DNA from: an uncultured Desulfosarcina sp.
GTDB lineage: Bacteria; Desulfobacterota; Desulfobacteria; Desulfobacterales; Desulfosarcinaceae
Length of the DNA: 64,000 bases
Direction of reading: 5' to 3'
Assembly (NCBI GenBank): GCA_963674945.2
Contig: CAXXWQ010000002.1
Coordinates: 630,308-694,307, forward strand
Part shown: positions 1 through 64,000 of the stretch, one piece after another
Position numbering within the stretch: the first letter of the stretch is position 1
Layout of the letters: every line of letters starts with the position of its first letter
Made by a program: the position numbers and the translations under genes
The notes under the pieces: generated by a model
Databases searched by the model: none
Told to the model about the DNA's origin: nothing
Seen by the model: the letters and a program-made list of their open reading frames with translations, nothing else

Positions 1-1052
1 GACAAGATGGCGCCTATCTTGCCGAGTTTCTGCTGGGAAAGGGCTACGAGGTGCATGGGCTCAAACGGCGAACCTCGCTGATTAATACCGATCGAATCGA
101 TCACCTTTATCAGGACCCCCACGAAGAAGACCGGAGTTTTATTTTACATTACGGGGATCTGACCGATTCCTCCAGCCTGATCCATGTGATCGAAAAGGTC
201 AAACCCGACGAAATTTACAACCTGGCTGCCCAGTCCCATGTGGCGGTTTCCTTTGAAGAGCCGGAATATACGGCCAATGCGGACGGCATCGGTGCATTAC
301 GGATCCTGGAAGCCATTCGGATCTTGGGCCTGACGAAAAAAACGAGGTTCTATCAGGCCTCCACTTCCGAGCTTTACGGACTCGTACAGGAAATTCCCCA
401 AACCGAGAAAACCCCCTTTTACCCCCGATCACCCTATGCGGTGGCCAAACTATACGCCTATTGGATAACGGTAAATTATCGGGAGGCCTATGACATCTAC
501 GCATGCAACGGCATCCTGTTCAATCATGAGTCGCCCATTCGCGGGGAGACCTTTGTTACCCGGAAAATCACCCGAGGACTGGCCCGGATCAAGGCCGGGC
601 TTCACGATTGTTTGTATATCGGAAATTTGAATGCGAAACGGGATTGGGGGCATGCAAAGGATTACGTGGAGATGCAGTGGCTTATGCTGCAGCAGGAAAA
701 GGCCGCGGATTTCGTGATCGCGACCGGTGAGCAGCACAGCGTGCGGGAATTCATCTCGGTTGCCGCCGACCAGTTGGATATGTCCATCACCTGGGAAGGT
801 GCCGGACCCGATGAGAAGGGATTTGATGAAAAGGGGCGGTGCATCGTTCGCGTCGATCCACGATATTTCCGCCCCACGGAGGTGGAGACGCTTCTGGGGG
901 ATGCGACGAAGGCGAAAGAGAAGTTGGGATGGACCCCCAAAATAACCTTCAAGGAGATGGTCGAAGAGATGGTGGCGGAGGATCTCAAAACCGCACAGCG
1001 GGACGAACTGGTCATGCGGCATGGGTTTCAGATCCACAATCATCATGAATAG
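1..1052 (+). CDS. gmd: GDP-mannose 4,6-dehydratase (5' end lies outside the window)
   Basis: Frame is open from base 3 ([19 protein letters not shown]). Motifs [50 protein letters not shown]. Confidence 0.97.
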
Positions 1053-1329
1053 GGTGGCAGAATCAGAAGGTCGAACAATTAAATACAAATTCCAATATCC
1101 AAATAACAAAACAGCAGAATTCAGGAGTCAGAAGTCAGAATCCAGAAGGTGGATTAGTTGTATTCAAACCGGGTGCTTTGCACCCGGAATCACCCCGAAC
1201 GATGAAAGCACTAACGTGCTTTTGGATATCCGGCCCATGGCCGAATATCCAAGTCACCCGCTTTGCGGGTGATCGTTGACGCTCCTTTGGCTCAATCATA
1301 AATAAAGAGCTGGAAATCCAGAATGTAGA

Positions 1330-1694
1330 ATGAAACGAGCACCGGCAAAAATTTTCAGGACTTGATTGTTTGGCAAAAAGCGCATCGATTCGTATTAGGT
1401 ATGTATTGCTATACTGAATCATTTCCTAAAAGTGAGATTTATGGTTTGACATCACAATTGAGAAGATCATCCGTATCCATTCCAGCTAATATTGCAGAAG
1501 GCTTTAAAAAAAAGACGGTGCCTGATAAGGCAAAGTTTATGAACATAGCGCAAGGTTCTCTTGAAGAGACACGGTACTATCTCATTTTGGCGGCGGATCT
1601 TGGTTATGGTGAAAATGTTGAATTGACGAAGCAACTTCGGGAGGTCAGTAAATTGTTGGAAGGTTACCTTTCTTCTATTTTGCATTCTGTATAG
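1330..1694 (+). pseudogene. Four helix bundle protein (TIGR02436 / 23S rRNA IVS-protein family), frameshifted near its 5' end
   Basis: Family motifs LIVWQKA..FPKSEIYGLTSQLRRSSVSIPANIAEG..IAQGSLEE. ATG at 1330 reads MKRAPAKIFRT* because the A-tract at 1347-1351 is A5, versus A6 in the paralogue at 9499-9504. Confidence 0.85.
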
Positions 1695-1737
1695 AGGCAA
1701 CGGTAATATTCAAATTGAAGGAGCGAAGCGACACCTT

Positions 1738-2022
1738 CTCCTGGCTCCTGGCTCCTGGCTCCTGGCTCCTGGCTCCTGGCTCCTGGCTCCTGGCTCCTGG
1801 CTCCTGGCTCCTGGCTCCTGGCTCCTGGCTCCTGGCTCCTGGCTCCTGGCTCCTGGCTCCTGGCTCCTGGCTCCTGGCTCCTGGCTCCTGGCTCCTGGCT
1901 CCTGGCTCCTGGCTCCTGGCTCCTGGCTCCTGGCTCCTGGCTCCTGGCTCCTGGCTCCTGGCTCCTGGCTCCTGGCTCCTGGCTCCTGGCTCCTGGCTCC
2001 TGGCTCCTGGCTCCTGGCTCCT
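1738..2022. repeat. Perfect tandem heptamer (CTCCTGG) x40 plus 5 nt
   Basis: Read directly: 285 bp with no interruptions. Confidence 0.98.
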
Positions 2023-2077
2023 CTCGTTTGTCTTTCTTGTAGTGGAAAACCATTACTCGACAAGGTAAGGTTCAACT

Positions 2078-3241
2078 ATGCAAAAAAACAGCAAGATCTA
2101 CGTCGCCGGCCACAGGGGGCTCGTGGGATCGGCACTCATGCGAACGCTTCAAGCGCAGGGATATGGTAATATCGTCACCCGCACCCATGCCGAACTGGAT
2201 TTATGCGATCAAGCCGCCGTTCGAGATTTTTTCCAACAGGAGCAACCGGAATATGTCTTCCTTGCCGCGGCCAAGGTCGGCGGCATCTGGGCGAACAACA
2301 CCTTTCCGGCGGAATTCCTCTATCAGAATATCAGCATCCAGAGCAATGTCATCCATTTTGCGAAACAAACCGGAGTTCGTCGTCTCCTGTTTCTCGGCTC
2401 CTCCTGCATTTACCCCCGCGATTGTCCCCAGCCGATGAAGGAGTCGTACCTGTTGACCGGACCGCTGGAATCAACCAATCGGCCCTATGCGGTGGCGAAG
2501 ATCGCCGGTATCGAGATGTGCTGGTCGTACAATCGGCAATATGGAACGAAATACCTGGCCGTGATGCCGACAAACCTTTACGGTCCCAACGATAGCTATG
2601 ATCTGACAAATTCCCATGTGCTGCCCGCATTGATACGAAAGATTCACCTGGCGAAGCTGGCGAAAAATGGGGATCTGGAGGGGATTCGACAAGACAGGGA
2701 CCGAAGAGGGGATATACCCGTAGACGTGTTGCAAACCATCGGCGTTTCCGAAGATCTCTCGGCTTCCATCTCCGATGATGTGAAACTCGTCGTGTGGGGC
2801 ACCGGATCTCCAAAGAGAGAGTTTTTGTACAGCGACGATATGGCCAGGGCGAGCCTGTTTCTGATGTCCCTTCCCGACAAGGAATTTGACAATCTGGTAA
2901 GGGCCGAAGCGCTTCCGCTGATCAACATCGGGTGTGGCTATGATCTGACGATCAGAAAACTGGCTGAAACGATCCAGGACGTGCTCGGTTTTTCCGGGGA
3001 AATCATCTGGGACAAGAACAAGCCGGATGGTACGCCCCAAAAGCTATTGGATGTCGGCAACCTCTTTTCCCTGGGATGGAAACCAACCGTAAATCTCGAA
3101 GCGGGCATCGCGGCGGCGTATGAGGATTACCTGAACGAAAGAATTCAGGAGCCGGAAGTCGGAATCCGGAAATCGCGGGTTTTATCGCCACAGACACACA
3201 CAGACGCACACAGACGAAATAGAGCCGATTCCAATTTTTAG
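2078..3241 (+). CDS. fcl: GDP-L-fucose synthase
   Basis: GHRGLVGSA, LAAAKVGGI, FLGSSCIYP, YAVAK, PTNLYGPND, WGTGSPKREF, KPDGTPQK. The last ~34 aa are encoded by repeat DNA. Confidence 0.96.
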   Translation: MQKNSKIYVAGHRGLVGSALMRTLQAQGYGNIVTRTHAELDLCDQAAVRDFFQQEQPEYVFLAAAKVGGIWANNTFPAEFLYQNISIQSNVIHFAKQTGVRRLLFLGSSCIYPRDCPQPMKESYLLTGPLESTNRPYAVAKIAGIEMCWSYNRQYGTKYLAVMPTNLYGPNDSYDLTNSHVLPALIRKIHLAKLAKNGDLEGIRQDRDRRGDIPVDVLQTIGVSEDLSASISDDVKLVVWGTGSPKREFLYSDDMARASLFLMSLPDKEFDNLVRAEALPLINIGCGYDLTIRKLAETIQDVLGFSGEIIWDKNKPDGTPQKLLDVGNLFSLGWKPTVNLEAGIAAAYEDYLNERIQEPEVGIRKSRVLSPQTHTDAHRRNRADSNF

Positions 3242-3297
3242 CTCATTACACATCACTCATTACTGATCACTGATTTTTCCTCCGCGTCTCAGCGTGC
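3185..3297 (+). repeat. 113-bp direct repeat, copy 1 (family B, GCCACAGACACACACAGACGCACACAGAC...)
   Basis: Identical by eye to 4068-4180. Confidence 0.93.
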
Positions 3298-3422
3298 TCG
3301 AGCAAAGCGGGCGAGAAAAAGATCAGCGAAGCGACAACTTCGCCATTCTGACTCCTGGCTTCTGCAGTTGCAGTTCTCTGTGGTGAATAACGAATTACCT
3401 GAAAAGGCAGGAACAATTAAAC

Positions 3423-3450
3423 TTGATAGTACTAAAAAATGTACTATAAT
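3423..3450 (+). promoter_or_regulatory. Sigma70-type promoter with overlapping palindromic operator for the TA pair
   Basis: TTGATA-16bp-TATAAT. Inverted repeat ATAGTAC...GTACTAT (3426-3447) overlaps the spacer, as expected for antitoxin autorepression. Confidence 0.7.
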
Positions 3451-3482
3451 ACGTACAAAATAAACATGCATGCGGGTGCAAT

Positions 3483-3764
3483 ATGCAAAGAATAAAAATT
3501 GATCAGGATATTAAGCCCTTGTCGGAAGTTAGGACCGGAATTGCAAACTTCATAAAACAAGTTCATGATACAAAACGCCCATTGGTCATTACACAGCATG
3601 GAAAAGGCGTGGCCGTGCTAATCGATGTTCATGAATATGAAGCGATCCAAAATCGGCTTGAGCTTTTGACAGATATCCAGTTAGGGCTGAACCAGATTGA
3701 AAACGGACAAGGAATCGATCAAGAAAATGCAAAGCAGATGGTTATCCAGCGAGCCTTACAATGA
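3483..3764 (+). CDS. Type II antitoxin, Phd/YefM family
   Basis: 93 aa with motif RPLVITQHGKGVAVLI; overlaps the downstream toxin (ATGA). Confidence 0.9.
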   Translation: MQRIKIDQDIKPLSEVRTGIANFIKQVHDTKRPLVITQHGKGVAVLIDVHEYEAIQNRLELLTDIQLGLNQIENGQGIDQENAKQMVIQRALQ

Positions 3765-4057
3765 AAATTGTATGGTCTCCTCTTGCGATAGAGCGGACTT
3801 CAGAAATCGCGGGTTTTATTGCCAGAGACAAACCATCCGCTGCAGAAGAATGGATCGATACCGTTTTTCTGAAGGTCGAACAGCTATTGGACTCACCTGA
3901 GATCGGTAGGATTGTGCCCGAAATAAACAACAAGCAGTTTCGAGAGATAATTTATGGTAACTATCGAATTATTTATCGTGTCGAAATAAAGCGGATTTCA
4001 ATTCTTACGATCCAACATGGGAACCAGATATTACCAATAAAGGAAATCTTGACATAA
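3761..4057 (+). CDS. Type II toxin, RelE/ParE family
   Basis: MKIVWSPLA..IARDKPSAA..PEIGRIVPE..REIIYGNYRIIYRV. Confidence 0.9.
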   Translation: MKIVWSPLAIERTSEIAGFIARDKPSAAEEWIDTVFLKVEQLLDSPEIGRIVPEINNKQFREIIYGNYRIIYRVEIKRISILTIQHGNQILPIKEILT

Positions 4058-4067
4058 CAACATCTTT

Positions 4068-4180
4068 TCGCCACAGACACACACAGACGCACACAGACGA
4101 AATAGAGCCGATTCCAATTTTTAGCTCATTACACATCACTCATTACTGATCACTGATTTTTCCTCCGCGTCTCAGCGTGC
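4068..4180 (+). repeat. 113-bp direct repeat, copy 2 (family B)
   Basis: Identical by eye to 3185-3297. Confidence 0.93.
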
Positions 4181-4242
4181 AAAATTATATCATAATTGTA
4201 ATTATGCATTGCATTGTTACAAATTCATTGTATGATAGCACC

Positions 4243-5424
4243 ATGAAAACCAAATTCGTACCACGATTGCTTCGGATCCCCAATTATTCTTTTTTTCTTT
4301 TTGGTCCACGCGGTGTAGGGAAAACAACGGTTTTACGTAAGGTTTTGCCTGATGCCATTTTTTTTGATTTGCTTGAATCTTCATTGTATCTTGAATTATC
4401 ACAAAATCCCGAAAACATAGAGGCCCTTATCGGAGATGCCGATAAGGGCGACTGGATCGTCATTGATGAAATTCAAAAAGTTCCTACCCTTTTGGATGAG
4501 GTTCACCGTTTAATTGAAAATAGAGACTGGAATTTTGCCCTATGCGGGTCATCAGCCAGAAAACTTCGGCAAGGTGGTGTGAATCTTTTGGCAGGTCGTG
4601 CCGTTACTCGAAACCTTGACGCATTTTCATTCAAGGAATTGGGCGACGACTTTGACTTAGATTTTTCTTTGGAATGGGGTCTCCTTCCAATAGTCCAGAC
4701 CCATCGAAGGAATCCTTCTGATTTTTTAAGCGCTTACGTAGATACCTATCTTAAGGAGGAAATCAAAGAAGAGGGGATTGTTCGCCGTTTACCGCCCTTT
4801 TTACGATTTTTAAATATTGCCGGACAACTTAATGGTCAAATAGTAAATGCACAAAATATTGCCAGAGAGGCAAGCATACCCAGGAGTACGGTTGATGTTT
4901 ATTTTTCCATTTTAGAAGATACGCTGCTGGGACACTTTCTGCCGGCCTATCGACCGGGTTTAAAAGTGCGAGAGCAGGCGCATCCAAAATTTTTTTGGTT
5001 CGATTCCGGGGTTTCTAGAGCGGCCTCAGGCCTTCTATTTGATCCGGTAGACCGCATTTGGAAAGGATCAAGCCTGGAGACACTGATTCTGCACGAACTG
5101 AAAGTATACAACCATACGCAAGAAAAACATCGGGACATTTATTATTACAGAACAGGCAGTGGTGTTGAAATTGATTTTATAATTGAAACGCAAAAACGTC
5201 AGCAAACAAACCACCCACATGTGGTATGCATGGAAGTCAAACTGGCGGAAAAATGGGATCGACGGTGGGAGAAACCGATGCGTTCATTCAATGAAAATAA
5301 AAAAATTCACGTAGAACGGATGATTGGTGTTTATACGGGGTCCAGAAGTTATCATTTTGATGGCATAGATGTCCTGCCGGTTGATGCTTTCCTGAAGCAA
5401 CTGCATTCAGGTAAAGTGTTTTAG
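4243..5424 (+). CDS. AAA+ ATPase (AAA_14) with C-terminal DUF4143
   Basis: Walker A GPRGVGKT, Walker B IVIDEIQK, CGSSARKL, LAGRA, PKFFWFDSG, EIDFII..EVK. The ATG at 4243 is preferred to the GTG inside the repeat. Confidence 0.88.
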   Translation: MKTKFVPRLLRIPNYSFFLFGPRGVGKTTVLRKVLPDAIFFDLLESSLYLELSQNPENIEALIGDADKGDWIVIDEIQKVPTLLDEVHRLIENRDWNFALCGSSARKLRQGGVNLLAGRAVTRNLDAFSFKELGDDFDLDFSLEWGLLPIVQTHRRNPSDFLSAYVDTYLKEEIKEEGIVRRLPPFLRFLNIAGQLNGQIVNAQNIAREASIPRSTVDVYFSILEDTLLGHFLPAYRPGLKVREQAHPKFFWFDSGVSRAASGLLFDPVDRIWKGSSLETLILHELKVYNHTQEKHRDIYYYRTGSGVEIDFIIETQKRQQTNHPHVVCMEVKLAEKWDRRWEKPMRSFNENKKIHVERMIGVYTGSRSYHFDGIDVLPVDAFLKQLHSGKVF

Positions 5425-5435
5425 TTTGGTTCCTT

Positions 5436-5473
5436 ATTCGACGTTCAATGTTGGGCGTTCGATGTTCGACGTT
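5436..5473. repeat. Family D heptamer arm (GTTCGAT/GTTCGAC-type), inverted relative to 9332-9369 and 40783-40820
   Basis: ATTCGACGTTCAATGTTGGGCGTTCGATGTTCGACGTT; its reverse complement nearly matches AACGTCGAACATCGAACGTCCAACATCGAAT. Confidence 0.8.
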
Positions 5474-5698
5474 CATTCTTTGTTGGCTCCCTGTTCCCTG
5501 CTCCGAGATTTTTCCTATTTAGTGGTTGAAATCACACCCCCATCCAAGATATAGTGCCTGCATTCTAATGTAATCTGAGTGTTTCCCATGTTGCATTCGT
5601 TTAAATGTGTTGCAAAAATAATGAGTTATTTAAATACTATCCGTCCAATTCCATATTCCCGGAAATCACTTTTCTTAAGGCATAGATCCTTGTTTGCA

Positions 5699-5799
5699 TT
5701 TTGACTATTGGGATTTGGAATTTATTTGTAATTTGGTGCTTGTGATTTGGAATTTTATTTATCGATTTGTTCCTAATTCGATGTTGAATGTTCGACGTT
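5699..5799. repeat. Family C arm (TTTGGAA/TTTGGTG-type) followed by a short family D arm
   Basis: GGGATTTGGAATTTATTTGTAATTTGGTGCTTGTGATTTGGAATTT resembles 9933-9985 and 42402-42458. Confidence 0.7.
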
Positions 5800-5858
5800 T
5801 ATTGGTAATTGGCGCCTGTTTTCTGACATCTTATAACTATTTTTTGAGATCTAAATTC

Positions 5859-8840
5859 ATGACTGAAAAACAACCCATCGATTGTCTGTTGATTACGGGA
5901 ATGCACCGAAGCGGTATGTCGGTGTTGTTGGAATGCCTCGATCTTCTCGGCGTGAGTATCGGGAAAAGCAAATCAGGCAAATATTCCGGCAATGGCGCAC
6001 AGACGACTGCCACGAATGAGATCACAACCACACACGACGTCCTGCTCAGAGATCTGGGGTGCAAGTGGGACATGGTCGGGGCCTTGCCCGGAGATTGGAT
6101 GGAGACCCGGGCGGCCAAGAACGCCAGGGAACGTGTCCGAAACATTATCAAGAACAATTTTTCCAAAAATGGACTCTGGGCCGTTGCCGATCCGCGATTG
6201 AGCCGGCTCATGCCCCTATGGCAGTCCGTGCTGCAAGAGATGAATTTGACCCCGGGATTCTTGTTGACCATACGCCACCCCTGGGAAGTCGCGCAATCAT
6301 TGAAGAAGAACTGCCGGATGGATATCGGGCATGGCCATCTGCTTTGGCTGGCGCTAAACAAGGAAGCCTTTGATCTGTGCCAATCAAGCCCGTACACGGT
6401 CACCACATATGACCAGCTGCTTGCAGATCCTTCGGCCATCTTAAACGATATCGCATCCCAGTTCGGTCTGTCCTTTCCGAATCCTCTGCAGAAACAGATC
6501 TATCAGATATTGGATGTTGTCAGGCCGGAACACAAGCATCACCATCTGAGCGGATTTGACCGATCCGGTGACGATTGGGCATCATTTTCTCCTTTTTCAT
6601 GGCTTTATGAACAGATTTCAAGCCATCGATCCGCCTTGAAGCTGCTTGTCCATGAAACCCCTGAGGATGTCGATGCAGATGCCATCACACGTGAAGCCAT
6701 GCCGGCCCGTTTGTACCCGACGCCTCTTCCGATTGTCAGCCAGAACGCCGCAGTTCAAAAAGAGTCCAATCAGCAGGGCAACCGTTTATTCTACCATTTC
6801 CTGCACCTGATCGGACAATATGAGCGTGAGCAACGGGACCTGGAGCTGAAAAAGATGCACCGGATCTTGCGCAGCACACGTGTTGAAGAGACCCTCTTTG
6901 CCAGACTCTGCATCCCATCCGAAGATGAGAACGCAAATGGTTTGAAGACAAGCGCCGAATCCCTTCTGCTAAAAAATGAATGGCAAAAGGTTCGTTTTTC
7001 CATTCCGAAACCAGAGCTGTTGCAAGCATCCAATCTCGAATTTGCTCCCATTAACACAAGGGGCGTCGTTTCCATATCAAAGATGACTCTGATCAATGTT
7101 GCCACGGATGCGGAATACTGGAACGCATCCACCGAGGAAGGCTTCCAGTCAATCAAATTGAAGGACGCCATTCGGCTGCCCGGAAATGGTGCCTTCCAGG
7201 TAATGACCACAGGTGATAACGCAATACTCTCTTTGCCGGAGTTGCCTGATCTGCCGGATTGTCCGATTGCCTTTCAGGCATGGATAAAGGTGGACACCAG
7301 CCAGAACATCGTCAACACCGCATGGCAAACCCTCCTGAATGAAAAGGATCAATTGGCAGCCAAGTTGGAAGGAGCCATGGCTGACCAACAGGCGATTGCA
7401 GCGAGGTTGAAAGAAAAAGAGCGTGAACTGGTGGCGGTATCGGAAAATAACGAAGCGAGCCGGTCTGCCTTGAAAAAGGAACGCGATACCCATAAAGCCA
7501 AATCTGATCAACTTTCCAATGAACTGGAGAAAGTTCGACATGACCTCGATGCGCGAAATGCGGAAAACATTAAAATTCAACAAACTCTGGAAGAGCAAAG
7601 AAAAAAGGTACAATCTTTACAAGACGCATTATCCGAAAAAAACGGGACCAACGAGGCTTTATCCAAAAAGGTTGTAGAAATGGAGGAAGCTAAAAAAGCC
7701 TACACGCAAGCCCTTCGGGAGCGGGAATCGGAGAACGATAGTTACTGGCAGGCGCAAAGACGCCATGTAAAAGAAGTCGCCCTTCTTGAGAAGAAGGTCG
7801 GAGAGTTGGAGCGTGCTCTCGGTGCAGCCAAGGAAAATGTGGGTACTCGATTCAAGGAGCTTTCCATCATTACCCATTTATTGAAGGAACGAGAAGATGA
7901 TGTAAACCAAAAAGAGGTCCAGTTGACTTCGCTGAAGAGGCAATTGGACCAGTCTTCCGACGAATTGGCGGCAAAAAACAGGCAACTCAACCAGTCTTCC
8001 GACGAATTGGCGGCAAAAGACAGGCAACTCGATTCATCCAGGGATCAGATCAAACATTTACAGCAGAATTTGGCCGGAATGTCCGCTTCGCTGAAAACCG
8101 CCAATGAGGAAAAGAAACTGCTGCACCGTAAACTTGTGCAACGGGACAAATCCATTCAAGCAAAAGATATCGTGATCGATCTGCAGCGCAAACAGATGGA
8201 AAAGATCAAGGACTCGGCAACGTGGAAGGTAATGGCACCAGTCCGCGGATTGTCACGTCCCTTTAAAAAGTCCTCTCGAAGAATGGAACCAATCGATGAG
8301 CAGATCGAGCAGATCCGGCAGTCGGACCTGTTCGATGCGAATTGGTATTTGGAGCAATATCCCGATGTGGCGGAGCATGGTTTGGATCCGGCGGAACACT
8401 ATTTTCACTTCGGTGTATCCGAAGGAAGAGATCCCGGACCGGATTTTGATACGATCTGGTACATGAAGACATATCCGGATGTATCGGAAACGGGATTTAA
8501 TCCTCTGGTGCATTACGTGAAATATGGAAAGGAAGAGGGGCGGCGTCCCAATGCGGGCAAACCCTTTGATGAACAAATAGGATTGGTAAAACAGTCTGAA
8601 TTGTTCGATGCTTCCTGGTATCTGGAGCGATACCCAGATGTGGCAAGTCATAAATTGGATCCGGTGGAACACTATTTTTATTTTGGCGCTTCCGAAGGCA
8701 GGAATCCCGGACCGAATTTTAACACAGCCTGGTATGTGAAAACCTATCCGGACGTATCGGAGGCGGGGATGAATCCGTTGGTGCACTACTTGACATTTGG
8801 GGAAAAGGAAGGGCGGAAGATTCAGCCGAACCAAAAATAA
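5859..8840 (+). CDS. Sulfotransferase-like N-terminal domain, long coiled coil and four C-terminal FD..WY...YPDV repeats; glycan-locus protein
   Basis: ITGMHRSG and DPRLSRLMPLW..IRHPWEVAQSL (P-loop sulfotransferase-like). Heptad-rich middle with a 42-bp tandem duplication at 7948-8030. The ORF-track start at 5694 lies at the family C repeat arm. Confidence 0.75.
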   Translation: MTEKQPIDCLLITGMHRSGMSVLLECLDLLGVSIGKSKSGKYSGNGAQTTATNEITTTHDVLLRDLGCKWDMVGALPGDWMETRAAKNARERVRNIIKNNFSKNGLWAVADPRLSRLMPLWQSVLQEMNLTPGFLLTIRHPWEVAQSLKKNCRMDIGHGHLLWLALNKEAFDLCQSSPYTVTTYDQLLADPSAILNDIASQFGLSFPNPLQKQIYQILDVVRPEHKHHHLSGFDRSGDDWASFSPFSWLYEQISSHRSALKLLVHETPEDVDADAITREAMPARLYPTPLPIVSQNAAVQKESNQQGNRLFYHFLHLIGQYEREQRDLELKKMHRILRSTRVEETLFARLCIPSEDENANGLKTSAESLLLKNEWQKVRFSIPKPELLQASNLEFAPINTRGVVSISKMTLINVATDAEYWNASTEEGFQSIKLKDAIRLPGNGAFQVMTTGDNAILSLPELPDLPDCPIAFQAWIKVDTSQNIVNTAWQTLLNEKDQLAAKLEGAMADQQAIAARLKEKERELVAVSENNEASRSALKKERDTHKAKSDQLSNELEKVRHDLDARNAENIKIQQTLEEQRKKVQSLQDALSEKNGTNEALSKKVVEMEEAKKAYTQALRERESENDSYWQAQRRHVKEVALLEKKVGELERALGAAKENVGTRFKELSIITHLLKEREDDVNQKEVQLTSLKRQLDQSSDELAAKNRQLNQSSDELAAKDRQLDSSRDQIKHLQQNLAGMSASLKTANEEKKLLHRKLVQRDKSIQAKDIVIDLQRKQMEKIKDSATWKVMAPVRGLSRPFKKSSRRMEPIDEQIEQIRQSDLFDANWYLEQYPDVAEHGLDPAEHYFHFGVSEGRDPGPDFDTIWYMKTYPDVSETGFNPLVHYVKYGKEEGRRPNAGKPFDEQIGLVKQSELFDASWYLERYPDVASHKLDPVEHYFYFGASEGRNPGPNFNTAWYVKTYPDVSEAGMNPLVHYLTFGEKEGRKIQPNQK

Positions 8841-8864
8841 ATGACACAGAGAGCATAGAGAAAG

Positions 8865-9323
8865 ATGACTTCCAAATACGAAAATGAAATAAAAAAAATC
8901 GAAGAATCCGGCCTGTTTGACCCCGTTTGGTATCAAGCCGAATACCCCGATACACAATTTCTCAACATGACCCCCATCGAACACTATTTATGGCTGGGTG
9001 CAACATTGGGGCGCAATCCCTCTCCGAAATTCGATGTCGCCTTTTATTTAAAATCCTATCCGGAGGCAGCCAATTCCGGCATTAATCCATTGCTCTATTT
9101 CATTGAAAAGGGAAGGGCAGCAGGACACGAAACGGTTTCACCTGATGAAAAAGAAGAGAAAGAGTCGACTTATAAATCAGTTGATCTCCTTATTGAGGAA
9201 GAAGAATTAAGGGAAGAAAATGAATTATTATTGCTCCAACTTCATCAGGTCCAGGAGGAACTGGAAACCTATTATCTGAAGTATCAGGAGCTGAAGAATC
9301 GTGTGGAAGAGAAGGAAGGGTGA
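8865..9323 (+). CDS. Hypothetical protein with FD..WY..YPD repeats and a C-terminal coiled coil
   Basis: GLFDPVWYQAEYPD..GRNPSPKFD..YP; ENELLLLQLHQVQEELETYY. Confidence 0.7.
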   Translation: MTSKYENEIKKIEESGLFDPVWYQAEYPDTQFLNMTPIEHYLWLGATLGRNPSPKFDVAFYLKSYPEAANSGINPLLYFIEKGRAAGHETVSPDEKEEKESTYKSVDLLIEEEELREENELLLLQLHQVQEELETYYLKYQELKNRVEEKEG

Positions 9324-9331
9324 AGAAAGAG

Positions 9332-9369
9332 AACGTCGAACATCGAACGTCCAACATCGAATATCGGAT
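9332..9369. repeat. Family D heptamer arm (AACATCG)
   Basis: AACGTCGAACATCGAACGTCCAACATCGAATATCGGAT. Confidence 0.8.
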
Positions 9370-9394
9370 GATGTGGGTGCAAGCATACTGGGAG

Positions 9395-9932
9395 AGAATC
9401 CAGGAGTCAGGAGTCAGAATTCAGAATGTGGATTCACCTTCGGCTCAATCATAAAAATGAGTTGGGGATCCATACGTTAGAGTGAAACGACCACCGGCAA
9501 AAAATTTTCAAGACTTGATTGTGTGGCAAAAAGCGCATCAATTTGTTTTGGCTGTGTATCGCTATAGTGAATCGTTCCCTAAGAATGAGATTTATGGGTT
9601 GACCTCACAATTGAGAAGATCCGCTGTTTCAATCCCAGCGGACATTACAGAAGGCTTCAAGAAAAAGACGAAGCCTGACAAGGCAAGGTTTTTAAACATA
9701 GCACAAGGTTCGCTTGAAGAGACACGATACTATCTCATTTTAGCAGCAGATCTCGGCTATGGTAAAAATGTTGAATTGACAAACCAACTCCAGGAGGTCA
9801 GCAAATTGTTGGAAGGTTATCTTTCTTCCATTTTGCAAACAGAAAATAGGTAATGCTAATATTTATATTAGTAGATGGAGCGAAGCGACAACCTATCCAT
9901 TCTGAATTCTGACTCCTGGATTCTGAATTCTG
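9395..9932. mobile_element. Heptamer-armed palindromic element (family A), filled copy 2, carrying a four-helix-bundle gene
   Basis: AGAATCCAGGAGTCAGGAGTCAGAATTCAGAATG, core TTCACCTTCGGCTCAATC, gene, core GATGGAGCGAAGCGACAAC, arm CATTCTGAATTCTGACTCCTGGATTCTGAATTCTG. Confidence 0.8.
9482..9853 (+). CDS. Four helix bundle protein (TIGR02436 family)
   Basis: FQDLIVWQKA..FPKNEIYGLTSQLRRSAVSIP..IAQGSLEE. The usual NIAEG motif reads DITEG here. Confidence 0.9.
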   Translation: MKRPPAKNFQDLIVWQKAHQFVLAVYRYSESFPKNEIYGLTSQLRRSAVSIPADITEGFKKKTKPDKARFLNIAQGSLEETRYYLILAADLGYGKNVELTNQLQEVSKLLEGYLSSILQTENR

Positions 9933-10047
9933 TTGTTTTGTAATTTGAGATTTGTTTGTAATTTGGTGCTTTTGTTTTGGAATTTAATCGGGAGCAAAGC
10001 GACAACCGCTCCATTCTGAATTCTGACTCCTGACTACTGAATTCTGA
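9933..10047. repeat. Composite right-hand arm: family C arm, core GGAGCAAAGCGAC, then family A arm
   Basis: Same order and near-identical sequence as 42402-42518. Confidence 0.8.
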
Positions 10048-10123
10048 AATGCTTTCGCTTTTTGTTCTCTCTGGTGAAAACAAAGATAACCTTTTATGAT
10101 TTAGCCAAATATGGGAAACCTCG

Positions 10124-12808
10124 ATGCCCAATCCAACACTGGTAGAAGACGATAACGGTCTGATCCTTTTGGGTGCTCCCCGAAGCGGCCTCTCCCTGCT
10201 GTCAGGTTGTTTTCACCTGCTGGGAATGGATACTGGAGGAGCCGATCCGGAAGTGGTGAGGGAGATACATCATGAATTTTGTCGTGAACTCGGCGTGGAC
10301 CTGTTGGCTTCAGATCAATTACCAATGGGGTGGCAAGATTCTGCTGCCGCTACAAATGCTCGCGGTAAAATTGTAGAGCTGCTTCGTTCCCTCGAAACAT
10401 CTGAACAACCATGGATGATCGCCGATCCCTTCTTTTGCATGGTATTTCCATTATGGCGGGATTGCTTCGATGAATTGGAAATCGAACCAAGGTTTGTTCA
10501 TTTGATACGTCATCCCTGGGAAACAGCCCAATCCATATCCTGTGATGAAAATATCGATTTGAAAACCAGCCACACGATTTGGATGGCATACAATCAGGAA
10601 CCATTGGCTATTCGGGCAGATTACCCTTACGTTTTGGTAACGCTCGATCAACTCCTTGCCGATCCCTTATCGGTTCTCACCAAAGTCAAATCGGCGTTAT
10701 TCATAGAGTATCCAAATGATTTACGTACCGTGTATCCTGCAATACTGAATTCGGTTCGTCCTGGTGGCAAGCGTTTCAATGCAGGGGTTGCGACGAGAGA
10801 GGATCGTGATGATTTCGGTCAATTTTTTCATGCTTATCAAGAATTCTGTGCGCTCCAGGTAGATGTCACGAAGGTGGTTGAATCGAATCCAGCAAAGAAA
10901 GGGATTAAAGCGAAGCTTCAAAAACTAACCCAAGATTTTGAAGAAAAAACAAAACTTCTCTCCGCGCTACAAGACAAGTTAGACCAAATTGAAAAATCTC
11001 GAGACGAAAAGGTGAAGCTTGTCAGTGACCGGCAGGCGGAAATCGACCAGCTAAAACAAACCTTGGCAGAAAGGATCAAGGAGTCGGAAGCGCATCAAAG
11101 CCAGCTCGGTCAAATGACCAAGTCCCGGGATGAGCATGCGAAGCTGGCGGCCGACCGGCAAGTTCAGCTACAGGACCTTGCAAAGTCCCGGGATGAACAG
11201 GTGAAGCTGGCAAATGGACGGCAGGCGGAAATCGACCAGCTAAAACAAACCTTGGCAGAAAAGATCAAGGAGTCGGAAGCGCATCAAAGCCAGCTCGGTC
11301 AAATGACCAAGTCCCGGGATGAGCATGCGAAGCTGGCGGCCGACCGGCAAGTTCAGCTACAGGACCTTGCAAAGTCCCGGGATGAACAGGTGAAGCTGGC
11401 AAATGGACGGCAGGCGGAAATCGACCAGCTAAAACAAACCTTGGCGGAAAAGATCAAGGAGTCGGAAGCGCATCAAAGCCAGCTCGGTCAAATGACCAAG
11501 TCCCGGGATGAGCATGCGAAGCTGGCGGCCGACCGGCAAGTTCAGCTACAGGACCTTGCAAAGTCCCGGGATGAACAGGTGAAGCTGGCAAATGGACGGC
11601 AGGCGGAAATCGACCAGCTAAAACAAACCTTGGCAGAAAAGATCAAGGAGTCGGAAGCGCATCAAAGCCAGCTCGGTCAAATGACCAAGTCCCGGGATGA
11701 GCATGCGAAGCTGGCGGCCGACCGGCAAGTTCAGCTACAGGACCTTGCAAAGTCCCGGGATGAACAGGTGAAGCTGGCAAATGGACGGCAGGCGGAAATC
11801 GACCAGCTAAAACAAACCTTGGCGGAAAAGATCAAGGAGTCGGAAGCGCATCAAAGCCAGCTCGGTCAAATGACCAAGTCCCGGGATGAGCATGCGAAGC
11901 TGGCGGCCGACCGGCAAGTTCAGCTACAGGACCTTGCAAAGTCCCGGGATGAACAGGTGAAGCTGGCAAATGGACGGCAGGCGGAAATCGACCAGCTAAA
12001 ACAAACCTTGGCAGAAAAGATCAAGGAGTCGGAAGCGCATCAAAGCCAGCTCGGTCAAATGACCAAGTCCCGGGATGAGCATGCGAAGCTGGCGGCCGAC
12101 CGGCAAGTTCAGCTACAGGACCTTGCAAAGTCCCGGGATGAACAGGTGAAGCTGGCAAATGGACGGCAGGCGGAAATCGACCAGCTAAAACAAACCTTGG
12201 CAGAAAAGATCAAGGAGTCGGAAGCGCATCAAAGCCAGCTCGGTCAAATGACCAAGTCCCGGGATGAGCATGCGAAGCTGGCGGCCGACCGGCAAGCGCA
12301 ATTACAGAATTTGATGAAGGACCGAGACGAAAGGAGCAAGCAACTTGCTGATCGCCAAGCTCAATTGGAACAGCTCACTAAAGAAAGAGAAGCGCAAACA
12401 AAACTCGCAAATGATCGGAAAACACAGTTTGATCAGTTAAAGCAAGAATTGGAAAATAAGACAAAGGCGTCTGACGCTCTTCAGAGCCAAATCGTAAAGC
12501 TTGTTAAAACCCGTGACGAACAAGAAAAGTTGGCAGCCAATCGTGAGGAGCGAATTGAAAGCCTGACAAAGGACCAAGACGAAAAGGCCAATCAAATTGC
12601 TAATTACCAAACTCAATTGGAACAACTTACCAAAGAAAGAGACGCACAGGCGAAACTTGCCAAACAAAGTAAATCAAGAATAAAAGAGCTTGAAGAAAAA
12701 ATTTTGGAAGCTGAAGGACGAAAACATCTATTCTCTGAGGAAATTGCCAGGGCAGAGGGTCAAATCGAATTCATTAAAGAGATTATTTTTTTGGAGTCTG
12801 AAAGATGA
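10124..12808 (+). CDS. Sulfotransferase-like N-terminal domain with a very long repetitive coiled coil
   Basis: LLGAPRSG, DPFF..PLW, IRHPWETAQS (paralogous to the 5859 protein), followed by 63-aa tandem repeats. Confidence 0.75.
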   Translation: MPNPTLVEDDNGLILLGAPRSGLSLLSGCFHLLGMDTGGADPEVVREIHHEFCRELGVDLLASDQLPMGWQDSAAATNARGKIVELLRSLETSEQPWMIADPFFCMVFPLWRDCFDELEIEPRFVHLIRHPWETAQSISCDENIDLKTSHTIWMAYNQEPLAIRADYPYVLVTLDQLLADPLSVLTKVKSALFIEYPNDLRTVYPAILNSVRPGGKRFNAGVATREDRDDFGQFFHAYQEFCALQVDVTKVVESNPAKKGIKAKLQKLTQDFEEKTKLLSALQDKLDQIEKSRDEKVKLVSDRQAEIDQLKQTLAERIKESEAHQSQLGQMTKSRDEHAKLAADRQVQLQDLAKSRDEQVKLANGRQAEIDQLKQTLAEKIKESEAHQSQLGQMTKSRDEHAKLAADRQVQLQDLAKSRDEQVKLANGRQAEIDQLKQTLAEKIKESEAHQSQLGQMTKSRDEHAKLAADRQVQLQDLAKSRDEQVKLANGRQAEIDQLKQTLAEKIKESEAHQSQLGQMTKSRDEHAKLAADRQVQLQDLAKSRDEQVKLANGRQAEIDQLKQTLAEKIKESEAHQSQLGQMTKSRDEHAKLAADRQVQLQDLAKSRDEQVKLANGRQAEIDQLKQTLAEKIKESEAHQSQLGQMTKSRDEHAKLAADRQVQLQDLAKSRDEQVKLANGRQAEIDQLKQTLAEKIKESEAHQSQLGQMTKSRDEHAKLAADRQAQLQNLMKDRDERSKQLADRQAQLEQLTKEREAQTKLANDRKTQFDQLKQELENKTKASDALQSQIVKLVKTRDEQEKLAANREERIESLTKDQDEKANQIANYQTQLEQLTKERDAQAKLAKQSKSRIKELEEKILEAEGRKHLFSEEIARAEGQIEFIKEIIFLESER
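11030..12296 (+). repeat. Coding tandem repeat, 189 bp x ~6.7
   Basis: Unit starts CGGCAGGCGGAAATCGAC at 11030, 11219, 11408, 11597, 11786, 11975 and 12164; copies are almost identical. Confidence 0.95.
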
Positions 12809-14142
12809 TTCCTCTCAGAATTAAAAAAAAAATGAGGAATAGAAGGAGGATTAAGAATTATACGATTAAAACATATCCTTATCATAACTATTTACATTCG
12901 CGGGAAATTGATCCCGGAAAAGTAGTGAATAAAAAGTCCATCTTTGAAATTTCTGGATTAGATTTTCAAAAAAAGTTAGCGGAAGAATCGCATTATAAAA
13001 ACCTGTTTGAAAAGGCCGTGACGCAGTGGAGATTCGGAAACTGGAACGCTCTGACAAAACTTTCCTTGGATTATATCAAAACACAATCGGAACGCTCTAC
13101 GATTGCCCTATTGGTTGCCGCTGGCCACTTACAGAACAATGACCTACAAGAAGCAAGGCAATTTGTATGGTCAGCAAAAAAGTGGGGTTGCAGTAAGACG
13201 CAGATCAGCAGGATCTTGATTGCCAGTGTGCACAACAGTTTGGGGCGCGCTGCAGCAGTTGCTGGCCAACAGCCTCGTGCGTATAGACATTTTAAAAGCG
13301 CAATTTTAGTTGGAACACCGGACTGTGAGATAAAGTTGATCGCCCAAACTCGTATGACTGAACAGCTGAAACAGATTAATAATTCCGTTCGTAATTTAGC
13401 TGATATGCAGCGAGAAAGAGAGCACAGGGGTGTTGCATTGACTCGTGAAAAGGCATTCAATTTTATTAACAAATTAACATTAGGACAAGATGGAGAAGTA
13501 AGAAATCGCATTGTTATTGCCGGCATGCGTCATTCCGGCTCAACTGCTCTCTTTAATATAATCAGATTGAGCCTTTGTAATGCGGGGCTGGATAATATTT
13601 CCTTCTATTCTGAACAAAAGGATACAATTTCAAATGAAGATATATCACGTAAGATACTGATAATTAAAACACATGAATTTAGAGACGATATTGCTTTTCC
13701 CAATAGTTTGATCATTACTACACGACGTGATTTGCGTGATACAGTGGCTTCAGCTGTCAGAAGAGGCTTCCCATTGCTGAGAAAAATTGGAAATCCTGTT
13801 GAGTATGCAAAATACAACCGAACCCTTCATGATGTGTGGTTGCCACGAAGCCATTATGTATTTGTTTATGAAGACTTTATTAACAATCCGATAGCTACGA
13901 TCAATAAATTATTAGTGTTTATAGGATTGGAAGATATCAATGCAAAAAAAATTTATGAAGAGGTAATGGGTCTCCCTTTGGATCAATACAACGTCACATT
14001 GCTGACTCCGTCCCATATTACTGATCCTGAACAGAAACTAACTTTTAATGATACGTTAGATGACGAGACGATTGCCAAAATAAATTCAGAGCATAACCTT
14101 TGGCTTGATAAATACAACTATAAGACAGAGACAAGTAAATGA
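12805..14142 (+). CDS. Hypothetical protein with a helical N-terminal domain and a sulfotransferase-like C-terminal domain
   Basis: IAGMRHSGSTALFN, IIKTH, RRDLRDTVAS, YEDF motifs. Confidence 0.65.
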   Translation: MIPLRIKKKMRNRRRIKNYTIKTYPYHNYLHSREIDPGKVVNKKSIFEISGLDFQKKLAEESHYKNLFEKAVTQWRFGNWNALTKLSLDYIKTQSERSTIALLVAAGHLQNNDLQEARQFVWSAKKWGCSKTQISRILIASVHNSLGRAAAVAGQQPRAYRHFKSAILVGTPDCEIKLIAQTRMTEQLKQINNSVRNLADMQREREHRGVALTREKAFNFINKLTLGQDGEVRNRIVIAGMRHSGSTALFNIIRLSLCNAGLDNISFYSEQKDTISNEDISRKILIIKTHEFRDDIAFPNSLIITTRRDLRDTVASAVRRGFPLLRKIGNPVEYAKYNRTLHDVWLPRSHYVFVYEDFINNPIATINKLLVFIGLEDINAKKIYEEVMGLPLDQYNVTLLTPSHITDPEQKLTFNDTLDDETIAKINSEHNLWLDKYNYKTETSK

Positions 14143-14205
14143 TTTGCTGAGTTAATCTTTAATTGCAACGGATATCGGTTTAAAACCATTCCTATAGGAG
14201 ATTGT

Positions 14206-14892
14206 ATGCACGTTACTGCACTTTTACCTATGAAGGGACACTCCGAGCGAGTTCCAAATAAAAATATTCGTCCTTTCGCAGGTAGGCCGTTGTATCATCG
14301 AGTCGCCGAGGTCCTGCAGGCTTGTGAACGTATTGATGCCATCATTATCAATACCGATAGCGATGTAATTGCCGATGATGCTATAAAACATTTTTCCAAA
14401 GTGAGAATCATCGTCCGGCCCATGGAACTCAGGGGGGACTTCGTTCCGATGAATGATATCATTGGTTATGACCTGAAAATGACGGACGGAGAGCATTATC
14501 TTCAAACCCACAGCACCAATCCCCTTCTTACCAAAAATACAGTGGATGCAGCGATAAAGGAATACTTCAATGCCATTTCGGCCTATGATTCGGTTTTTTC
14601 CGTCACCCGGCTGCAGACGCGGCTGTACTGGGAAAATGGGCAACCGGTAAACCATAATCCCGATGAATTGATTCGTACCCAGGATTTGCCGCCGGTTTTT
14701 GAAGAAAACTCCAATTTCTTTATTTTTTCGAAGGCTTCCTTTGCCGGTGCCGGAAATAAACGAATCGGGAGCAAGCCAATGATGTTCCCCATGGAAAAGC
14801 TGGAAGCGATCGATATCGACGAGGAAGCCGATTTCCGTTTGGCTGAGGTCCTGTACCGTATGCGGGCCGAAGGAGGAGCGAATGGGCTTTAA
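14206..14892 (+). CDS. Acylneuraminate cytidylyltransferase (NeuA/KdsB-like) family protein
   Basis: [37 protein letters not shown]. Confidence 0.9.
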   Translation: MHVTALLPMKGHSERVPNKNIRPFAGRPLYHRVAEVLQACERIDAIIINTDSDVIADDAIKHFSKVRIIVRPMELRGDFVPMNDIIGYDLKMTDGEHYLQTHSTNPLLTKNTVDAAIKEYFNAISAYDSVFSVTRLQTRLYWENGQPVNHNPDELIRTQDLPPVFEENSNFFIFSKASFAGAGNKRIGSKPMMFPMEKLEAIDIDEEADFRLAEVLYRMRAEGGANGL

Positions 14893-15676
14893 GGAACGGT
14901 TTGAAAATGACAAACCGGTGATCGGTTCCTGGATCAACACTGCGAGTCCCATTGCCGCTGAATTGATGGCTACTGCCGGTTTTGATTTCTTGACCGTGGA
15001 TGTTGAGCACTCGGCTGTCGACCTGGTACAGGGGCAGGCCCTTTTTCAGGCAATTCGCTCCGGCAACCCCAATTGTGTTCCCTTCGTTCGCCTCGCGGGA
15101 AATGTCTATGCAGAGACCAAAAGATATGTCGATGCCGGTGCGATCGGCGTAATCGCGCCATTTATCAACACACGGGCACAAGCCGAGGAACTGGTTCGTT
15201 CCGTCAAATATCCCCCTTTGGGTATGCGCGGGGTCGGGTTCTGTCGAGCAAACAGCTATGGGATGCAACTGAAAGAATCCGTAAAAACCGCCAATGACCA
15301 GACTTTCGTCTGTGTTCAGATTGAGCACGCCGAAGCAGTGGAAAATATCGATGAAATTCTTGGTGTAACAGGTGTTGATGCGGTCATGATCGGTCCCTAT
15401 GACCTCAGTGCTTCCATGGGAATTACAGCGCAATTCGATCATCCCAAGATGGAATCTGCTACGAAAGCCGTGCTGAATGCCTGCCGGAAACAAGGTATTA
15501 TCCCTGGCATTCATGTCGTTCAACCTGATCCGGAGGCGGCCATTGCCCGAATTCGTGAAGGTTACCGGTTCATTGCCTACAGTCTTGACATCACCATGCT
15601 CCTCAACTCCTGTGTGCAGGGTGTGGAGGAGATCCGCAACCATTATCAGACAAGTCCCACAGAGGATGAAGCATGA
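14882..15676 (+). CDS. HpcH/HpaI-family pyruvate aldolase
   Basis: GFDFLTVDVEHS, YPPLGMRG, QIEH, IGPYDLSASMG. Confidence 0.9.
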   Translation: MGFKERFENDKPVIGSWINTASPIAAELMATAGFDFLTVDVEHSAVDLVQGQALFQAIRSGNPNCVPFVRLAGNVYAETKRYVDAGAIGVIAPFINTRAQAEELVRSVKYPPLGMRGVGFCRANSYGMQLKESVKTANDQTFVCVQIEHAEAVENIDEILGVTGVDAVMIGPYDLSASMGITAQFDHPKMESATKAVLNACRKQGIIPGIHVVQPDPEAAIARIREGYRFIAYSLDITMLLNSCVQGVEEIRNHYQTSPTEDEA

Positions 15677-16605
15677 AAAATGTTCTCGTTACCACCTCTT
15701 CTTTCTGTAAAGAAGATCCGGCTCCTTTGTCGGAGATTGAAAGCGCCGGACTGATCGCCATTCTCAATCCTTTCGGGCGCAAGCTGACCGAGGGAAAAGC
15801 AATCGACCTCATAAAAAAATACGATCCCGTGGGCATAATCGCCGGTGTTGAGCCGTTAACGCGAAAGGTATTGGAAGAAGGAAAAAACCTTAAAGTCGTT
15901 TCTCGTTGTGGTATCGGTATGGATTCGGTCGACCTTGTTGCTTCCAAAGACCTGGGAATAACTGTCACCAATACACCGGATGCACCTACAATTCCTGTTG
16001 CGGAATTGACAATGTGCATGATTCTTTCCCTGTTACGCAAAATACACGTTTCGGATGCGAGCATCCGATCGGGTGCGTGGGAACGCCCCATGGGAAACCT
16101 GCTGCACGGAAAGACCGTGGGAATCATAGGCTGTGGGCGTATCGGATCATTTTTGGGACGACTTCTGGCGCCTTTCGATTGTACACTGTTCGGTTACGAC
16201 CCCTATTGTCAGCAGTCAGACCTTTTCCAGTTGGTTTCCTTGGAAGACCTGCTGATTCAATCCGACATCGTTACGTTGCATCTTCCCTTCACCGAGGAAA
16301 ACCGGCATTTTATCAACGTGGACCGTCTTGGCAAAATGAAACAGAATGCATTTCTCATTAATGCTGCACGGGGAGGACTCGTTGATGAAGATGCATTATA
16401 TGATGCCTTGTCATCGGGAACCATTGCCGGTGCGGCTCTGGATTGTTTCGAGAAGGAACCCTATAAAGGCAGGCTGAGGGATTTGGACAACACGTTGCTG
16501 ACCGGCCATATCGGGTCCTATGCCAGGGAAGGAAGAATCATGATGGAGGCCCAGGCAGTTGAAAATTTGATCAGAGAACTGAAAAGCAGAGGTGTCATCT
16601 CATGA
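15673..16605 (+). CDS. D-2-hydroxyacid (phosphoglycerate-like) dehydrogenase
   Basis: GIIGCGRIG, LHLP, INAARGGLVDE, AALDCFEKEP, TGHIG. Confidence 0.88.
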   Translation: MKNVLVTTSSFCKEDPAPLSEIESAGLIAILNPFGRKLTEGKAIDLIKKYDPVGIIAGVEPLTRKVLEEGKNLKVVSRCGIGMDSVDLVASKDLGITVTNTPDAPTIPVAELTMCMILSLLRKIHVSDASIRSGAWERPMGNLLHGKTVGIIGCGRIGSFLGRLLAPFDCTLFGYDPYCQQSDLFQLVSLEDLLIQSDIVTLHLPFTEENRHFINVDRLGKMKQNAFLINAARGGLVDEDALYDALSSGTIAGAALDCFEKEPYKGRLRDLDNTLLTGHIGSYAREGRIMMEAQAVENLIRELKSRGVIS

Positions 16606-17525
16606 ATATTCTGGTAACCGGTGGCTCCGGCTTTTTAGGCAGCCACGTCTCGGATGCATTGAGTGATGCCGGTCATTCCGTGAAGATTGTTGATATTCGG
16701 GAATCACCTTACTTACGGCCCGACCAGGAAATGTGTGTCGGGGATCTGATGGATATGGATCATATGGAATCCTGTCTGCGGGGTATGGATGTGGTCTACC
16801 ATTTCGCGGGTATTGCCGATATCGATGAGTGCAAGTTACGACCCGTGGATACAGCAAAATTCAACATCCTGGGGACCGTACAGATTTTGGAGGCTTGTCG
16901 CAAAACAGGGGTTCGGCGTTTCGTCTTCGCAAGTTCCGCCTATGTTTACAGCGATTCCGGCTACTTTTACCGGTCAAGCAAACAAGCGTGCGAATCTTTT
17001 ATTGAAAATTACGCAGAACTTTACGATCTGAAATACACATGCCTCCGATATGGTTCTTTGTATGGCCCGAGGGCGGATGAACGGAATAGTATTTACAAGC
17101 TTATTCTCCAGGCGGTTGAGGAAGGAAAGATAACCTATCGCGGAACGGGAGAGGAACTTCGTGAGTTTATCCATGTTCAAGATGCCGCGCAAAGCAGTGT
17201 CCATGTTTTGGATAAAAAGTTTGAAAATAGTTATATTACACTGACGGGCAAAGAGAAAATGCGTTACTCCGTTCTTCTGGAAATGATCAAGGAGATGCTG
17301 GGTAACAGGATTGAAATCGAAATCGTACCTTCCAACCGAAAGGCACATTATCGGATTACACCGTACAACTTCAGTCCAAAATTGGGCATGAAACTTACCA
17401 ACAATCCCCATGTGGATATGGGGCAGGGGCTGTTGCAATGTATCGGAGAGATTTTCGAATCCATCCATTCGGAAAAAACCGCAGAGTTGGGAATATTTGT
17501 TAATGGAAACAACAAGGCGGAGTAA
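16602..17525 (+). CDS. NAD-dependent epimerase/dehydratase (extended SDR)
   Basis: TGGSGFLG, YRSSK, LRYGSLYGP. Confidence 0.88.
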   Translation: MNILVTGGSGFLGSHVSDALSDAGHSVKIVDIRESPYLRPDQEMCVGDLMDMDHMESCLRGMDVVYHFAGIADIDECKLRPVDTAKFNILGTVQILEACRKTGVRRFVFASSAYVYSDSGYFYRSSKQACESFIENYAELYDLKYTCLRYGSLYGPRADERNSIYKLILQAVEEGKITYRGTGEELREFIHVQDAAQSSVHVLDKKFENSYITLTGKEKMRYSVLLEMIKEMLGNRIEIEIVPSNRKAHYRITPYNFSPKLGMKLTNNPHVDMGQGLLQCIGEIFESIHSEKTAELGIFVNGNNKAE

Positions 17526-17526
17526 A

Positions 17527-18201
17527 ATGAGTTCTGAATGGATTCTATTGTCTCATTTACTTCATCCCGATGCTCCGGCATATGGCGGACATCAGGCTTT
17601 TTTCGATGAACCGGATAAAGAAATGGTCAAAGGAGATTCATGTAATACAAGACAGTGGAAAATGTCGAACCATGCTGGGACCCACATCGATGCTCCTCGC
17701 CATTTTTCCATCGACGGTAAAACCATTGATCGCTATCCTCCAAATTTCTGGATTTTTTCAAGGCCATTCGTTCTCATGGTCAATGGCGTTGAGCCAGGGC
17801 AAATACTGAATGATGAAGACATGGATTTAGCATCAATACCATCTGATACGAATTTCCTTATAATAAAAACAGGTTTTGGTGTTTTCCGAGATAGTCCGAT
17901 TTATTGGCAAAAAAATCCCGGGCTTCATCCGGATCTTGCAGAAGAATTTCGCCATCTTTTTCCAGACCTCAGAGTGGTTGGATTTGATTTTATCTCGGTA
18001 TCATCTTTTGCAGATCGAGAATTGGGCAGGCGTGCACATAAGGCGTTCCTGGACCATACACGTCCGCTTCTACTTTTGGAGGATATGGACTTGTCGGTGA
18101 ATTATGATGAAAAGCGCGTAAATCAGGTTGTTGTGTCTCCTCTCCATGTAAAAGGTGCAGATGCAGCACCTTGCACGGTATTGGCAGAGGTTACAAGATG
18201 A
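17527..18201 (+). CDS. Cyclase / kynurenine-formamidase-like metal hydrolase
   Basis: HAGTHIDAPRHF motif; ATG 17527 lies directly after the previous stop. Confidence 0.85.
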   Translation: MSSEWILLSHLLHPDAPAYGGHQAFFDEPDKEMVKGDSCNTRQWKMSNHAGTHIDAPRHFSIDGKTIDRYPPNFWIFSRPFVLMVNGVEPGQILNDEDMDLASIPSDTNFLIIKTGFGVFRDSPIYWQKNPGLHPDLAEEFRHLFPDLRVVGFDFISVSSFADRELGRRAHKAFLDHTRPLLLLEDMDLSVNYDEKRVNQVVVSPLHVKGADAAPCTVLAEVTR

Positions 18202-18827
18202 AATGGGAGGCGGTCTTTTTTGATTTTGATGGCGTGATATTGGATTCGGTGGATGTTAAAACCCAGGCATTCGCTGCCATGTTCCGATCTTATGGCCCTG
18301 ACGTCGAGAAGGCTGTTGTGGAATATCATCTGGCCCATGGCGGTATATCAAGGTTTAAAAAATTTAAATATTTTTATGAGCACATACTCAATCTGCCATT
18401 ACCTCAGGATGTCCTTGAGAAATTAGGCTCTAAATTTAATCAAATGGCACTGGAAGGGGTTCTGTCTGCTCCATTTATTGAAGGGGCATTGGAAACTTTG
18501 AAAATGCTCAAGGATAATGAAATACCAGCGTTTGTGATTTCAGGAACACCGCAAGAGGAAGTACAGCTGATTGTCGAGAAAAGAAATCTTAGCGCTTATT
18601 TTATAGAGGTGCATGGTTCCCCTCGCACTAAGCAAGATATTATTCATGATATCGCTTCACGTCATGATTTTGATTTGTCTTGTTGCCTTTTTATTGGTGA
18701 TGCTTCTACGGACTTTATGGCTGCACAATTATGTGGGACAGATTTTTTAGGAATTGTAAAGAATACCAAAAAATCCCCATTCCCTGAATCAACACGGATA
18801 TCAGAACATGTTAGCATTTTTTCATAG
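18198..18827 (+). CDS. HAD-family phosphatase
   Basis: FDFDGVILDS, ISGT, K, FIGDASTD. Confidence 0.88.
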   Translation: MKWEAVFFDFDGVILDSVDVKTQAFAAMFRSYGPDVEKAVVEYHLAHGGISRFKKFKYFYEHILNLPLPQDVLEKLGSKFNQMALEGVLSAPFIEGALETLKMLKDNEIPAFVISGTPQEEVQLIVEKRNLSAYFIEVHGSPRTKQDIIHDIASRHDFDLSCCLFIGDASTDFMAAQLCGTDFLGIVKNTKKSPFPESTRISEHVSIFS

Positions 18828-19043
18828 TAACATTTTTAAATGAGAGGTTTTTGTAACCATTGTATCCCAAATTTTACCGTATATTTAGGAAAATTTAAAG
18901 CTTAGAATAAAAAATTAAATTAAAAATAATGCTGAGCATTATAATGCTTATTCCAATAATAAACACATAGTTTTAAGTTGATAGAAGGAGGAAAATATAA
19001 AATTTTTGGATAGAATGTTTTTAGACAAAAATAGGAATAGATA

Positions 19044-20000
19044 ATGAAAACGGCTTTAGTTATAGGTGTCTCAGGTCAAGATGGCTCATATTTAGCAAGA
19101 TTTTTAATTAATAAGGGCTATCGTGTTGTCGGTACTTCACGTGATGCACAAATGAACAGTTTTAGAAATCTTACTAAGCTGGGTATCAATGATGATGTGA
19201 TTAAAGAATCTATGAATCTCAATGATTTCAGAAGTGTTATGCAGGTATTAAATAAAGAAGATTTTGATGAAATCTATAATTTAGGTGGTCAAAGCTCAGT
19301 AGGATTATCGTTTAATCAACCTATGGATGCCTTTGAAAGCATAAGCATTGGTACTTTAAATCTTTTAGAATGTATTCGATTGCTTCGTATTTCAGCCAAG
19401 CTTTACAATGCAGGGTCAAGTGAATGTTTCGGTAATACGAATGGAGAAGCTGCAAATGAATTAACATCTTTTCGACCGCGAAGCCCTTATGCGATGGCGA
19501 AGTCGGCTGCCTTCTGGGCAGTAGAAAATTATCGTGAAGCCTATAACTTGTTCGCATGCACAGGCATTTTATTTAACCATGAATCTCCTTTACGACCAGA
19601 ACGATTCGTGACAAGGAAGATAATTAAAGCAGCATGCAATATTGCTAAAGGAAAACAGTATAAATTGAAGTTAGGAAATATTGATATTCAACGAGATTGG
19701 GGGTGGGCTCCTGAATATGTTGAGGCGATGTGGCTTATGCTGCAAATGGAAGTGCCTGATGATTATATTATCGCTACTGGGAGGACGATTAGTTTAAAGG
19801 ATTTTGTTAAGCTTGTTTTCAAAAAACTTGACCTTGATTGGGAAAGGTATTTGGAATTTAATTCTGAATTATTAAGACCGACCGATATTTTAGTTAGCAA
19901 ATCTGATCCAAGAAAAGCTCGTGAAAATCTCGGGTGGTATGCAAGATTTTCTGTTGAGGATTTAATAGGGATGATGATTGAAGAAGAAATGTCTAATTGA
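19044..20000 (+). CDS. gmd: GDP-mannose 4,6-dehydratase family protein (second, AT-rich copy)
   Basis: GVSGQDGSYLA, QSSVGLSF, PRSPYAMAK, NHESPLRPERFVTRKI, RDWGWAPEY. Confidence 0.85.
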   Translation: MKTALVIGVSGQDGSYLARFLINKGYRVVGTSRDAQMNSFRNLTKLGINDDVIKESMNLNDFRSVMQVLNKEDFDEIYNLGGQSSVGLSFNQPMDAFESISIGTLNLLECIRLLRISAKLYNAGSSECFGNTNGEAANELTSFRPRSPYAMAKSAAFWAVENYREAYNLFACTGILFNHESPLRPERFVTRKIIKAACNIAKGKQYKLKLGNIDIQRDWGWAPEYVEAMWLMLQMEVPDDYIIATGRTISLKDFVKLVFKKLDLDWERYLEFNSELLRPTDILVSKSDPRKARENLGWYARFSVEDLIGMMIEEEMSN

Positions 20001-20033
20001 CCCAGAATCATTCTTTTTTATTGAGGAATAAAA

Positions 20034-21200
20034 TTGAGTAAATATATATTTGTTAATTGTGAGAAGCTCAATATAGAGAGAACGCTTGGAGTGGCTCATT
20101 TTTTAATTGAGTTATGTAAAGAATTAAAGAATTATTATAAAATCATTTTTGTCATTAATTCTCAAAATGAAATAGAAAATAATCAGTCTGGCCAAATCGT
20201 GAAAGAAATAGCTGAAGATATAATTATAGCAGGAGACAAGTATTCTGACTTCAATGTTATTAACTACATTCCAAGTAGTAGTCGAGCAGTTGAATTACTA
20301 CCCCATCATTTCCAACCTCCAAGATTTAACCTTCCTTCGGTGCTGATTTGCCATGACTTGCATGTGTTTGACATAGAATGGAAATACAATAATGCAGAAA
20401 ATGTAAAAAATGAGTTTCGCAAAAATCTTCTCTCAGCAAACGCTGTAGTTTGTGAATTCCCAAGAACATTTTATGATATCGAGCATATTGCAGATATAAC
20501 ACTTCAAAATCTTTATTTGACAGAAAGCCCTTTATTAATAAATACTGCAATAAATTGCAGCAAAAATATTGAGAAGGCAGATTTAAAAATAACTAATATT
20601 TTGTTTCCTGCGCAAATGCAAAGGCATAAGAATCATGAAGCTTTAATTCAAGGTCTTAATGAGTGCAGAAAAGAGGGAATTGCTGCAAATCTACTATTTC
20701 CTGGTAGTAGTTTTGATGCAAACTACAAAACGAAATTGATTGATTTAATAAAAGAACTAAACTTGACCTCTTCAGTAGAATTTTTAGGAAGAATAACAAA
20801 TAAAGAAATAATTGATTTATACCATATGTGTGATGGCGTGATTATCCCAAGTCTAGCTGAGGGCGGAGCATATGTTGCTTTTGAAGCCATTGCGGCAGGA
20901 AAGCCTGTTGCAGTGAATAGCATAAAGTCTGCCATGCAACATATAAAAATGATAAAAGGAAAGGTGCATTGGTTTGATTCAACAGATATTGTTGATACTG
21001 CTGCCGCAATAAAGTTTATTGTTACACAAAAGGAAGAGGATTTTTTTTCAATAAACAAAGATGGCAGAGAAAGAATTCAAGCCATGACATGGAAGGTTGT
21101 CAGTGAAAAATTCGCTCAGATTATTAGTTGGCTTTTAGGTGATCGTGACAGGCCAATTATGAAAATAGATAGTGATGGCTGGAATATAAAGTATTCATAA
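20034..21200 (+). CDS. Glycosyltransferase, GT4-like (GT-B)
   Basis: HKNHEALI, PSLAEGG..FEAIAAGKPV. Confidence 0.82.
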   Translation: MSKYIFVNCEKLNIERTLGVAHFLIELCKELKNYYKIIFVINSQNEIENNQSGQIVKEIAEDIIIAGDKYSDFNVINYIPSSSRAVELLPHHFQPPRFNLPSVLICHDLHVFDIEWKYNNAENVKNEFRKNLLSANAVVCEFPRTFYDIEHIADITLQNLYLTESPLLINTAINCSKNIEKADLKITNILFPAQMQRHKNHEALIQGLNECRKEGIAANLLFPGSSFDANYKTKLIDLIKELNLTSSVEFLGRITNKEIIDLYHMCDGVIIPSLAEGGAYVAFEAIAAGKPVAVNSIKSAMQHIKMIKGKVHWFDSTDIVDTAAAIKFIVTQKEEDFFSINKDGRERIQAMTWKVVSEKFAQIISWLLGDRDRPIMKIDSDGWNIKYS

Positions 21201-21323
21201 AAAGTCTTTTATCGGTATTATCTGCAATTAGTGTTAAAAAAATGGATATTATATAAACTATAAATTAAAGTATCATTTATCAGGTTACTCGACAATTACA
21301 AAGATTAAGCTAAAGGATCTATT

Positions 21324-23132
21324 GTGCTAAATAATAAGGAAAAGTGGAAACAGATAGAAAAAACAATCATCACAGATAATCCAGATGAGTATTGTCTAAA
21401 GTGGGGAAATTTACGTGAGAAATTTTATCAAGAAAATGGCTATATAGATATTGAAGAGGACGATGTCGAAAAGCTAAAAAGACTAAAGGATAAATACAAA
21501 AATAAGAGAATCTTTATATTAGGTAATGGGCCTAGTTTGAATAAAACCCCTTTGGATCTTTTAAAGAATGAATTTACGTTTGGAGTTAACAGAATATATT
21601 TACTATTTGATCGGATAGATTGGAAACCAACATTTTATACTGCAAATGATTGGAGGGTTGTGCCTGATATTGCCCGTGAAATAAATGCTTTAACAGGTAT
21701 GACATTTTTTTTTGAGGAGAGATTTAGAGGCATTTTGCGTGAAGGAGATGATGTTTACTATCATGCGCATACTCCAGTAGGCCCGAACTATCCAGACGAA
21801 AGAGAATTTGCTTTTAATATCGACAGAGGAGTAAGGGGTGCAGGGTCAGTTGTAGGAACTGCTATACAAATTGCATATTACATGGGTTTCAACCCAATAT
21901 ATTTAATTGGATGTGACCTGGGATATAAAGTTCTGAAAACAGTAAAACAGGAAGGGGACGATAAATTTAAGACTGGAGTAAAATTGTTCCTGACTAGTAC
22001 AGAAGATGATGACCCCAATCATTTTGATAATAGATACTTTGGAAAAGGTAAAAGATGGCATGATCCCAATGTAAAAAGAATGGTAGAAGGACATCAGCAA
22101 TGTAGAAGAGCAATTGAGGCTAAAGGTAGAAAAATTTATAATGCTACCATTGGTGGAGAACTGGAAGTATACAAACGCAAAGATTTTTATAGACTCTTTA
22201 AATTCAAAAAATATTCTAGAATTAGGCATGCTCACATAGAGGAAACTGCAATAATCGCAAAATGTAGTGAAGATGTGGGTGTTACAAATAAAGTAATGTT
22301 GGATGTTGGCGCACACCATGGATCAAGTCTTTCAAGATTTGTTGATAACAATTGGACAATATATGCTTTTGAACCGGATCCAAACAATCGACAAAAATTG
22401 ATTAATAGATATTCAAAAAGGGAGAATGTCTACATTGATTCACGAGCTGTTGGAGAGGTTATTGAGTCTGGAAGAACGTTCTATTCATCCGAAGAGAGTT
22501 CAGGTATTAGTGGTATGCTGGAATTCAGAGAAAGTCATAAAAAAGTTGCATCTGTAGATGTCACAACTGTTAAAGAGATAGTAAAAGAATACTCAATAAA
22601 ACATGTAAATTTTTTAAAAATTGATGTTGAAGGCTACGACTTCATGGTTCTTAAAAGCGTTCCTTGGGATATAGTTAAGCCTGAATTTATTGAATGCGAA
22701 TTCGAAGACGCAAAAACTAACCTATTAGGATTCTCATATTACGATATTGGTGATTATCTTGTTTCGAAAGGTTACATCGTATACCTCAGTGAGTGGCACC
22801 CAATTATAAAATATGGTATTAAGCATGATTGGTGTTGCTTAAAGAAATATCCCTGCAAACTTGAAGATTCAAATGGATGGGGAAATTTTTTAGCTTTTCT
22901 TAAAGATCCTGGTTATGTAGCAATTAATAACGCAGTTAATGAATTGGTTCGATTCCATAGTCCTACTATAAATAAAGAAAAATTAAATATTGCATATGCA
23001 AACAAGCTTTATAAAGAAGGGCAGTTCGATATTGCTGCAGAAGCATATAAGCAATTAATTAGCAGATCTGGAATATATAAATGTTTAGAATTTAATTTAG
23101 CAATGTGTTATAAAAAGCTGCAAGTTATATAA
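21324..23132 (+). CDS. Maf/DUF115 (GT42-like) domain fused to an FkbM methyltransferase
   Basis: ILGNGPSL..FGVNRI..IYLIGCD..NATIGG, then LDVGAHHG..AFEPD..LKIDVEGYD. Confidence 0.78.
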   Translation: MLNNKEKWKQIEKTIITDNPDEYCLKWGNLREKFYQENGYIDIEEDDVEKLKRLKDKYKNKRIFILGNGPSLNKTPLDLLKNEFTFGVNRIYLLFDRIDWKPTFYTANDWRVVPDIAREINALTGMTFFFEERFRGILREGDDVYYHAHTPVGPNYPDEREFAFNIDRGVRGAGSVVGTAIQIAYYMGFNPIYLIGCDLGYKVLKTVKQEGDDKFKTGVKLFLTSTEDDDPNHFDNRYFGKGKRWHDPNVKRMVEGHQQCRRAIEAKGRKIYNATIGGELEVYKRKDFYRLFKFKKYSRIRHAHIEETAIIAKCSEDVGVTNKVMLDVGAHHGSSLSRFVDNNWTIYAFEPDPNNRQKLINRYSKRENVYIDSRAVGEVIESGRTFYSSEESSGISGMLEFRESHKKVASVDVTTVKEIVKEYSIKHVNFLKIDVEGYDFMVLKSVPWDIVKPEFIECEFEDAKTNLLGFSYYDIGDYLVSKGYIVYLSEWHPIIKYGIKHDWCCLKKYPCKLEDSNGWGNFLAFLKDPGYVAINNAVNELVRFHSPTINKEKLNIAYANKLYKEGQFDIAAEAYKQLISRSGIYKCLEFNLAMCYKKLQVI

Positions 23133-23197
23133 AAATAAATAAAATATGTTTATGAACAGAAGCTTCTAAAAAAAATAAAAAATAGGAGTATATTTAT

Positions 23198-24139
23198 ATG
23201 GAAAAATTAAAATCACAATTTAGTAAAAATTCAATTCATTACTCTCAATATTTAACAGATGAATTTCATATCTATTTTGCTACCAAAGAAGATTCGAATG
23301 ATAGTTACTCTATAAAAATTAGAAATAATTGGAAAATTGAACCACAAGCATTATTAGCGAATAAAATTATTAATATGGGTGATACTTTTATAGATCTTGG
23401 AGCAAATATTGGAGCTTTTTGTCTGCCTGTTGCTATAAATAAAAAAGCGAAATGTTATGCAGTTGAAGCATTAGATGAAAATGTTGAACTTTTAGCTGCA
23501 GCTGTTCGCATGAATAACTTGATTGATTTTAAAATTATTCATGCTGCAGTGTATGATAGTGATGGATTTGTGAATTTAAGCGGTTCAAGTGCTTATGCAA
23601 CTGTAAAGCAAAATGGTGAGAAAAAAGTTAGGTCTTTGACTCTTGATAGCATCTTAAAAGAATATAATATCACTACTGATTTAGCTTTATTAAAAATGGA
23701 TATAGAAGGATGTGAGATTAAAGCTTTAAATGGAGCAAAAAAATTTTTCCAAGATAACAAAGATGTTGACATTATATTTGAAGCTAATGGTGCACATTGT
23801 TTTGCAAATGGCTATATGCCCCAAGATCTTTTGTCTTATATGGAATCATTAGGTTATAATAATTACATGATATTTGGTAATAGATTGATTAAAAGAACTT
23901 CAAGAGATATACAAGAACCTGCTATTATAGATTACATTGCCACAAAGAAAGAACTAAAAGGATTTGTTGATGGATTTAGGTTTGATGAAATGAATGAAAA
24001 CGAACGTATCAGTCAGATTGTTCGTTCTTTAACTTTGATGAAAGAAGGATATAGAATGTTTATGTTAAAACAACTTGAGAATACAAAAGAAAGCATTAAA
24101 GCCAATAAAAAAATAATTAATGCAATCGAAAATAAATAA
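23198..24139 (+). CDS. FkbM-family methyltransferase
   Basis: IDLGANIG, AVEA, LKMDIEGCE. Confidence 0.85.
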   Translation: MEKLKSQFSKNSIHYSQYLTDEFHIYFATKEDSNDSYSIKIRNNWKIEPQALLANKIINMGDTFIDLGANIGAFCLPVAINKKAKCYAVEALDENVELLAAAVRMNNLIDFKIIHAAVYDSDGFVNLSGSSAYATVKQNGEKKVRSLTLDSILKEYNITTDLALLKMDIEGCEIKALNGAKKFFQDNKDVDIIFEANGAHCFANGYMPQDLLSYMESLGYNNYMIFGNRLIKRTSRDIQEPAIIDYIATKKELKGFVDGFRFDEMNENERISQIVRSLTLMKEGYRMFMLKQLENTKESIKANKKIINAIENK

Positions 24140-24399
24140 TAATATTTTGTAAATGCTAAGAGGTATCTTCGAGATACTACAAAGCTTTCTAAGCAAAATA
24201 ATAGAAAAAAATGATGACATCATGAATATACATAAAATTAACAAATAGGTATAGATTGCGTACTATATCTATACCATTAATGCTTTTCATGGCACTCAAA
24301 GACCATCATCTTAACTTGATTTATATAAATTGTATCTGGGATATGAGTTGAACGATATGTAAGAGTTAATTGAGAACCAAGAAGAGCATATATTAACTT

Positions 24400-25600
24400 G
24401 AGATCTATATAATAATGAATTCAAATAATTTAAGAAAAAAACCTACACGAGAATTGTTGTTCAGTCAGAAGAACAAATACAGAAAATGAGCAAAAGATTA
24501 AAAACAAACAAAAAGGGCAAAAATAGCAAAAATAAAAACTGCTCGATCCTACAAAACATAATTCTTCGGTGCAAATACGTTGCAGATATGGATATAAAGT
24601 AATCGATCAGGAAACAAAGAAGCCTTTTTACACCCATCAAAGTATCGAATTTTCCAAAATCAAAATGAAAATCAACTTTTATATTTTGCACAATTGCGAT
24701 TTCCACAATTGCAGAAAGGCTCTAAAATTCAAGCTTCCATATGCATTGTTGATCGGACACGGTCTCCTTTCTAAGGAATTAATTGTTGAAATATGTTTTA
24801 TCAAAGGCATGATCCAAAAGGAAGTCAAGCAGTTAAGCGAATCTGTGTTTGACATTCCTATCGCTACTGGAAATATACAAACAATTGTTGACGGCACTTC
24901 GATGGCATTTTTTTCTTTGTATGTACTTAACGTAATATCGCAAGAAGTAACTGATGCAATTACATCAATAAGAGCTTCTGGTTTACAGAGAAAGATTTGA
25001 ATCAGTTATGGGCATAGATCATCAATCGTGTTGCTTTTACAGAATCGAAGAGAATCGTTCAAAAGCTTAATACGAAGCATTCAACAAAAACTGGATCGGA
25101 ATTATGAATTATAGTAAGCGACGGTTACGGAAGGTATTAAAAATAGTTTCACAGACTGACGTGCTTAGTTCTTCTGATCTATAATGCCGATGCAAAAGAA
25201 TAAAGAAAAAAGATTTATGTTGATTAGGAAAATTCGTCATGACAATTCGTCACCGTTTGGTTGAAAAAATTATAATGTTTGTCCAAAAGCCTCCTGACTC
25301 AAAGCCATGGCAGGATTTTTATATATTCATCTTGTTTACCGTATCACTATGGTTACTCGGTAAAACGGATTTTGGAAAACTCGCTCGGAAGATCATCCGA
25401 GAAAAGAAAACTTCTGTATGTTTATGGATCACATAGGATTCCATCTAACAGATAATTGTGCAGAAAGAGCGTTACACTTTGGTATAATGTGGAGGAAAAG
25501 AAGCATTGGAACTAAAAATGAGATAGGAAATCAATGGGGTTGAACGGATATTATTACTGAAAGAAATATGTCGCTCACAAAAAATCAGGCTTTTCCTTTT
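24400..25600 (+). pseudogene. Heavily decayed IS66-family transposase (boundaries approximate)
   Basis: From 25451: DNCAERALHFGIMWRKRSIGTKNEIGNQWG*, matching the IS66 C-terminal NNxAERxLR..RKxSxG motif. Upstream fragment VFDIPIATGNIQ. Many stops and frameshifts. Confidence 0.65.
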
Positions 25601-26146
25601 CTAAAGGATTGAAATTACTTCTTAATTACGAAATTCATAGCCAAACCTTTTATGAATATGATCCAAAGGATATTACACTGTTATTGCGTGATTTTAAAAG
25701 AAACATAGAAAGTAAAAAATTATCAAAAAAGCGTTATCTGAAAATCGAAAATTAATATTATTATTGCTTAATCTTAAAACAGATAAATTGGCTGATCAAA
25801 GATTTGCAATTTATTTAATAAAGAACCATAGACTCGATCTGCCTAAGAAGAAAATGTTATCGCAATTACATCATGGGAAAAATTTACTCAATATAAACCA
25901 ATATCCTATATTAAAAATATAATAGATAGAAAGCAAATAATGGTGTCGAAAATTAATGATCGTAGCGATGCTATGAATTGAATAACTTATAATTATTCAA
26001 TTTTGTAGGACATTATTCGTTTAATGATGTAATATGATCGGAAAATCTTTAATACACGAAAAACAGAATAATCGTAATATATGTTTCCTTTGATACCAAA
26101 TAAATATGAGATAATCTTATCCTGTTAAAATAAATAGGTGCTTTTT

Positions 26147-29100
26147 ATGTCAAATAATCAATTCTTGCAGTCTCTTAATCAGATTTGGAACGTTTGGGAA
26201 AATGACAAGTATATTGATTTAAAGACTATTAAGAAAATTAGTAATCAGCAGTATTGCCTTATTAATAGAATATCAATAAAAGAGTTATATATCTCTTTTA
26301 ATTGTTCCGACACATCAATAACAAAGATAAAATATTCGGCAGAAAAAGGTAGTAAAAAAGCTATAGAGTTATTTCAATACGCTTTAGATAATAATTTATT
26401 TAGTATTCCATATGTGACTATTTCTTCAGAGCATTTTAAGGAGTTAAGAAAGAAGCTCTACTCAAACCCTGAAAAATTTATGAAATCTGAGTTAGTTAAA
26501 AGTTTTTATCCTTATTATTCACCAGGAAGAACTTATGGTTATGCCCCTAATTGGGTAAAAAAATCTATTGATCATTCAAAACATTTATTTAATTTATTTA
26601 AAAAATCCAAACGAAGTGAGACGGCAGTCCTGATTGGCAACGGACCTTCGTTAAATAAAATTGATTTCGATCTTTTTAATGGTCAAGATGTTTTTTTATC
26701 TAATTATGCAATAAAGAATGAAATACTATTAAATTATGCAAAGGGAGTGGCTGTTACAAATAACTTAGTTGCAGAACAGGAACCTTACTGGTTTAGCCTG
26801 AACAGAATTTGGAAATTTCAGCCTCTATGGTTGGCTTATACATTACCTCAAACTGAAAATTCAATTCTATTAAATGCGTTAGGTGGTGATCTATTTTTTT
26901 CTAAGAACATTTTGGAAACGATTGCTTGGCATTCTACAGTAAGCTACTTTTGGCTTCAGATATTATATTCTGCAGGCTACCGAAAAGTAGTAATGACAGG
27001 CTTTGATCATTTTTATCACCAAAATACTAATGCGCAAGAAGGTGATTTAATACATCAAACTACGGATGATAAAAATCACTTTGATTCTAATTATTTCAAA
27101 GGTAAAAAGTGGCAAGCTGCCGATGTTGGAAAAATGGAGGAAACTTATCGCTTAGCAAAAAAATATTACGAAGCAGATGGAAGAGAAATAATCAATGCAA
27201 CTGTAGGCGGCCACTTAGAAGTATTTAGACGATCTGAACTTGTAAAAGAAATACCGCCTCGTCGAATTTATGGGAGAATTGCGCGTACATCATCAGAGCC
27301 TAAGATTGCTATAATTACTTCTTTTTGGGAAGGTGATATTAAACAGACAGAACTCCATTGGCGTTTGATTAACAGGCTCTCTTTTCCATCTGATGATCAC
27401 TTCCATATTTTTAAGCATGATGAAGAGAAACTTCAGCCTTCAACCTTGCCACGGATAATTTTTGCTTCTATTGAAAAGGAGTATCCCGAAGCAAGTAAAT
27501 TACCGCATCCTGCAGGTCCTAATCTTGTTTTTGTTCATACGATTAAATTACTATTGGATACAGACTATACACATTTCTTTTGGTTAGAGCCTGATTGTAT
27601 TCCAACCGATAAGAATTGGCTTTCTCCATTCATTAATCGATTAAAAGAGTATCCAGATGAACCAATTATAGGTACAGGCGGCGGGACAGTCTCACCAGGA
27701 AAACTCCATTGGAGAAATCATTTTGCTGGATGCTCACTTTACAGCATTAAGCATCTATCTGAATTAGATTGGGATAGTTTTATTAAATACCAGCTTGATG
27801 TCTCATTTGATGTTTGGCTGTCTGTCAATTTAGGCTATATTAAACTTAATCAAGTAAACAATGAAAATAAAACAGATACGATCATATTTGGAAAGAACCG
27901 ATATGATTGGACTGAAATGCGTAAGCCTAAATCTTTGGTATATGGGATGTTTGAACATTGGCGTCCAGAAAAAATTATGACATACGGACAGCTTCAAGAC
28001 CGTCTTGGTTGGCCTGGATTTACTTTGTACCATGCAATTAAAGATACTGATGTAATAAAAAAAATCTATAAACGTCTTCCAAAGTCTGCGTCGACGATCA
28101 TCATTAACTACAACAATGAAAAATATTTATTTGAAGCGATAAAATCTGCGCTAAATCAGACATTAAATGGAATTAAATACGAAGTTATTGTAGTCGACGA
28201 TGGATCAACAGATTCTTCAAAAATGATTATTGAATTTTTCAGTGATCGTATAAAAACTGTTTTCCTTAGCCATGGCATGCTAAATAGCAATTTCAATCAA
28301 CAACGTGCATTAAAAGCTGGTTTAGAGATCGCTGAAGGCGAAATTTTATTACTACTTGATGGTGACGATGTATTCTATTCAAACAAGGTTAATCGTGTTT
28401 GTGAGGCATTTGATGATCCTGAAGTTGTTATTTGTCAGCATTCGATTGATCTTATTGATGAGAAAGGATTGTCATTAAAGAAAACATTTAAAGCTTTCCC
28501 GAACGAAACAATCACTAATGAAATTTATAAAAAGTTAGGAAGGGTTAATCTTTATCAGTCTACTAGTGGACTTTCTTTTCGCCGATCCTATTTAATGTCA
28601 CAGTTATCTAATCTGTTCGTTGATAATCATCTAAACACTTGGCTAGATGTAAGGCTTACACGTTTTGCACCCTATTATGGTAAAATATTTAGTAGTAGAG
28701 ATTGTTTGGGTGCTTGGCGGAGGCACTCTCGTTCCGATTCTATACGAACTGACAATATCGCAGAAAGAGTAGAAGGGCATGAGAGATGGTACGATGAGAC
28801 CGCCTTAAAGATGGGCTTCCCTACAATACCGTTTAGTTGGAAATTGTCATGTAACTCAAAAAGGCCCAATAAATCAAAAAAAAATGAAATTCTTTTGGGT
28901 CCTTACCCAAGAGAATCTCATGCTCACTGGGATGAAACTCTGGGAGTACGTCAGCTAATAGCCTACAATAAAAATGGAATTATGATTGACGTCGGTGCAC
29001 ATGAGGGCTACGCATTAATGCCTTTTTTGAACGACGGCTGGTATGTTTTTGCATTTGAACCGGACAACAAAAATAGAACCAAACTATTAGAAAGGCTTGA

Positions 29101-30343
29101 AAAACATAAACATGAATCCCGTATACACATCGATTCTCGATGTGTAAGTAACAAATCTAAGAAAGGTATCCCATTTTTTACTTCAGAACAAAGTACAGGG
29201 ATCAGTGGATTGTCAGCTTTCCATGAAACTCATATTGAATCGCAAAAAGTTGATGTTACAACACTAAGTGATTTCTTTATGGATAAAATCATGCCGGCAG
29301 TGGAATTTTTAAAGATTGATACTGAAGGGTACGACCTTTTTGTTTTACAGGGGTATCCTTGGGATCGTGGCAAGCCTGCAGTGATTGAATGCGAGTACGA
29401 AGATTTAAAGACGGTTCCATTGGGCTACACTTTCCATGACCTTGCAGGCTTTCTTGTTGATAAGGGGTATACTATATATGTAAGTGAATGGCACCCGATT
29501 ATTCGATATGGAATTCAACATGACTGGCGGCAGTTGAAACGCTATCCATGTGAACTTGCAGATTCGAAAAAGGGGTGGGGAAATTTGCTCGCCTTTAGAG
29601 ACCCCATAGATGAAAATGAGTTATTGGCTGCGATTAGTATAGTAATGAAAAGTAATCCAATCTCATCAGAAAACATAGCCGCTGCTATCCTGTCATATAA
29701 AAGAAATTTTTGGCCTGGCTTTTGGATTGAAAATGGTAAAAATTACGAAAAAATTAGTAATAATCAATGGCTTTATACTCAATGGTGCCATAAACATAGC
29801 TATGCACAACAAAAAATTTGGATGGCTATCGCCGAAACTAAAATAGAAACAAAAAAACGGACCTATATATGTGGTGTTCGCCTAAAATCTGATCGAAAAA
29901 TGATACTGAATGTCATTTTAGACCGTTACGGGATTACGAATTACGAAGGAGTATCAGAGCAGGTCATATTGACACCTGGAGTTGAAAAGGAGATCAAGCT
30001 TTATAAGAAATTTTCAAAATCGCATTTATCGATAAAATTTCAAATAGAAGTCGTTGAGCTTGAAGGTGGCGGAAGTTCATTACTAACGATAGATAAATTA
30101 TATTTTTATGAGACGTTGGATAGTATTAAACATCGGATGGATGCTAAAAATATTACGCTCAGTGAGGGAAATCGTTTGTTTCGAGAAGGAGATCTATTTT
30201 CGGCCATGGGGATATATATGATACTTTACCAGAAAAGACCACTGCCGATGTACTTTAAAAATGCAAAGCTGGCGATTAAAAAATTAAACATGGAAGAAGA
30301 GGTCGGGTCCGTAGATGACTTGTTGCAGAGAGTTAGTGTATGA
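26147..30343 (+). CDS. Multidomain glycan enzyme: Maf/DUF115-like, unassigned GT-like, GT2 and FkbM methyltransferase domains
   Basis: LIGNGPSL..TGFD..NATVGG; WLEPDC; IIINYN..VVDDGSTD..LDGDD; IDVGAHEG..LKIDTEGYD. Start may be the GTG at 26138. Confidence 0.78.
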   Translation: MSNNQFLQSLNQIWNVWENDKYIDLKTIKKISNQQYCLINRISIKELYISFNCSDTSITKIKYSAEKGSKKAIELFQYALDNNLFSIPYVTISSEHFKELRKKLYSNPEKFMKSELVKSFYPYYSPGRTYGYAPNWVKKSIDHSKHLFNLFKKSKRSETAVLIGNGPSLNKIDFDLFNGQDVFLSNYAIKNEILLNYAKGVAVTNNLVAEQEPYWFSLNRIWKFQPLWLAYTLPQTENSILLNALGGDLFFSKNILETIAWHSTVSYFWLQILYSAGYRKVVMTGFDHFYHQNTNAQEGDLIHQTTDDKNHFDSNYFKGKKWQAADVGKMEETYRLAKKYYEADGREIINATVGGHLEVFRRSELVKEIPPRRIYGRIARTSSEPKIAIITSFWEGDIKQTELHWRLINRLSFPSDDHFHIFKHDEEKLQPSTLPRIIFASIEKEYPEASKLPHPAGPNLVFVHTIKLLLDTDYTHFFWLEPDCIPTDKNWLSPFINRLKEYPDEPIIGTGGGTVSPGKLHWRNHFAGCSLYSIKHLSELDWDSFIKYQLDVSFDVWLSVNLGYIKLNQVNNENKTDTIIFGKNRYDWTEMRKPKSLVYGMFEHWRPEKIMTYGQLQDRLGWPGFTLYHAIKDTDVIKKIYKRLPKSASTIIINYNNEKYLFEAIKSALNQTLNGIKYEVIVVDDGSTDSSKMIIEFFSDRIKTVFLSHGMLNSNFNQQRALKAGLEIAEGEILLLLDGDDVFYSNKVNRVCEAFDDPEVVICQHSIDLIDEKGLSLKKTFKAFPNETITNEIYKKLGRVNLYQSTSGLSFRRSYLMSQLSNLFVDNHLNTWLDVRLTRFAPYYGKIFSSRDCLGAWRRHSRSDSIRTDNIAERVEGHERWYDETALKMGFPTIPFSWKLSCNSKRPNKSKKNEILLGPYPRESHAHWDETLGVRQLIAYNKNGIMIDVGAHEGYALMPFLNDGWYVFAFEPDNKNRTKLLERLEKHKHESRIHIDSRCVSNKSKKGIPFFTSEQSTGISGLSAFHETHIESQKVDVTTLSDFFMDKIMPAVEFLKIDTEGYDLFVLQGYPWDRGKPAVIECEYEDLKTVPLGYTFHDLAGFLVDKGYTIYVSEWHPIIRYGIQHDWRQLKRYPCELADSKKGWGNLLAFRDPIDENELLAAISIVMKSNPISSENIAAAILSYKRNFWPGFWIENGKNYEKISNNQWLYTQWCHKHSYAQQKIWMAIAETKIETKKRTYICGVRLKSDRKMILNVILDRYGITNYEGVSEQVILTPGVEKEIKLYKKFSKSHLSIKFQIEVVELEGGGSSLLTIDKLYFYETLDSIKHRMDAKNITLSEGNRLFREGDLFSAMGIYMILYQKRPLPMYFKNAKLAIKKLNMEEEVGSVDDLLQRVSV

Positions 30344-30401
30344 ATTTAAATATCGTTTGGGACGTCATAAATAATTCATATGTAAATATTAAAATTTTTG
30401 A

Positions 30402-32597
30402 ATGAAAAAAAATTATGAAAATATAAAATTGGGGGCGATGGTGCTAGGGAATGGACCATCGCTTCGTAATTTTGACTTTAATCGGCTTTGCCGTTTCGAT
30501 GTTTTCGGTATGAACGCTGCCTACAGGTACTGGTACGAAATTAATTGGTTCCCTCAATACTATTCATGCCTGGACCTTGTTTTGGGGATTTCCCACAAAG
30601 AGTCGATTGCTGATATGATTATAAACTCAGAACGGATAGGTATTAGAGCCTTTTTATTGAGACAGAATCTTATCCATGAACTGGAAGATGCCGGTACCTA
30701 TGAGAATGTTTTTAATTTTGATGTACTTCGGCCCGGATTCGACAAATGGATTCCTGATCCGGTAACCACGGGTAGTCACACCTGTGCCTGGGCTTCCATT
30801 TTAGGATATAGGGATATTTACCTCCTTGGTGTAGACTGTAACTACGTAGAGATCGTGGATAACGCAGAACATTTAGATGGAACTGTACTGCAAATTACTT
30901 CAGACGCTCCGAACCCGAATTACTTTTTTGATTCTTATCAACAAAAAGGAGATAAATATAATATACCAAACACCAGGAAGGATCTTCATTTAGAAAGTTG
31001 GCGGAATGTTGGAAAAAGAATTGAGGTAAAATCAAGGGTTTTGAATGCGAATTGGGAGTCGAAAGTTGACGCGTTTCCCTTTGTCTTTTTTGAAGATGTC
31101 GAAAAGGGAGGAAGAATACCTGTTTATTCTCAAGAGAAAGTGATTGATAGCAACAGGCTGCCTGAAGAATTCGATCACGTTTTCGTACCATCAAGGGTAA
31201 CTGACAAAGAGAATACGACCTCGGCCTATAAATCGGTGAAGACGGAAAATCGGTTGATAGAGGACAGAAATCTCATAATAAAGAAAGGATCAATTATATC
31301 ATACGATTCGGAACTAACCGATATGACGCTTACCGAAAAACATGCTTTCAGGCAGGCAAATAAAATATTGTTTGAAGTCGATGGGGCCACATATCTTGGT
31401 TTCCCTTGGACAATGCTGATTGAAAAACGGAAAAGAAATGAACATCTTTCAGATTTTCAAAAAGAAATTGTTCAAAAATTAAAGGCGTATCTGATAGACA
31501 AAAAGTATGTTGTCACAGTTTGTGAACATCCTGATATGCTGAATTATCAAAAATTATTTATCGAAATCGGTGTTACACATGTATTTTGGACTCATGCAGG
31601 TAAGGGGAAAGATTGTTTTCCTGATAGAGAAAAAATAACAATCTATCCATTTCCCATGCTTCCCCTGCAAACAGCTTTCCAACCTCTTTATGCTGATGAA
31701 AGTAATGAATACTTGTACTCGTTCGTTGAATCAAAAGGCAACAACAAGGTTCTAAAGAAAATAAAAAAGATGATTCTTGATGATCTTACGAATAAGAAAG
31801 GAAGCTATGTAGTCCCGCGTTTAAAGTGGGATTTTGAGGAAGTTCTCTTTTGCAATAAAACGAACCCAAAGGGAGAAAAACTAAATATACTGATAGACCG
31901 TTCTGATCAATTTGAAATGGGAGACATTTTAAAAAGAAGCATTTTTTCAATATGTCCGATCAGTTCTGGTCATTATTTAGAAAGGTTGTGGAAATCCATC
32001 AGTAATGGTTCAATACCGGTTGTTATTTCAGATAATTATCATCCTCCTGGAGTAAAAACTCTTTGGGAAGCGGCAACGGTTTCATGCCCTGAACGAAAAG
32101 AAGATATCCTGGCTCTGCCCGAAAAACTTAAAGCTATCGCTGATGACGAAGAACTTCTAAATAGGAAAAGAAACGCCCTACGACTATTATGTTTGAAATA
32201 CGGCCCTTCCTTTTTTATTTATGATATTCAGAAATTGTTTTTTTCTTTCGCGAAAGAATTTTTCGACCCAAAATCGAATCAACCGTATTTTTCTTATTTA
32301 TGGATACACCGGATGGCTGATAAGATAAATCAGGAAAAAAATCCTGAATGCTCAATGGCCAATGTATTCATTCTCGGGTGTATAAGTCGGTTGATGTCCA
32401 ATCCCTTAGAGTTTGTCTCGAGTTTTAAACAAAAAGAGACGTTTCGTATTGCAGTTAAGCAAGCCATTACTATTTGTAATCACGAATATGCTGCGTATAT
32501 GTACAGAGCAATCAAATTGAAAAATATAGTTTTAGAATTTGATCAACTTGATTCGTCTCCTGAAAAAGAGATCGCCTCCCAGGGGAACAAGCAATAA
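30402..32597 (+). CDS. Maf/DUF115-like domain fused to an exostosin (GT47)-like domain
   Basis: VLGNGPSL..FGMN..IYLLGVD; later SIFSICP..RLWKSISNGSIPVVISD. Confidence 0.7.
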   Translation: MKKNYENIKLGAMVLGNGPSLRNFDFNRLCRFDVFGMNAAYRYWYEINWFPQYYSCLDLVLGISHKESIADMIINSERIGIRAFLLRQNLIHELEDAGTYENVFNFDVLRPGFDKWIPDPVTTGSHTCAWASILGYRDIYLLGVDCNYVEIVDNAEHLDGTVLQITSDAPNPNYFFDSYQQKGDKYNIPNTRKDLHLESWRNVGKRIEVKSRVLNANWESKVDAFPFVFFEDVEKGGRIPVYSQEKVIDSNRLPEEFDHVFVPSRVTDKENTTSAYKSVKTENRLIEDRNLIIKKGSIISYDSELTDMTLTEKHAFRQANKILFEVDGATYLGFPWTMLIEKRKRNEHLSDFQKEIVQKLKAYLIDKKYVVTVCEHPDMLNYQKLFIEIGVTHVFWTHAGKGKDCFPDREKITIYPFPMLPLQTAFQPLYADESNEYLYSFVESKGNNKVLKKIKKMILDDLTNKKGSYVVPRLKWDFEEVLFCNKTNPKGEKLNILIDRSDQFEMGDILKRSIFSICPISSGHYLERLWKSISNGSIPVVISDNYHPPGVKTLWEAATVSCPERKEDILALPEKLKAIADDEELLNRKRNALRLLCLKYGPSFFIYDIQKLFFSFAKEFFDPKSNQPYFSYLWIHRMADKINQEKNPECSMANVFILGCISRLMSNPLEFVSSFKQKETFRIAVKQAITICNHEYAAYMYRAIKLKNIVLEFDQLDSSPEKEIASQGNKQ

Positions 32598-32705
32598 TCC
32601 ATTTTGCTGGATATAACTCTTCATTTTATATTGCCACCCATAGATGTTCCGGAAAGTGTCAAACCAATTTCTTTCTATTAATGAAATAAGCTGTTGTGCA
32701 GAATA

Positions 32706-33065
32706 TTATTCTGCTACGTCTATCCTGTAGGCCTTTGGTATTTCACCGCCATAACCGGACGCACATCCATTTACACCAAAACCAACTGTTTTTCCTTCAA
32801 CGTAGGCCGTTAGGGCCAAAGCAAAGAAGGCTTTCATATTAGGATCCGTACTCCAGTCGAGGTGTACCGCACTACTTGCCAAAGGGCCACTGCAACCATT
32901 ACCATCGGCGCTCGCTGGTGAATATATTAACGTTGCCCCATTTGCATACGAATGGATCTCCGTTATAATTTTTTCTGTGGGAATTTGTATTGTCCCTGCC
33001 ATAACCGTCGAAGACAAAAAAGTTACAGCCAATAAAACAAAAAACAACAAAATCATTTTTTTCAT
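32706..33065 (-). CDS. Small secreted hypothetical protein
   Basis: Signal peptide MKKMILLFFVLLAVTFLSSTVMA; two Cys residues; upstream AAGGGGA RBS. Confidence 0.7.
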   Translation of the reverse strand: MKKMILLFFVLLAVTFLSSTVMAGTIQIPTEKIITEIHSYANGATLIYSPASADGNGCSGPLASSAVHLDWSTDPNMKAFFALALTAYVEGKTVGFGVNGCASGYGGEIPKAYRIDVAE

Positions 33066-33236
33066 CGTTCAATTCCCTTCGTCTCGTAGTAGTAATTGTT
33101 AAGGTTTGGTTCCTCACAAACCTTCAGCTTCTTCAAAGATCGGTGTTAGTCTCATCCGCGTCAGAATAAAGCTGATTATCTTATTGCACGAGAGTAAGCC
33201 CAAAAAGGCATAATCTAAACCCATAACCGTTACAAA

Positions 33237-33263
33237 TGTTGCGGTCAAGTAAAAACTGGACAC
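33237..33263. mobile_element. Possible orphan IS3-like terminal repeat
   Basis: TGTTGCGGTCAAGTAAAAACTGGACAC has the TG...GGACAC look of IS3-family ends; no partner end or transposase was seen. Confidence 0.3.
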
Positions 33264-33293
33264 CGAATTAAGCATAATTTTGAATATTTTTAT

Positions 33294-34341
33294 CTGGGGT
33301 ATGCACTTAAATCCAGCACATACTATATGTTGTGGCCCAGGTCATCGTCAATTGGATCGAGATTTAAATTTGCTGCCCCTTCCAAAAACGGTAACGATGC
33401 ACCTTTAAGAGTACTAGCTGGGGCAGGGTCCACCATCACGGCCTGTTGGACCAGCCTGTAAAATAGTTTTCCGCGAGACACTGATGTTCTACGGTTGAAC
33501 CTGAATGTGAATTCATCCAAATAGTACATCAAATGAGACGGTCTGACCGCCCCTTGATAAGTACCAAGTAACCATCGTTTCATGAGCGACGCTACCAAAT
33601 GTACAATCTTCAAGTCATGCGATGGAATCGCAATATGCTTAAATCCTTTATCGCCAAGGCTGCTATAGCCGGGCCAATCATCCGTCCTGATGGTGCTGCC
33701 TGGCTGGGCGATTTCTTGTACAAATTGAGTCAGACTATCTCCCGATGCGTCTTCGAGGTGCCAGAGTCTAATTCGCCCAATTCCTTTTCGGCCTTTATCC
33801 TCCACGGCAATACCGACCAAAGCTTTACCTTCAGCACCCCGACCGCGTTTTCCAGACTTTTTCCCACCGACATAGGTTTCATCAACTTCAACAATCCCGG
33901 ACAATCGGTCACGTCCTGGACGAACCATTGCTCTTCGAAGTTTATGGAGCCATTGCCAGGCGGTATTATAACTCCCAAGGTTAAGTACTCTCTGAAGCCC
34001 AAGTGCATTAGCTCCGTACTTCTGACCTGTAATGTGCCACATAGCCCGAAACCAAAGAGACAAGGGCTTTCTGGTGCCGTGAAAAATTGTACCGGAAGTT
34101 ATCGTAGATTGATTTCCACAATCAGTACAATGAAACTGGGATCGTTTAGTTCTCCACGAGGATGCAGAACCGCAATGAGGGCAACGGAAGCCTTCGGGCC
34201 ATCTAAGAGCCATCAAATAGTCAGTGCATCCAGCTTCAGAGCTAAATCGTTTTTCAAATTCTATCAACGTTCTGGGGTAATCTTCCTCCATAGACTGGTA
34301 CACTATATGTTGTGGCCACTGGAGTCAAGTGCATACCCCAG
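33294..34341 (-). mobile_element. IS1595-family insertion sequence, apparently complete
   Basis: 24-bp imperfect TIR CTGGGGTATGCACTT(A/G)A(A/C)TCCAG. TATTTTTAT at 33285-33293 and 34343-34351 is the probable target duplication. Confidence 0.9.
33323..34303 (-). CDS. IS1595-family DDE transposase
   Basis: Zn ribbon CPHC..CTDC, VEVDETYVGG, TDDWPGY, YLDEFTFRFNRR. Confidence 0.93.
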   Translation of the reverse strand: MYQSMEEDYPRTLIEFEKRFSSEAGCTDYLMALRWPEGFRCPHCGSASSWRTKRSQFHCTDCGNQSTITSGTIFHGTRKPLSLWFRAMWHITGQKYGANALGLQRVLNLGSYNTAWQWLHKLRRAMVRPGRDRLSGIVEVDETYVGGKKSGKRGRGAEGKALVGIAVEDKGRKGIGRIRLWHLEDASGDSLTQFVQEIAQPGSTIRTDDWPGYSSLGDKGFKHIAIPSHDLKIVHLVASLMKRWLLGTYQGAVRPSHLMYYLDEFTFRFNRRTSVSRGKLFYRLVQQAVMVDPAPASTLKGASLPFLEGAANLNLDPIDDDLGHNI

Positions 34342-34671
34342 TTATTTTTATATGCATTTCCCGAAACTGGCGAGTGGCTTACAGCATATTTCTGTAAATA
34401 TTCTGAAATAGCCTCTTGCCTTGGTTGCTCATCTTTCATTCCATTGGAAATTTCATGTCGATAAAATGTGCATCCAATCCTGCAAGGTTCCAAATATATT
34501 CATTATCGGCAGACAGCGATTCAATCTTAATAATCAACCTGGCCTCTGCCGGGTTCATGTGCTTCAGTATCGCACATATTGCCGAAGTGAAGAAGTCTGT
34601 CTATCGATAACTTTTTAAAGAACCTTTTCATTTTGCTCAGATCCAAGTCCTGCGGCATGGGCTAAGGGTAG

Positions 34672-36039
34672 CTAACTGCCGTCATCTTTGAATGTATTGC
34701 CATGCAAGGACTTTTTCGATACAACAAGCATCCCCCAAGGTGTGAGCGCCGGAACTTCAACGAGTCGCCAGTCTCCTTGGACAGTGATCGGTAAGACGGT
34801 CGTTTGTGATAGGTTAGCGTAGCCTTTTTTTTCCTCCGCTTCCGCATGCAGCTTCGCATCGTAAGGAACAGGCGACTTCAGTGATACCGAAATTTCACCG
34901 GTTTCAAAGAATGCCGGCACATTGAGTCGAATCCGCAGAGGACGCGGCTCGCCCCATTCAATTAAATGGATGATGACGGCAGCATCGCGATTTCCCGGTT
35001 TTGCACGGATAAAAGCGCTCGTTCGTTCGGCCTTCTCCAGTTCTAGTATCGGACTCGTTGCCCAACGGGAATCCGCCAATCGATATCCGACAGCGGCAGC
35101 GTCTTCATAGCCATCAAAAAAAGCCCCATTTGCCCGAACAAAGCCGTAAAGGTCCGCCAAATCCCTGGGCCGGCTGAAAACACGTGGTTCATTGACTCCC
35201 GCATATTGGTCCCAGGGTACGATAAAATGCATGCCTGTGGCATAGCATCCGGCTATGGCCAACCGATAAGTCTTCAGACCTAAATTTTGATTAGATGTGT
35301 AAACCAAAGACTTACCAAATCGACTTGCACCTTTGGATACGTTCCAGAAGAAATCCGGTTTAACCTTGTCCCTTCCCATTTCGGTCATCCCGAAGTCAAA
35401 AAGTATCGCGACATGCCTGCCCTTTCCACCGAAAACGGACCCGTTCCACATGAGATTGCAGGATAGCGGCACATGTCGGCCCGTTTGTTTTTCAAAACTT
35501 GCATGGATCTCTCGAAAAAAACGCACCGCGTCCGGAATCGAGGTCCGCTTGCATGTCGTCGGCTCGTCTCTCTGGATGCTGTCGGCGCCGACCTTTACCC
35601 ACTCTACCATCTGTTGCAGGTACCACTGGCGGTATGATATGTTGCCGTTGTCGGCCCAGTAGCGCCCGTCCTTTTGAAAATGATCCAACGTTGGTTGGTC
35701 ATTCTCGTCCCTCTTGGCATGTTCGGGATTCGGCGTCGTGGCGTTCATTGTTCCCTGAAAAGTCCAGCCGAGGTCATGGATCATCTTGATGTACCCGGGA
35801 TCTTTAATGTAGGACCAGTCTGCCCGCGTAATATGAAATGCCTTGGCCGCTGCCAGCTCCGCCTGATCCTTTTTCTTTACGAATAATCGCATCGACACGT
35901 CGCTTGGACGAGGCGCTCCTTCTGGCCGTTTTGCATGTTTGGCAACTTCAGATACGGTAGCACCGAGGCACACATTCATTGTCATGAATGCTAATGCAAA
36001 GATCGCAAGCCCGATCCTGATAATTCTTTTCCAGGGCAT
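34672..36039 (-). CDS. Secreted hypothetical protein, possibly a glycoside-hydrolase-like barrel
   Basis: N-terminal signal/TM segment; WVKVGADSIQRDE resembles a GH barrel strand. Function not assignable. Confidence 0.6.
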   Translation of the reverse strand: MPWKRIIRIGLAIFALAFMTMNVCLGATVSEVAKHAKRPEGAPRPSDVSMRLFVKKKDQAELAAAKAFHITRADWSYIKDPGYIKMIHDLGWTFQGTMNATTPNPEHAKRDENDQPTLDHFQKDGRYWADNGNISYRQWYLQQMVEWVKVGADSIQRDEPTTCKRTSIPDAVRFFREIHASFEKQTGRHVPLSCNLMWNGSVFGGKGRHVAILFDFGMTEMGRDKVKPDFFWNVSKGASRFGKSLVYTSNQNLGLKTYRLAIAGCYATGMHFIVPWDQYAGVNEPRVFSRPRDLADLYGFVRANGAFFDGYEDAAAVGYRLADSRWATSPILELEKAERTSAFIRAKPGNRDAAVIIHLIEWGEPRPLRIRLNVPAFFETGEISVSLKSPVPYDAKLHAEAEEKKGYANLSQTTVLPITVQGDWRLVEVPALTPWGMLVVSKKSLHGNTFKDDGS

Positions 36040-36095
36040 TTTAACGAAATCTCTTTCTATTCGTCGAACCGGTTATTATGCCATTTCACATTCTA

Positions 36096-36776
36096 TCAGG
36101 AATCGTTATCCAGAAGCAATTGCCTTAGAATCATAGGGAAACTGACAGATGAAATCATTGTCGGATCACTTTCCCCCTCGTCAGCCCTTCCATTGAAATT
36201 AAGGTCTTCATCGCCATCGGATATGAAATCCCCATCTGTATCCCAATTGGTTGGCGATGTCGTGGTTGTCGGGTCTTCGTCCGGAACGAACCACTCAATA
36301 TCCGTTTCCGGTCCGATATCCGCCAGGGTCAGTCCAATTTCCGTTCCATCCTGGATACCGTCGTCATCAGTGTCCGGGTTGTAGGGGTCGGTTCCATAAA
36401 TATCGGTTTCATCATTATCCGTAATGCCATCATTATCGCTGTCCTTCGCATCCGCTATAATTGCATTGACTTCATCCGAGTCTTCGCTTTCCAGATTATC
36501 GATGAAGGCGCGTACCACAAAATAGTGGGTAACCTCTGTTTCCAAATTTTTTATGTCAGCGCTTTCATCACTCCCGGTCCATATCGGTTGTGTATAGTCG
36601 TACGTTTGGCCTTCCATCCGATGATAGATGCGGTACCCCTCGGGTGCCGGATCAGCTTGTTGCCAACTGATAACAAGATGTCCGGCATGTATGAATCCGG
36701 CAGTGGCAAAGTGGCATAATAGAAACGTTACTGTGAATAGAAATATTCTTTTTTTGATGGGCATCCCTTTTGTCAT
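36096..36776 (-). CDS. Secreted protein with a fibronectin type III domain and Asp-rich Ca-binding (DxDxDG) repeats
   Basis: ISWQ..GYRIY..HYFVVRAF..ES; DSDNDG, DTDDDG, DTDGD. Confidence 0.78.
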   Translation of the reverse strand: MTKGMPIKKRIFLFTVTFLLCHFATAGFIHAGHLVISWQQADPAPEGYRIYHRMEGQTYDYTQPIWTGSDESADIKNLETEVTHYFVVRAFIDNLESEDSDEVNAIIADAKDSDNDGITDNDETDIYGTDPYNPDTDDDGIQDGTEIGLTLADIGPETDIEWFVPDEDPTTTTSPTNWDTDGDFISDGDEDLNFNGRADEGESDPTMISSVSFPMILRQLLLDNDS

Positions 36777-36989
36777 GCTTGTTTCCTCTGTGGTTTCTGA
36801 TGACAATCGATAACCCGCAGAGGTCTTTGCCGCTTGTGATCGATAGCCATTTTGCCGGTATATCAGTTGCGTATGGATCCTGCTCCGTTCCGTTGGCATA
36901 GCTATTTGATGTAAGAGGTTTCCAGTGGACTTCAGACAAATTTTTTTCTGGGATTTATGTTCGTGCTGCTGCATTGGTAGTGTAAAGGA

Positions 36990-37006
36990 AGCAATTTAGA
37001 TGCCAA
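36990..37006 (-). promoter_or_regulatory. Sigma-54 (-24/-12) promoter for the Fn3 gene
   Basis: Minus strand TTGGCATCTAAATTGCT gives GG-N10-GC. Confidence 0.65.
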
Positions 37007-37222
37007 AAAATTGCAATGGTCAGCATTTGTTTCTATCCTGCTAAAACAACAGGACTTATGCATTCCTTGATATCAATTGACAGGGGGTGATAGGCAAATA
37101 ATAAAACGATTTATGCAAGAATGGTAATTGGGGCGGCTTATAAAAGTTCGTTTTTTTCACTCGTACCTTGGTTGATGCATGGCTTGGTGTCAATGGGTAG
37201 GTGTCAAAATTCTGACCATAGA

Positions 37223-37262
37223 AACATTTTTTCGCCACAGACACACACGGACGCACACAGAC
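37223..37262 (+). repeat. Family B repeat, short copy; 40-bp perfect match to 41200-41239
   Basis: AACATTTTTTCGCCACAGACACACACGGACGCACACAGAC. Confidence 0.88.
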
Positions 37263-37460
37263 AAGAGTACTCTTTCAATCCAAATAGCATTTCAAAGCTG
37301 TTTCACTTTGTATTAAGAGTAAAAAAAGTAAAAAAAGGGACAGGTACTTAATACTTTAGTATTGACACCTATGGAAATTTGAAATAATTTGTAATTGTTA
37401 CATGGATACCGTCTAAATTATTAGGAAAAAAGTTGTTCGTAAACTTAACACAACCTTTAA

Positions 37461-37916
37461 ATGCCTAAGATGATACGAGAAAATAAAAAGCTACCAGATG
37501 GCACGAAAGAAAAGATTCCGGAGCTTATCAGGTCTATAAAACGTGACAAGGAGGTTATTGCGCTCTATTCGTTCGGGAGTTTGGCAAAGGATGCACTAAG
37601 GCCAATGAGCGATCTTGATTTCGGTGTACTATTGAACAATAAAATTACGAAAAAACAAAGTATTGAAAAGCACATTGAGTTAATTGGATTGTTCACGGAG
37701 TTATTTAAAACAGAAGAGATTGACTTGATCCTTATGAACCAATCGCCAAGTCACATTGCTTTTCAGATAATTAAAACTGGAAATCTTCTGTTTTGTGGTG
37801 ATCGGCGGTCGCTCGTAGATTTCATAGAAAGAGTAATTGGATTGTACCTGGATTTTAAACCTTTAAGAGAGGAGTTCGATTCAACTTTCATGGAAGGGAT
37901 AGGCTACTATGGATGA
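37461..37916 (+). CDS. Minimal nucleotidyltransferase antitoxin (MntA-like)
   Basis: YSFGS..SDLDFGVL..IDLI. Confidence 0.85.
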   Translation: MPKMIRENKKLPDGTKEKIPELIRSIKRDKEVIALYSFGSLAKDALRPMSDLDFGVLLNNKITKKQSIEKHIELIGLFTELFKTEEIDLILMNQSPSHIAFQIIKTGNLLFCGDRRSLVDFIERVIGLYLDFKPLREEFDSTFMEGIGYYG

Positions 37917-38355
37917 CCGAATCAAGGAGCATCTGAAGCACCTGAACAAATACTATTTGCTCTTATTGGAGTCCAGAAAAATACCATATGATCAATTCAT
38001 GGTTAACCCCCTGCATCAGGGAAGCACCGAACGATTCCTTCAATTAGCCATTGAAAGCTGTATCAACATAGGAAATCGGTTGATCTCCTTATATCAATTT
38101 ACGAAGCCGGTTACGACACCGAATACGTACGCGGATATATTCAAAGAAATTGGAAAGTTGGGGGTCGTGGACAAAGAATTTTTGCAACGACTGATCAAGA
38201 TGGCAAGATTTCGTAACAGGTTGGTACACTTATATTGGGAAGTAGATATTGAAACGATCTATGACATTCTTCAGAATAACCTCGATGACTTCAAGCGGTT
38301 TCAAAAAGATGTGGTTGGTTTTTTAAAAGAAAATCCACTTCCTTTAAATGAATGA
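37909..38355 (+). CDS. HEPN/DUF86 ribonuclease toxin (HepT-like)
   Basis: ERFLQLAIE; FRNRLVHLY (RX4H); overlaps the MNT gene. Confidence 0.87.
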   Translation: MDDRIKEHLKHLNKYYLLLLESRKIPYDQFMVNPLHQGSTERFLQLAIESCINIGNRLISLYQFTKPVTTPNTYADIFKEIGKLGVVDKEFLQRLIKMARFRNRLVHLYWEVDIETIYDILQNNLDDFKRFQKDVVGFLKENPLPLNE

Positions 38356-38377
38356 AACATCTTCTATCGAGGTGATC

Positions 38378-39322
38378 ATGCCACGTATCTCAAGGATGAT
38401 CATTACAGAGCAACCAACCGTCTACCATGTAATGTCCAGAACAGCACTAGACGGTTTTCCGCTACATGATTTCGAAAAAGATCATTTGGTAAACTTGATC
38501 AAGCGGATGGGCAGTCTCTTTTTCACCGAAATGTATGGGTATTGCATCATGGGGAATCATTTCCATCTCTTAGTGAAGATGATTCCTGAGCATCATTTCA
38601 CCGACGAAGAAGTAAACGATCGTTTGATCAGATTCTACGGGGAGAAGAGGGCTCCAATGGGTGAGGGGCAGTTGCCAATCATGCGTCAAAAGTTGGAAAG
38701 CTTGTCGGAGTTTGTACGGGAAATAAAAGTCAATTTTACGCGTTTTTACAACAAACGCCATGGACGGAAAGGGTATTTCTGGGGAGATCGATTTAAGAGC
38801 GTGATCGTTGAAAAAGGAGAGACGCTGATCAATTGTCAAGCTTACATCGATCTTAATCCAATTAGAGCCGGTATCGTAGAAAAACCCGAAGATTATCGCT
38901 GGTGTTCGCTGGGCTATCATATTCAGACCAATAACAAGGATGGATTTTTATCCACAGATTTTGGATTGAAGGAATTCAACGTAAGAAGGGAAAAAGAAAG
39001 AGTTCGGCGTTACCGGAAATATGTCCATGAAGCCGGTGCGATTCAGTCGGGAGACAAAACTTACGCAAAAACGATAAGCGAAAAGATCATTGAAAAGGAA
39101 CGAAGGAAGGATTTCGAAATCACGCGTACAGATAGATTCATTTACCGTACGAGGTATTTTACAGATTCAGGAATTATCGGTTCGCGGGAGTTTGTATCGG
39201 TTAATTATAAGAAGTTTAAGCACTTGTTTCTATCAAAGCACGAGAAAAAACCGAAGCCGGTGAAGGGACTTGCTGGGGTATTTTCGTTAAAACGTTTTTC
39301 TGAAAATGTTAATTTTCTTTGA
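38378..39322 (+). CDS. HUH (Y1) transposase, RAYT/IS200-like
   Basis: YHVMSR, YCIMGNHFHLL (HUH), WGDRFKS, YIDLNPIRAG, DYRWCS; RBS GAGGTG. Confidence 0.87.
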   Translation: MPRISRMIITEQPTVYHVMSRTALDGFPLHDFEKDHLVNLIKRMGSLFFTEMYGYCIMGNHFHLLVKMIPEHHFTDEEVNDRLIRFYGEKRAPMGEGQLPIMRQKLESLSEFVREIKVNFTRFYNKRHGRKGYFWGDRFKSVIVEKGETLINCQAYIDLNPIRAGIVEKPEDYRWCSLGYHIQTNNKDGFLSTDFGLKEFNVRREKERVRRYRKYVHEAGAIQSGDKTYAKTISEKIIEKERRKDFEITRTDRFIYRTRYFTDSGIIGSREFVSVNYKKFKHLFLSKHEKKPKPVKGLAGVFSLKRFSENVNFL

Positions 39323-39558
39323 GTCGAATTGACAACAGAGGGCAAAGATAGGGAAAATTCCAAATTACAATCACGCTTGTTAGCCAGTAATTTTAGTTCT
39401 TCAATCATTGATTCCGGAAGGCGGATGGAAATTTTTACGCGTCGAAGGTTTTGTCGCGTTTTACAATGATTGGCTTATTGAAAAAGATTTGTTCACATTC
39501 AAAGGTTGACACATCGTGCCGTTCCCAATTTTGGGTAATATTTCCTTTGATCAGAAGA

Positions 39559-40550
39559 CTAAATAAATTGGTCATTCCATAGATCGGAGAGAAAATTTTT
39601 CCAGTGCATCGTCTTGATACCATCGGTCACAGTGCTAATCGGATCCTGGCTAACCAGTATGAAGTTTTCAAAAACATTTTCTTCATTCAGGTACTTCAAA
39701 CCCTTGAAGTCACGTGTGCTTACTTTTTTTGATGCTTTTACCTCAATGGCGCTTTTGGTGCCCACCAAGAAGTCGACTTCGTGGCCGGTTTTGGATCTCC
39801 AATAAGTTAAAGGGAGTTTCTTTCGCTTGTAACTCAAGTAAGCCCGCAACTCCATAAAGATGAATTGCTTAAAACTTTTTCCATATAAATTTGAGTTACG
39901 CTCCAGCGTTTCCGTACCGGCCAAAATGTGGGTGATACCGGGATCGAAGAAATAAAATTTTCCTGTTTTTATTGCTTTGCGCTTTTTGGATTCGGTCCAG
40001 GCTGGAAGGAGAAAACCCACCAGTGTATCCTCCAGAAGCGACACATATTCCGTTACAGTTGACGGCGGTACCTGGCAATCATTTGCGAGTTTGGAGAAAT
40101 TGATCATTTCACCATTAGCCAGGGCGATGGTTTTTAAAAAGCGTGAGAAGGGCGGAAGGCGCCTGATCAATCCCTCCGCCATTATTTCTTCCGTAAGATA
40201 AGTATTCACATAGGCATCAAGCTCTTCTTCGGGATACTTGCTTAAATACACGGCGGGTAATCCGCCATATCGAAGGTAGCGGTCCAGTGAAAAATCTTTG
40301 ATTTCCCGATGAATCAAAGGAAACATCCCGGCGCTCCAGATGCGGCCGGCAAGCAGATTCGCCTTTCCTCTGCGCAATTTTCTTGCACTGGATCCGGTGA
40401 GGAGGAAGGTATGGTTGCTTGATTCGATCAATCTATGGATTTCATTAAGAAGATCCGGAACACGCTGGATCTCGTCAATTACGATGATGTTGGCCGGATT
40501 GGCTTTGATTAGCGACTCCAGCTCATGTGGAGAGCTTGATAGCTTCAAGT
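39559..40550 (-). pseudogene. 5'-truncated AAA_14/DUF4143 ATPase
   Basis: Paralogous to 4243-5424 from IVIDEIQ onward, but the Walker A region is absent. Confidence 0.75.
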
Positions 40551-40782
40551 TGTGGATTATCAGGATAATTAGCAATATAATTGTTGTCTGTTAGAGTTAC
40601 AAGAAGAAAAAGCAACATTCGGTTTTTAGACAAAAGATAAAGGGGACGAAGAAGGGGACGTTATGTATTTCTTATGGTAAAGAATTTTTATTATCTGTGA
40701 TTTCAAATTGTTAAAAATCCACAGAGAACCCAGAGCCCACAGAGATGGGGGAAATTACAAAAAAGTATTTAGGAGATGGAAT

Positions 40783-40846
40783 AACATCGAACATCGAACG
40801 TCCAACGTTGAACATCGAATGATGTGGTCGCTTTCGCTCCATCGAT
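40783..40846. repeat. Family D arm joined to the family A core in reverse orientation
   Basis: AACATCGAACATCGAACGTCCAACGTTGAACATCGAAT then GTCGCTTTCGCTCCATCGAT (reverse complement ATCGATGGAGCGAAAGCGAC). Confidence 0.75.
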
Positions 40847-41199
40847 ACAGGTACACATGCAATCGAAGCGAATAATCCCTATAATCGTTTCAAATTATGA
40901 GGCGATTGGGAGGCGTAAATGATTCAATATATCTGGCAGCACAAGGAGTGGCCCCACTTTTACTGGCAAAAAAATATTGATCCAGAATTCGGGAAGGGGT
41001 CGAAGTGTCAGCTATGATCTGGTCTGGCCGGACTGACTTTATGCAAAGATTGGTCGATTCGCTTTATAGCAGATATTCGTGATTACGATTTCTTTGCCGG
41101 TTTTATTTACTTTGTCCATTAAAGATAAACATTTCGCCTTAAATTCGGATGCTTTTATAGTTTCCATTTGTTCCACTCGTTGTTAAGGAAAGAACATCG

Positions 41200-41420
41200 A
41201 ACATTTTTTCGCCACAGACACACACGGACGCACACAGACGAAATAGAGCCGATTTCACTTTTTTGACTCATCATCCACGTCCTATCAGCTAATTTTCTAT
41301 AGCCCGCAGCCTACCCCCCTGTTGTCTCCACCCATTACACAACACTGATTTTTCCTCTGCGTCTCGGCGTGCTCGAGCGAAGCCCGATAGGTGGGACAGG
41401 CAGGGCGAGAAAAAGATCAG
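41200..41420 (+). repeat. Family B repeat, long variant with internal insertions
   Basis: Shares its first ~46 nt and its CACTGATTTTTCCT..GCGTGCTCGAGC..GGGCGAGAAAAAGATCAG end with 3185-3326. Confidence 0.8.
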
Positions 41421-41502
41421 AGAATCGATTACTATCATTCAGCCTTGATTTGTCTGTAACCCATACTGATCTCGTAATGAACTTCAATTGTGAAGGTAAC
41501 TG

Positions 41503-42015
41503 TTACATCTTACCCTGAAGTTGGCTCAGTGTCTCTTCTAAAATCGGAAGGCGGTATTTGTCTTTGGGGTCTTTTGAGGTTTTTTTCAGTCTAATCATCG
41601 TTTCAAGATCGAGGACTTTGATCGTGTAGCCTCTGAAAGGAATATTCACCGTGTGTTCAATCAAATGATCGTATGTTTTTCCTCCCTCAATAATGGACAG
41701 CACGTCAAGAGGACCGAAACACGTTGACAATAGCGTGTGCCCATCTCCCATAATATCATCTTTGGCCGGTGGAATCATTTTTTCATCCGGTCTGCGATGA
41801 AAGGCATCGATTGAGGAAAGATAAGAAAGCAACTTGCCAATATTTTCTTGAGAACGTTCATGCACGATATCGACATCAATCGTTGCTATCGGCGCACCTT
41901 GAATAACAGCGGCGAGGCCACCGACTAAAATAAAATCAACCTTGGCTCGTAACAAGCCTTCAAGTAGAGCGCTTAGATTAGGGTTTGAGGTTTCGTCGGA
42001 GTTGTTTGTGGGCAT
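41503..42015 (-). CDS. Nucleotidyltransferase-fold protein (putative TA component)
   Basis: FILVGGLAAVIQG..TIDVDIV..LDVL..KKTSKDPKD. Confidence 0.75.
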   Translation of the reverse strand: MPTNNSDETSNPNLSALLEGLLRAKVDFILVGGLAAVIQGAPIATIDVDIVHERSQENIGKLLSYLSSIDAFHRRPDEKMIPPAKDDIMGDGHTLLSTCFGPLDVLSIIEGGKTYDHLIEHTVNIPFRGYTIKVLDLETMIRLKKTSKDPKDKYRLPILEETLSQLQGKM

Positions 42016-42148
42016 CTCTTAGTTCTTGAATCGTTCGAGCGGCGTTGTCATTTGACTGGATGCGTTCCTCAGGAGACATCTTGATAAACATTGCGACCAA
42101 TCCTTTATCAACATGCCTTTGATCTTTCGAGGTTTCATTGCTTTCCAT
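41978..42148 (-). CDS. 56-aa protein not in the ORF track; putative partner of the nucleotidyltransferase
   Basis: Hand translation MESNETSKDQRHVDKGLVAMFIKMSPEERIQSNDNAARTIQELRDAHKQLRRNLKP*; overlaps the next gene; promoter immediately upstream. Confidence 0.65.
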   Translation of the reverse strand: MESNETSKDQRHVDKGLVAMFIKMSPEERIQSNDNAARTIQELRDAHKQLRRNLKP

Positions 42149-42154
42149 GGACGA

Positions 42155-42183
42155 AATATAGTATAAACAGGTTATGTCGTCAA
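42155..42183 (-). promoter_or_regulatory. Sigma70 promoter positioned for a leaderless transcript
   Basis: TTGACG-17bp-TATATT, then 6 nt, then the ATG at 42148. Confidence 0.65.
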
Positions 42184-42224
42184 TTTTTTATATTCAAACA
42201 GACTAACCCGGAAAAGTTAAATTT

Positions 42225-42348
42225 GACGGATTCGTAAAAAGCCCGATATCGGCGTTACGCTTCATCCTTCGTCACTGCGGAGTATCGTAAATACACCTCA
42301 TTCCTCAGGATTCGCAAGCCTTGATCTCGGGCTTTTTACGAATCCGTC
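42225..42348. mobile_element. MITE-like element (~124 bp), copy 1
   Basis: Perfect 22-bp TIR GACGGATTCGTAAAAAGCCCGA; an extra degenerate right end extends to ~42380; homologous to 58665-58789. Confidence 0.82.
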
Positions 42349-42401
42349 CGAACAGCGACTTTTTACGAGAACATCAAATTTAACCCGAAGGTTGATAAAA
42401 C

Positions 42402-42518
42402 GTTTGTTATTTGATCATTGGAATTCGTTTGTTATTTGGTGCTTGAGATTTGGAATTTAATCGGGAGCAAAGCGAAAACAACGCCATTCTGACTTCGGCC
42501 TCCTGAATTCTGACTCCT
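42402..42518. repeat. Composite right-hand arm (family C arm, core, family A arm)
   Basis: TTTGTTATTTGGTGCTTGAGATTTGGAATTTAATCGGGAGCAAAGCGA..CCATTCTGAC..TCCTGAATTCTGACTCCT. Confidence 0.78.
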
Positions 42519-42526
42519 ACGGTCTC

Positions 42527-43816
42527 TTATTCCACCCGAAAATAGAGTCGCCGCAGCACCGTTCCGTCCGATGTGGCGATGTCCACGTGCCAGTTGCCCC
42601 GATACCGGTCCTTGTCAAGTGTCTTGTAGCTCCAGGTACGCCAGAAGGTGGATCGAACCTCCAGGGCGACATCGGTGATCCTTTCGCCCTCAAGATAGTA
42701 GATGTGGCGAATCGTTGTAGGGGTTTTTTCGGCGCGGACCTGGGTCCAAATATATATGCGACCAATGGAGAAGGGGAAAATCGTGCCGATATCTGCCGGG
42801 TTTTTGTCCTTTATGTTCGAGCAAACCGTGGCCTTCAACAATTTCGGGGCGTTTTGAGCGGCGGCCTGAGCCGGTCTGGGGGATGTTTTTTCCGGATGAA
42901 CCGGCACGGACGAAGGAGGGGACTCCCTTTTGGGGGAAGGCGTGGCAGTCGTTTTTTCTTCGATTCTCGAAGCTGTACGGGACGGGGACTTGGGTGTGTC
43001 CTCGATCCTTTTTTCCGTTTCACCAGGATCGTTGGCACCCATCATTTTTTCATCCGCTGTCGATATATGCTTCTGCGAATCCGCTGCCGCTTGTTTTTCG
43101 ACGGCTGGGGCAGGGGGCGTATCGAAAACAAAGAGGTGGTAGAATCCGAAACCGGCGAAAACCAATAGAGCAATGCCCAAAATTGCGCCGGCATAGATGA
43201 AAATCGTCTGTCTGGAAAAATTTCCCATTTTTTCTGCAAGGGACGGCAAACCGGATGAACTGTCTTTCATCATGGTCTTGCACTTGTCGATGATCCGGCC
43301 CGTACCCGAGCCCACGGCTGCGACCCATGAACGGGCACGATTCGTAATATCGACCTTTTTTACAAAGGCCGCAAAACGTTTTCCCATGAGCGTCAGGGTG
43401 GCGGCCAGAGACGATTGAAGTTGCTTCCAATCGATCACGGGTTGTTTGGTTTTGTGGACGGCTTGCGCCTTTTGTGAAAAATTTTCATCCACCACGGTCA
43501 ATCGGGGAGGGGGATTGTCTTCTTCGGATGGCTCTTCCTTCTGTTTCGCCCGGTCGAACAATCGCAGGGCTTCATCCACATTGCTTCCGATCAATTTGGA
43601 ATAGGAAGAGATATAGCCTTTGACGTAGGGGCCTTGGGGAAGTTTTTCGAACTCGTCTTGCTCGATATAATCCAAATAAAATTTGGAGATCTTCGTCAAG
43701 TGGGAAACGTCGTCCAGACTCAGTCCCCTGGCTTCCCTCTCTTTTTTTAGATATCGGCCCACGGTCAACACGTTATGGCCCTCTATCGATCTTTTTTTTG
43801 GTGATCTTTCCATCAT
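42527..43816 (-). CDS. RodZ-like HTH, TM segment and C-terminal DUF2914-like domain protein
   Basis: GRYLKKEREARGLSLDDVS..YVKGYISSY; central TM; WRTWSYKT..GNWHVDI. Confidence 0.78.
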   Translation of the reverse strand: MMERSPKKRSIEGHNVLTVGRYLKKEREARGLSLDDVSHLTKISKFYLDYIEQDEFEKLPQGPYVKGYISSYSKLIGSNVDEALRLFDRAKQKEEPSEEDNPPPRLTVVDENFSQKAQAVHKTKQPVIDWKQLQSSLAATLTLMGKRFAAFVKKVDITNRARSWVAAVGSGTGRIIDKCKTMMKDSSSGLPSLAEKMGNFSRQTIFIYAGAILGIALLVFAGFGFYHLFVFDTPPAPAVEKQAAADSQKHISTADEKMMGANDPGETEKRIEDTPKSPSRTASRIEEKTTATPSPKRESPPSSVPVHPEKTSPRPAQAAAQNAPKLLKATVCSNIKDKNPADIGTIFPFSIGRIYIWTQVRAEKTPTTIRHIYYLEGERITDVALEVRSTFWRTWSYKTLDKDRYRGNWHVDIATSDGTVLRRLYFRVE

Positions 43817-44083
43817 GGGCGCCCCTTGCGTTCGCGGGCTAAACATTCAGTATGGCGATTGCCGCTATATCATAGATGCACCGAATGATGATCGATGCCG
43901 TGTTGGAAAGTGCTTGCGGTATCATTCGCCGGAACGATTCATCGACGAAGTAGGTATTATAATCATTTTTCCAATAGATAGCAAATTAACAGGATTTGGA
44001 CAACCGTGAAATCAAGATCCGGGTCCATAGGGTCCGATATTGTGTTCCTTAACAGATGGAGGCGTTGCGATTGCTGAAAACTA

Positions 44084-44208
44084 CAGGAGTCAGGAGTCAG
44101 AATTCAGAAGGCAGAATCAGGTACTCGCCTTCGGCTCGATCTATCTTATCCAATCGACGGAGCAAAGCGACAACATCGTCATTCTGAATTCTGACTCCTG
44201 GATTCTGG
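44084..44208. mobile_element. Heptamer-armed palindromic element (family A), empty copy 1
   Basis: CAGGAGTCAGGAGTCAGAATTCAGAA..TCGCCTTCGGCTCGAT-loop-ATCGACGGAGCAAAGCGACAAC..ATTCTGAATTCTGACTCCTGGATTCTGG. Confidence 0.85.
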
Positions 44209-44236
44209 ATACCGCATTTATGATCTTTTCCTTTAT

Positions 44237-45382
44237 TCAACCTTCGATGTTCGATGTTCCAAAATGATTTGTTTTATCAATTCGTTCACCTGTAAAAAGA
44301 CTGGCCACCTGGAAGCATACCAGGCCGAAGGGAAGATATCCCGCGTATCCGGGCAGGGGCATCTCGAACAGGTGAAAGCGCTGCACGTATGGGATTGCAT
44401 AGGACCAACGGGCCATGCTCATGATGTTCCACATTTCCCAGAAGAATCCGCAGATCAGGGCGGCCAGGGCGGGTACCACAAGCGGGCGCACGTCGCCGTA
44501 TCGTAATGGATAGAAAAGGGTGGGCCGGCCGGCCAGCCGTTGGCTGGAAAGGATGATGACAAGCGGCGATACCCAGACAAGCGCAAACAAATGGTCCGGA
44601 AAGATGCCGATCAGTAACAGGCCGGCGGATGCGGCAACAATTCCCAGAAGGGCGATCCACGGCGAGTCGGGAAGCCGAACCGGTGTCAGCCGGGCCAGGC
44701 CTTCGTTGAGGGGGGGAAAGGTTCGCAGCAGATCGATCATGCTCATCACGCCGGGAAGAACGGTGGTAAAGGCCAGGCTGGAAAAATAGGCGTACTCTCC
44801 CGGTCCCATGGACGGGACTCCGGTGTAGTACCAATTCTGAACGAAACGGTTTAAATATTCGAAAAACCACCAGAAGAGGGCACTGGCGGGAAAAAGCAGA
44901 AGAAAGGCGAGGGGGCGGTCCAGCAGCAGGCAACTGCCGGAGCGTCTCACCGTAATGCCATTGATGAATATTATAAATCCTGCCCATATGGGCAAAAAGG
45001 TGTGTGGCTGGAAAGGCTGGAACCAGGTGAAACGCGACCATGCCAGCAGCCAGAAGAAAGTGCAAAGAAGAAGCCCGGCCATACCCCACCAGGGGAAACG
45101 GCCGATCGGGGCTGCCCGTCGGTGCGTCTCTTTGACCCGTCGGTATCCTGTCCCAACGGCCCATACCAGGCCGGCAAGGGGTGCCGTTGCGGCCAACATG
45201 TAAAATATAAACCAGGGCCATGAAAATGGAGCATGGGGAACGAATCGGGTAACCGGCGGCATCTCCAGGAACGGCATCGGGTCACGGCCCGAAGCGACGA
45301 TTCCCAGCAGGGGCAATCCGAAAACCAGGATGGAAATCCCTACCCACATTAGGATATCAATTCTGTGGTAGCATTTTTTCAC
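44237..45382 (-). CDS. Multi-pass membrane protein of unknown function
   Basis: About 10 hydrophobic segments; WWFFEYLN, GFFWEMWN, FEMPLPGYAGYLPF. Confidence 0.75.
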   Translation of the reverse strand: MKKCYHRIDILMWVGISILVFGLPLLGIVASGRDPMPFLEMPPVTRFVPHAPFSWPWFIFYMLAATAPLAGLVWAVGTGYRRVKETHRRAAPIGRFPWWGMAGLLLCTFFWLLAWSRFTWFQPFQPHTFLPIWAGFIIFINGITVRRSGSCLLLDRPLAFLLLFPASALFWWFFEYLNRFVQNWYYTGVPSMGPGEYAYFSSLAFTTVLPGVMSMIDLLRTFPPLNEGLARLTPVRLPDSPWIALLGIVAASAGLLLIGIFPDHLFALVWVSPLVIILSSQRLAGRPTLFYPLRYGDVRPLVVPALAALICGFFWEMWNIMSMARWSYAIPYVQRFHLFEMPLPGYAGYLPFGLVCFQVASLFTGERIDKTNHFGTSNIEG

Positions 45383-45455
45383 GGTTAGTCAGTCCAGAAA
45401 AACACGTTCTTTTGGGGCAGTCAGAGAATAAATGGCTCGGCCGTCATATTGTAGA

Positions 45456-45585
45456 AGGAATTCAGTAGTTAGAATTCAGAATCCAGAATGAAGTATTCGC
45501 CCTCGGCTCGTTCCATTCTATTCAATCGAAGGAGCGCAGCGACAACATCGCCATTCTGACTTCTGGCTCCTGGATTCTGACTCCT
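45456..45585. mobile_element. Heptamer-armed palindromic element (family A), empty copy 2
   Basis: GAATTCAGTAGTTAGAATTCAGAATCCAGAATG..TTCGCCCTCGGCTCG-loop-ATCGAAGGAGCGCAGCGACAAC..CATTCTGACTTCTGGCTCCTGGATTCTGACTCCT. Confidence 0.85.
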
Positions 45586-45659
45586 CTGGTACCCCATGCT
45601 CGTAGCGTATCTATCTTCCCGGTTAGCCCCAAGCTTGTTTTCCAGAGCCGAATTTACAA

Positions 45660-46028
45660 TTATTGAATCCAGGAAATTACCACCGTACCCAAGACGAGGG
45701 ACAGAATCCCCATGAGCCGAAACCCTTGCTCCGAGAGAGAATCCAGCCAGGTACGGGTAATTTCGAACAGGCCGCCGGGATTGAAGTAGATGAGCACACC
45801 CTTTGCGATACCCAGTACGCCGATGAAGATGATGATGCCGGCATGGGTGGTGGTAGAGCCGGCAAACACAAGTAACAGGCCGAATCCGGACGGGATGATG
45901 GCAAGGTACATGCGATCCAGCTTGTCCATCAGGGCATTGAAATAAGCCTTACAATCATCCGTATACAGGATCATCAACGCTCCGGCCGCCACCCACAGAA
46001 AACCTAAAAGATAGACTATGAACTTCAT
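45660..46028 (-). CDS. Small membrane protein (about 4 TM)
   Basis: Hydrophobic 122-aa ORF with AGGAGG RBS. Confidence 0.7.
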   Translation of the reverse strand: MKFIVYLLGFLWVAAGALMILYTDDCKAYFNALMDKLDRMYLAIIPSGFGLLLVFAGSTTTHAGIIIFIGVLGIAKGVLIYFNPGGLFEITRTWLDSLSEQGFRLMGILSLVLGTVVISWIQ

Positions 46029-46341
46029 GTGTTCCCTCCTTTCTTTTTTTATATGCGGAACGAATATTCTTATCAATCGTATTCGGGTTAATCAACACAG
46101 GAGATGATATTTGGGGGCCGGATTAACTCGACCCGCAATGTTCTAACAACAATCGGTTTGGGGCCGGCTCTGTGAAAAAATTGGCTCCGGTCTTTCGGAT
46201 GTTACCAAAAAAGTATTTCGTAGCCTCGTCATACGGCAATTGACAGATATCAGTGCCAATGTATATTTTAATAAATTGAGCCCTGATTTCCTGATAAAAA
46301 ACTGATTCAAAATGCATGGCAAGCTGAGAGGAGTGAGCTAA

Positions 46342-47064
46342 ATGTTCAAATTCGTGACGAAAAAGGAATATTGGGATGTCGTAGACGCGGGCATACTTGA
46401 TGACATCAAAGACCCGCCTGAGTGGCATCTAAAAAGCATTCAAGACGCAATCGCCTACAGCTATCTAAACCAATTAGTTGACAGAAATATAGCCGAAATC
46501 GGAGGTGGGGTATCTCGGATATTACCGACACTGTCCAAAAAAAATACCTGCTACAACATCGACGAGTTTAAGGGAACTGGAGGCGGTCCAAAAAGTGAAA
46601 TATGCTTTGAAGGGGTAACGAACATTCCCGTATTGGTCGGTGATTTTTCTCAGGCCATCAGCGACGAGCAGTTTGATGTGGTATTTTCCGTGTCCGTTGT
46701 CGAGCATGTTCCAGATGACAAGCTATCAAATTTCTTTGAAGACTGCCATCGAATGTTAAAGCCTAACGGTTTGATGATTCATCTAATCGATGTCTATTTG
46801 GAAGACGCGGCACAAAATAATAAGGAAACAATTATCCGCGTAATGTCATATGGCTCGTTTCTGGACGTGATACACTTCTCACCTTTAGCACAACCAGAAA
46901 TAGTCAATGAAAAAGATGTGATGTTTTCTACGGCAATTGCGACAAATCCCGACAATGTGATGCACAGCTGGAATCAGTTGGTGCCGCAGCTTAAACAAAA
47001 AAGAGAAAGATCACAAAGCTGCACTTTGTTGATGGCTGGCAGAAAGGTTGAGACAAGGGGATAA
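46342..47064 (+). CDS. Class I SAM-dependent methyltransferase
   Basis: IAEIGGG, FDVVFSVSVVEHV, RMLKPNG. Confidence 0.82.
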   Translation: MFKFVTKKEYWDVVDAGILDDIKDPPEWHLKSIQDAIAYSYLNQLVDRNIAEIGGGVSRILPTLSKKNTCYNIDEFKGTGGGPKSEICFEGVTNIPVLVGDFSQAISDEQFDVVFSVSVVEHVPDDKLSNFFEDCHRMLKPNGLMIHLIDVYLEDAAQNNKETIIRVMSYGSFLDVIHFSPLAQPEIVNEKDVMFSTAIATNPDNVMHSWNQLVPQLKQKRERSQSCTLLMAGRKVETRG

Positions 47065-47085
47065 TTTCAGGTGCAATATCAAGGC

Positions 47086-47116
47086 AAAAAAGGCCCCGGC
47101 CGAAAAGCCGGGGCCT
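47086..47116 (-). terminator. Rho-independent terminator between convergent genes
   Basis: 10-bp stem AGGCCCCGGC/GCCGGGGCCT with an adjacent A-tract (U-tract on the minus strand). Confidence 0.75.
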
Positions 47117-47187
47117 CATTTTGCGGTGATGACGGCTGTTATTATGCTAGCCTACATGGTGTCTTTTTCCCGTCGGATTTGGCTTTT

Positions 47188-48906
47188 TTACTCGGAAGCA
47201 ACGCCCATCGCCGCCGTAATTTTTTCGATATTCTTTTCCAAGGAGGAAATACGCTCTTCCAGGGTTTTGATACGGTCGTCCTTGTTGGAAAGTTCCGCCT
47301 GTTGCCCTTTTATCTGTTCGTGCTGCTGCAGGGTGTACAAGGTCAGCTCCTCCACTTTTTCCAGAAGCGCCATCTGTGAGCCTCCCAGATTCAAGCCCTC
47401 GGATGTGACCTCTTGCGCACTCGCCACCTTGGGCAGATGCTTTTTCTCCTCTATGAAGTTCTTCAGGTCATCCAACGGCATCAGCTTATAGCTGTCTTCG
47501 AAGACATAGTCCGGCACATTGAGCGTAGTGCCGTTTATCTGGACCTGACCGTCGTGAGTTATCTTCATTACCGTTTGTAGCGTAGTGCTGTTGTTGGGCG
47601 TGGTGGCGAACAAAAGTGTCGTTCCATTGCCACTGGGACTCCAGCTTTGCGAGGCTTGGGCGGTAATCGCCGCCTTTGAACCGGACCAGAGAGTTCCCGT
47701 ATGTCCTCTGAAGCTGATCAGACCCAGATTATCTCCATATTGTAACGCGGACAGTCCACTTCGGGCGCGGCGCTGTACAAACTGAGGCGCCTCGCTTGCG
47801 GTGTCTGTCACGCTCGTCAACTGAAAGCGTGCGGCTGCGCCTGACTTGTAAACATCCACCGCTTCTTCAGGAGCAAATATCCCAAATCCGATGTTACCGT
47901 CGGCATCGATGTTCAGGGAATTAGCCGGGGCTGATTCATCCATATTAAAAATATCCTGATATGCGTCACCCTCAAATGTCAGTCTCCCTGATTCGTACTG
48001 TAGACTTGTTCGATACGTAGTAGACGAATTATAAAATTCGATCTCAGGACTAGTACTGGAAATTTCTAATTCATAATCCGGTAAATTCGTTCCGATGCCA
48101 ATCCTAGCCCCAGATTTATCAAAGTAAAACGTGCCATCCGCCAGGGAAATATCGCCGTATTGGTCAATTTCCAGAGCCCTTATGGGGCTGGACGCACTAT
48201 TGTCGCCGTCATGATCGATCCGTATGATCGGAACATCGCCTATGCCTGTGGTTTCTCCATATCCACTGATGATAAAATAATTACCGGTATCGGCATCCGA
48301 CGTGCCACCCTCTGCACGAATTATCCAGTCATAACTAGGCGTATAATCTTCATCGTTCGTATCGTCAAACCTGATTTCCGGGGAAGCATCTTCTGCGGTG
48401 AGATCCGCCGCATGGGCCGATGGCACGACAATATCCATCACCTTTTGCGCCAATTGCATCGCAGCATTGCCGAAGTCCTGCCAGAGGCTTTGGTTTTGTA
48501 ACGTAGAAGGCGCTACAATCGGAACAGCAATCGCTCCACCTTCAACCTGGAAACTGCCACGCAGGGGAATTAGGCCCTGACCGTCGGGACCCTCGTCCTC
48601 CCCCGTGTCGGCATCCGGGTCGTATGTGATGACGATCGCTTCGTATCTGTACTTGCCGTCCGGGTCGCCCGCCGTCGGTGACCACGCAACGGATTCACCC
48701 ATGGATTGAGTGTTTAGAACCATTACTCCGTCCGGGGACATGATTCGGACGTTCATCGCCTCAAAGTCAGCGATGGCGGGCGGTGTGATAACAATCCCGC
48801 CTGCGCTGATGGCAGCCGTCGCCGGGGACTCAGCCTGGGCCCCGGTAAAAAGAATCAGCAAGGCGCCAACGATGGTGAAGCAAACAAACAGAGATTTCTT
48901 TTTCAT
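47188..48906 (-). CDS. Secreted tail-fibre-like protein with a C-terminal chaperone/coiled-coil module
   Basis: Signal peptide; IGIGTNLP and GNIGFGIFAP repeats; PDYVF..HLP..LLEKVEELTLY and a terminal coiled coil. Confidence 0.65.
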   Translation of the reverse strand: MKKKSLFVCFTIVGALLILFTGAQAESPATAAISAGGIVITPPAIADFEAMNVRIMSPDGVMVLNTQSMGESVAWSPTAGDPDGKYRYEAIVITYDPDADTGEDEGPDGQGLIPLRGSFQVEGGAIAVPIVAPSTLQNQSLWQDFGNAAMQLAQKVMDIVVPSAHAADLTAEDASPEIRFDDTNDEDYTPSYDWIIRAEGGTSDADTGNYFIISGYGETTGIGDVPIIRIDHDGDNSASSPIRALEIDQYGDISLADGTFYFDKSGARIGIGTNLPDYELEISSTSPEIEFYNSSTTYRTSLQYESGRLTFEGDAYQDIFNMDESAPANSLNIDADGNIGFGIFAPEEAVDVYKSGAAARFQLTSVTDTASEAPQFVQRRARSGLSALQYGDNLGLISFRGHTGTLWSGSKAAITAQASQSWSPSGNGTTLLFATTPNNSTTLQTVMKITHDGQVQINGTTLNVPDYVFEDSYKLMPLDDLKNFIEEKKHLPKVASAQEVTSEGLNLGGSQMALLEKVEELTLYTLQQHEQIKGQQAELSNKDDRIKTLEERISSLEKNIEKITAAMGVASE

Positions 48907-49243
48907 ACCTTTCGCCTCCTTGTCATGGTAGATGAACGTAAACCACGGCCTGGGGCCGTGAGACTCGAAAAAATTTCTTCCATCCGTGAAAAATGAAAAA
49001 TAAAGGTAAGTGACATTATATAACTTGGATCCTTCAATTTTTATACGTTGATCCCTATTGAGTCAATGAATTTATTATCGGGCCTGGTTGGGGGAATAGG
49101 CGATTTTCCAACTCCTTTTTTTTCCTTTTCCGTTATCGTCATGACAAGGATCCTTTCATAATCCATTTCTGTTGTTTACAATTGAAGATGAGTGCCTTAG
49201 GTATTTGTGTTATCTACAATTGTATGAAATAAGGTGATTGCCC

Positions 49244-49765
49244 ATGAAAAAATCGGTACTGATTGTCGTCGATATGCTCAACGATTTCATCGACGAAAAG
49301 GGAGCACTGTACTGCGGGCAAACGGCCCGTGACATCGTGCCCTTCGTGAAAAAGCGAATAGAATCGTATCGGGAGGCCAAACATCCCGTGATCTATCTGC
49401 AGGACGCCCACGCTAAGGACGATCTGGAGTTTGCGAAATTCCCTCCCCACTGTATCGCCGGCACGTGGGGAAGCCAGGTCATCGACCCCCTGACGCCGCA
49501 AAGCGGAGAACGCGTGCTGCCCAAGACGCGCTACAGTGGATTCTACGGCACCGATCTGGAATCCCTCCTGTCCGGTTATGCCCCCGACGAAGTGGAAGTG
49601 GTGGGGGTGTGCACCTCCATTTGCGTGATGGACACGGTGGGCGGTTTGGCCAATCGGGATTATCCCGTTCGCGTTCCCAAAGACGGCGTGGCCGACTTCG
49701 ACCCCGAGGCCCATCGTTTCGCCCTGTCGCGCATGAAGCGGTTGTATGGAGCCATGGTTCAATGA
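49244..49765 (+). CDS. pncA: Nicotinamidase (isochorismatase family)
   Basis: VDMLNDF, DAH, PPHC, KTRYSGF, GVCTSICV; overlaps pncB. Confidence 0.82.
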   Translation: MKKSVLIVVDMLNDFIDEKGALYCGQTARDIVPFVKKRIESYREAKHPVIYLQDAHAKDDLEFAKFPPHCIAGTWGSQVIDPLTPQSGERVLPKTRYSGFYGTDLESLLSGYAPDEVEVVGVCTSICVMDTVGGLANRDYPVRVPKDGVADFDPEAHRFALSRMKRLYGAMVQ

Positions 49766-51084
49766 CAAAAGATACTTTTCCCGGCCCGCTTTTCACCGAC
49801 CTGTACGAGCTGACCATGGCCGCCGGATACTTTTCCCGGCAGATGAATGCGCCAGCGTCCTTCTCCCTCTTCGTGCGGCCCCATGATAAACGGAACTACT
49901 TCGTCGCCGCCGGTCTCCAGACCGTGGTGGATGCACTCGTGCAATTCCGATTTCGTGACGAGGAGATCCGCTGGCTGTCGGACACCGGTCGGTTCAAACC
50001 GGAATTTATCGAATATCTGAAAAACTTGCGGTTCACCGGAGACATGGTGGCCATGGCCGAAGGGGAGATCTTCTTCGAAAATGAACCTCTGCTGGAGGTA
50101 ACGGCACCGTTGATCGAGGCCCAAATCCTCGAAACCTATCTGATCAACACCATGGGCATCGCAAGCCTGCTGGCCACCAAGGCGGCCCGTTGTACGCATG
50201 CCGCCGCCGGCCGGCCGGTCGTCGATTTTTCACTCCGCCGCACCCAGGGCTGTGACGCCGGGATGACGGTGGCCCGGTCCGCCTACATCGCCGGGTTCTC
50301 GGCCTCCAGCAACGTGCTTGCCGGCAAAAAATGGGGCATTCCCATCTCCGGTACCATGGCCCACTCCTTCGTGACGGCCTTTCCGTCGGAGATCGAGGCC
50401 TTTTCCGCCTACGGCGACCTTTTTCCCGACGATGCCATTTTTCTCATCGATACCTACGATACCCTTTCGGGGGCCAATAACGCCGCTGTCGTGGGCAGAC
50501 GCATGAAACAGGCCGGACACCAATTGCGCGGTGTCCGGCTGGACAGCGGCGAAATGGTCTCCTTGAGCCGGGCGGTCCGCCGTATCCTCGACGATGCGGG
50601 ACTTCCGGAGGTCAAGATTTTCGCCAGCAGCGGCTTCGACGAATATGAGCTGACACGGTTGATCAAAGAGGGTGCCCGCATCGACGCTTTCGGCGTCGGG
50701 ACCCGTATGGGTACCTCTGCCGATGCCCCATACATGGATATGGTTTACAAAATGGTTCGTATCGGGGGACGAAACGTTCGCAAAGAGAGTGAGGGAAAGG
50801 TCACCCTGGCCGGCGAAAAGCAGGTGTTTCGCAAATGTGCGCCCGACCGGACGTTTGAAAGGGACATGATCGGCCTGCGGGAAGAATCACCGGAAGGATA
50901 CAACCCATTGCTGACGTCCGTGATCAAGGACGGCCGACCGGTTACCCCCCTTCCCACATTATTGCAGATCCGGGAACGCTTCGCCGATAATTTTGCGCGA
51001 TTGGACGAGCGGTATAAGCGGTTGGAGGGTCCGGATGTGTATCCGGTGTCGGTCAGCAAGGGGTTGATGGCGTTGCAGAGATAG
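49762..51084 (+). CDS. pncB: Nicotinate phosphoribosyltransferase
   Basis: LFTDLYELTM, DFSLRR, GTMAHS, LIDTYD, VRLDSG, FGVGT. Confidence 0.95.
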   Translation: MTKDTFPGPLFTDLYELTMAAGYFSRQMNAPASFSLFVRPHDKRNYFVAAGLQTVVDALVQFRFRDEEIRWLSDTGRFKPEFIEYLKNLRFTGDMVAMAEGEIFFENEPLLEVTAPLIEAQILETYLINTMGIASLLATKAARCTHAAAGRPVVDFSLRRTQGCDAGMTVARSAYIAGFSASSNVLAGKKWGIPISGTMAHSFVTAFPSEIEAFSAYGDLFPDDAIFLIDTYDTLSGANNAAVVGRRMKQAGHQLRGVRLDSGEMVSLSRAVRRILDDAGLPEVKIFASSGFDEYELTRLIKEGARIDAFGVGTRMGTSADAPYMDMVYKMVRIGGRNVRKESEGKVTLAGEKQVFRKCAPDRTFERDMIGLREESPEGYNPLLTSVIKDGRPVTPLPTLLQIRERFADNFARLDERYKRLEGPDVYPVSVSKGLMALQR

Positions 51085-51095
51085 GGGCAGGATTC

Positions 51096-51236
51096 GGGGA
51101 CTAAATAGTGTTACGTTTTAAGTGGTTAAGTGTTAAGTTAATGTATTCTGTCGATTATAAAAATGACCCCTATCCTTTCCTTAACACTTAAAACTTAATC
51201 ACTTAACACTTGTCACCCAAAACGTTGTTAGTCCCC
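51096..51236. repeat. Palindromic element with (TTAAGTG)/(CACTTAA) arms (family E)
   Basis: GGGGACTAA..ACGTTTTAAGTGGTTAAGTGTTAAG ... CTTAACACTTAAAACTTAATCACTTAACACTT..AAAACGT..TTAGTCCCC. Confidence 0.75.
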
Positions 51237-51270
51237 ATACGCTTTCGATATATCCCCCCTTAAACCCTTC

Positions 51271-52122
51271 CTAAAAAAGAATCCCCACATACCCCACAAA
51301 ACTATCCCCCGGATGCTTGTCATAACTCGTGGCGTACGCCAGCTTTCCGGCTCTTTTTGCCCCCATTGCCTTGCCGGCCGCGATGGCCGCCGCCGCAGCA
51401 CCCCCGCAGCAGGCGTTGTCATGGGCCTGGCTTTCGTCGAGTACGGCCATGGGGTCCATCCGGATCATGGCGTCGATGACCCGTTTGTCGTTCTGGTCCC
51501 GCACCCAATCCACGGCTGCCTTTCCGTATCCTTTGGCGGTGAATCCATAGTTCGGACCATAGTGGGTCAGGTCCGTGGAACCGATCACGACGATATCGCG
51601 GTCCAGATGGTTTGCGATCTCGACCGTCGATTGGGCAAGGTCAATGGTCTCGGCAACGGGTGGAACGCCCATGGCCACGACCCGGGATTCGGGGAAAAAG
51701 AAGCGGATGAACGGCATCTGGAGTTCGATGGTGTTGTCCTGTTGAAAACGGGTGGGTGTCTCGCGTTGGAAGGTGTATTGCCGGATCAATTCCTGGGCGA
51801 ATTCGGTGTCCACGGCCATGGGGCCGAAGGGCGTCTCCCACGAACCTTCGGGCATCATATATCGCGGCGATCGGCCGTGAAGGTGCATGCCAAAAACCAC
51901 CACCGTATCTGTCGAACCAGATTGGGCCAGGCGGTGGATGACGTTGCAGGCGATGGCGCCGGAAAAATGCCACCCCGCATGGGGAACGACGCCGCCGACC
52001 GGCTGGGCGATGTCGACCGTGTGGGCCTTGCCTTCGGCGAGATATTGGCGGATCTGTCGTTCGCAGGTTTTTTTATCGGATGGGTACCAGCTTCCCGAAA
52101 AAGCGGATTTTCTCAGATTCAT
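51271..52122 (-). CDS. amrB: AmmeMemoRadiSam system protein B (MEMO1 family)
   Basis: GSWYP, VPHAGW, WETPFG, ELQMPF, STDLTHYG, CG, VGY. Confidence 0.85.
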   Translation of the reverse strand: MNLRKSAFSGSWYPSDKKTCERQIRQYLAEGKAHTVDIAQPVGGVVPHAGWHFSGAIACNVIHRLAQSGSTDTVVVFGMHLHGRSPRYMMPEGSWETPFGPMAVDTEFAQELIRQYTFQRETPTRFQQDNTIELQMPFIRFFFPESRVVAMGVPPVAETIDLAQSTVEIANHLDRDIVVIGSTDLTHYGPNYGFTAKGYGKAAVDWVRDQNDKRVIDAMIRMDPMAVLDESQAHDNACCGGAAAAAIAAGKAMGAKRAGKLAYATSYDKHPGDSFVGYVGILF

Positions 52123-52253
52123 TGCCTTTTCCTTTCAGTCCGTCACGGAAAAACAATCGGTTCATCACTTTTTTTTCCTAGGATCATGATTACCTTGTAT
52201 AACGGTTTCGATCGGTTGGCTATTTTTTCGATTACTTGTGGAGGAACTATACC

Positions 52254-53078
52254 ATGTGGGATTATACAGAAAAAGTAAAAGATCATTTCCTTAATCCACG
52301 AAACGTTGGATTTATCGATGATTTTGACGGAATCGGAGAGGTGGGCTCGCTGGCCTGCGGCGATGCCCTCAAGCTCACCTTCAAGCTGGGTGACGATGAG
52401 CGGATTGCCGATGCCAAGTTTCAGACCTTCGGCTGTGCCAGTGCCATCGCGTCTTCTTCGGCCCTGACGGAAATGGTCAAGGGCATGACCCTGGACGAGG
52501 CGGCCAAGGTCACCAACGAGGATATCGCCGATTATCTGGGCGGGCTTCCAAAAGAGAAGATGCACTGTTCGGTAATGGGTCGCGATGCCATGGAAAGGGC
52601 CATTGCCTATTACCGTGGAGAAGCCGAAAAGAAGATCGAAGGGGAGATCGTGTGCGAATGCTTCGGCGTAACCGACGTGCAGATTCAGCGGGCAGTGGAG
52701 GAAAACGGACTGACGAGCATAGAAGAGGTCACCGATTACGTGAAAGCAGGCGGTGGTTGCGGTAACTGCCACGACCGGATTCAGGAAATCATCGATTCCG
52801 TCCTCGGCAACGCGCCCCGGGCCGCCAGAAAACCCGAGACCCTGACCAATATCCAGAAAATCAAGATGATCGACGCAGCGCTGGACCGCGAAATCAAACC
52901 GGCCTTGAACCAGGACGGCGGGGACATCGAACTTATCGATGTGGATGGCAACAGGGTCCTGGTCAAGCTGCGGGGTACCTGCGCCTCCTGCGCAAAATCC
53001 CAGATTACCCTGAAACATTACGTGGAAACCAAACTCAAGGATCTGGTTTCCCAGGATCTTGTCGTCGAGGAGGTGTAG
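52254..53078 (+). CDS. nifU: Fe-S cluster scaffold NifU
   Basis: MWDYTEKV, ACGD, FGC, KMHC, CECF..GGCGNC, DGGD..CASC. Confidence 0.95.
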   Translation: MWDYTEKVKDHFLNPRNVGFIDDFDGIGEVGSLACGDALKLTFKLGDDERIADAKFQTFGCASAIASSSALTEMVKGMTLDEAAKVTNEDIADYLGGLPKEKMHCSVMGRDAMERAIAYYRGEAEKKIEGEIVCECFGVTDVQIQRAVEENGLTSIEEVTDYVKAGGGCGNCHDRIQEIIDSVLGNAPRAARKPETLTNIQKIKMIDAALDREIKPALNQDGGDIELIDVDGNRVLVKLRGTCASCAKSQITLKHYVETKLKDLVSQDLVVEEV

Positions 53079-53081
53079 CCG

Positions 53082-54251
53082 ATGAATCCCATTTACATGG
53101 ATAACAACGCCACCACCCGCGTCGCACCGGAGGTGCTGGAGGAGATGCTTCCCTATTTCTCCGAGCTGTACGGCAATCCGTCCAGCATGCACACCTTCGG
53201 CGGCAGTGTCGGCGCCAGGCTCAAGACGGCCCGCCGGCAGGTGGCCACCCTCATCGGGGCGCTGCCGGAGGAGATCATCTTCACCAGTTGCGGTACCGAA
53301 AGCGACAGCACGGCCATCCATGCCGCCATTCGTTCCAATCCGGAAAAAAGGCACATCATCACGACCCGTGTGGAGCACCCGGCGGTGAAAAACCAGATCG
53401 AACACCTGGGCAAGAACGGATACAAGGTCACCTTCGTTCCCGTGGACCGGGAAGGGCGCCTGGACCTTGACTACCTTTACAGAAATCTATCGGACGATAC
53501 GGTCATCGTCAGCGTCATGTGGGCCAACAACGAGACCGGGACCATCTTTCCCGTGGAACGGATCGCACATGAGGTCAAGGCTAGGGGAATCGTCTTTCAC
53601 ACCGATGCGGTGCAGGCCGTGGGAAAGATTCCCATGGACCTTTCCCGGTCGGATATCGACATGCTTTCCATTTCCGGGCACAAATTGCACGCGCCGAAGG
53701 GCATCGGCGTTCTCTACGTGAAAAAAGGCACCAAGTTCGCCCCGTTTCTCATGGGGGGGCATCAGGAGGGAGGGCGTCGCGCCGGAACCGAGAACACCGC
53801 TTCCATTATCGGTATGGGGCATGCCGCCCAACTGGCACTGGCGTGCATGGAAGACGAAAATACACGGGTACGCGCCTTGCGGGACAAACTGGAATCCGAA
53901 TTGCTCAAGCGTATTCCCAACAGTATGATCAACGGTGATTTGGAAAATCGGTTGCCCAATACCGCAAGCATTGCCTTCGAGTACGTGGAGGGAGAGGCAA
54001 TTCTATTGCTAATGGATCAGCACGGCATTTGTGCTTCGTCGGGCTCTGCCTGCACGTCCGGTTCATTGGAACCTTCCCACGTGCTCCGGGCCATGGGCGT
54101 TCCCTTTACCGCCGCCCACGGCTCCATTCGTTTCAGCCTGAGCATTTACAACACCGCCGAGGAGATCGATTTCGTCATCGAAAAGATGCCGCCCATTATC
54201 GAACGGTTGCGACAGATGTCGCCCTTCTGGAAGGAAGGACGGATTGCTTAA
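53082..54251 (+). CDS. nifS: Cysteine desulfurase NifS
   Basis: YMDNNATT, HTDAVQ, SGHKLHAPKG, SSGSACTS. Confidence 0.95.
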   Translation: MNPIYMDNNATTRVAPEVLEEMLPYFSELYGNPSSMHTFGGSVGARLKTARRQVATLIGALPEEIIFTSCGTESDSTAIHAAIRSNPEKRHIITTRVEHPAVKNQIEHLGKNGYKVTFVPVDREGRLDLDYLYRNLSDDTVIVSVMWANNETGTIFPVERIAHEVKARGIVFHTDAVQAVGKIPMDLSRSDIDMLSISGHKLHAPKGIGVLYVKKGTKFAPFLMGGHQEGGRRAGTENTASIIGMGHAAQLALACMEDENTRVRALRDKLESELLKRIPNSMINGDLENRLPNTASIAFEYVEGEAILLLMDQHGICASSGSACTSGSLEPSHVLRAMGVPFTAAHGSIRFSLSIYNTAEEIDFVIEKMPPIIERLRQMSPFWKEGRIA

Positions 54252-54370
54252 TTGGGGCGCGTTGAATAAGGAAAAAACCTTCTCTTAACACTTCAGTCCC
54301 ATAGATTTAATATGCTGTAATTATACTTGTATAATAAAGGTGGTATTCGACCCGATATTATGTGCGTTTG

Positions 54371-55081
54371 TCACAACTTTAAATCGGGATAAAGGGCTTT
54401 CACGCATTTGGCGCAGATCCCGTGGCTGACACGGGGGCCCAGGTTTTGCTGTATATAAAGGGCCGGATGTTGCCAATTTCCCCCATCGTCCCGAATGTGG
54501 TGGCAGTTGCAACACATCGCGATCATATCCATCGGCTTTTTCGCGGCGATTGCCCCCTTCTGCGTATCAGGGTTGGTCTTTGCTTCCGTCATTTCCAACG
54601 AAAATTGAATCTTGAGTCTTCTGCCGTTTTCGGTGACGATCGCACTTTCCGTCATTTCCAGCCAACGATCGATCATGGTGTTGCGATGCCTCCACTTTTT
54701 GGGAGGACCGGGCATTCCGTCGGTGTCAAACAAAGTGTGATTCGGACAAAATGAGCACGGACGGTGTTGCCCCTCTTGAAGAACCCGCCAGCACCTCTTG
54801 TGCTCTATTTCCCCGAATAACGTTTTTATGGATTGATTGGCATACAGGATTTCATGGTTCTCCATATCCAATACGAACATGGCGACAGGGAGACGATCCC
54901 ACAGCGCAAATGGAAGGTGAATTAAATCGCTTTGCAATGGCAAACCACTTTCATGAATCGTCATAGATTGGTTGAATTCGGCAATTGTGTCGGGTTTGGT
55001 GATAGAAAGGGTTGTGTGTGTGTTGAGACACACCCCCATTGTTGATGATTTCCTGTCAACTCCAGCATGAGTAGCGATCAA
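54371..55081 (-). CDS. PAS-like domain protein with a C-terminal Cys/His motif (start uncertain)
   Basis: ILYAN..CWRVL..PCSFCP; MCCNCHHIRD..W..SHGICAKC. Confidence 0.65.
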   Translation of the reverse strand: MIATHAGVDRKSSTMGVCLNTHTTLSITKPDTIAEFNQSMTIHESGLPLQSDLIHLPFALWDRLPVAMFVLDMENHEILYANQSIKTLFGEIEHKRCWRVLQEGQHRPCSFCPNHTLFDTDGMPGPPKKWRHRNTMIDRWLEMTESAIVTENGRRLKIQFSLEMTEAKTNPDTQKGAIAAKKPMDMIAMCCNCHHIRDDGGNWQHPALYIQQNLGPRVSHGICAKCVKALYPDLKL

Positions 55082-55197
55082 GAATCGGTGACTTATACCG
55101 ATTTAAAAAGTTTTTCCCATTTGATCTACCGGCAAAACATTAGGAAAATGAGCTTTTTTTGTAACCCTGTTGGCCATCTTTGGCCTGGAAAAGCGTT

Positions 55198-55854
55198 TTA
55201 CGATGCAGTGTCTTCCGAATCGAACGTCGGCGAAATATATCCGTTGCTGATGGCATACCGGACCATCTCGGCGACATTGGCAAATCCCAGTTTCGCCTTG
55301 ATGTTCGAACGATGCTTATCCACGGTCCAGGGGGAGATGAGCTGCATTTCGCTGATTTGCTTCCTGGATTTTCCCTCGGCGATTAAGGTGAGGATCTGCT
55401 TTTCCCGATCGGTCAAGGTCGTGTGGGGGTCTTTCCCTTTGCTCTGTTCCAATATTTCGGCCAGTTCCGGCGAAAGATAGGTCGAGCCATCGATGACTTG
55501 TTCGACGGCATGGATCAGTTCCTCCGTGGCAGCGGTCTTGGTGACGGCTGCCGAGGCCCCCGCATCGAAGACGCGTTTGAGGTTGATCTCATGAAAAAAA
55601 CCACTGATGACGATGGTTTTGACGCCCAGTCGCAAGGAATTGATCGCACGGATAGCGGCATCGCCTCTCATTCGGGGCATCTCTAAATCGACAATAACGA
55701 CATCGGGTACCATCTCTCTGACCATCTCGAGAAGTGCAACACCGTCTTCCGCCTCTCCCAGTATCTGCCACTGGTCTTTGCTTTTTATTTGCATCTTAAT
55801 CATGTCCCGAACGATCGGATGATCGTCGGCGACGATAATAGTGACGGGTTTCAT
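55198..55854 (-). CDS. NarL/LuxR-family response regulator
   Basis: VADDHP, VDLEMP, LTDREKQIL..TVDKHRSNI. Confidence 0.92.
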   Translation of the reverse strand: MKPVTIIVADDHPIVRDMIKMQIKSKDQWQILGEAEDGVALLEMVREMVPDVVIVDLEMPRMRGDAAIRAINSLRLGVKTIVISGFFHEINLKRVFDAGASAAVTKTAATEELIHAVEQVIDGSTYLSPELAEILEQSKGKDPHTTLTDREKQILTLIAEGKSRKQISEMQLISPWTVDKHRSNIKAKLGFANVAEMVRYAISNGYISPTFDSEDTAS

Positions 55855-55947
55855 GCGTTCCTCAGTTTCGATGAAGTTTTATCTTGTGGACGATTGCGCT
55901 CAGAAATAGGGTGTTGCCAATTGTAAAAATCGCAAAGGATCTTAAAA

Positions 55948-55963
55948 TACAAATTTAGTGCCA
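55948..55963 (-). promoter_or_regulatory. Possible sigma-54 promoter (variant -12) for the LuxR regulator
   Basis: Minus strand TGGCACTAAATTTGTA has GT in place of GC; an enhancer-binding protein gene is divergently adjacent. Confidence 0.35.
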
Positions 55964-56222
55964 AAAATGGCATAACGAATGACTGTAGTTAATTTCTCTA
56001 AAATACAGCTGATATTTCTGGATTGGTGATTTCGGACCCGGAAAGGTGTTGCGAATCTATGCAATATGGCGTATTTTTGTCTTTTCCAGTTGTGAGTTTT
56101 TTACGCACATGGGGCTTGCAGGCGATGGAAGTGACAATAATTTCAAGTCATAAAATCGATTTTATACTTATTTATAATACGTAAAAATTAAGACCCCGAA
56201 GATTCATATATGGCTTTTTACA

Positions 56223-57569
56223 ATGGAAAAACGTAAAATTTTCCTCGTGGATGATAAAAAGGGCTTTTCGGATCTGATCGCTCGTTCAACCCAGGCGAAA
56301 GATTTCGATCTTACGACTTTCCAGAATCCATACGAGGCCATAGAGGCGCTTGACGGTGACGCAGTCGATCTGATCATCTCCGGTATGAATATGCCGTCCA
56401 TGAACGGGCTCGATCTGTTTCATCGGATACGGGACGTCGCCCCTGCCGTTCCGGTGATACTGATTGCGGCCCTCGACATCACCGACCAAAACTTCAAACA
56501 GGGCTGTGCCGATCCTTTTCTTGCGAGGCCTGAAGAGGAGAAGCTGCCGCCATTCTGGAATCTTGTTCACGAAGAGTTGACCAAGCAGGATATAAAACGC
56601 CGACGATCCGCAAGCAAGTCAAGTGATACAGGGGGGGAAGGAAAGATCGGGCAGCACCTGATCGGATGCTCGGATGCCATACAAAAGGTCAGGCAGTCCA
56701 TCGAACTGGTGGCGGATCTTCCTGCCACAGTGCTCATCAGCGGTGAAACCGGGACCGGAAAAGAACTCGTCGCCCAACTCATTCACCTGCACAGTGGGCT
56801 TGCCGAGGATGCGTTTTTTGCGGTCAATTGCGGCGCCTTCTCCTCGGGTGTTCTGGAAAGCGAGTTGTTCGGGCACGAACGGGGCGCATTCACCGGTGCC
56901 ATCGGGCAGCGAACGGGTTTTTTCGAGATGGCGGATCAAGGCAGCCTGTTTCTGGACGAAATCGGTGATGCGCCCAAGGCGTTGCAGACCAAACTGCTGC
57001 GCGTCATTGAATCCAAGAAGTTTACCCGCGTGGGAAGTTCAAAGGTGATTCAATCCAATTTCCGTCTGATCACGGCAACCAACCAGGATCTGGCCCAGGC
57101 GGTTTCCAGGGGCCGGTTCCGAAGCGATCTATTGTACCGTATCAGGGTGTACGAGATAAACATTCCACCGCTCCGCCGACGAAAGGAGGACATTCCCTTG
57201 CTGTCGGATTTCTTCCTGGCCCGCTTTAATCAGGATTACGGGAGAAGTATCGAAGGCTTTTCAGAAGCGGCCATCATCGCCTTGCGGGAATATGACTGGC
57301 CCGGTAACGTCCGGGAACTGATCAATGTCATCGAACAGGCGGTGATTCTTTGCCGGGATGACCGGATTACCACCGACCATTTGCCCTTTGCCCCCGAAGT
57401 CCGTGAAAAGGCGATCTCCAGCCTCGACCTGACGGAAATGGAACGGTTGTTCATGGCCCTGGCGCTCAAACGGACGGCGGGAAACAAGAGCAAGGCGTGC
57501 CGACTTCTCGGTGTCAGCCGAAAGACCCTCATCGAAAAGGTGAAGAAGTATGGGTTGGAAGGTTCGTGA
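56223..57569 (+). CDS. Sigma-54-dependent NtrC-type activator with a degenerate receiver domain
   Basis: GETGTGKE, GAFTGA, FLDEIG, WPGNVREL, Fis-type HTH. Confidence 0.92.
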   Translation: MEKRKIFLVDDKKGFSDLIARSTQAKDFDLTTFQNPYEAIEALDGDAVDLIISGMNMPSMNGLDLFHRIRDVAPAVPVILIAALDITDQNFKQGCADPFLARPEEEKLPPFWNLVHEELTKQDIKRRRSASKSSDTGGEGKIGQHLIGCSDAIQKVRQSIELVADLPATVLISGETGTGKELVAQLIHLHSGLAEDAFFAVNCGAFSSGVLESELFGHERGAFTGAIGQRTGFFEMADQGSLFLDEIGDAPKALQTKLLRVIESKKFTRVGSSKVIQSNFRLITATNQDLAQAVSRGRFRSDLLYRIRVYEINIPPLRRRKEDIPLLSDFFLARFNQDYGRSIEGFSEAAIIALREYDWPGNVRELINVIEQAVILCRDDRITTDHLPFAPEVREKAISSLDLTEMERLFMALALKRTAGNKSKACRLLGVSRKTLIEKVKKYGLEGS

Positions 57570-57643
57570 TTTTAGTGATGTCTAGAAAACCTAATCCTCT
57601 GGACCAATTCAGCGTTCATCGGTTCTGCCGTATAATTGCTGCA

Positions 57644-57765
57644 AGAATTCAGGAGTCAGAATCCAGAATCAGGTATTCGCCTTCGGCTCGATCCTTAGTA
57701 TCCAATCGATGAAGCGAAGCGACATCAGATTCATTCTGGCTCCTGAATACTAACTTCTGACTCCT
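57644..57765. mobile_element. Heptamer-armed palindromic element (family A), empty copy 3
   Basis: AGAATTCAGGAGTCAGAATCCAGAATC..TTCGCCTTCGGCTCGAT-loop-ATCGATGAAGCGAAGCGAC..CATTCTGGCTCCTGAATACTAACTTCTGACTCCT. Confidence 0.85.
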
Positions 57766-57841
57766 ATGGCTTTCTGTGATCGCAGTGTATCTCCCTTTTC
57801 AGGAATAGCCCAAAGTTGTTTCCGCTGGACCCGGATTTTGC

Positions 57842-58624
57842 TCAACCAATCTTACCCTTCACCTGCTCCACCAGCCAACCGATCCATTGATCGAACCCCT
57901 CTTCGGTCTTCGCCGAGATTTCGAAGACGGGCATGCCGGGATGGATCCTGGCGATGGTCGACCGGGCCAGATCCATGTCGAAATCCAGATAGGGCAACAG
58001 GTCGATCTTATTGAGCAGCGTCGCGTTGCATTCGCGAAACATCAGCGGGTACTTGGCCGGTTTGTCCTCCCCCTCGGTGACCGATAGCACCACAACCCGC
58101 TTGTCCTCTCCGATGTCGAATTCTGCAGGACAGACCAGGTTGCCGATGTTTTCCACGATGAGCAGATCGATTTCGGTAAGATCCAGGCCGGCCACCGCCT
58201 TTTCCACCACATGGGCGGCAAGGTGGCAGTCGCCGCCGAATTCATCGGTGTTGATCTGGATGACCGGCGTTCCGGATTGGGCCAGCCGGTCGGCGTCGTG
58301 GGTGGTACAGATGTCGCCCACGATGACGGCGCAGCGAAGAGACGGCATGATCCGGGCCAGGGACTTTTGCAGCGTGGTGGTCTTACCCGATCCCGGACTG
58401 CTCATCATGTTGAGAACGAAAACCTTCTCTTGGGCGAAGGTGGTGCGGAGCCGGTCGGCCATGATGTCGTTGGCATCCAGCACGCGCCGAACCACCTTGA
58501 TTTCCCTTGTTCCGGATTTCCTGGTCTCGACGATGTTGGTGTTCTGATGGCCGTGATCGTGGGGGCCATGGTGGCTATGATCGTGATGATAGCGTCGTTG
58601 TGTGCGATTTACGAAAAACCACAT
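57842..58624 (-). CDS. hypB: Hydrogenase nickel incorporation GTPase HypB
   Basis: His-rich N-terminus, SSPGSGKT, CHL, ENIGNLVCPA, EGEDKPAKYP, NKID. Confidence 0.95.
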   Translation of the reverse strand: MWFFVNRTQRRYHHDHSHHGPHDHGHQNTNIVETRKSGTREIKVVRRVLDANDIMADRLRTTFAQEKVFVLNMMSSPGSGKTTTLQKSLARIMPSLRCAVIVGDICTTHDADRLAQSGTPVIQINTDEFGGDCHLAAHVVEKAVAGLDLTEIDLLIVENIGNLVCPAEFDIGEDKRVVVLSVTEGEDKPAKYPLMFRECNATLLNKIDLLPYLDFDMDLARSTIARIHPGMPVFEISAKTEEGFDQWIGWLVEQVKGKIG

Positions 58625-58664
58625 AATTAATACCTCAAATGGCGTATGAATTTTCTCTATTCCA

Positions 58665-58789
58665 GACGGATGCGTAAAAATTCAGAGATCAAGGATTGCG
58701 GATCCATAAGGAATGAGGCGTACACGATCGTACGCTGCAGTGACGATGGATTCGCGTAACGTAGACATCTGGCTTTTTACGCATCCGTC
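58665..58789. mobile_element. MITE-like element, copy 2 (opposite orientation to 42225-42348)
   Basis: TIR GACGGATGCGTAAAAA/TTTTTACGCATCCGTC; the interior aligns to the reverse complement of copy 1. Confidence 0.82.
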
Positions 58790-59135
58790 AATCCTCGATT
58801 TCGATGGAGGTTATATCCAGTTCCCGGCCGGAAAGGATTTCAATGGCCCCGCTGTTACAACGGGTACAGGTGAACACCGCCCGGGTAACCGTCCACTCGA
58901 ATTGGCAATCTTTGCACCGGGCCGTAACGGGCATCTCCTCGATGAAAAGTTCGGCACCTTCCAGGGGTGTGTCCTTGACCACCAGATCGAAACAAAAACG
59001 CAGACTATCGGAGACGATGGCCGATAGCTTTCCCACCCGAAGGTTGACCCGCTGGACCCTGGCGTCCTGCATCTCTTTTGGAATGGAGGCCTTGGCGATC
59101 TCCACGATCTCCATGGCGATGCCCATTTCGTGCAT
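58788..59135 (-). CDS. hypA: Hydrogenase maturation nickel metallochaperone HypA
   Basis: MHEMGIA, CKDC, CTRC, GREL. Confidence 0.95.
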   Translation of the reverse strand: MHEMGIAMEIVEIAKASIPKEMQDARVQRVNLRVGKLSAIVSDSLRFCFDLVVKDTPLEGAELFIEEMPVTARCKDCQFEWTVTRAVFTCTRCNSGAIEILSGRELDITSIEIED

Positions 59136-59568
59136 GGGTGTAACTTTCCTTTGTTTTACGATGCAGTGATTGAACCCTCGAATAGGTACCACTTCGGCTG
59201 AATCAAAACAATAGCCGACTTCACCTCGTTTAATTGGTACCTATATTCACTAATGGGCTCAATTACCAATACCGAATGTCGAGAATCGTTAGGTACCAAT
59301 CTTGACGATACCTCGTACATCCTAAAAAATGATCGAAAAAGGAGGCAATTAAAAAAAATTAGGAAAAGGCTTATGGCTCCGCTATGAATTGCCTTGATGT
59401 CTATTTGGAATTCTATTCGTATTTTTTACAAATAGAATTATGTATTTAATACAGATCGTTATAGTGCTTAGAGATTCTATTCGTAATTTCCAAATAGAAT
59501 TACGAATAGAATTTTCATCACCATGGACAACCTTGATATTTTGCTGAAAGGTACCCAACCGATTGTAG

Positions 59569-60462
59569 TCTATCCGAGAAAAGCATGGCAAGGCGATAGT
59601 CGAGCGAGAAATTCTCAAATACCGAAGGGGCAGCAGCGGCCAGCCTTGGCATTTTCTCGATTTTTCCAAAGGTAGGGGAAATGCCGTCACTAACGAACTT
59701 GATTCAGTGACTGATGTGAGGGATCTGAACCGCGAGGACCAAGTTCTGAAGTCGCCGGATATCCTTGCTATAAAAGGGTTGGCTCAGTTTGAAAGGTTTC
59801 CGGCTGTTTTGGCATTGGGCGATCTCATTGAGAACTGGCATGTTTCCGATTTTCATATCAGTAAGGCCCGGCCGGAACAGGAGGCAGGCTATGCGGAGCA
59901 CCTTTCCAGGGAAGGTGAAAATCTATCTTTGGTCATTGAATATCTCTACAGCAATGAAAGGCCAACTTTCAAAAAGATTCTTTCACTTTTAAAGATGCGT
60001 GTACCCGGTATTTCCCACGTTGAATCCAAGACCACCGAAGAAGGCCGTGTCCTATTGAAATTTCAGGATGGTTCATTTGAAGATCCGTTTCTTGCCCGAT
60101 ATGTTTCGGATGGTACCATAAAAATGTTGGCCTACCTCACACTTTTATACGATCCGAACCCCCATCCATTGTTGTGCGTGGAGGAACCTGAAAATCAACT
60201 TTATCCCAAGTTGTTATGGGAGTTGGCAGAAGAATTCAGGGCATATGCCAACCGTGGCGGGCAGGTATTCGTCTCCACTCATTCCCCGGGTTTTCTAAAT
60301 GCAGCAAGACTCAATGAGGTGTTCTGGCTGGTGAAAAAGGATGGCTACACTCAAGTCAACCGTGCAAAAGACGATGAACAGCTGGCTGATTACATGGCGG
60401 AAGGTGATCAGATGGGCTACTTATGGGAACAGGGACTGTTTGAAGGAGCCGACCCTAGATGA
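59569..60462 (+). pseudogene. 5'-truncated AAA_21/ABC-type ATPase
   Basis: SDGT, CVEEPENQLYP and VSTHS are present. The frame is open back to an in-frame stop at 59566, with no Walker A. Confidence 0.75.
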
Positions 60463-60646
60463 AAACCATTGTGTTTTTTCTCGAAGAACCGTCGGCACGT
60501 GAAATGTTGGAGGGCGTTTTGCCTCGTATCCTGCCGGAAGACATCCGGATTCTCGATCTATAGCACCATATTTGAACTTGGAAACGAATTGTTCCGGGAG
60601 TTTTAAGGTACTATTGTCTGGAATCGCAAATCTGATAAGAGACTGA
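60459..60646 (+). pseudogene. Internally deleted DUF4276-like gene
   Basis: MKTIVFFLEEPSAREMLEGVLPRILPEDI is joined out of frame to a C-terminal-like SRSIAPYLNLETNCSGSFKVLLSGI. Confidence 0.55.
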
Positions 60647-60653
60647 AAATAAT

Positions 60654-60678
60654 AAGGGCGGGGAGAAACCCCGCCCTT
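60654..60678. terminator. Terminator-like hairpin between convergent units
   Basis: AAGGGCGGGG-AGAAA-CCCCGCCCTT, perfect 10-bp stem. Confidence 0.65.
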
Positions 60679-60725
60679 GGTATTTGAAAGAATTCGAAAA
60701 ATGCTATTATCACACACTACTTAGT

Positions 60726-61596
<871 letters not shown>

Positions 61597-61624
61597 GATT
61601 CATTCCTCGCTCGTTTGTGATAAA

Positions 61625-62791
61625 TTACTGGATCGCTTCCTTCAATTTCTCGGCGGCGTCCTTGATGTCCTTGGCATTGATCAGTTCCAGGCCCGAATCC
61701 GCAAGGATTTTGCGTCCCTCGGCAAGGTTGGTGCCTTCCATGCGGATGATTACCGGCACGCGCATGCCCACCTTCTCGGCGGCCTGAACCACGCCCTGGG
61801 CTAGGCGGTCGCAACGAAGAATTCCGCCGAAGATGTTGATCAGGATCGCCTTGACGTTTTCGTCGCTCTGGAGGATACGGAAGCCGTTTTCGATCTGCTC
61901 TGCACTGGCGCCGCCGCCGACGTCGAGGAAATTGACCGGCTTTCCGCCGGCGAACTTGATGCAGTCCATGGTGGCCATGGCCAGACCTGCACCGTTGACC
62001 ATGTTGCCCACGTTGCCGCCTTCGCCCAGGTGGATGTAGTTCAGGCCGTATTTGCCGGCTTCCACCTCGGTGGGATCTTCTTCATCCAGGTCCCGGTATT
62101 CCTGAACGTCGGGATGGCGGTAGAGCGCGTTGTCGTCGAAATCCATCTTGCCGTCCAGGGCGATGACATCGTCTTCGGCGGTGATGATCAGCGGATTGAT
62201 CTCCACCAGGGAGCAATCGTATTTGACGGCCAGGTTGTACAGGTTCTTCAGAAGGGTGGTGAAGCTCTTCATGGAAGCCTTGGGCATATTGAGTCCGAAG
62301 GCAGCGGCACGCAGATGATACCCCTGGATTCCGAGATTGGGGTCCACGTACACTTTGATGATCTTCTCCGGTGTCTTTTCCGCCACATCTTCGATGTCCA
62401 TGCCGCCGGCTTCGGAGGCCATGATGATCATTTTGGCCGTGGCGCGGTCCGGCAGAATGCTCAGGTAGAGTTCCTTGGCGATGTTGAGTCCCTGTTCGAT
62501 GAGCAGTTTCTTGACCAGCTTGCCGCCGGGACCGGTCTGCTTGGTGACCAGGTTCATCCCGAGGATCTGGTTGGCATAGGTGTCGAACTCCTCCGGGGTT
62601 TTGGCGACCTTCACGCCGCCGCCCAGGCCGCGACCACCGGCGTGAATCTGCGCTTTTACCACCACCGGGTAGGACCCCAGTTTCTCGGCAGCCGCCTTGG
62701 CCTCTTCGACAGTAAAGGCGACTTGACCGTCGGGAACGGCGACGCCGCTCTTCCGGAACAGCTCTTTGGCTTGGTATTCGTGTACTTTCAT
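61625..62791 (-). CDS. sucC: Succinyl-CoA synthetase beta subunit
   Basis: [49 protein letters not shown]. Confidence 0.96.
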
Positions 62792-62912
62792 GGATGGGCC
62801 TCTCTTTGTTTGCTTGAATATGTCAGTAGCGTTTTTCGGGTTCATCGCGTCGTGGGGCGCCGAAGATACGGCGCCTGCCGGTATGGTTCAGCGGTCAGTA
62901 CCCGCACAAACG

Positions 62913-62957
62913 CGATGAGCATGATACCCTTTTGGAGATTGGCAACCATGCTCATCG
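62913..62957. terminator. Inverted repeat between the carboxylase gene and sucC (terminator or stabiliser)
   Basis: CGATGAGCATG...CATGCTCATCG. Confidence 0.4.
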
Positions 62958-63020
62958 TTTTGATTTCATAATTTGCGGCGCTTGACTTCCGGCACGATTC
63001 CCACGTCTTTTACATCGGTG

Positions 63021-64000
63021 CTATCCGATGACACAGAGAACGTCTCCCTTGGCCACGTTGTCTCCGGAGCCGAAGTTGATGGCCTTGATGGTTCCGCTTG
63101 CCGGTGCGGCCAGGGCGTTTTCCATTTTCATGGCCTCCAGGATCACCACGGTTTCCCCTTGACTGACCGTATCTCCCACGTTCTTTTCATATTTTACGAT
63201 CATGCCGGGCATGGGGGCGGGCAGGGGGGTGCCGTCTGCCGTGGCTGCGGCGGGTGCCGTCTTGGCGGCAGGCGCAGCGGCTTTGGCAGGTGCCGCGGGC
63301 GCGGCCGCTGCCTTGGGCGCCGCCGCCGGTGCCGCGGGAGCGGCCGGTGCCGCCGCCGGTATGCCGGATGCCTGTATCTGCTGGGCGTATTTCAAGATGG
63401 GGCTGCCACCCACTTCGTCGACGCCCACCTCGAAGTACTCGTTGTCCACGAAGACGTTGAATGTGCGGGTGTTCTCGCCCTTTTCCGGGGCGTCTTTCTT
63501 CTTTTCCACCAGCTCGCCGGCCTTGGCCTTTTTAATGAGCGCGTCTTTCTTTTTCACATCTTCCAGGGTAATGGGTTTCACCGATGCGGGCGGCTCCTCT
63601 TTGCCATACTTCCACTGGAGGAACTTCTTGCCGGTGACCGGGTAGATGGCGTAGAGCACCAGGTCGTCCATGTCCACGGCCAGCTCGCCGATCTCGGCCT
63701 TGGCTTTTTCCAGCTCGGGCTCGATCACTTCCGCCGGGCGGCAGGTGATGGGCGTCTCGCCGCGTTCGTAGCCCTTTAAGGCCTTTTTCTGGACCTCCTC
63801 GTTGATGGGCACGGCGGTCTTGCCGTACAGTCCGTAGCACAGGTCCTTGACCTGACCGGTGATCATCTTGTAGCGCTCTTCGGGAGTGTCGAAGAGAACG
63901 TTGTTGACGGTCTGGATGCCCACGATCTGGCTCGAGGGGGTCACCAGCGGAATCTGACCCAGGTCTTTTCGTACACGCGGCAGTTCCTTGTAGACCTCGT
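63021..64000 (-). CDS. Pyruvate carboxylase subunit B / oxaloacetate decarboxylase alpha-type carboxyltransferase with biotinyl domain (5' end lies outside the window)
   Basis: PLVTPSSQIVG, Ala/Pro linker, EAMKM biotin site. Confidence 0.9.
   Translation of the reverse strand, partial: EVYKELPRVRKDLGQIPLVTPSSQIVGIQTVNNVLFDTPEERYKMITGQVKDLCYGLYGKTAVPINEEVQKKALKGYERGETPITCRPAEVIEPELEKAKAEIGELAVDMDDLVLYAIYPVTGKKFLQWKYGKEEPPASVKPITLEDVKKKDALIKKAKAGELVEKKKDAPEKGENTRTFNVFVDNEYFEVGVDEVGGSPILKYAQQIQASGIPAAAPAAPAAPAAAPKAAAAPAAPAKAAAPAAKTAPAAATADGTPLPAPMPGMIVKYEKNVGDTVSQGETVVILEAMKMENALAAPASGTIKAINFGSGDNVAKGDVLCVIG

Follow-up and report, generated by a model that had tools for sequence, protein, structure and literature searches.

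The hairpin repeat described here occurs in the genome of an uncultured Desulfosarcina sp. both empty and loaded with a four-helix-bundle (4HB) gene. The loaded and empty forms are one family, with termini in common and deletion intermediates between them. We favor, with modest confidence, the explanation that this hairpin family is a likely selfish, probably mobile cassette akin to the ORF-bearing 23S rRNA intervening sequences (IVSs), the short copies likely being non-autonomous and MITE-like. The layout of the family is five purine-rich heptamers, core TCGCCTTCGGCTC, a loop, core GAGCGAAGCGAC and five complementary heptamers, with five heptamers per arm in the consensus. The window, by which is meant the whole 64-kb stretch of DNA that was analyzed, contains the following copies and parts.

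9395 to 9429, + strand: left arm of the first loaded copy, heptamers AGAATCC AGGAGTC AGGAGTC AGAATTC AGAATGT, read directly
9434 to 9446, + strand: left core TCACCTTCGGCTC, one mismatch to the family consensus
9447 to 9491, + strand: leader, ending in the right-core-like GAGTGAAACGAC (9480 to 9491), which overlaps the GTG start
9482 to 9853, + strand: 4HB gene, 123 aa, GTG start, intact
9878 to 9889, + strand: right core GAGCGAAGCGAC, from the core search
9898 to 9932, + strand: right arm of the first loaded copy, heptamers CATTCTG AATTCTG ACTCCTG GATTCTG AATTCTG
9990 to 10048, + strand: extra right half, core GAGCAAAGCGAC and arm, without a left partner (C2:640289-640353 in the profile scan)
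1116 to 2022, + strand: second loaded copy (the 1115 copy), 82% identical to the first over 490 nt
1116 to 1150, + strand: left arm of the second loaded copy
1160 to 1285: nested 126-nt repeat between left arm and left core of the second loaded copy
1290 to 1303, + strand: degenerate left core CGCTCCTTTGGCTC of the second loaded copy
1362 to 1694, + strand: 4HB gene of the second loaded copy, open from a TTG at 1362, ATG frame lost
1721 to 1732, + strand: right core of the second loaded copy
1738 to 2022, + strand: right arm of the second loaded copy, replaced by ~40 CTGGCTC units
3324 to 3374, + strand: right-half remnant, core CAGCGAAGCGAC and arm (C2:633632-633681)
44084 to 44208, + strand: gene-less copy with a 22-nt loop, RNA fold of -52.4 kcal/mol, z -5.4
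45456 to 45585, + strand: gene-less copy, missing from the orthologous spacer in four of four relatives examined
57644 to 57765, + strand: gene-less copy between convergent genes, with core pair and fold

All five copies of one architecture that had been described in the initial annotation were found, and its inventory of the window stood apart from two more right-half copies that it had missed, at 3324-3374 and about 9990-10048. The cores are shared overall, as claimed, but with one mismatch in the left core of the first loaded copy and with a degenerate left core in the second. The right core was found 7 times in the 64-kb window against 0.19 expected (one mismatch allowed) and the left core 4 times against 0.09 expected, all on the + strand, and neither count was equaled in any of 100 shuffles. 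The common + orientation regardless of neighboring genes holds in the window, where by crude ORF calls both loaded copies run in the same direction as their + strand neighbors and the copies at 44084 and 45456 lie between − strand genes, but it does not extend to the genome, in which both orientations are present.

The family is larger than had been noted. The profile scan of the 7.08-Mb genome gave 102 non-overlapping nhmmer matches to the hairpin repeat, 51 of which are full-length gene-less copies of ~137 nt each, and a search for core pairs with a loop of 10-60 nt gave 57 pairs, 55 of them true short copies. The matches are denser on contig C2 (7.2 per 100 kb) than on the other contigs (0.66-2.1 per 100 kb), and 27 of them are clustered within 94 kb. 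In about half of the gene-less copies, conservation continues for 30-45 nt more on each side. The real ends are thus beyond the coordinates first given, and for the same reason no target-site duplication is definable. The traits of MITE-type elements are present, as the copies are short, non-coding, dispersed and many, with terminal inverted repeats. As a caution for annotation, the ~100 intergenic hairpins in this genome are repeats and not terminators.

Loaded and empty copies

The two arms of the first loaded copy give a best inverted match score of 58, compared with 19 for a displaced control. Its gene (9482-9853) has no obvious Shine-Dalgarno sequence, and since it also starts with GTG, this intact loaded gene may lack expression. 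In the second loaded copy, the ATG frame was lost via a 1-nt difference in an A-run, and the nested repeat at 1160-1285 has 52 BLASTN matches genome-wide. Both loaded-copy proteins match the PF05635 profile (E 1.8e-36, 125 bits for the first and E 1.7e-34, 118.7 bits for the second; cut-off 33.8 bits) as well as TIGR02436 (E 2.1e-34, 118 bits for the first and 115.9 bits for the second; cut-off 24 bits). They are 83% identical across the aligned part, which is consistent with the earlier count of ~18 differences in 110 residues. The protein of 9482-9853 is homologous to the solved structures PDB 2gsc (E 3e-21) and 2rld, each of which has 5 chains, and from its sequence a four-helix-bundle fold and a pentameric ring are predicted for the 123-aa protein.

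PF05635 matches occur at 10 genomic places, 9 of them on C2. A 4HB gene or its remains lie inside four core-bearing copies in the genome, and the 4HB genes of this genome are mostly decayed (one is frameshifted, two are remnants and one is split by a 1.65-kb insert). Six of nine 4HB loci in the genome are placed between inverted heptamer arrays with a score of at least 30, compared with none of nine controls. The heptamer units vary among the 4HB paralogues of this genome but agree within each locus.

The view that a gene-carrying form is paired here with a miniature one is supported by the common arms and cores, by the alignment of the leader and by two internal deletions. First, the leader of the loaded copy (C2:639702-639802) was aligned by nhmmer to positions 6-96 of the miniature profile, through to the right-core position. 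The MKRPPAK-type N-terminus is kept in 4HB homologues of other phyla, and thus part of this likeness is coding sequence. Secondly, two core-bearing copies are internal-deletion derivatives of the loaded form. C2:627466-627810 consists of loaded positions 1-177 and 362-538 (92-95% identity), and C2:615829-616106 consists of loaded positions 1-218 and 481-538. Given both the loaded copies and these derivatives, the loaded and empty forms therefore belong to one family. The change may have gone in either direction, by loss of the ORF to give the short form or by entry of the ORF into a pre-existing short form.

Nesting was observed in at least six core-bearing copies, whose loops contain palindromes that belong to other heptamer families. 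A repeat ending in ...CATACGAG is a nested insert of ~75 nt; it was rejected as the end of an IS200/IS605-type IS because the two copies checked adjoin ordinary host genes, without a transposase. Arrays more than 2 kb apart were rejected as brackets around a cargo because the enclosed genes are ordinary (TPR, VanZ, ExbD/TonB, cytochrome c assembly), and we take such inverted arrays to be separate arrays in different spacers, with an AGTGTTA-type copy as a possible exception. Four DNA runs over positions 2100-10400 gave only short contigs that break at repeats, and the joints seen in them are other genomic copies of the element. For example, an apparent joint from 9450 to 9874 is another copy, as its bridging letters match the loop at C2:619213.

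Heptamer arms around 4HB genes in other genomes

The enrichment of 4HB genes inside such arms that the initial annotation implied was found both in this genome (the 6 of 9 loci above) and elsewhere. An inverted-repeat score of at least 30 was obtained for 55 of 77 4HB loci from many phyla, whereas none of 73 displaced and four of 77 direct-repeat controls reached it. Among the genus relatives, 14 of 28 4HB loci did so. Of 75 flanks on each side, 51 upstream and 36 downstream had 7 as their best lag, with a lag-7 identity of 0.445 upstream and 0.408 downstream against 0.246 in the control. The cassettes are co-oriented with the upstream gene at 60 of 68 loci. Seven homologues were compared, taken from relatives and from other phyla. 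Five of them have the arm directly against the start codon, as CAGGAGTCAGA followed by ATG, and four have the stop codon within the first 3' heptamers.

Gene-less copies with cores occur across the genus, in 15 of 30 other genomes and up to 11 per genome, but cores flank a 4HB gene in this genome only. No genuine core was found beside a 4HB gene at the 28 genus loci, where one chance match falls inside a CGCCTTA-type repeat array, and none was found at 80 loci from other phyla. In genus relatives the cores hardly vary, unlike the loops and arms. The cores are a local addition, and the heptamer arms alone are the general signature of the 4HB gene family. Since the cores flank the 4HB gene only here, the loaded copies could be a local chimera and not the master of the short copies.

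Position, mobility and folding

Fifty of the 51 full-length copies are intergenic. By spacer, 20 are convergent, 28 tandem and 2 divergent, against a background of spacers longer than 150 nt with 404 convergent, 1393 tandem and 577 divergent. Gene-less copies in tandem spacers tended to be antisense to their neighbors (23 vs 6, p 0.002), and gene-less copies as a whole tended to be aligned with the G-rich strand (34 vs 17, p 0.02). This orientation bias points to DNA-strand or replication asymmetry at least as much as to a role in mRNA. The glycan setting that had been noted is borne out by the sugar-nucleotide enzyme genes beside the second loaded copy (GDP-mannose 4,6-dehydratase and NAD-dependent epimerase). 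Among five scanned ORFs flanking the two loaded copies, three gave matches, either to sugar-nucleotide enzymes or to a weak repressor-like domain, and the other two gave none.

The earlier suggestion of a mobile unit has circumstantial support. It is favored by ~100 dispersed copies, by a copy number that is variable in the genus and by one orthologous spacer that is empty in four of four relatives; against it, neither a target-site duplication nor an enzyme was found, nor any allele pair, filled and empty, within the species. The spacer is that between the orthologues of 44237-45382 and 45660-46028, which contains a different repeat in two of the relatives, another palindrome in one and a short spacer only in one. 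This presence/absence difference is between species and at one site, and it may instead reflect loss in the relatives. No DNA-level synteny was found around the loaded copies in 30 relatives. No movement enzyme is encoded by the element or was found nearby, and there is no element within 10 kb of either of the two genomic places that match the Y1 transposase profile PF01797.

Single-sequence folds were made for 64 gene-less copies (52 from this genome and 12 from relatives). At least 20 arm pairs formed in 48 of the 64, and the left core was paired with the right core in 38. The three gene-less copies of the window gave + strand folds of -42 to -52 kcal/mol (z -3.3 to -5.4), and the hairpins of both strands are about equally stable. 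RNAalifold gave no consensus structure for the 64 aligned copies, probably because register slips misalign the periodic arms, and no Rfam family reached its gathering score anywhere in the 64-kb window. For the other suggestion in the initial annotation, an IVS-like RNA stem that would be bound by the element's own protein, indirect evidence is mixed, comprising the co-orientation of cassettes with upstream genes, a weak G-U asymmetry in the arms and the mostly antisense placement of gene-less copies. Arm mismatches compatible with G-U only slightly outnumbered A-C mismatches by 74 to 51 in 46 loci (p 0.049) and by 36 to 28 in 28 miniatures. Transversion mismatches were commoner than either, with 160 in the 46 loci and 50 in the 28 miniatures.

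Proposed explanation and alternatives

Several known systems resemble the element in part. ORF-bearing 23S rRNA IVSs (Coxiella burnetii, Leptospira and others) likewise hold a PF05635 ORF within terminal inverted repeats that form a long stem, have a sporadic distribution pointing to horizontal transfer and carry an ORF that is often decaying or poorly expressed. Unlike these, the element here lies between protein-coding genes and not in a 23S/16S rRNA helix, and it has tandem 7-nt arms, two extra conserved cores and ~50 full-length gene-less copies. The Coxiella IVS is described as having a 28-bp terminal stem that is cut by RNase III and as encoding an S23p ORF that is apparently unexpressed and decaying; in Xanthomonas, S23p forms a homopentameric ring, the IVS was seen in an older proposal as a mobile element with the ORF serving its mobility, and the role and origin of rRNA IVS inserts are still called unclear (PMC4990558). 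23S_rRNA_IVP ORFs are also described in rRNA inserts of CPR bacteria (bioRxiv 10.1101/2024.02.27.582315). The MITEs are similar in being short, non-coding, multi-copy and intergenic with inverted termini, and in having a longer gene-bearing form linked by internal deletions. Unlike MITE parents, the longer form here encodes a 123-aa helical-bundle protein and not a transposase, and its ends are not sharp. REP/REPIN sequences are dispersed hairpin doublets in intergenic 3' regions, and their RAYT (Y1-transposase) gene is flanked by inverted repeats. They share with the element the intergenic hairpins, the single gene type between inverted repeats and the IS-like or smaller inserts in repeats, but the gene flanked here is not a Y1 transposase and the arms are periodic heptamers.

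The heptamers themselves have a counterpart in the TAACTGA repeats or STRR of Beggiatoaceae, cyanobacteria and Bacteroidetes, which are described as intergenic arrays of 2-6 heptamers that often stop directly ahead of a start codon and whose patchy distribution suggests horizontal transfer (PMC4679880). The passages on these repeats in that source (PMC4679880) concern direct arrays before many kinds of genes and draw no link to 4HB genes or to inverted pairs, whereas the arrays here are paired, inverted and tied to one gene family. In the literature outside subscription journals, no report was found in which PF05635/TIGR02436 genes are connected with heptamer arrays or with miniature derivatives outside rRNA. 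The PF05635 family has been called Avd-like (PMC10053308). The 4HB protein has a distant likeness to DGR Avd (bAvd Pfam E 2.3e-5, NCBIfam DivGenRetAVD E 7.3e-6) but is far below both family cut-offs (DivGenRetAVD 26.3 bits vs 80), and no reverse transcriptase domain is present among the Pfam hits of the five scanned flanking ORFs.

In the selfish-cassette explanation, the cassette would lack its own promoter and depend for transcription on read-through from a host operon. The arms of the transcript are predicted to pair into a ~35-bp stem, which in a canonical cassette would take in the AGGAG just before the start codon as well as the stop codon. By analogy with the rRNA inserts, RNase III may cut this stem and so free the insert from the host message. 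The 4HB protein, which is homologous to a pentameric ring and to Avd, the DGR protein that binds nucleic acid, is predicted to bind the element's own nucleic acid. The element encodes no transposase. Insertion into hairpin tips is a likely targeting rule because the ORF in this genome occupies the apical loop of a core-bearing hairpin, where other nested palindromes are found too.

A less probable but still serious explanation is that the core-bearing 137-nt hairpin is an independent small mobile or REP/REPIN-like repeat of the genus that is moved in trans by another enzyme, with the 4HB ORF as a passenger that landed in or recombined into the loop in one genome. It would account for core-bearing gene-less copies in 15 of 30 genus genomes when cores lie beside a 4HB gene only here. 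Canonical arms abut the ORF, while here a left core and leader on one side and a trailer and right core on the other intervene. In addition, the C-terminus of the protein diverges exactly where canonical ORFs enter the arm, TCCATT is found on either side of the interposed segment, and the loop takes other nested palindromes too. The 3'-end bias with few divergent spacers is also that of REP-type repeats. Arms of the AGGAGTC/AGAATTC type are common to both kinds of element and would readily allow homologous exchange. However, the heptamers of the outer arms in the core-bearing family also flank this 4HB subfamily in Nitrospirota, cyanobacteria and Desulfobacterales, which would not be expected of an unrelated repeat. 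A passenger is also disfavored by four loaded or once-loaded copies that look independent and by two deletion derivatives, as well as by the failure to find a candidate enzyme, the Y1 transposase genes of the genome being unassociated with the element.

The TRAP ring binds its triplet repeats, and by analogy the heptamer arrays could be protein-binding arrays, in which a 4HB pentamer ring would wrap five 7-nt units of its own mRNA or DNA and regulate its own translation, the gene-less copies being decoys or extra operators; we regard this as improbable. Autoregulation is suggested because AGGAG in the last units precedes the start codon. In five of the seven cassettes shown, the array runs right up to that codon. 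A plain stem needs no 7-nt period, and the five heptamers per arm correspond to the 5 chains of 2gsc and 2rld and to the homopentamer described for S23p (PMC4990558). Period-7 arrays genome-wide favor 4 or 5 units (170 cases, against 8 with 6 units), but many are copies of a few families, so this peak does not consist of independent observations; at other periods the unit counts fall off steadily. Some period-7 arrays hold 10-41 units, and binding alone would leave unexplained why the two sides are complementary within each locus.

Lastly, it is very improbable that the hairpins are host-serving elements under selection (3' stabilizers, terminators or recombination sites) with the 4HB gene nearby by accident, for although convergent and tandem spacers are enriched, divergent ones avoided and the predicted hairpins stable, half of the genus and the orthologous spacer of four relatives lack the element, its copy number is strongly variable with 27 matches in 94 kb, no run of T follows the stem in the gene-less copies read at 44084, 45456 and 57644, and across phyla the statistical link to 4HB genes is strong.

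This genome presents the gene-in-hairpin unit in a setting other than rRNA, along with gene-less derivatives of it, intermediates and nested insertions. The life cycle of the element is open here to ordinary experiments, and a concrete origin is offered for many intergenic heptamer arrays. A broader reading, which we put forward as speculative and rather doubtful, is that 4HB genes with mirrored heptamers are a widespread, undescribed class of selfish hairpins that home to hairpin tips (rRNA helices, other palindromes and their own empty copies). The ring protein would confer specificity on a new copying mechanism by reading five 7-base units, and the empty shells would be the source of bacterial heptamer repeats. 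If this were true, this genome would show a class of selfish hairpins in full bloom, with ~100 shells, nested copies and decaying genes.

Copies of the element and its 4HB gene

The element is a hairpin repeat in which arms of five mirrored heptamers enclose a left core, a loop and a right core. All five copies reported for the window by the initial annotation were found as described: two loaded with a four-helix-bundle (4HB) gene (9395-9932 and 1115-2022) and three short, gene-less copies (44084-44208, 45456-45585 and 57644-57765). With one mismatch allowed, the right core (GAGCGAAGCGAC) occurs seven times in the window against 0.19 expected and the left core (TCGCCTTCGGCTC) four times against 0.09 expected. 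These counts were matched in 0 of 100 shuffles for either core, and every occurrence is on the + strand, in agreement with the common orientation first noted.

The genome (7.08 Mb in four contigs, the window included) was searched for core pairs with up to two mismatches per core and loops of 10-60 nt. Two of the 57 pairs were dropped from the short copies, one being a chance match within a coding region and the other the leader of a loaded copy itself. The 55 true short copies mostly have a 22-nt loop. A profile was built from 52 short copies, and its consensus is 137 nt (five heptamers, left core, loop, right core, five heptamers). The profile scan proposed in the initial annotation found this genome to hold 102 non-overlapping matches at E up to 1e-3, near full length in 51. 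Matches are densest on C2, the contig of the window, at 7.2 per 100 kb (0.66-2.1 on each of the remaining contigs), and the last 94 kb of C2 contains 27 matches. In about half of the full-length copies conservation continues for another 30-45 nt per side, which puts the true ends beyond the 137 nt and leaves them without a sharp boundary.

Both window 4HB ORFs match PF05635 and TIGR02436 well over the cut-offs and models of Avd, the DGR accessory protein, weakly and under the cut-off. Among solved structures the nearest is Xanthomonas XCC0516 (2gsc, E 3e-21), an entry with five chains. Family matches lie at 10 places (nine loci), 9 of them on C2.

4HB genes of this genome
Window 9482-9853: intact gene, GTG start
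C3:622005-622403: intact gene
C2, starting at 369146: intact gene
C2, starting at 383744: intact gene
Window 1115 copy: ATG frame lost, open from TTG only
Other decayed places: one frameshifted gene and two remnants
C2:360382-362396 (locus L005, arms CGGAAGA / TCTTCCG): two places, halves of one gene with about 1.65 kb inserted between them

The genes are largely decayed, to an extent that would be expected of a selfish passenger rather than of a host gene under selection.

The proposal that gene-carrying and miniature forms belong to one element was upheld on several grounds. First, core-bearing copies enclose four of the 10 4HB places (nine loci). Secondly, C2:627466-627810 consists of loaded-element positions 1-177 and 362-538 at 92-95% identity, and C2:615829-616106 of positions 1-218 and 481-538; judged by sequence, both are plain internal deletions of the loaded element. 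Third, in nhmmer the left arm, left core and leader of the loaded copy align to the short-copy profile up to the right-core position, because the right-core-like GAGTGAAACGAC overlaps the GTG start.

The loops also contain other palindromes and repeats, so elements nest in each other's tips. For example, inner palindromes of other heptamer families (CACAGAG-type, AAATCAC-type) lie in the loop of at least six copies, and two loaded copies carry in their leader a four-hairpin 126-nt repeat with 52 BLASTN matches genome-wide (window 1160-1285, C2:620484-620609).

A variant of the right-arm heptamer, CTGGCTC, forms long tandem runs behind two loaded copies. An insert with two hairpins, about 75 nt long and of two subtypes that each have a ...ATACGAG end, occupies one fixed arm point between ...TTCAG and AAT...; 14 of its 20 copies are within the core-bearing element and 4 more adjoin arm-like heptamers. 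No transposase ORF was found beside it at the two copies checked.

Expansions and inserts
Window 1738-2022: CTGGCTC expansion, about 40 copies
C2:621040-621280: CTGGCTC expansion, about 30 copies
C2:562100-562174, C2:182530-182599 and C1:8885-8960: examples of the insert of about 75 nt

Heptamer arms and cores

Each 4HB locus of this genome that was inspected by eye lies between inverted arrays of 7-nt units, which match within one locus and are unlike between paralogues.

Arm unit pairs of 4HB loci in this genome
AGGAGTC / GACTCCT
GGTTCAA / TTGAACC
AGCTGAT / ATCAGCT
CGGAAGA / TCTTCCG
CTGTAGG / CCTACAG

The anticipated enrichment of 4HB genes within inverted arms was seen in this genome, with an inverted-repeat score of at least 30 in 6 of nine loci versus 0 of nine displaced controls. 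The analysis was extended to 80 public loci encoding the closest homologues (50-76% identity) from Nitrospirota, cyanobacteria, Acidobacteriota, Bacteroidota, Planctomycetota, Verrucomicrobiota and others, 77 of which were scored and three not, owing to a short flank. A score of at least 30 was reached by 55 of the 77, by 0/73 displaced controls and by 4/77 direct-repeat controls. It was also reached by 91 of 385 mismatched-locus pairs, and similar heptamer units therefore recur between phyla. Lag-7 identity at these loci is 0.445 upstream and 0.408 downstream (controls 0.246), lag 7 is the best period in 51/75 upstream and 36/75 downstream flanks, and purine content is 66% upstream and 42% downstream. 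In a genome-wide count, period-7 arrays of this genome have 4-5 units in 170 cases versus 6 units in 8. Among the seven homologues displayed (relatives and other phyla), the arm abuts the start codon in five as CAGGAGTCAGA followed by ATG, thus placing AGGAG at Shine-Dalgarno distance, and in four the ORF extends into the 3' arm, with its stop codon within a heptamer. The cassette has the orientation of the upstream gene at 60 of 68 loci and of the downstream gene at 49 of 68.

The two cores are outside this general signature. Both together were found in 0 of the 80 homologue loci, and a genuine core in 0 of 28 4HB loci of the genus, only 14 of which have an inverted-repeat score of at least 30; the single core flagged among the 28 falls by chance in an array of CGCCTTA-type repeats. 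Core-bearing gene-less copies are present in 15 of 30 other genus genomes, with at most 11 matches per genome, and in them the cores are almost invariant while arms and loops vary. In the loaded copies here, the arms are separated from the ORF by left core with leader on one side and by trailer with right core on the other, the 4HB C-terminus diverges from homologues exactly where these enter the arm, and TCCATT flanks the interposed 3' segment on both sides. Two histories fit: short copies may descend by deletion from a loaded master, or an older short form may have acquired the ORF in its loop, possibly by exchange via shared arms.

Two other armed palindrome families were observed. One has AGTGTTA / TAACACT arms and a gap of about 45 nt; in two relatives (loci L147 and L148) a distant 4HB gene stands between the same arms. 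At locus L157 such a palindrome is split by 2.6 kb encoding a Y-family DNA polymerase (IMS) and two small ORFs that match nothing in Pfam, possibly an alternative cargo; the inverted match continues past the heptamers (GAATTCTATCGATTGTAG). The other has GAACATC / GATGTTC units and a gap of 48-112 nt, and these units are also common across the genus and order.

Other armed palindromes
Window ~51107-51211, C2:294515-294622, C3:652736-652838 and C3:1924544-1924650: AGTGTTA / TAACACT
C3:218368-221043: locus L157, split AGTGTTA-type
C3:1254309-1254494, C4:511304-511479 and window ~9330-9365: GAACATC / GATGTTC, examples from a genome-wide family

Position, folding and signs of movement

Gene positions were taken from a crude ORF-based gene call. 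Of 51 full-length copies 50 are intergenic, lying in 20 convergent, 28 tandem and 2 divergent spacers against a background of 404, 1393 and 577, and the near absence from divergent spacers indicates that promoter regions are avoided. In tandem spacers, copies are antisense to the genes in 23 cases versus sense in 6 (p 0.002), and copies follow the orientation of the locally G-rich strand in 34 cases versus 17 (p 0.02); the 102 matches taken as a whole lean the same way. Loaded cassettes of other phyla, unlike the empty copies here, are sense to the upstream gene. We read that sense orientation as selection for ORF expression by read-through, and the antisense lean of empty copies leaves room for a DNA-strand-specific step.

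RNA folds of the three gene-less window copies reach -42 to -52 kcal/mol (z -3.3 to -5.4 for the + strand), and the - strand folds about equally well. Sixty-four gene-less copies (52 from this genome, 12 from relatives) were folded singly: 48 have at least 20 arm pairs, 38 pair the left with the right core and 51 form a short stem within the loop. RNAalifold gave no consensus structure from the full alignment. Core variation falls mostly at the middle three positions of each core and is non-compensatory; thus the cores look constrained in sequence, beyond the constraint of pairing alone. In a strand test for a transcribed stem, G-U-compatible mismatches outnumber A-C-type marginally across 46 loci (74 versus 51, p 0.049) and by 36 versus 28 in 28 short copies, and transversion mismatches in the arms outnumber both.

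Copy number across the genus ranges from none detected to about 100. The comparison of orthologous sites proposed in the initial annotation showed one between-species difference. Copy 45456-45585 lies between window genes 44237-45382 and 45660-46028, and four of four relatives that keep the same gene neighbours lack the element in this spacer; two have a different repeat of about 155 nt there, one has another palindrome and one a short spacer only. This absence may instead reflect loss in the relatives. DNA contigs of public runs break at repeats. No element lies near the genome's two Y1-transposase genes.

The repeat of about 155 nt (window 42219-42382), the occupant of that spacer in two relatives, has dozens of matches at 80-95% identity in each of five relatives searched.

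Proposed mechanism and known systems

The likeliest reading, in our view slightly more probable than not, is that the unit is a selfish cassette of the type of 23S rRNA intervening sequences (IVSs). It would be transported within host transcripts and, as predicted, form a long stem there, and RNase III would cut it out, by analogy with the Coxiella and Leptospira inserts, for which PMC4990558 describes a 28-bp terminal stem cleaved by RNase III and a once-proposed role of the insert ORF in mobility. Nucleic acid of the element is the predicted ligand of the 4HB protein, which is homologous to a pentameric ring and distantly to Avd. An arm length of five heptamers, the sharp drop in unit number above five and the pentameric homologue make a ring-on-array model, with the pentamer on a five-heptamer arm, a speculation worth testing. 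Nesting in loops suggests that hairpin tips are the target of insertion, which would also match the rRNA helix-tip site of classical IVSs.

Several known systems resemble the element. Its protein is a PF05635/TIGR02436 member, and the element was likened to ORF-bearing rRNA IVSs but differs in lying outside rRNA genes. As a family it is similar to MITEs, but without a transposase-encoding parent or visible target duplication. The layout resembles that of REPIN-RAYT, with a different, non-catalytic-looking gene. Unexplained heptamer arrays before start codons are described in Beggiatoaceae, cyanobacteria and Bacteroidetes (PMC4679880), where the passages on these arrays draw no link to the 4HB gene family. 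A literature search found no description of heptamer-armed 4HB cassettes or their miniatures outside rRNA. New to the picture from this genome are the core-bearing lineage and its growth to about 100 copies, deletion intermediates between the loaded and short forms, and the nesting of elements together with their orientation statistics.
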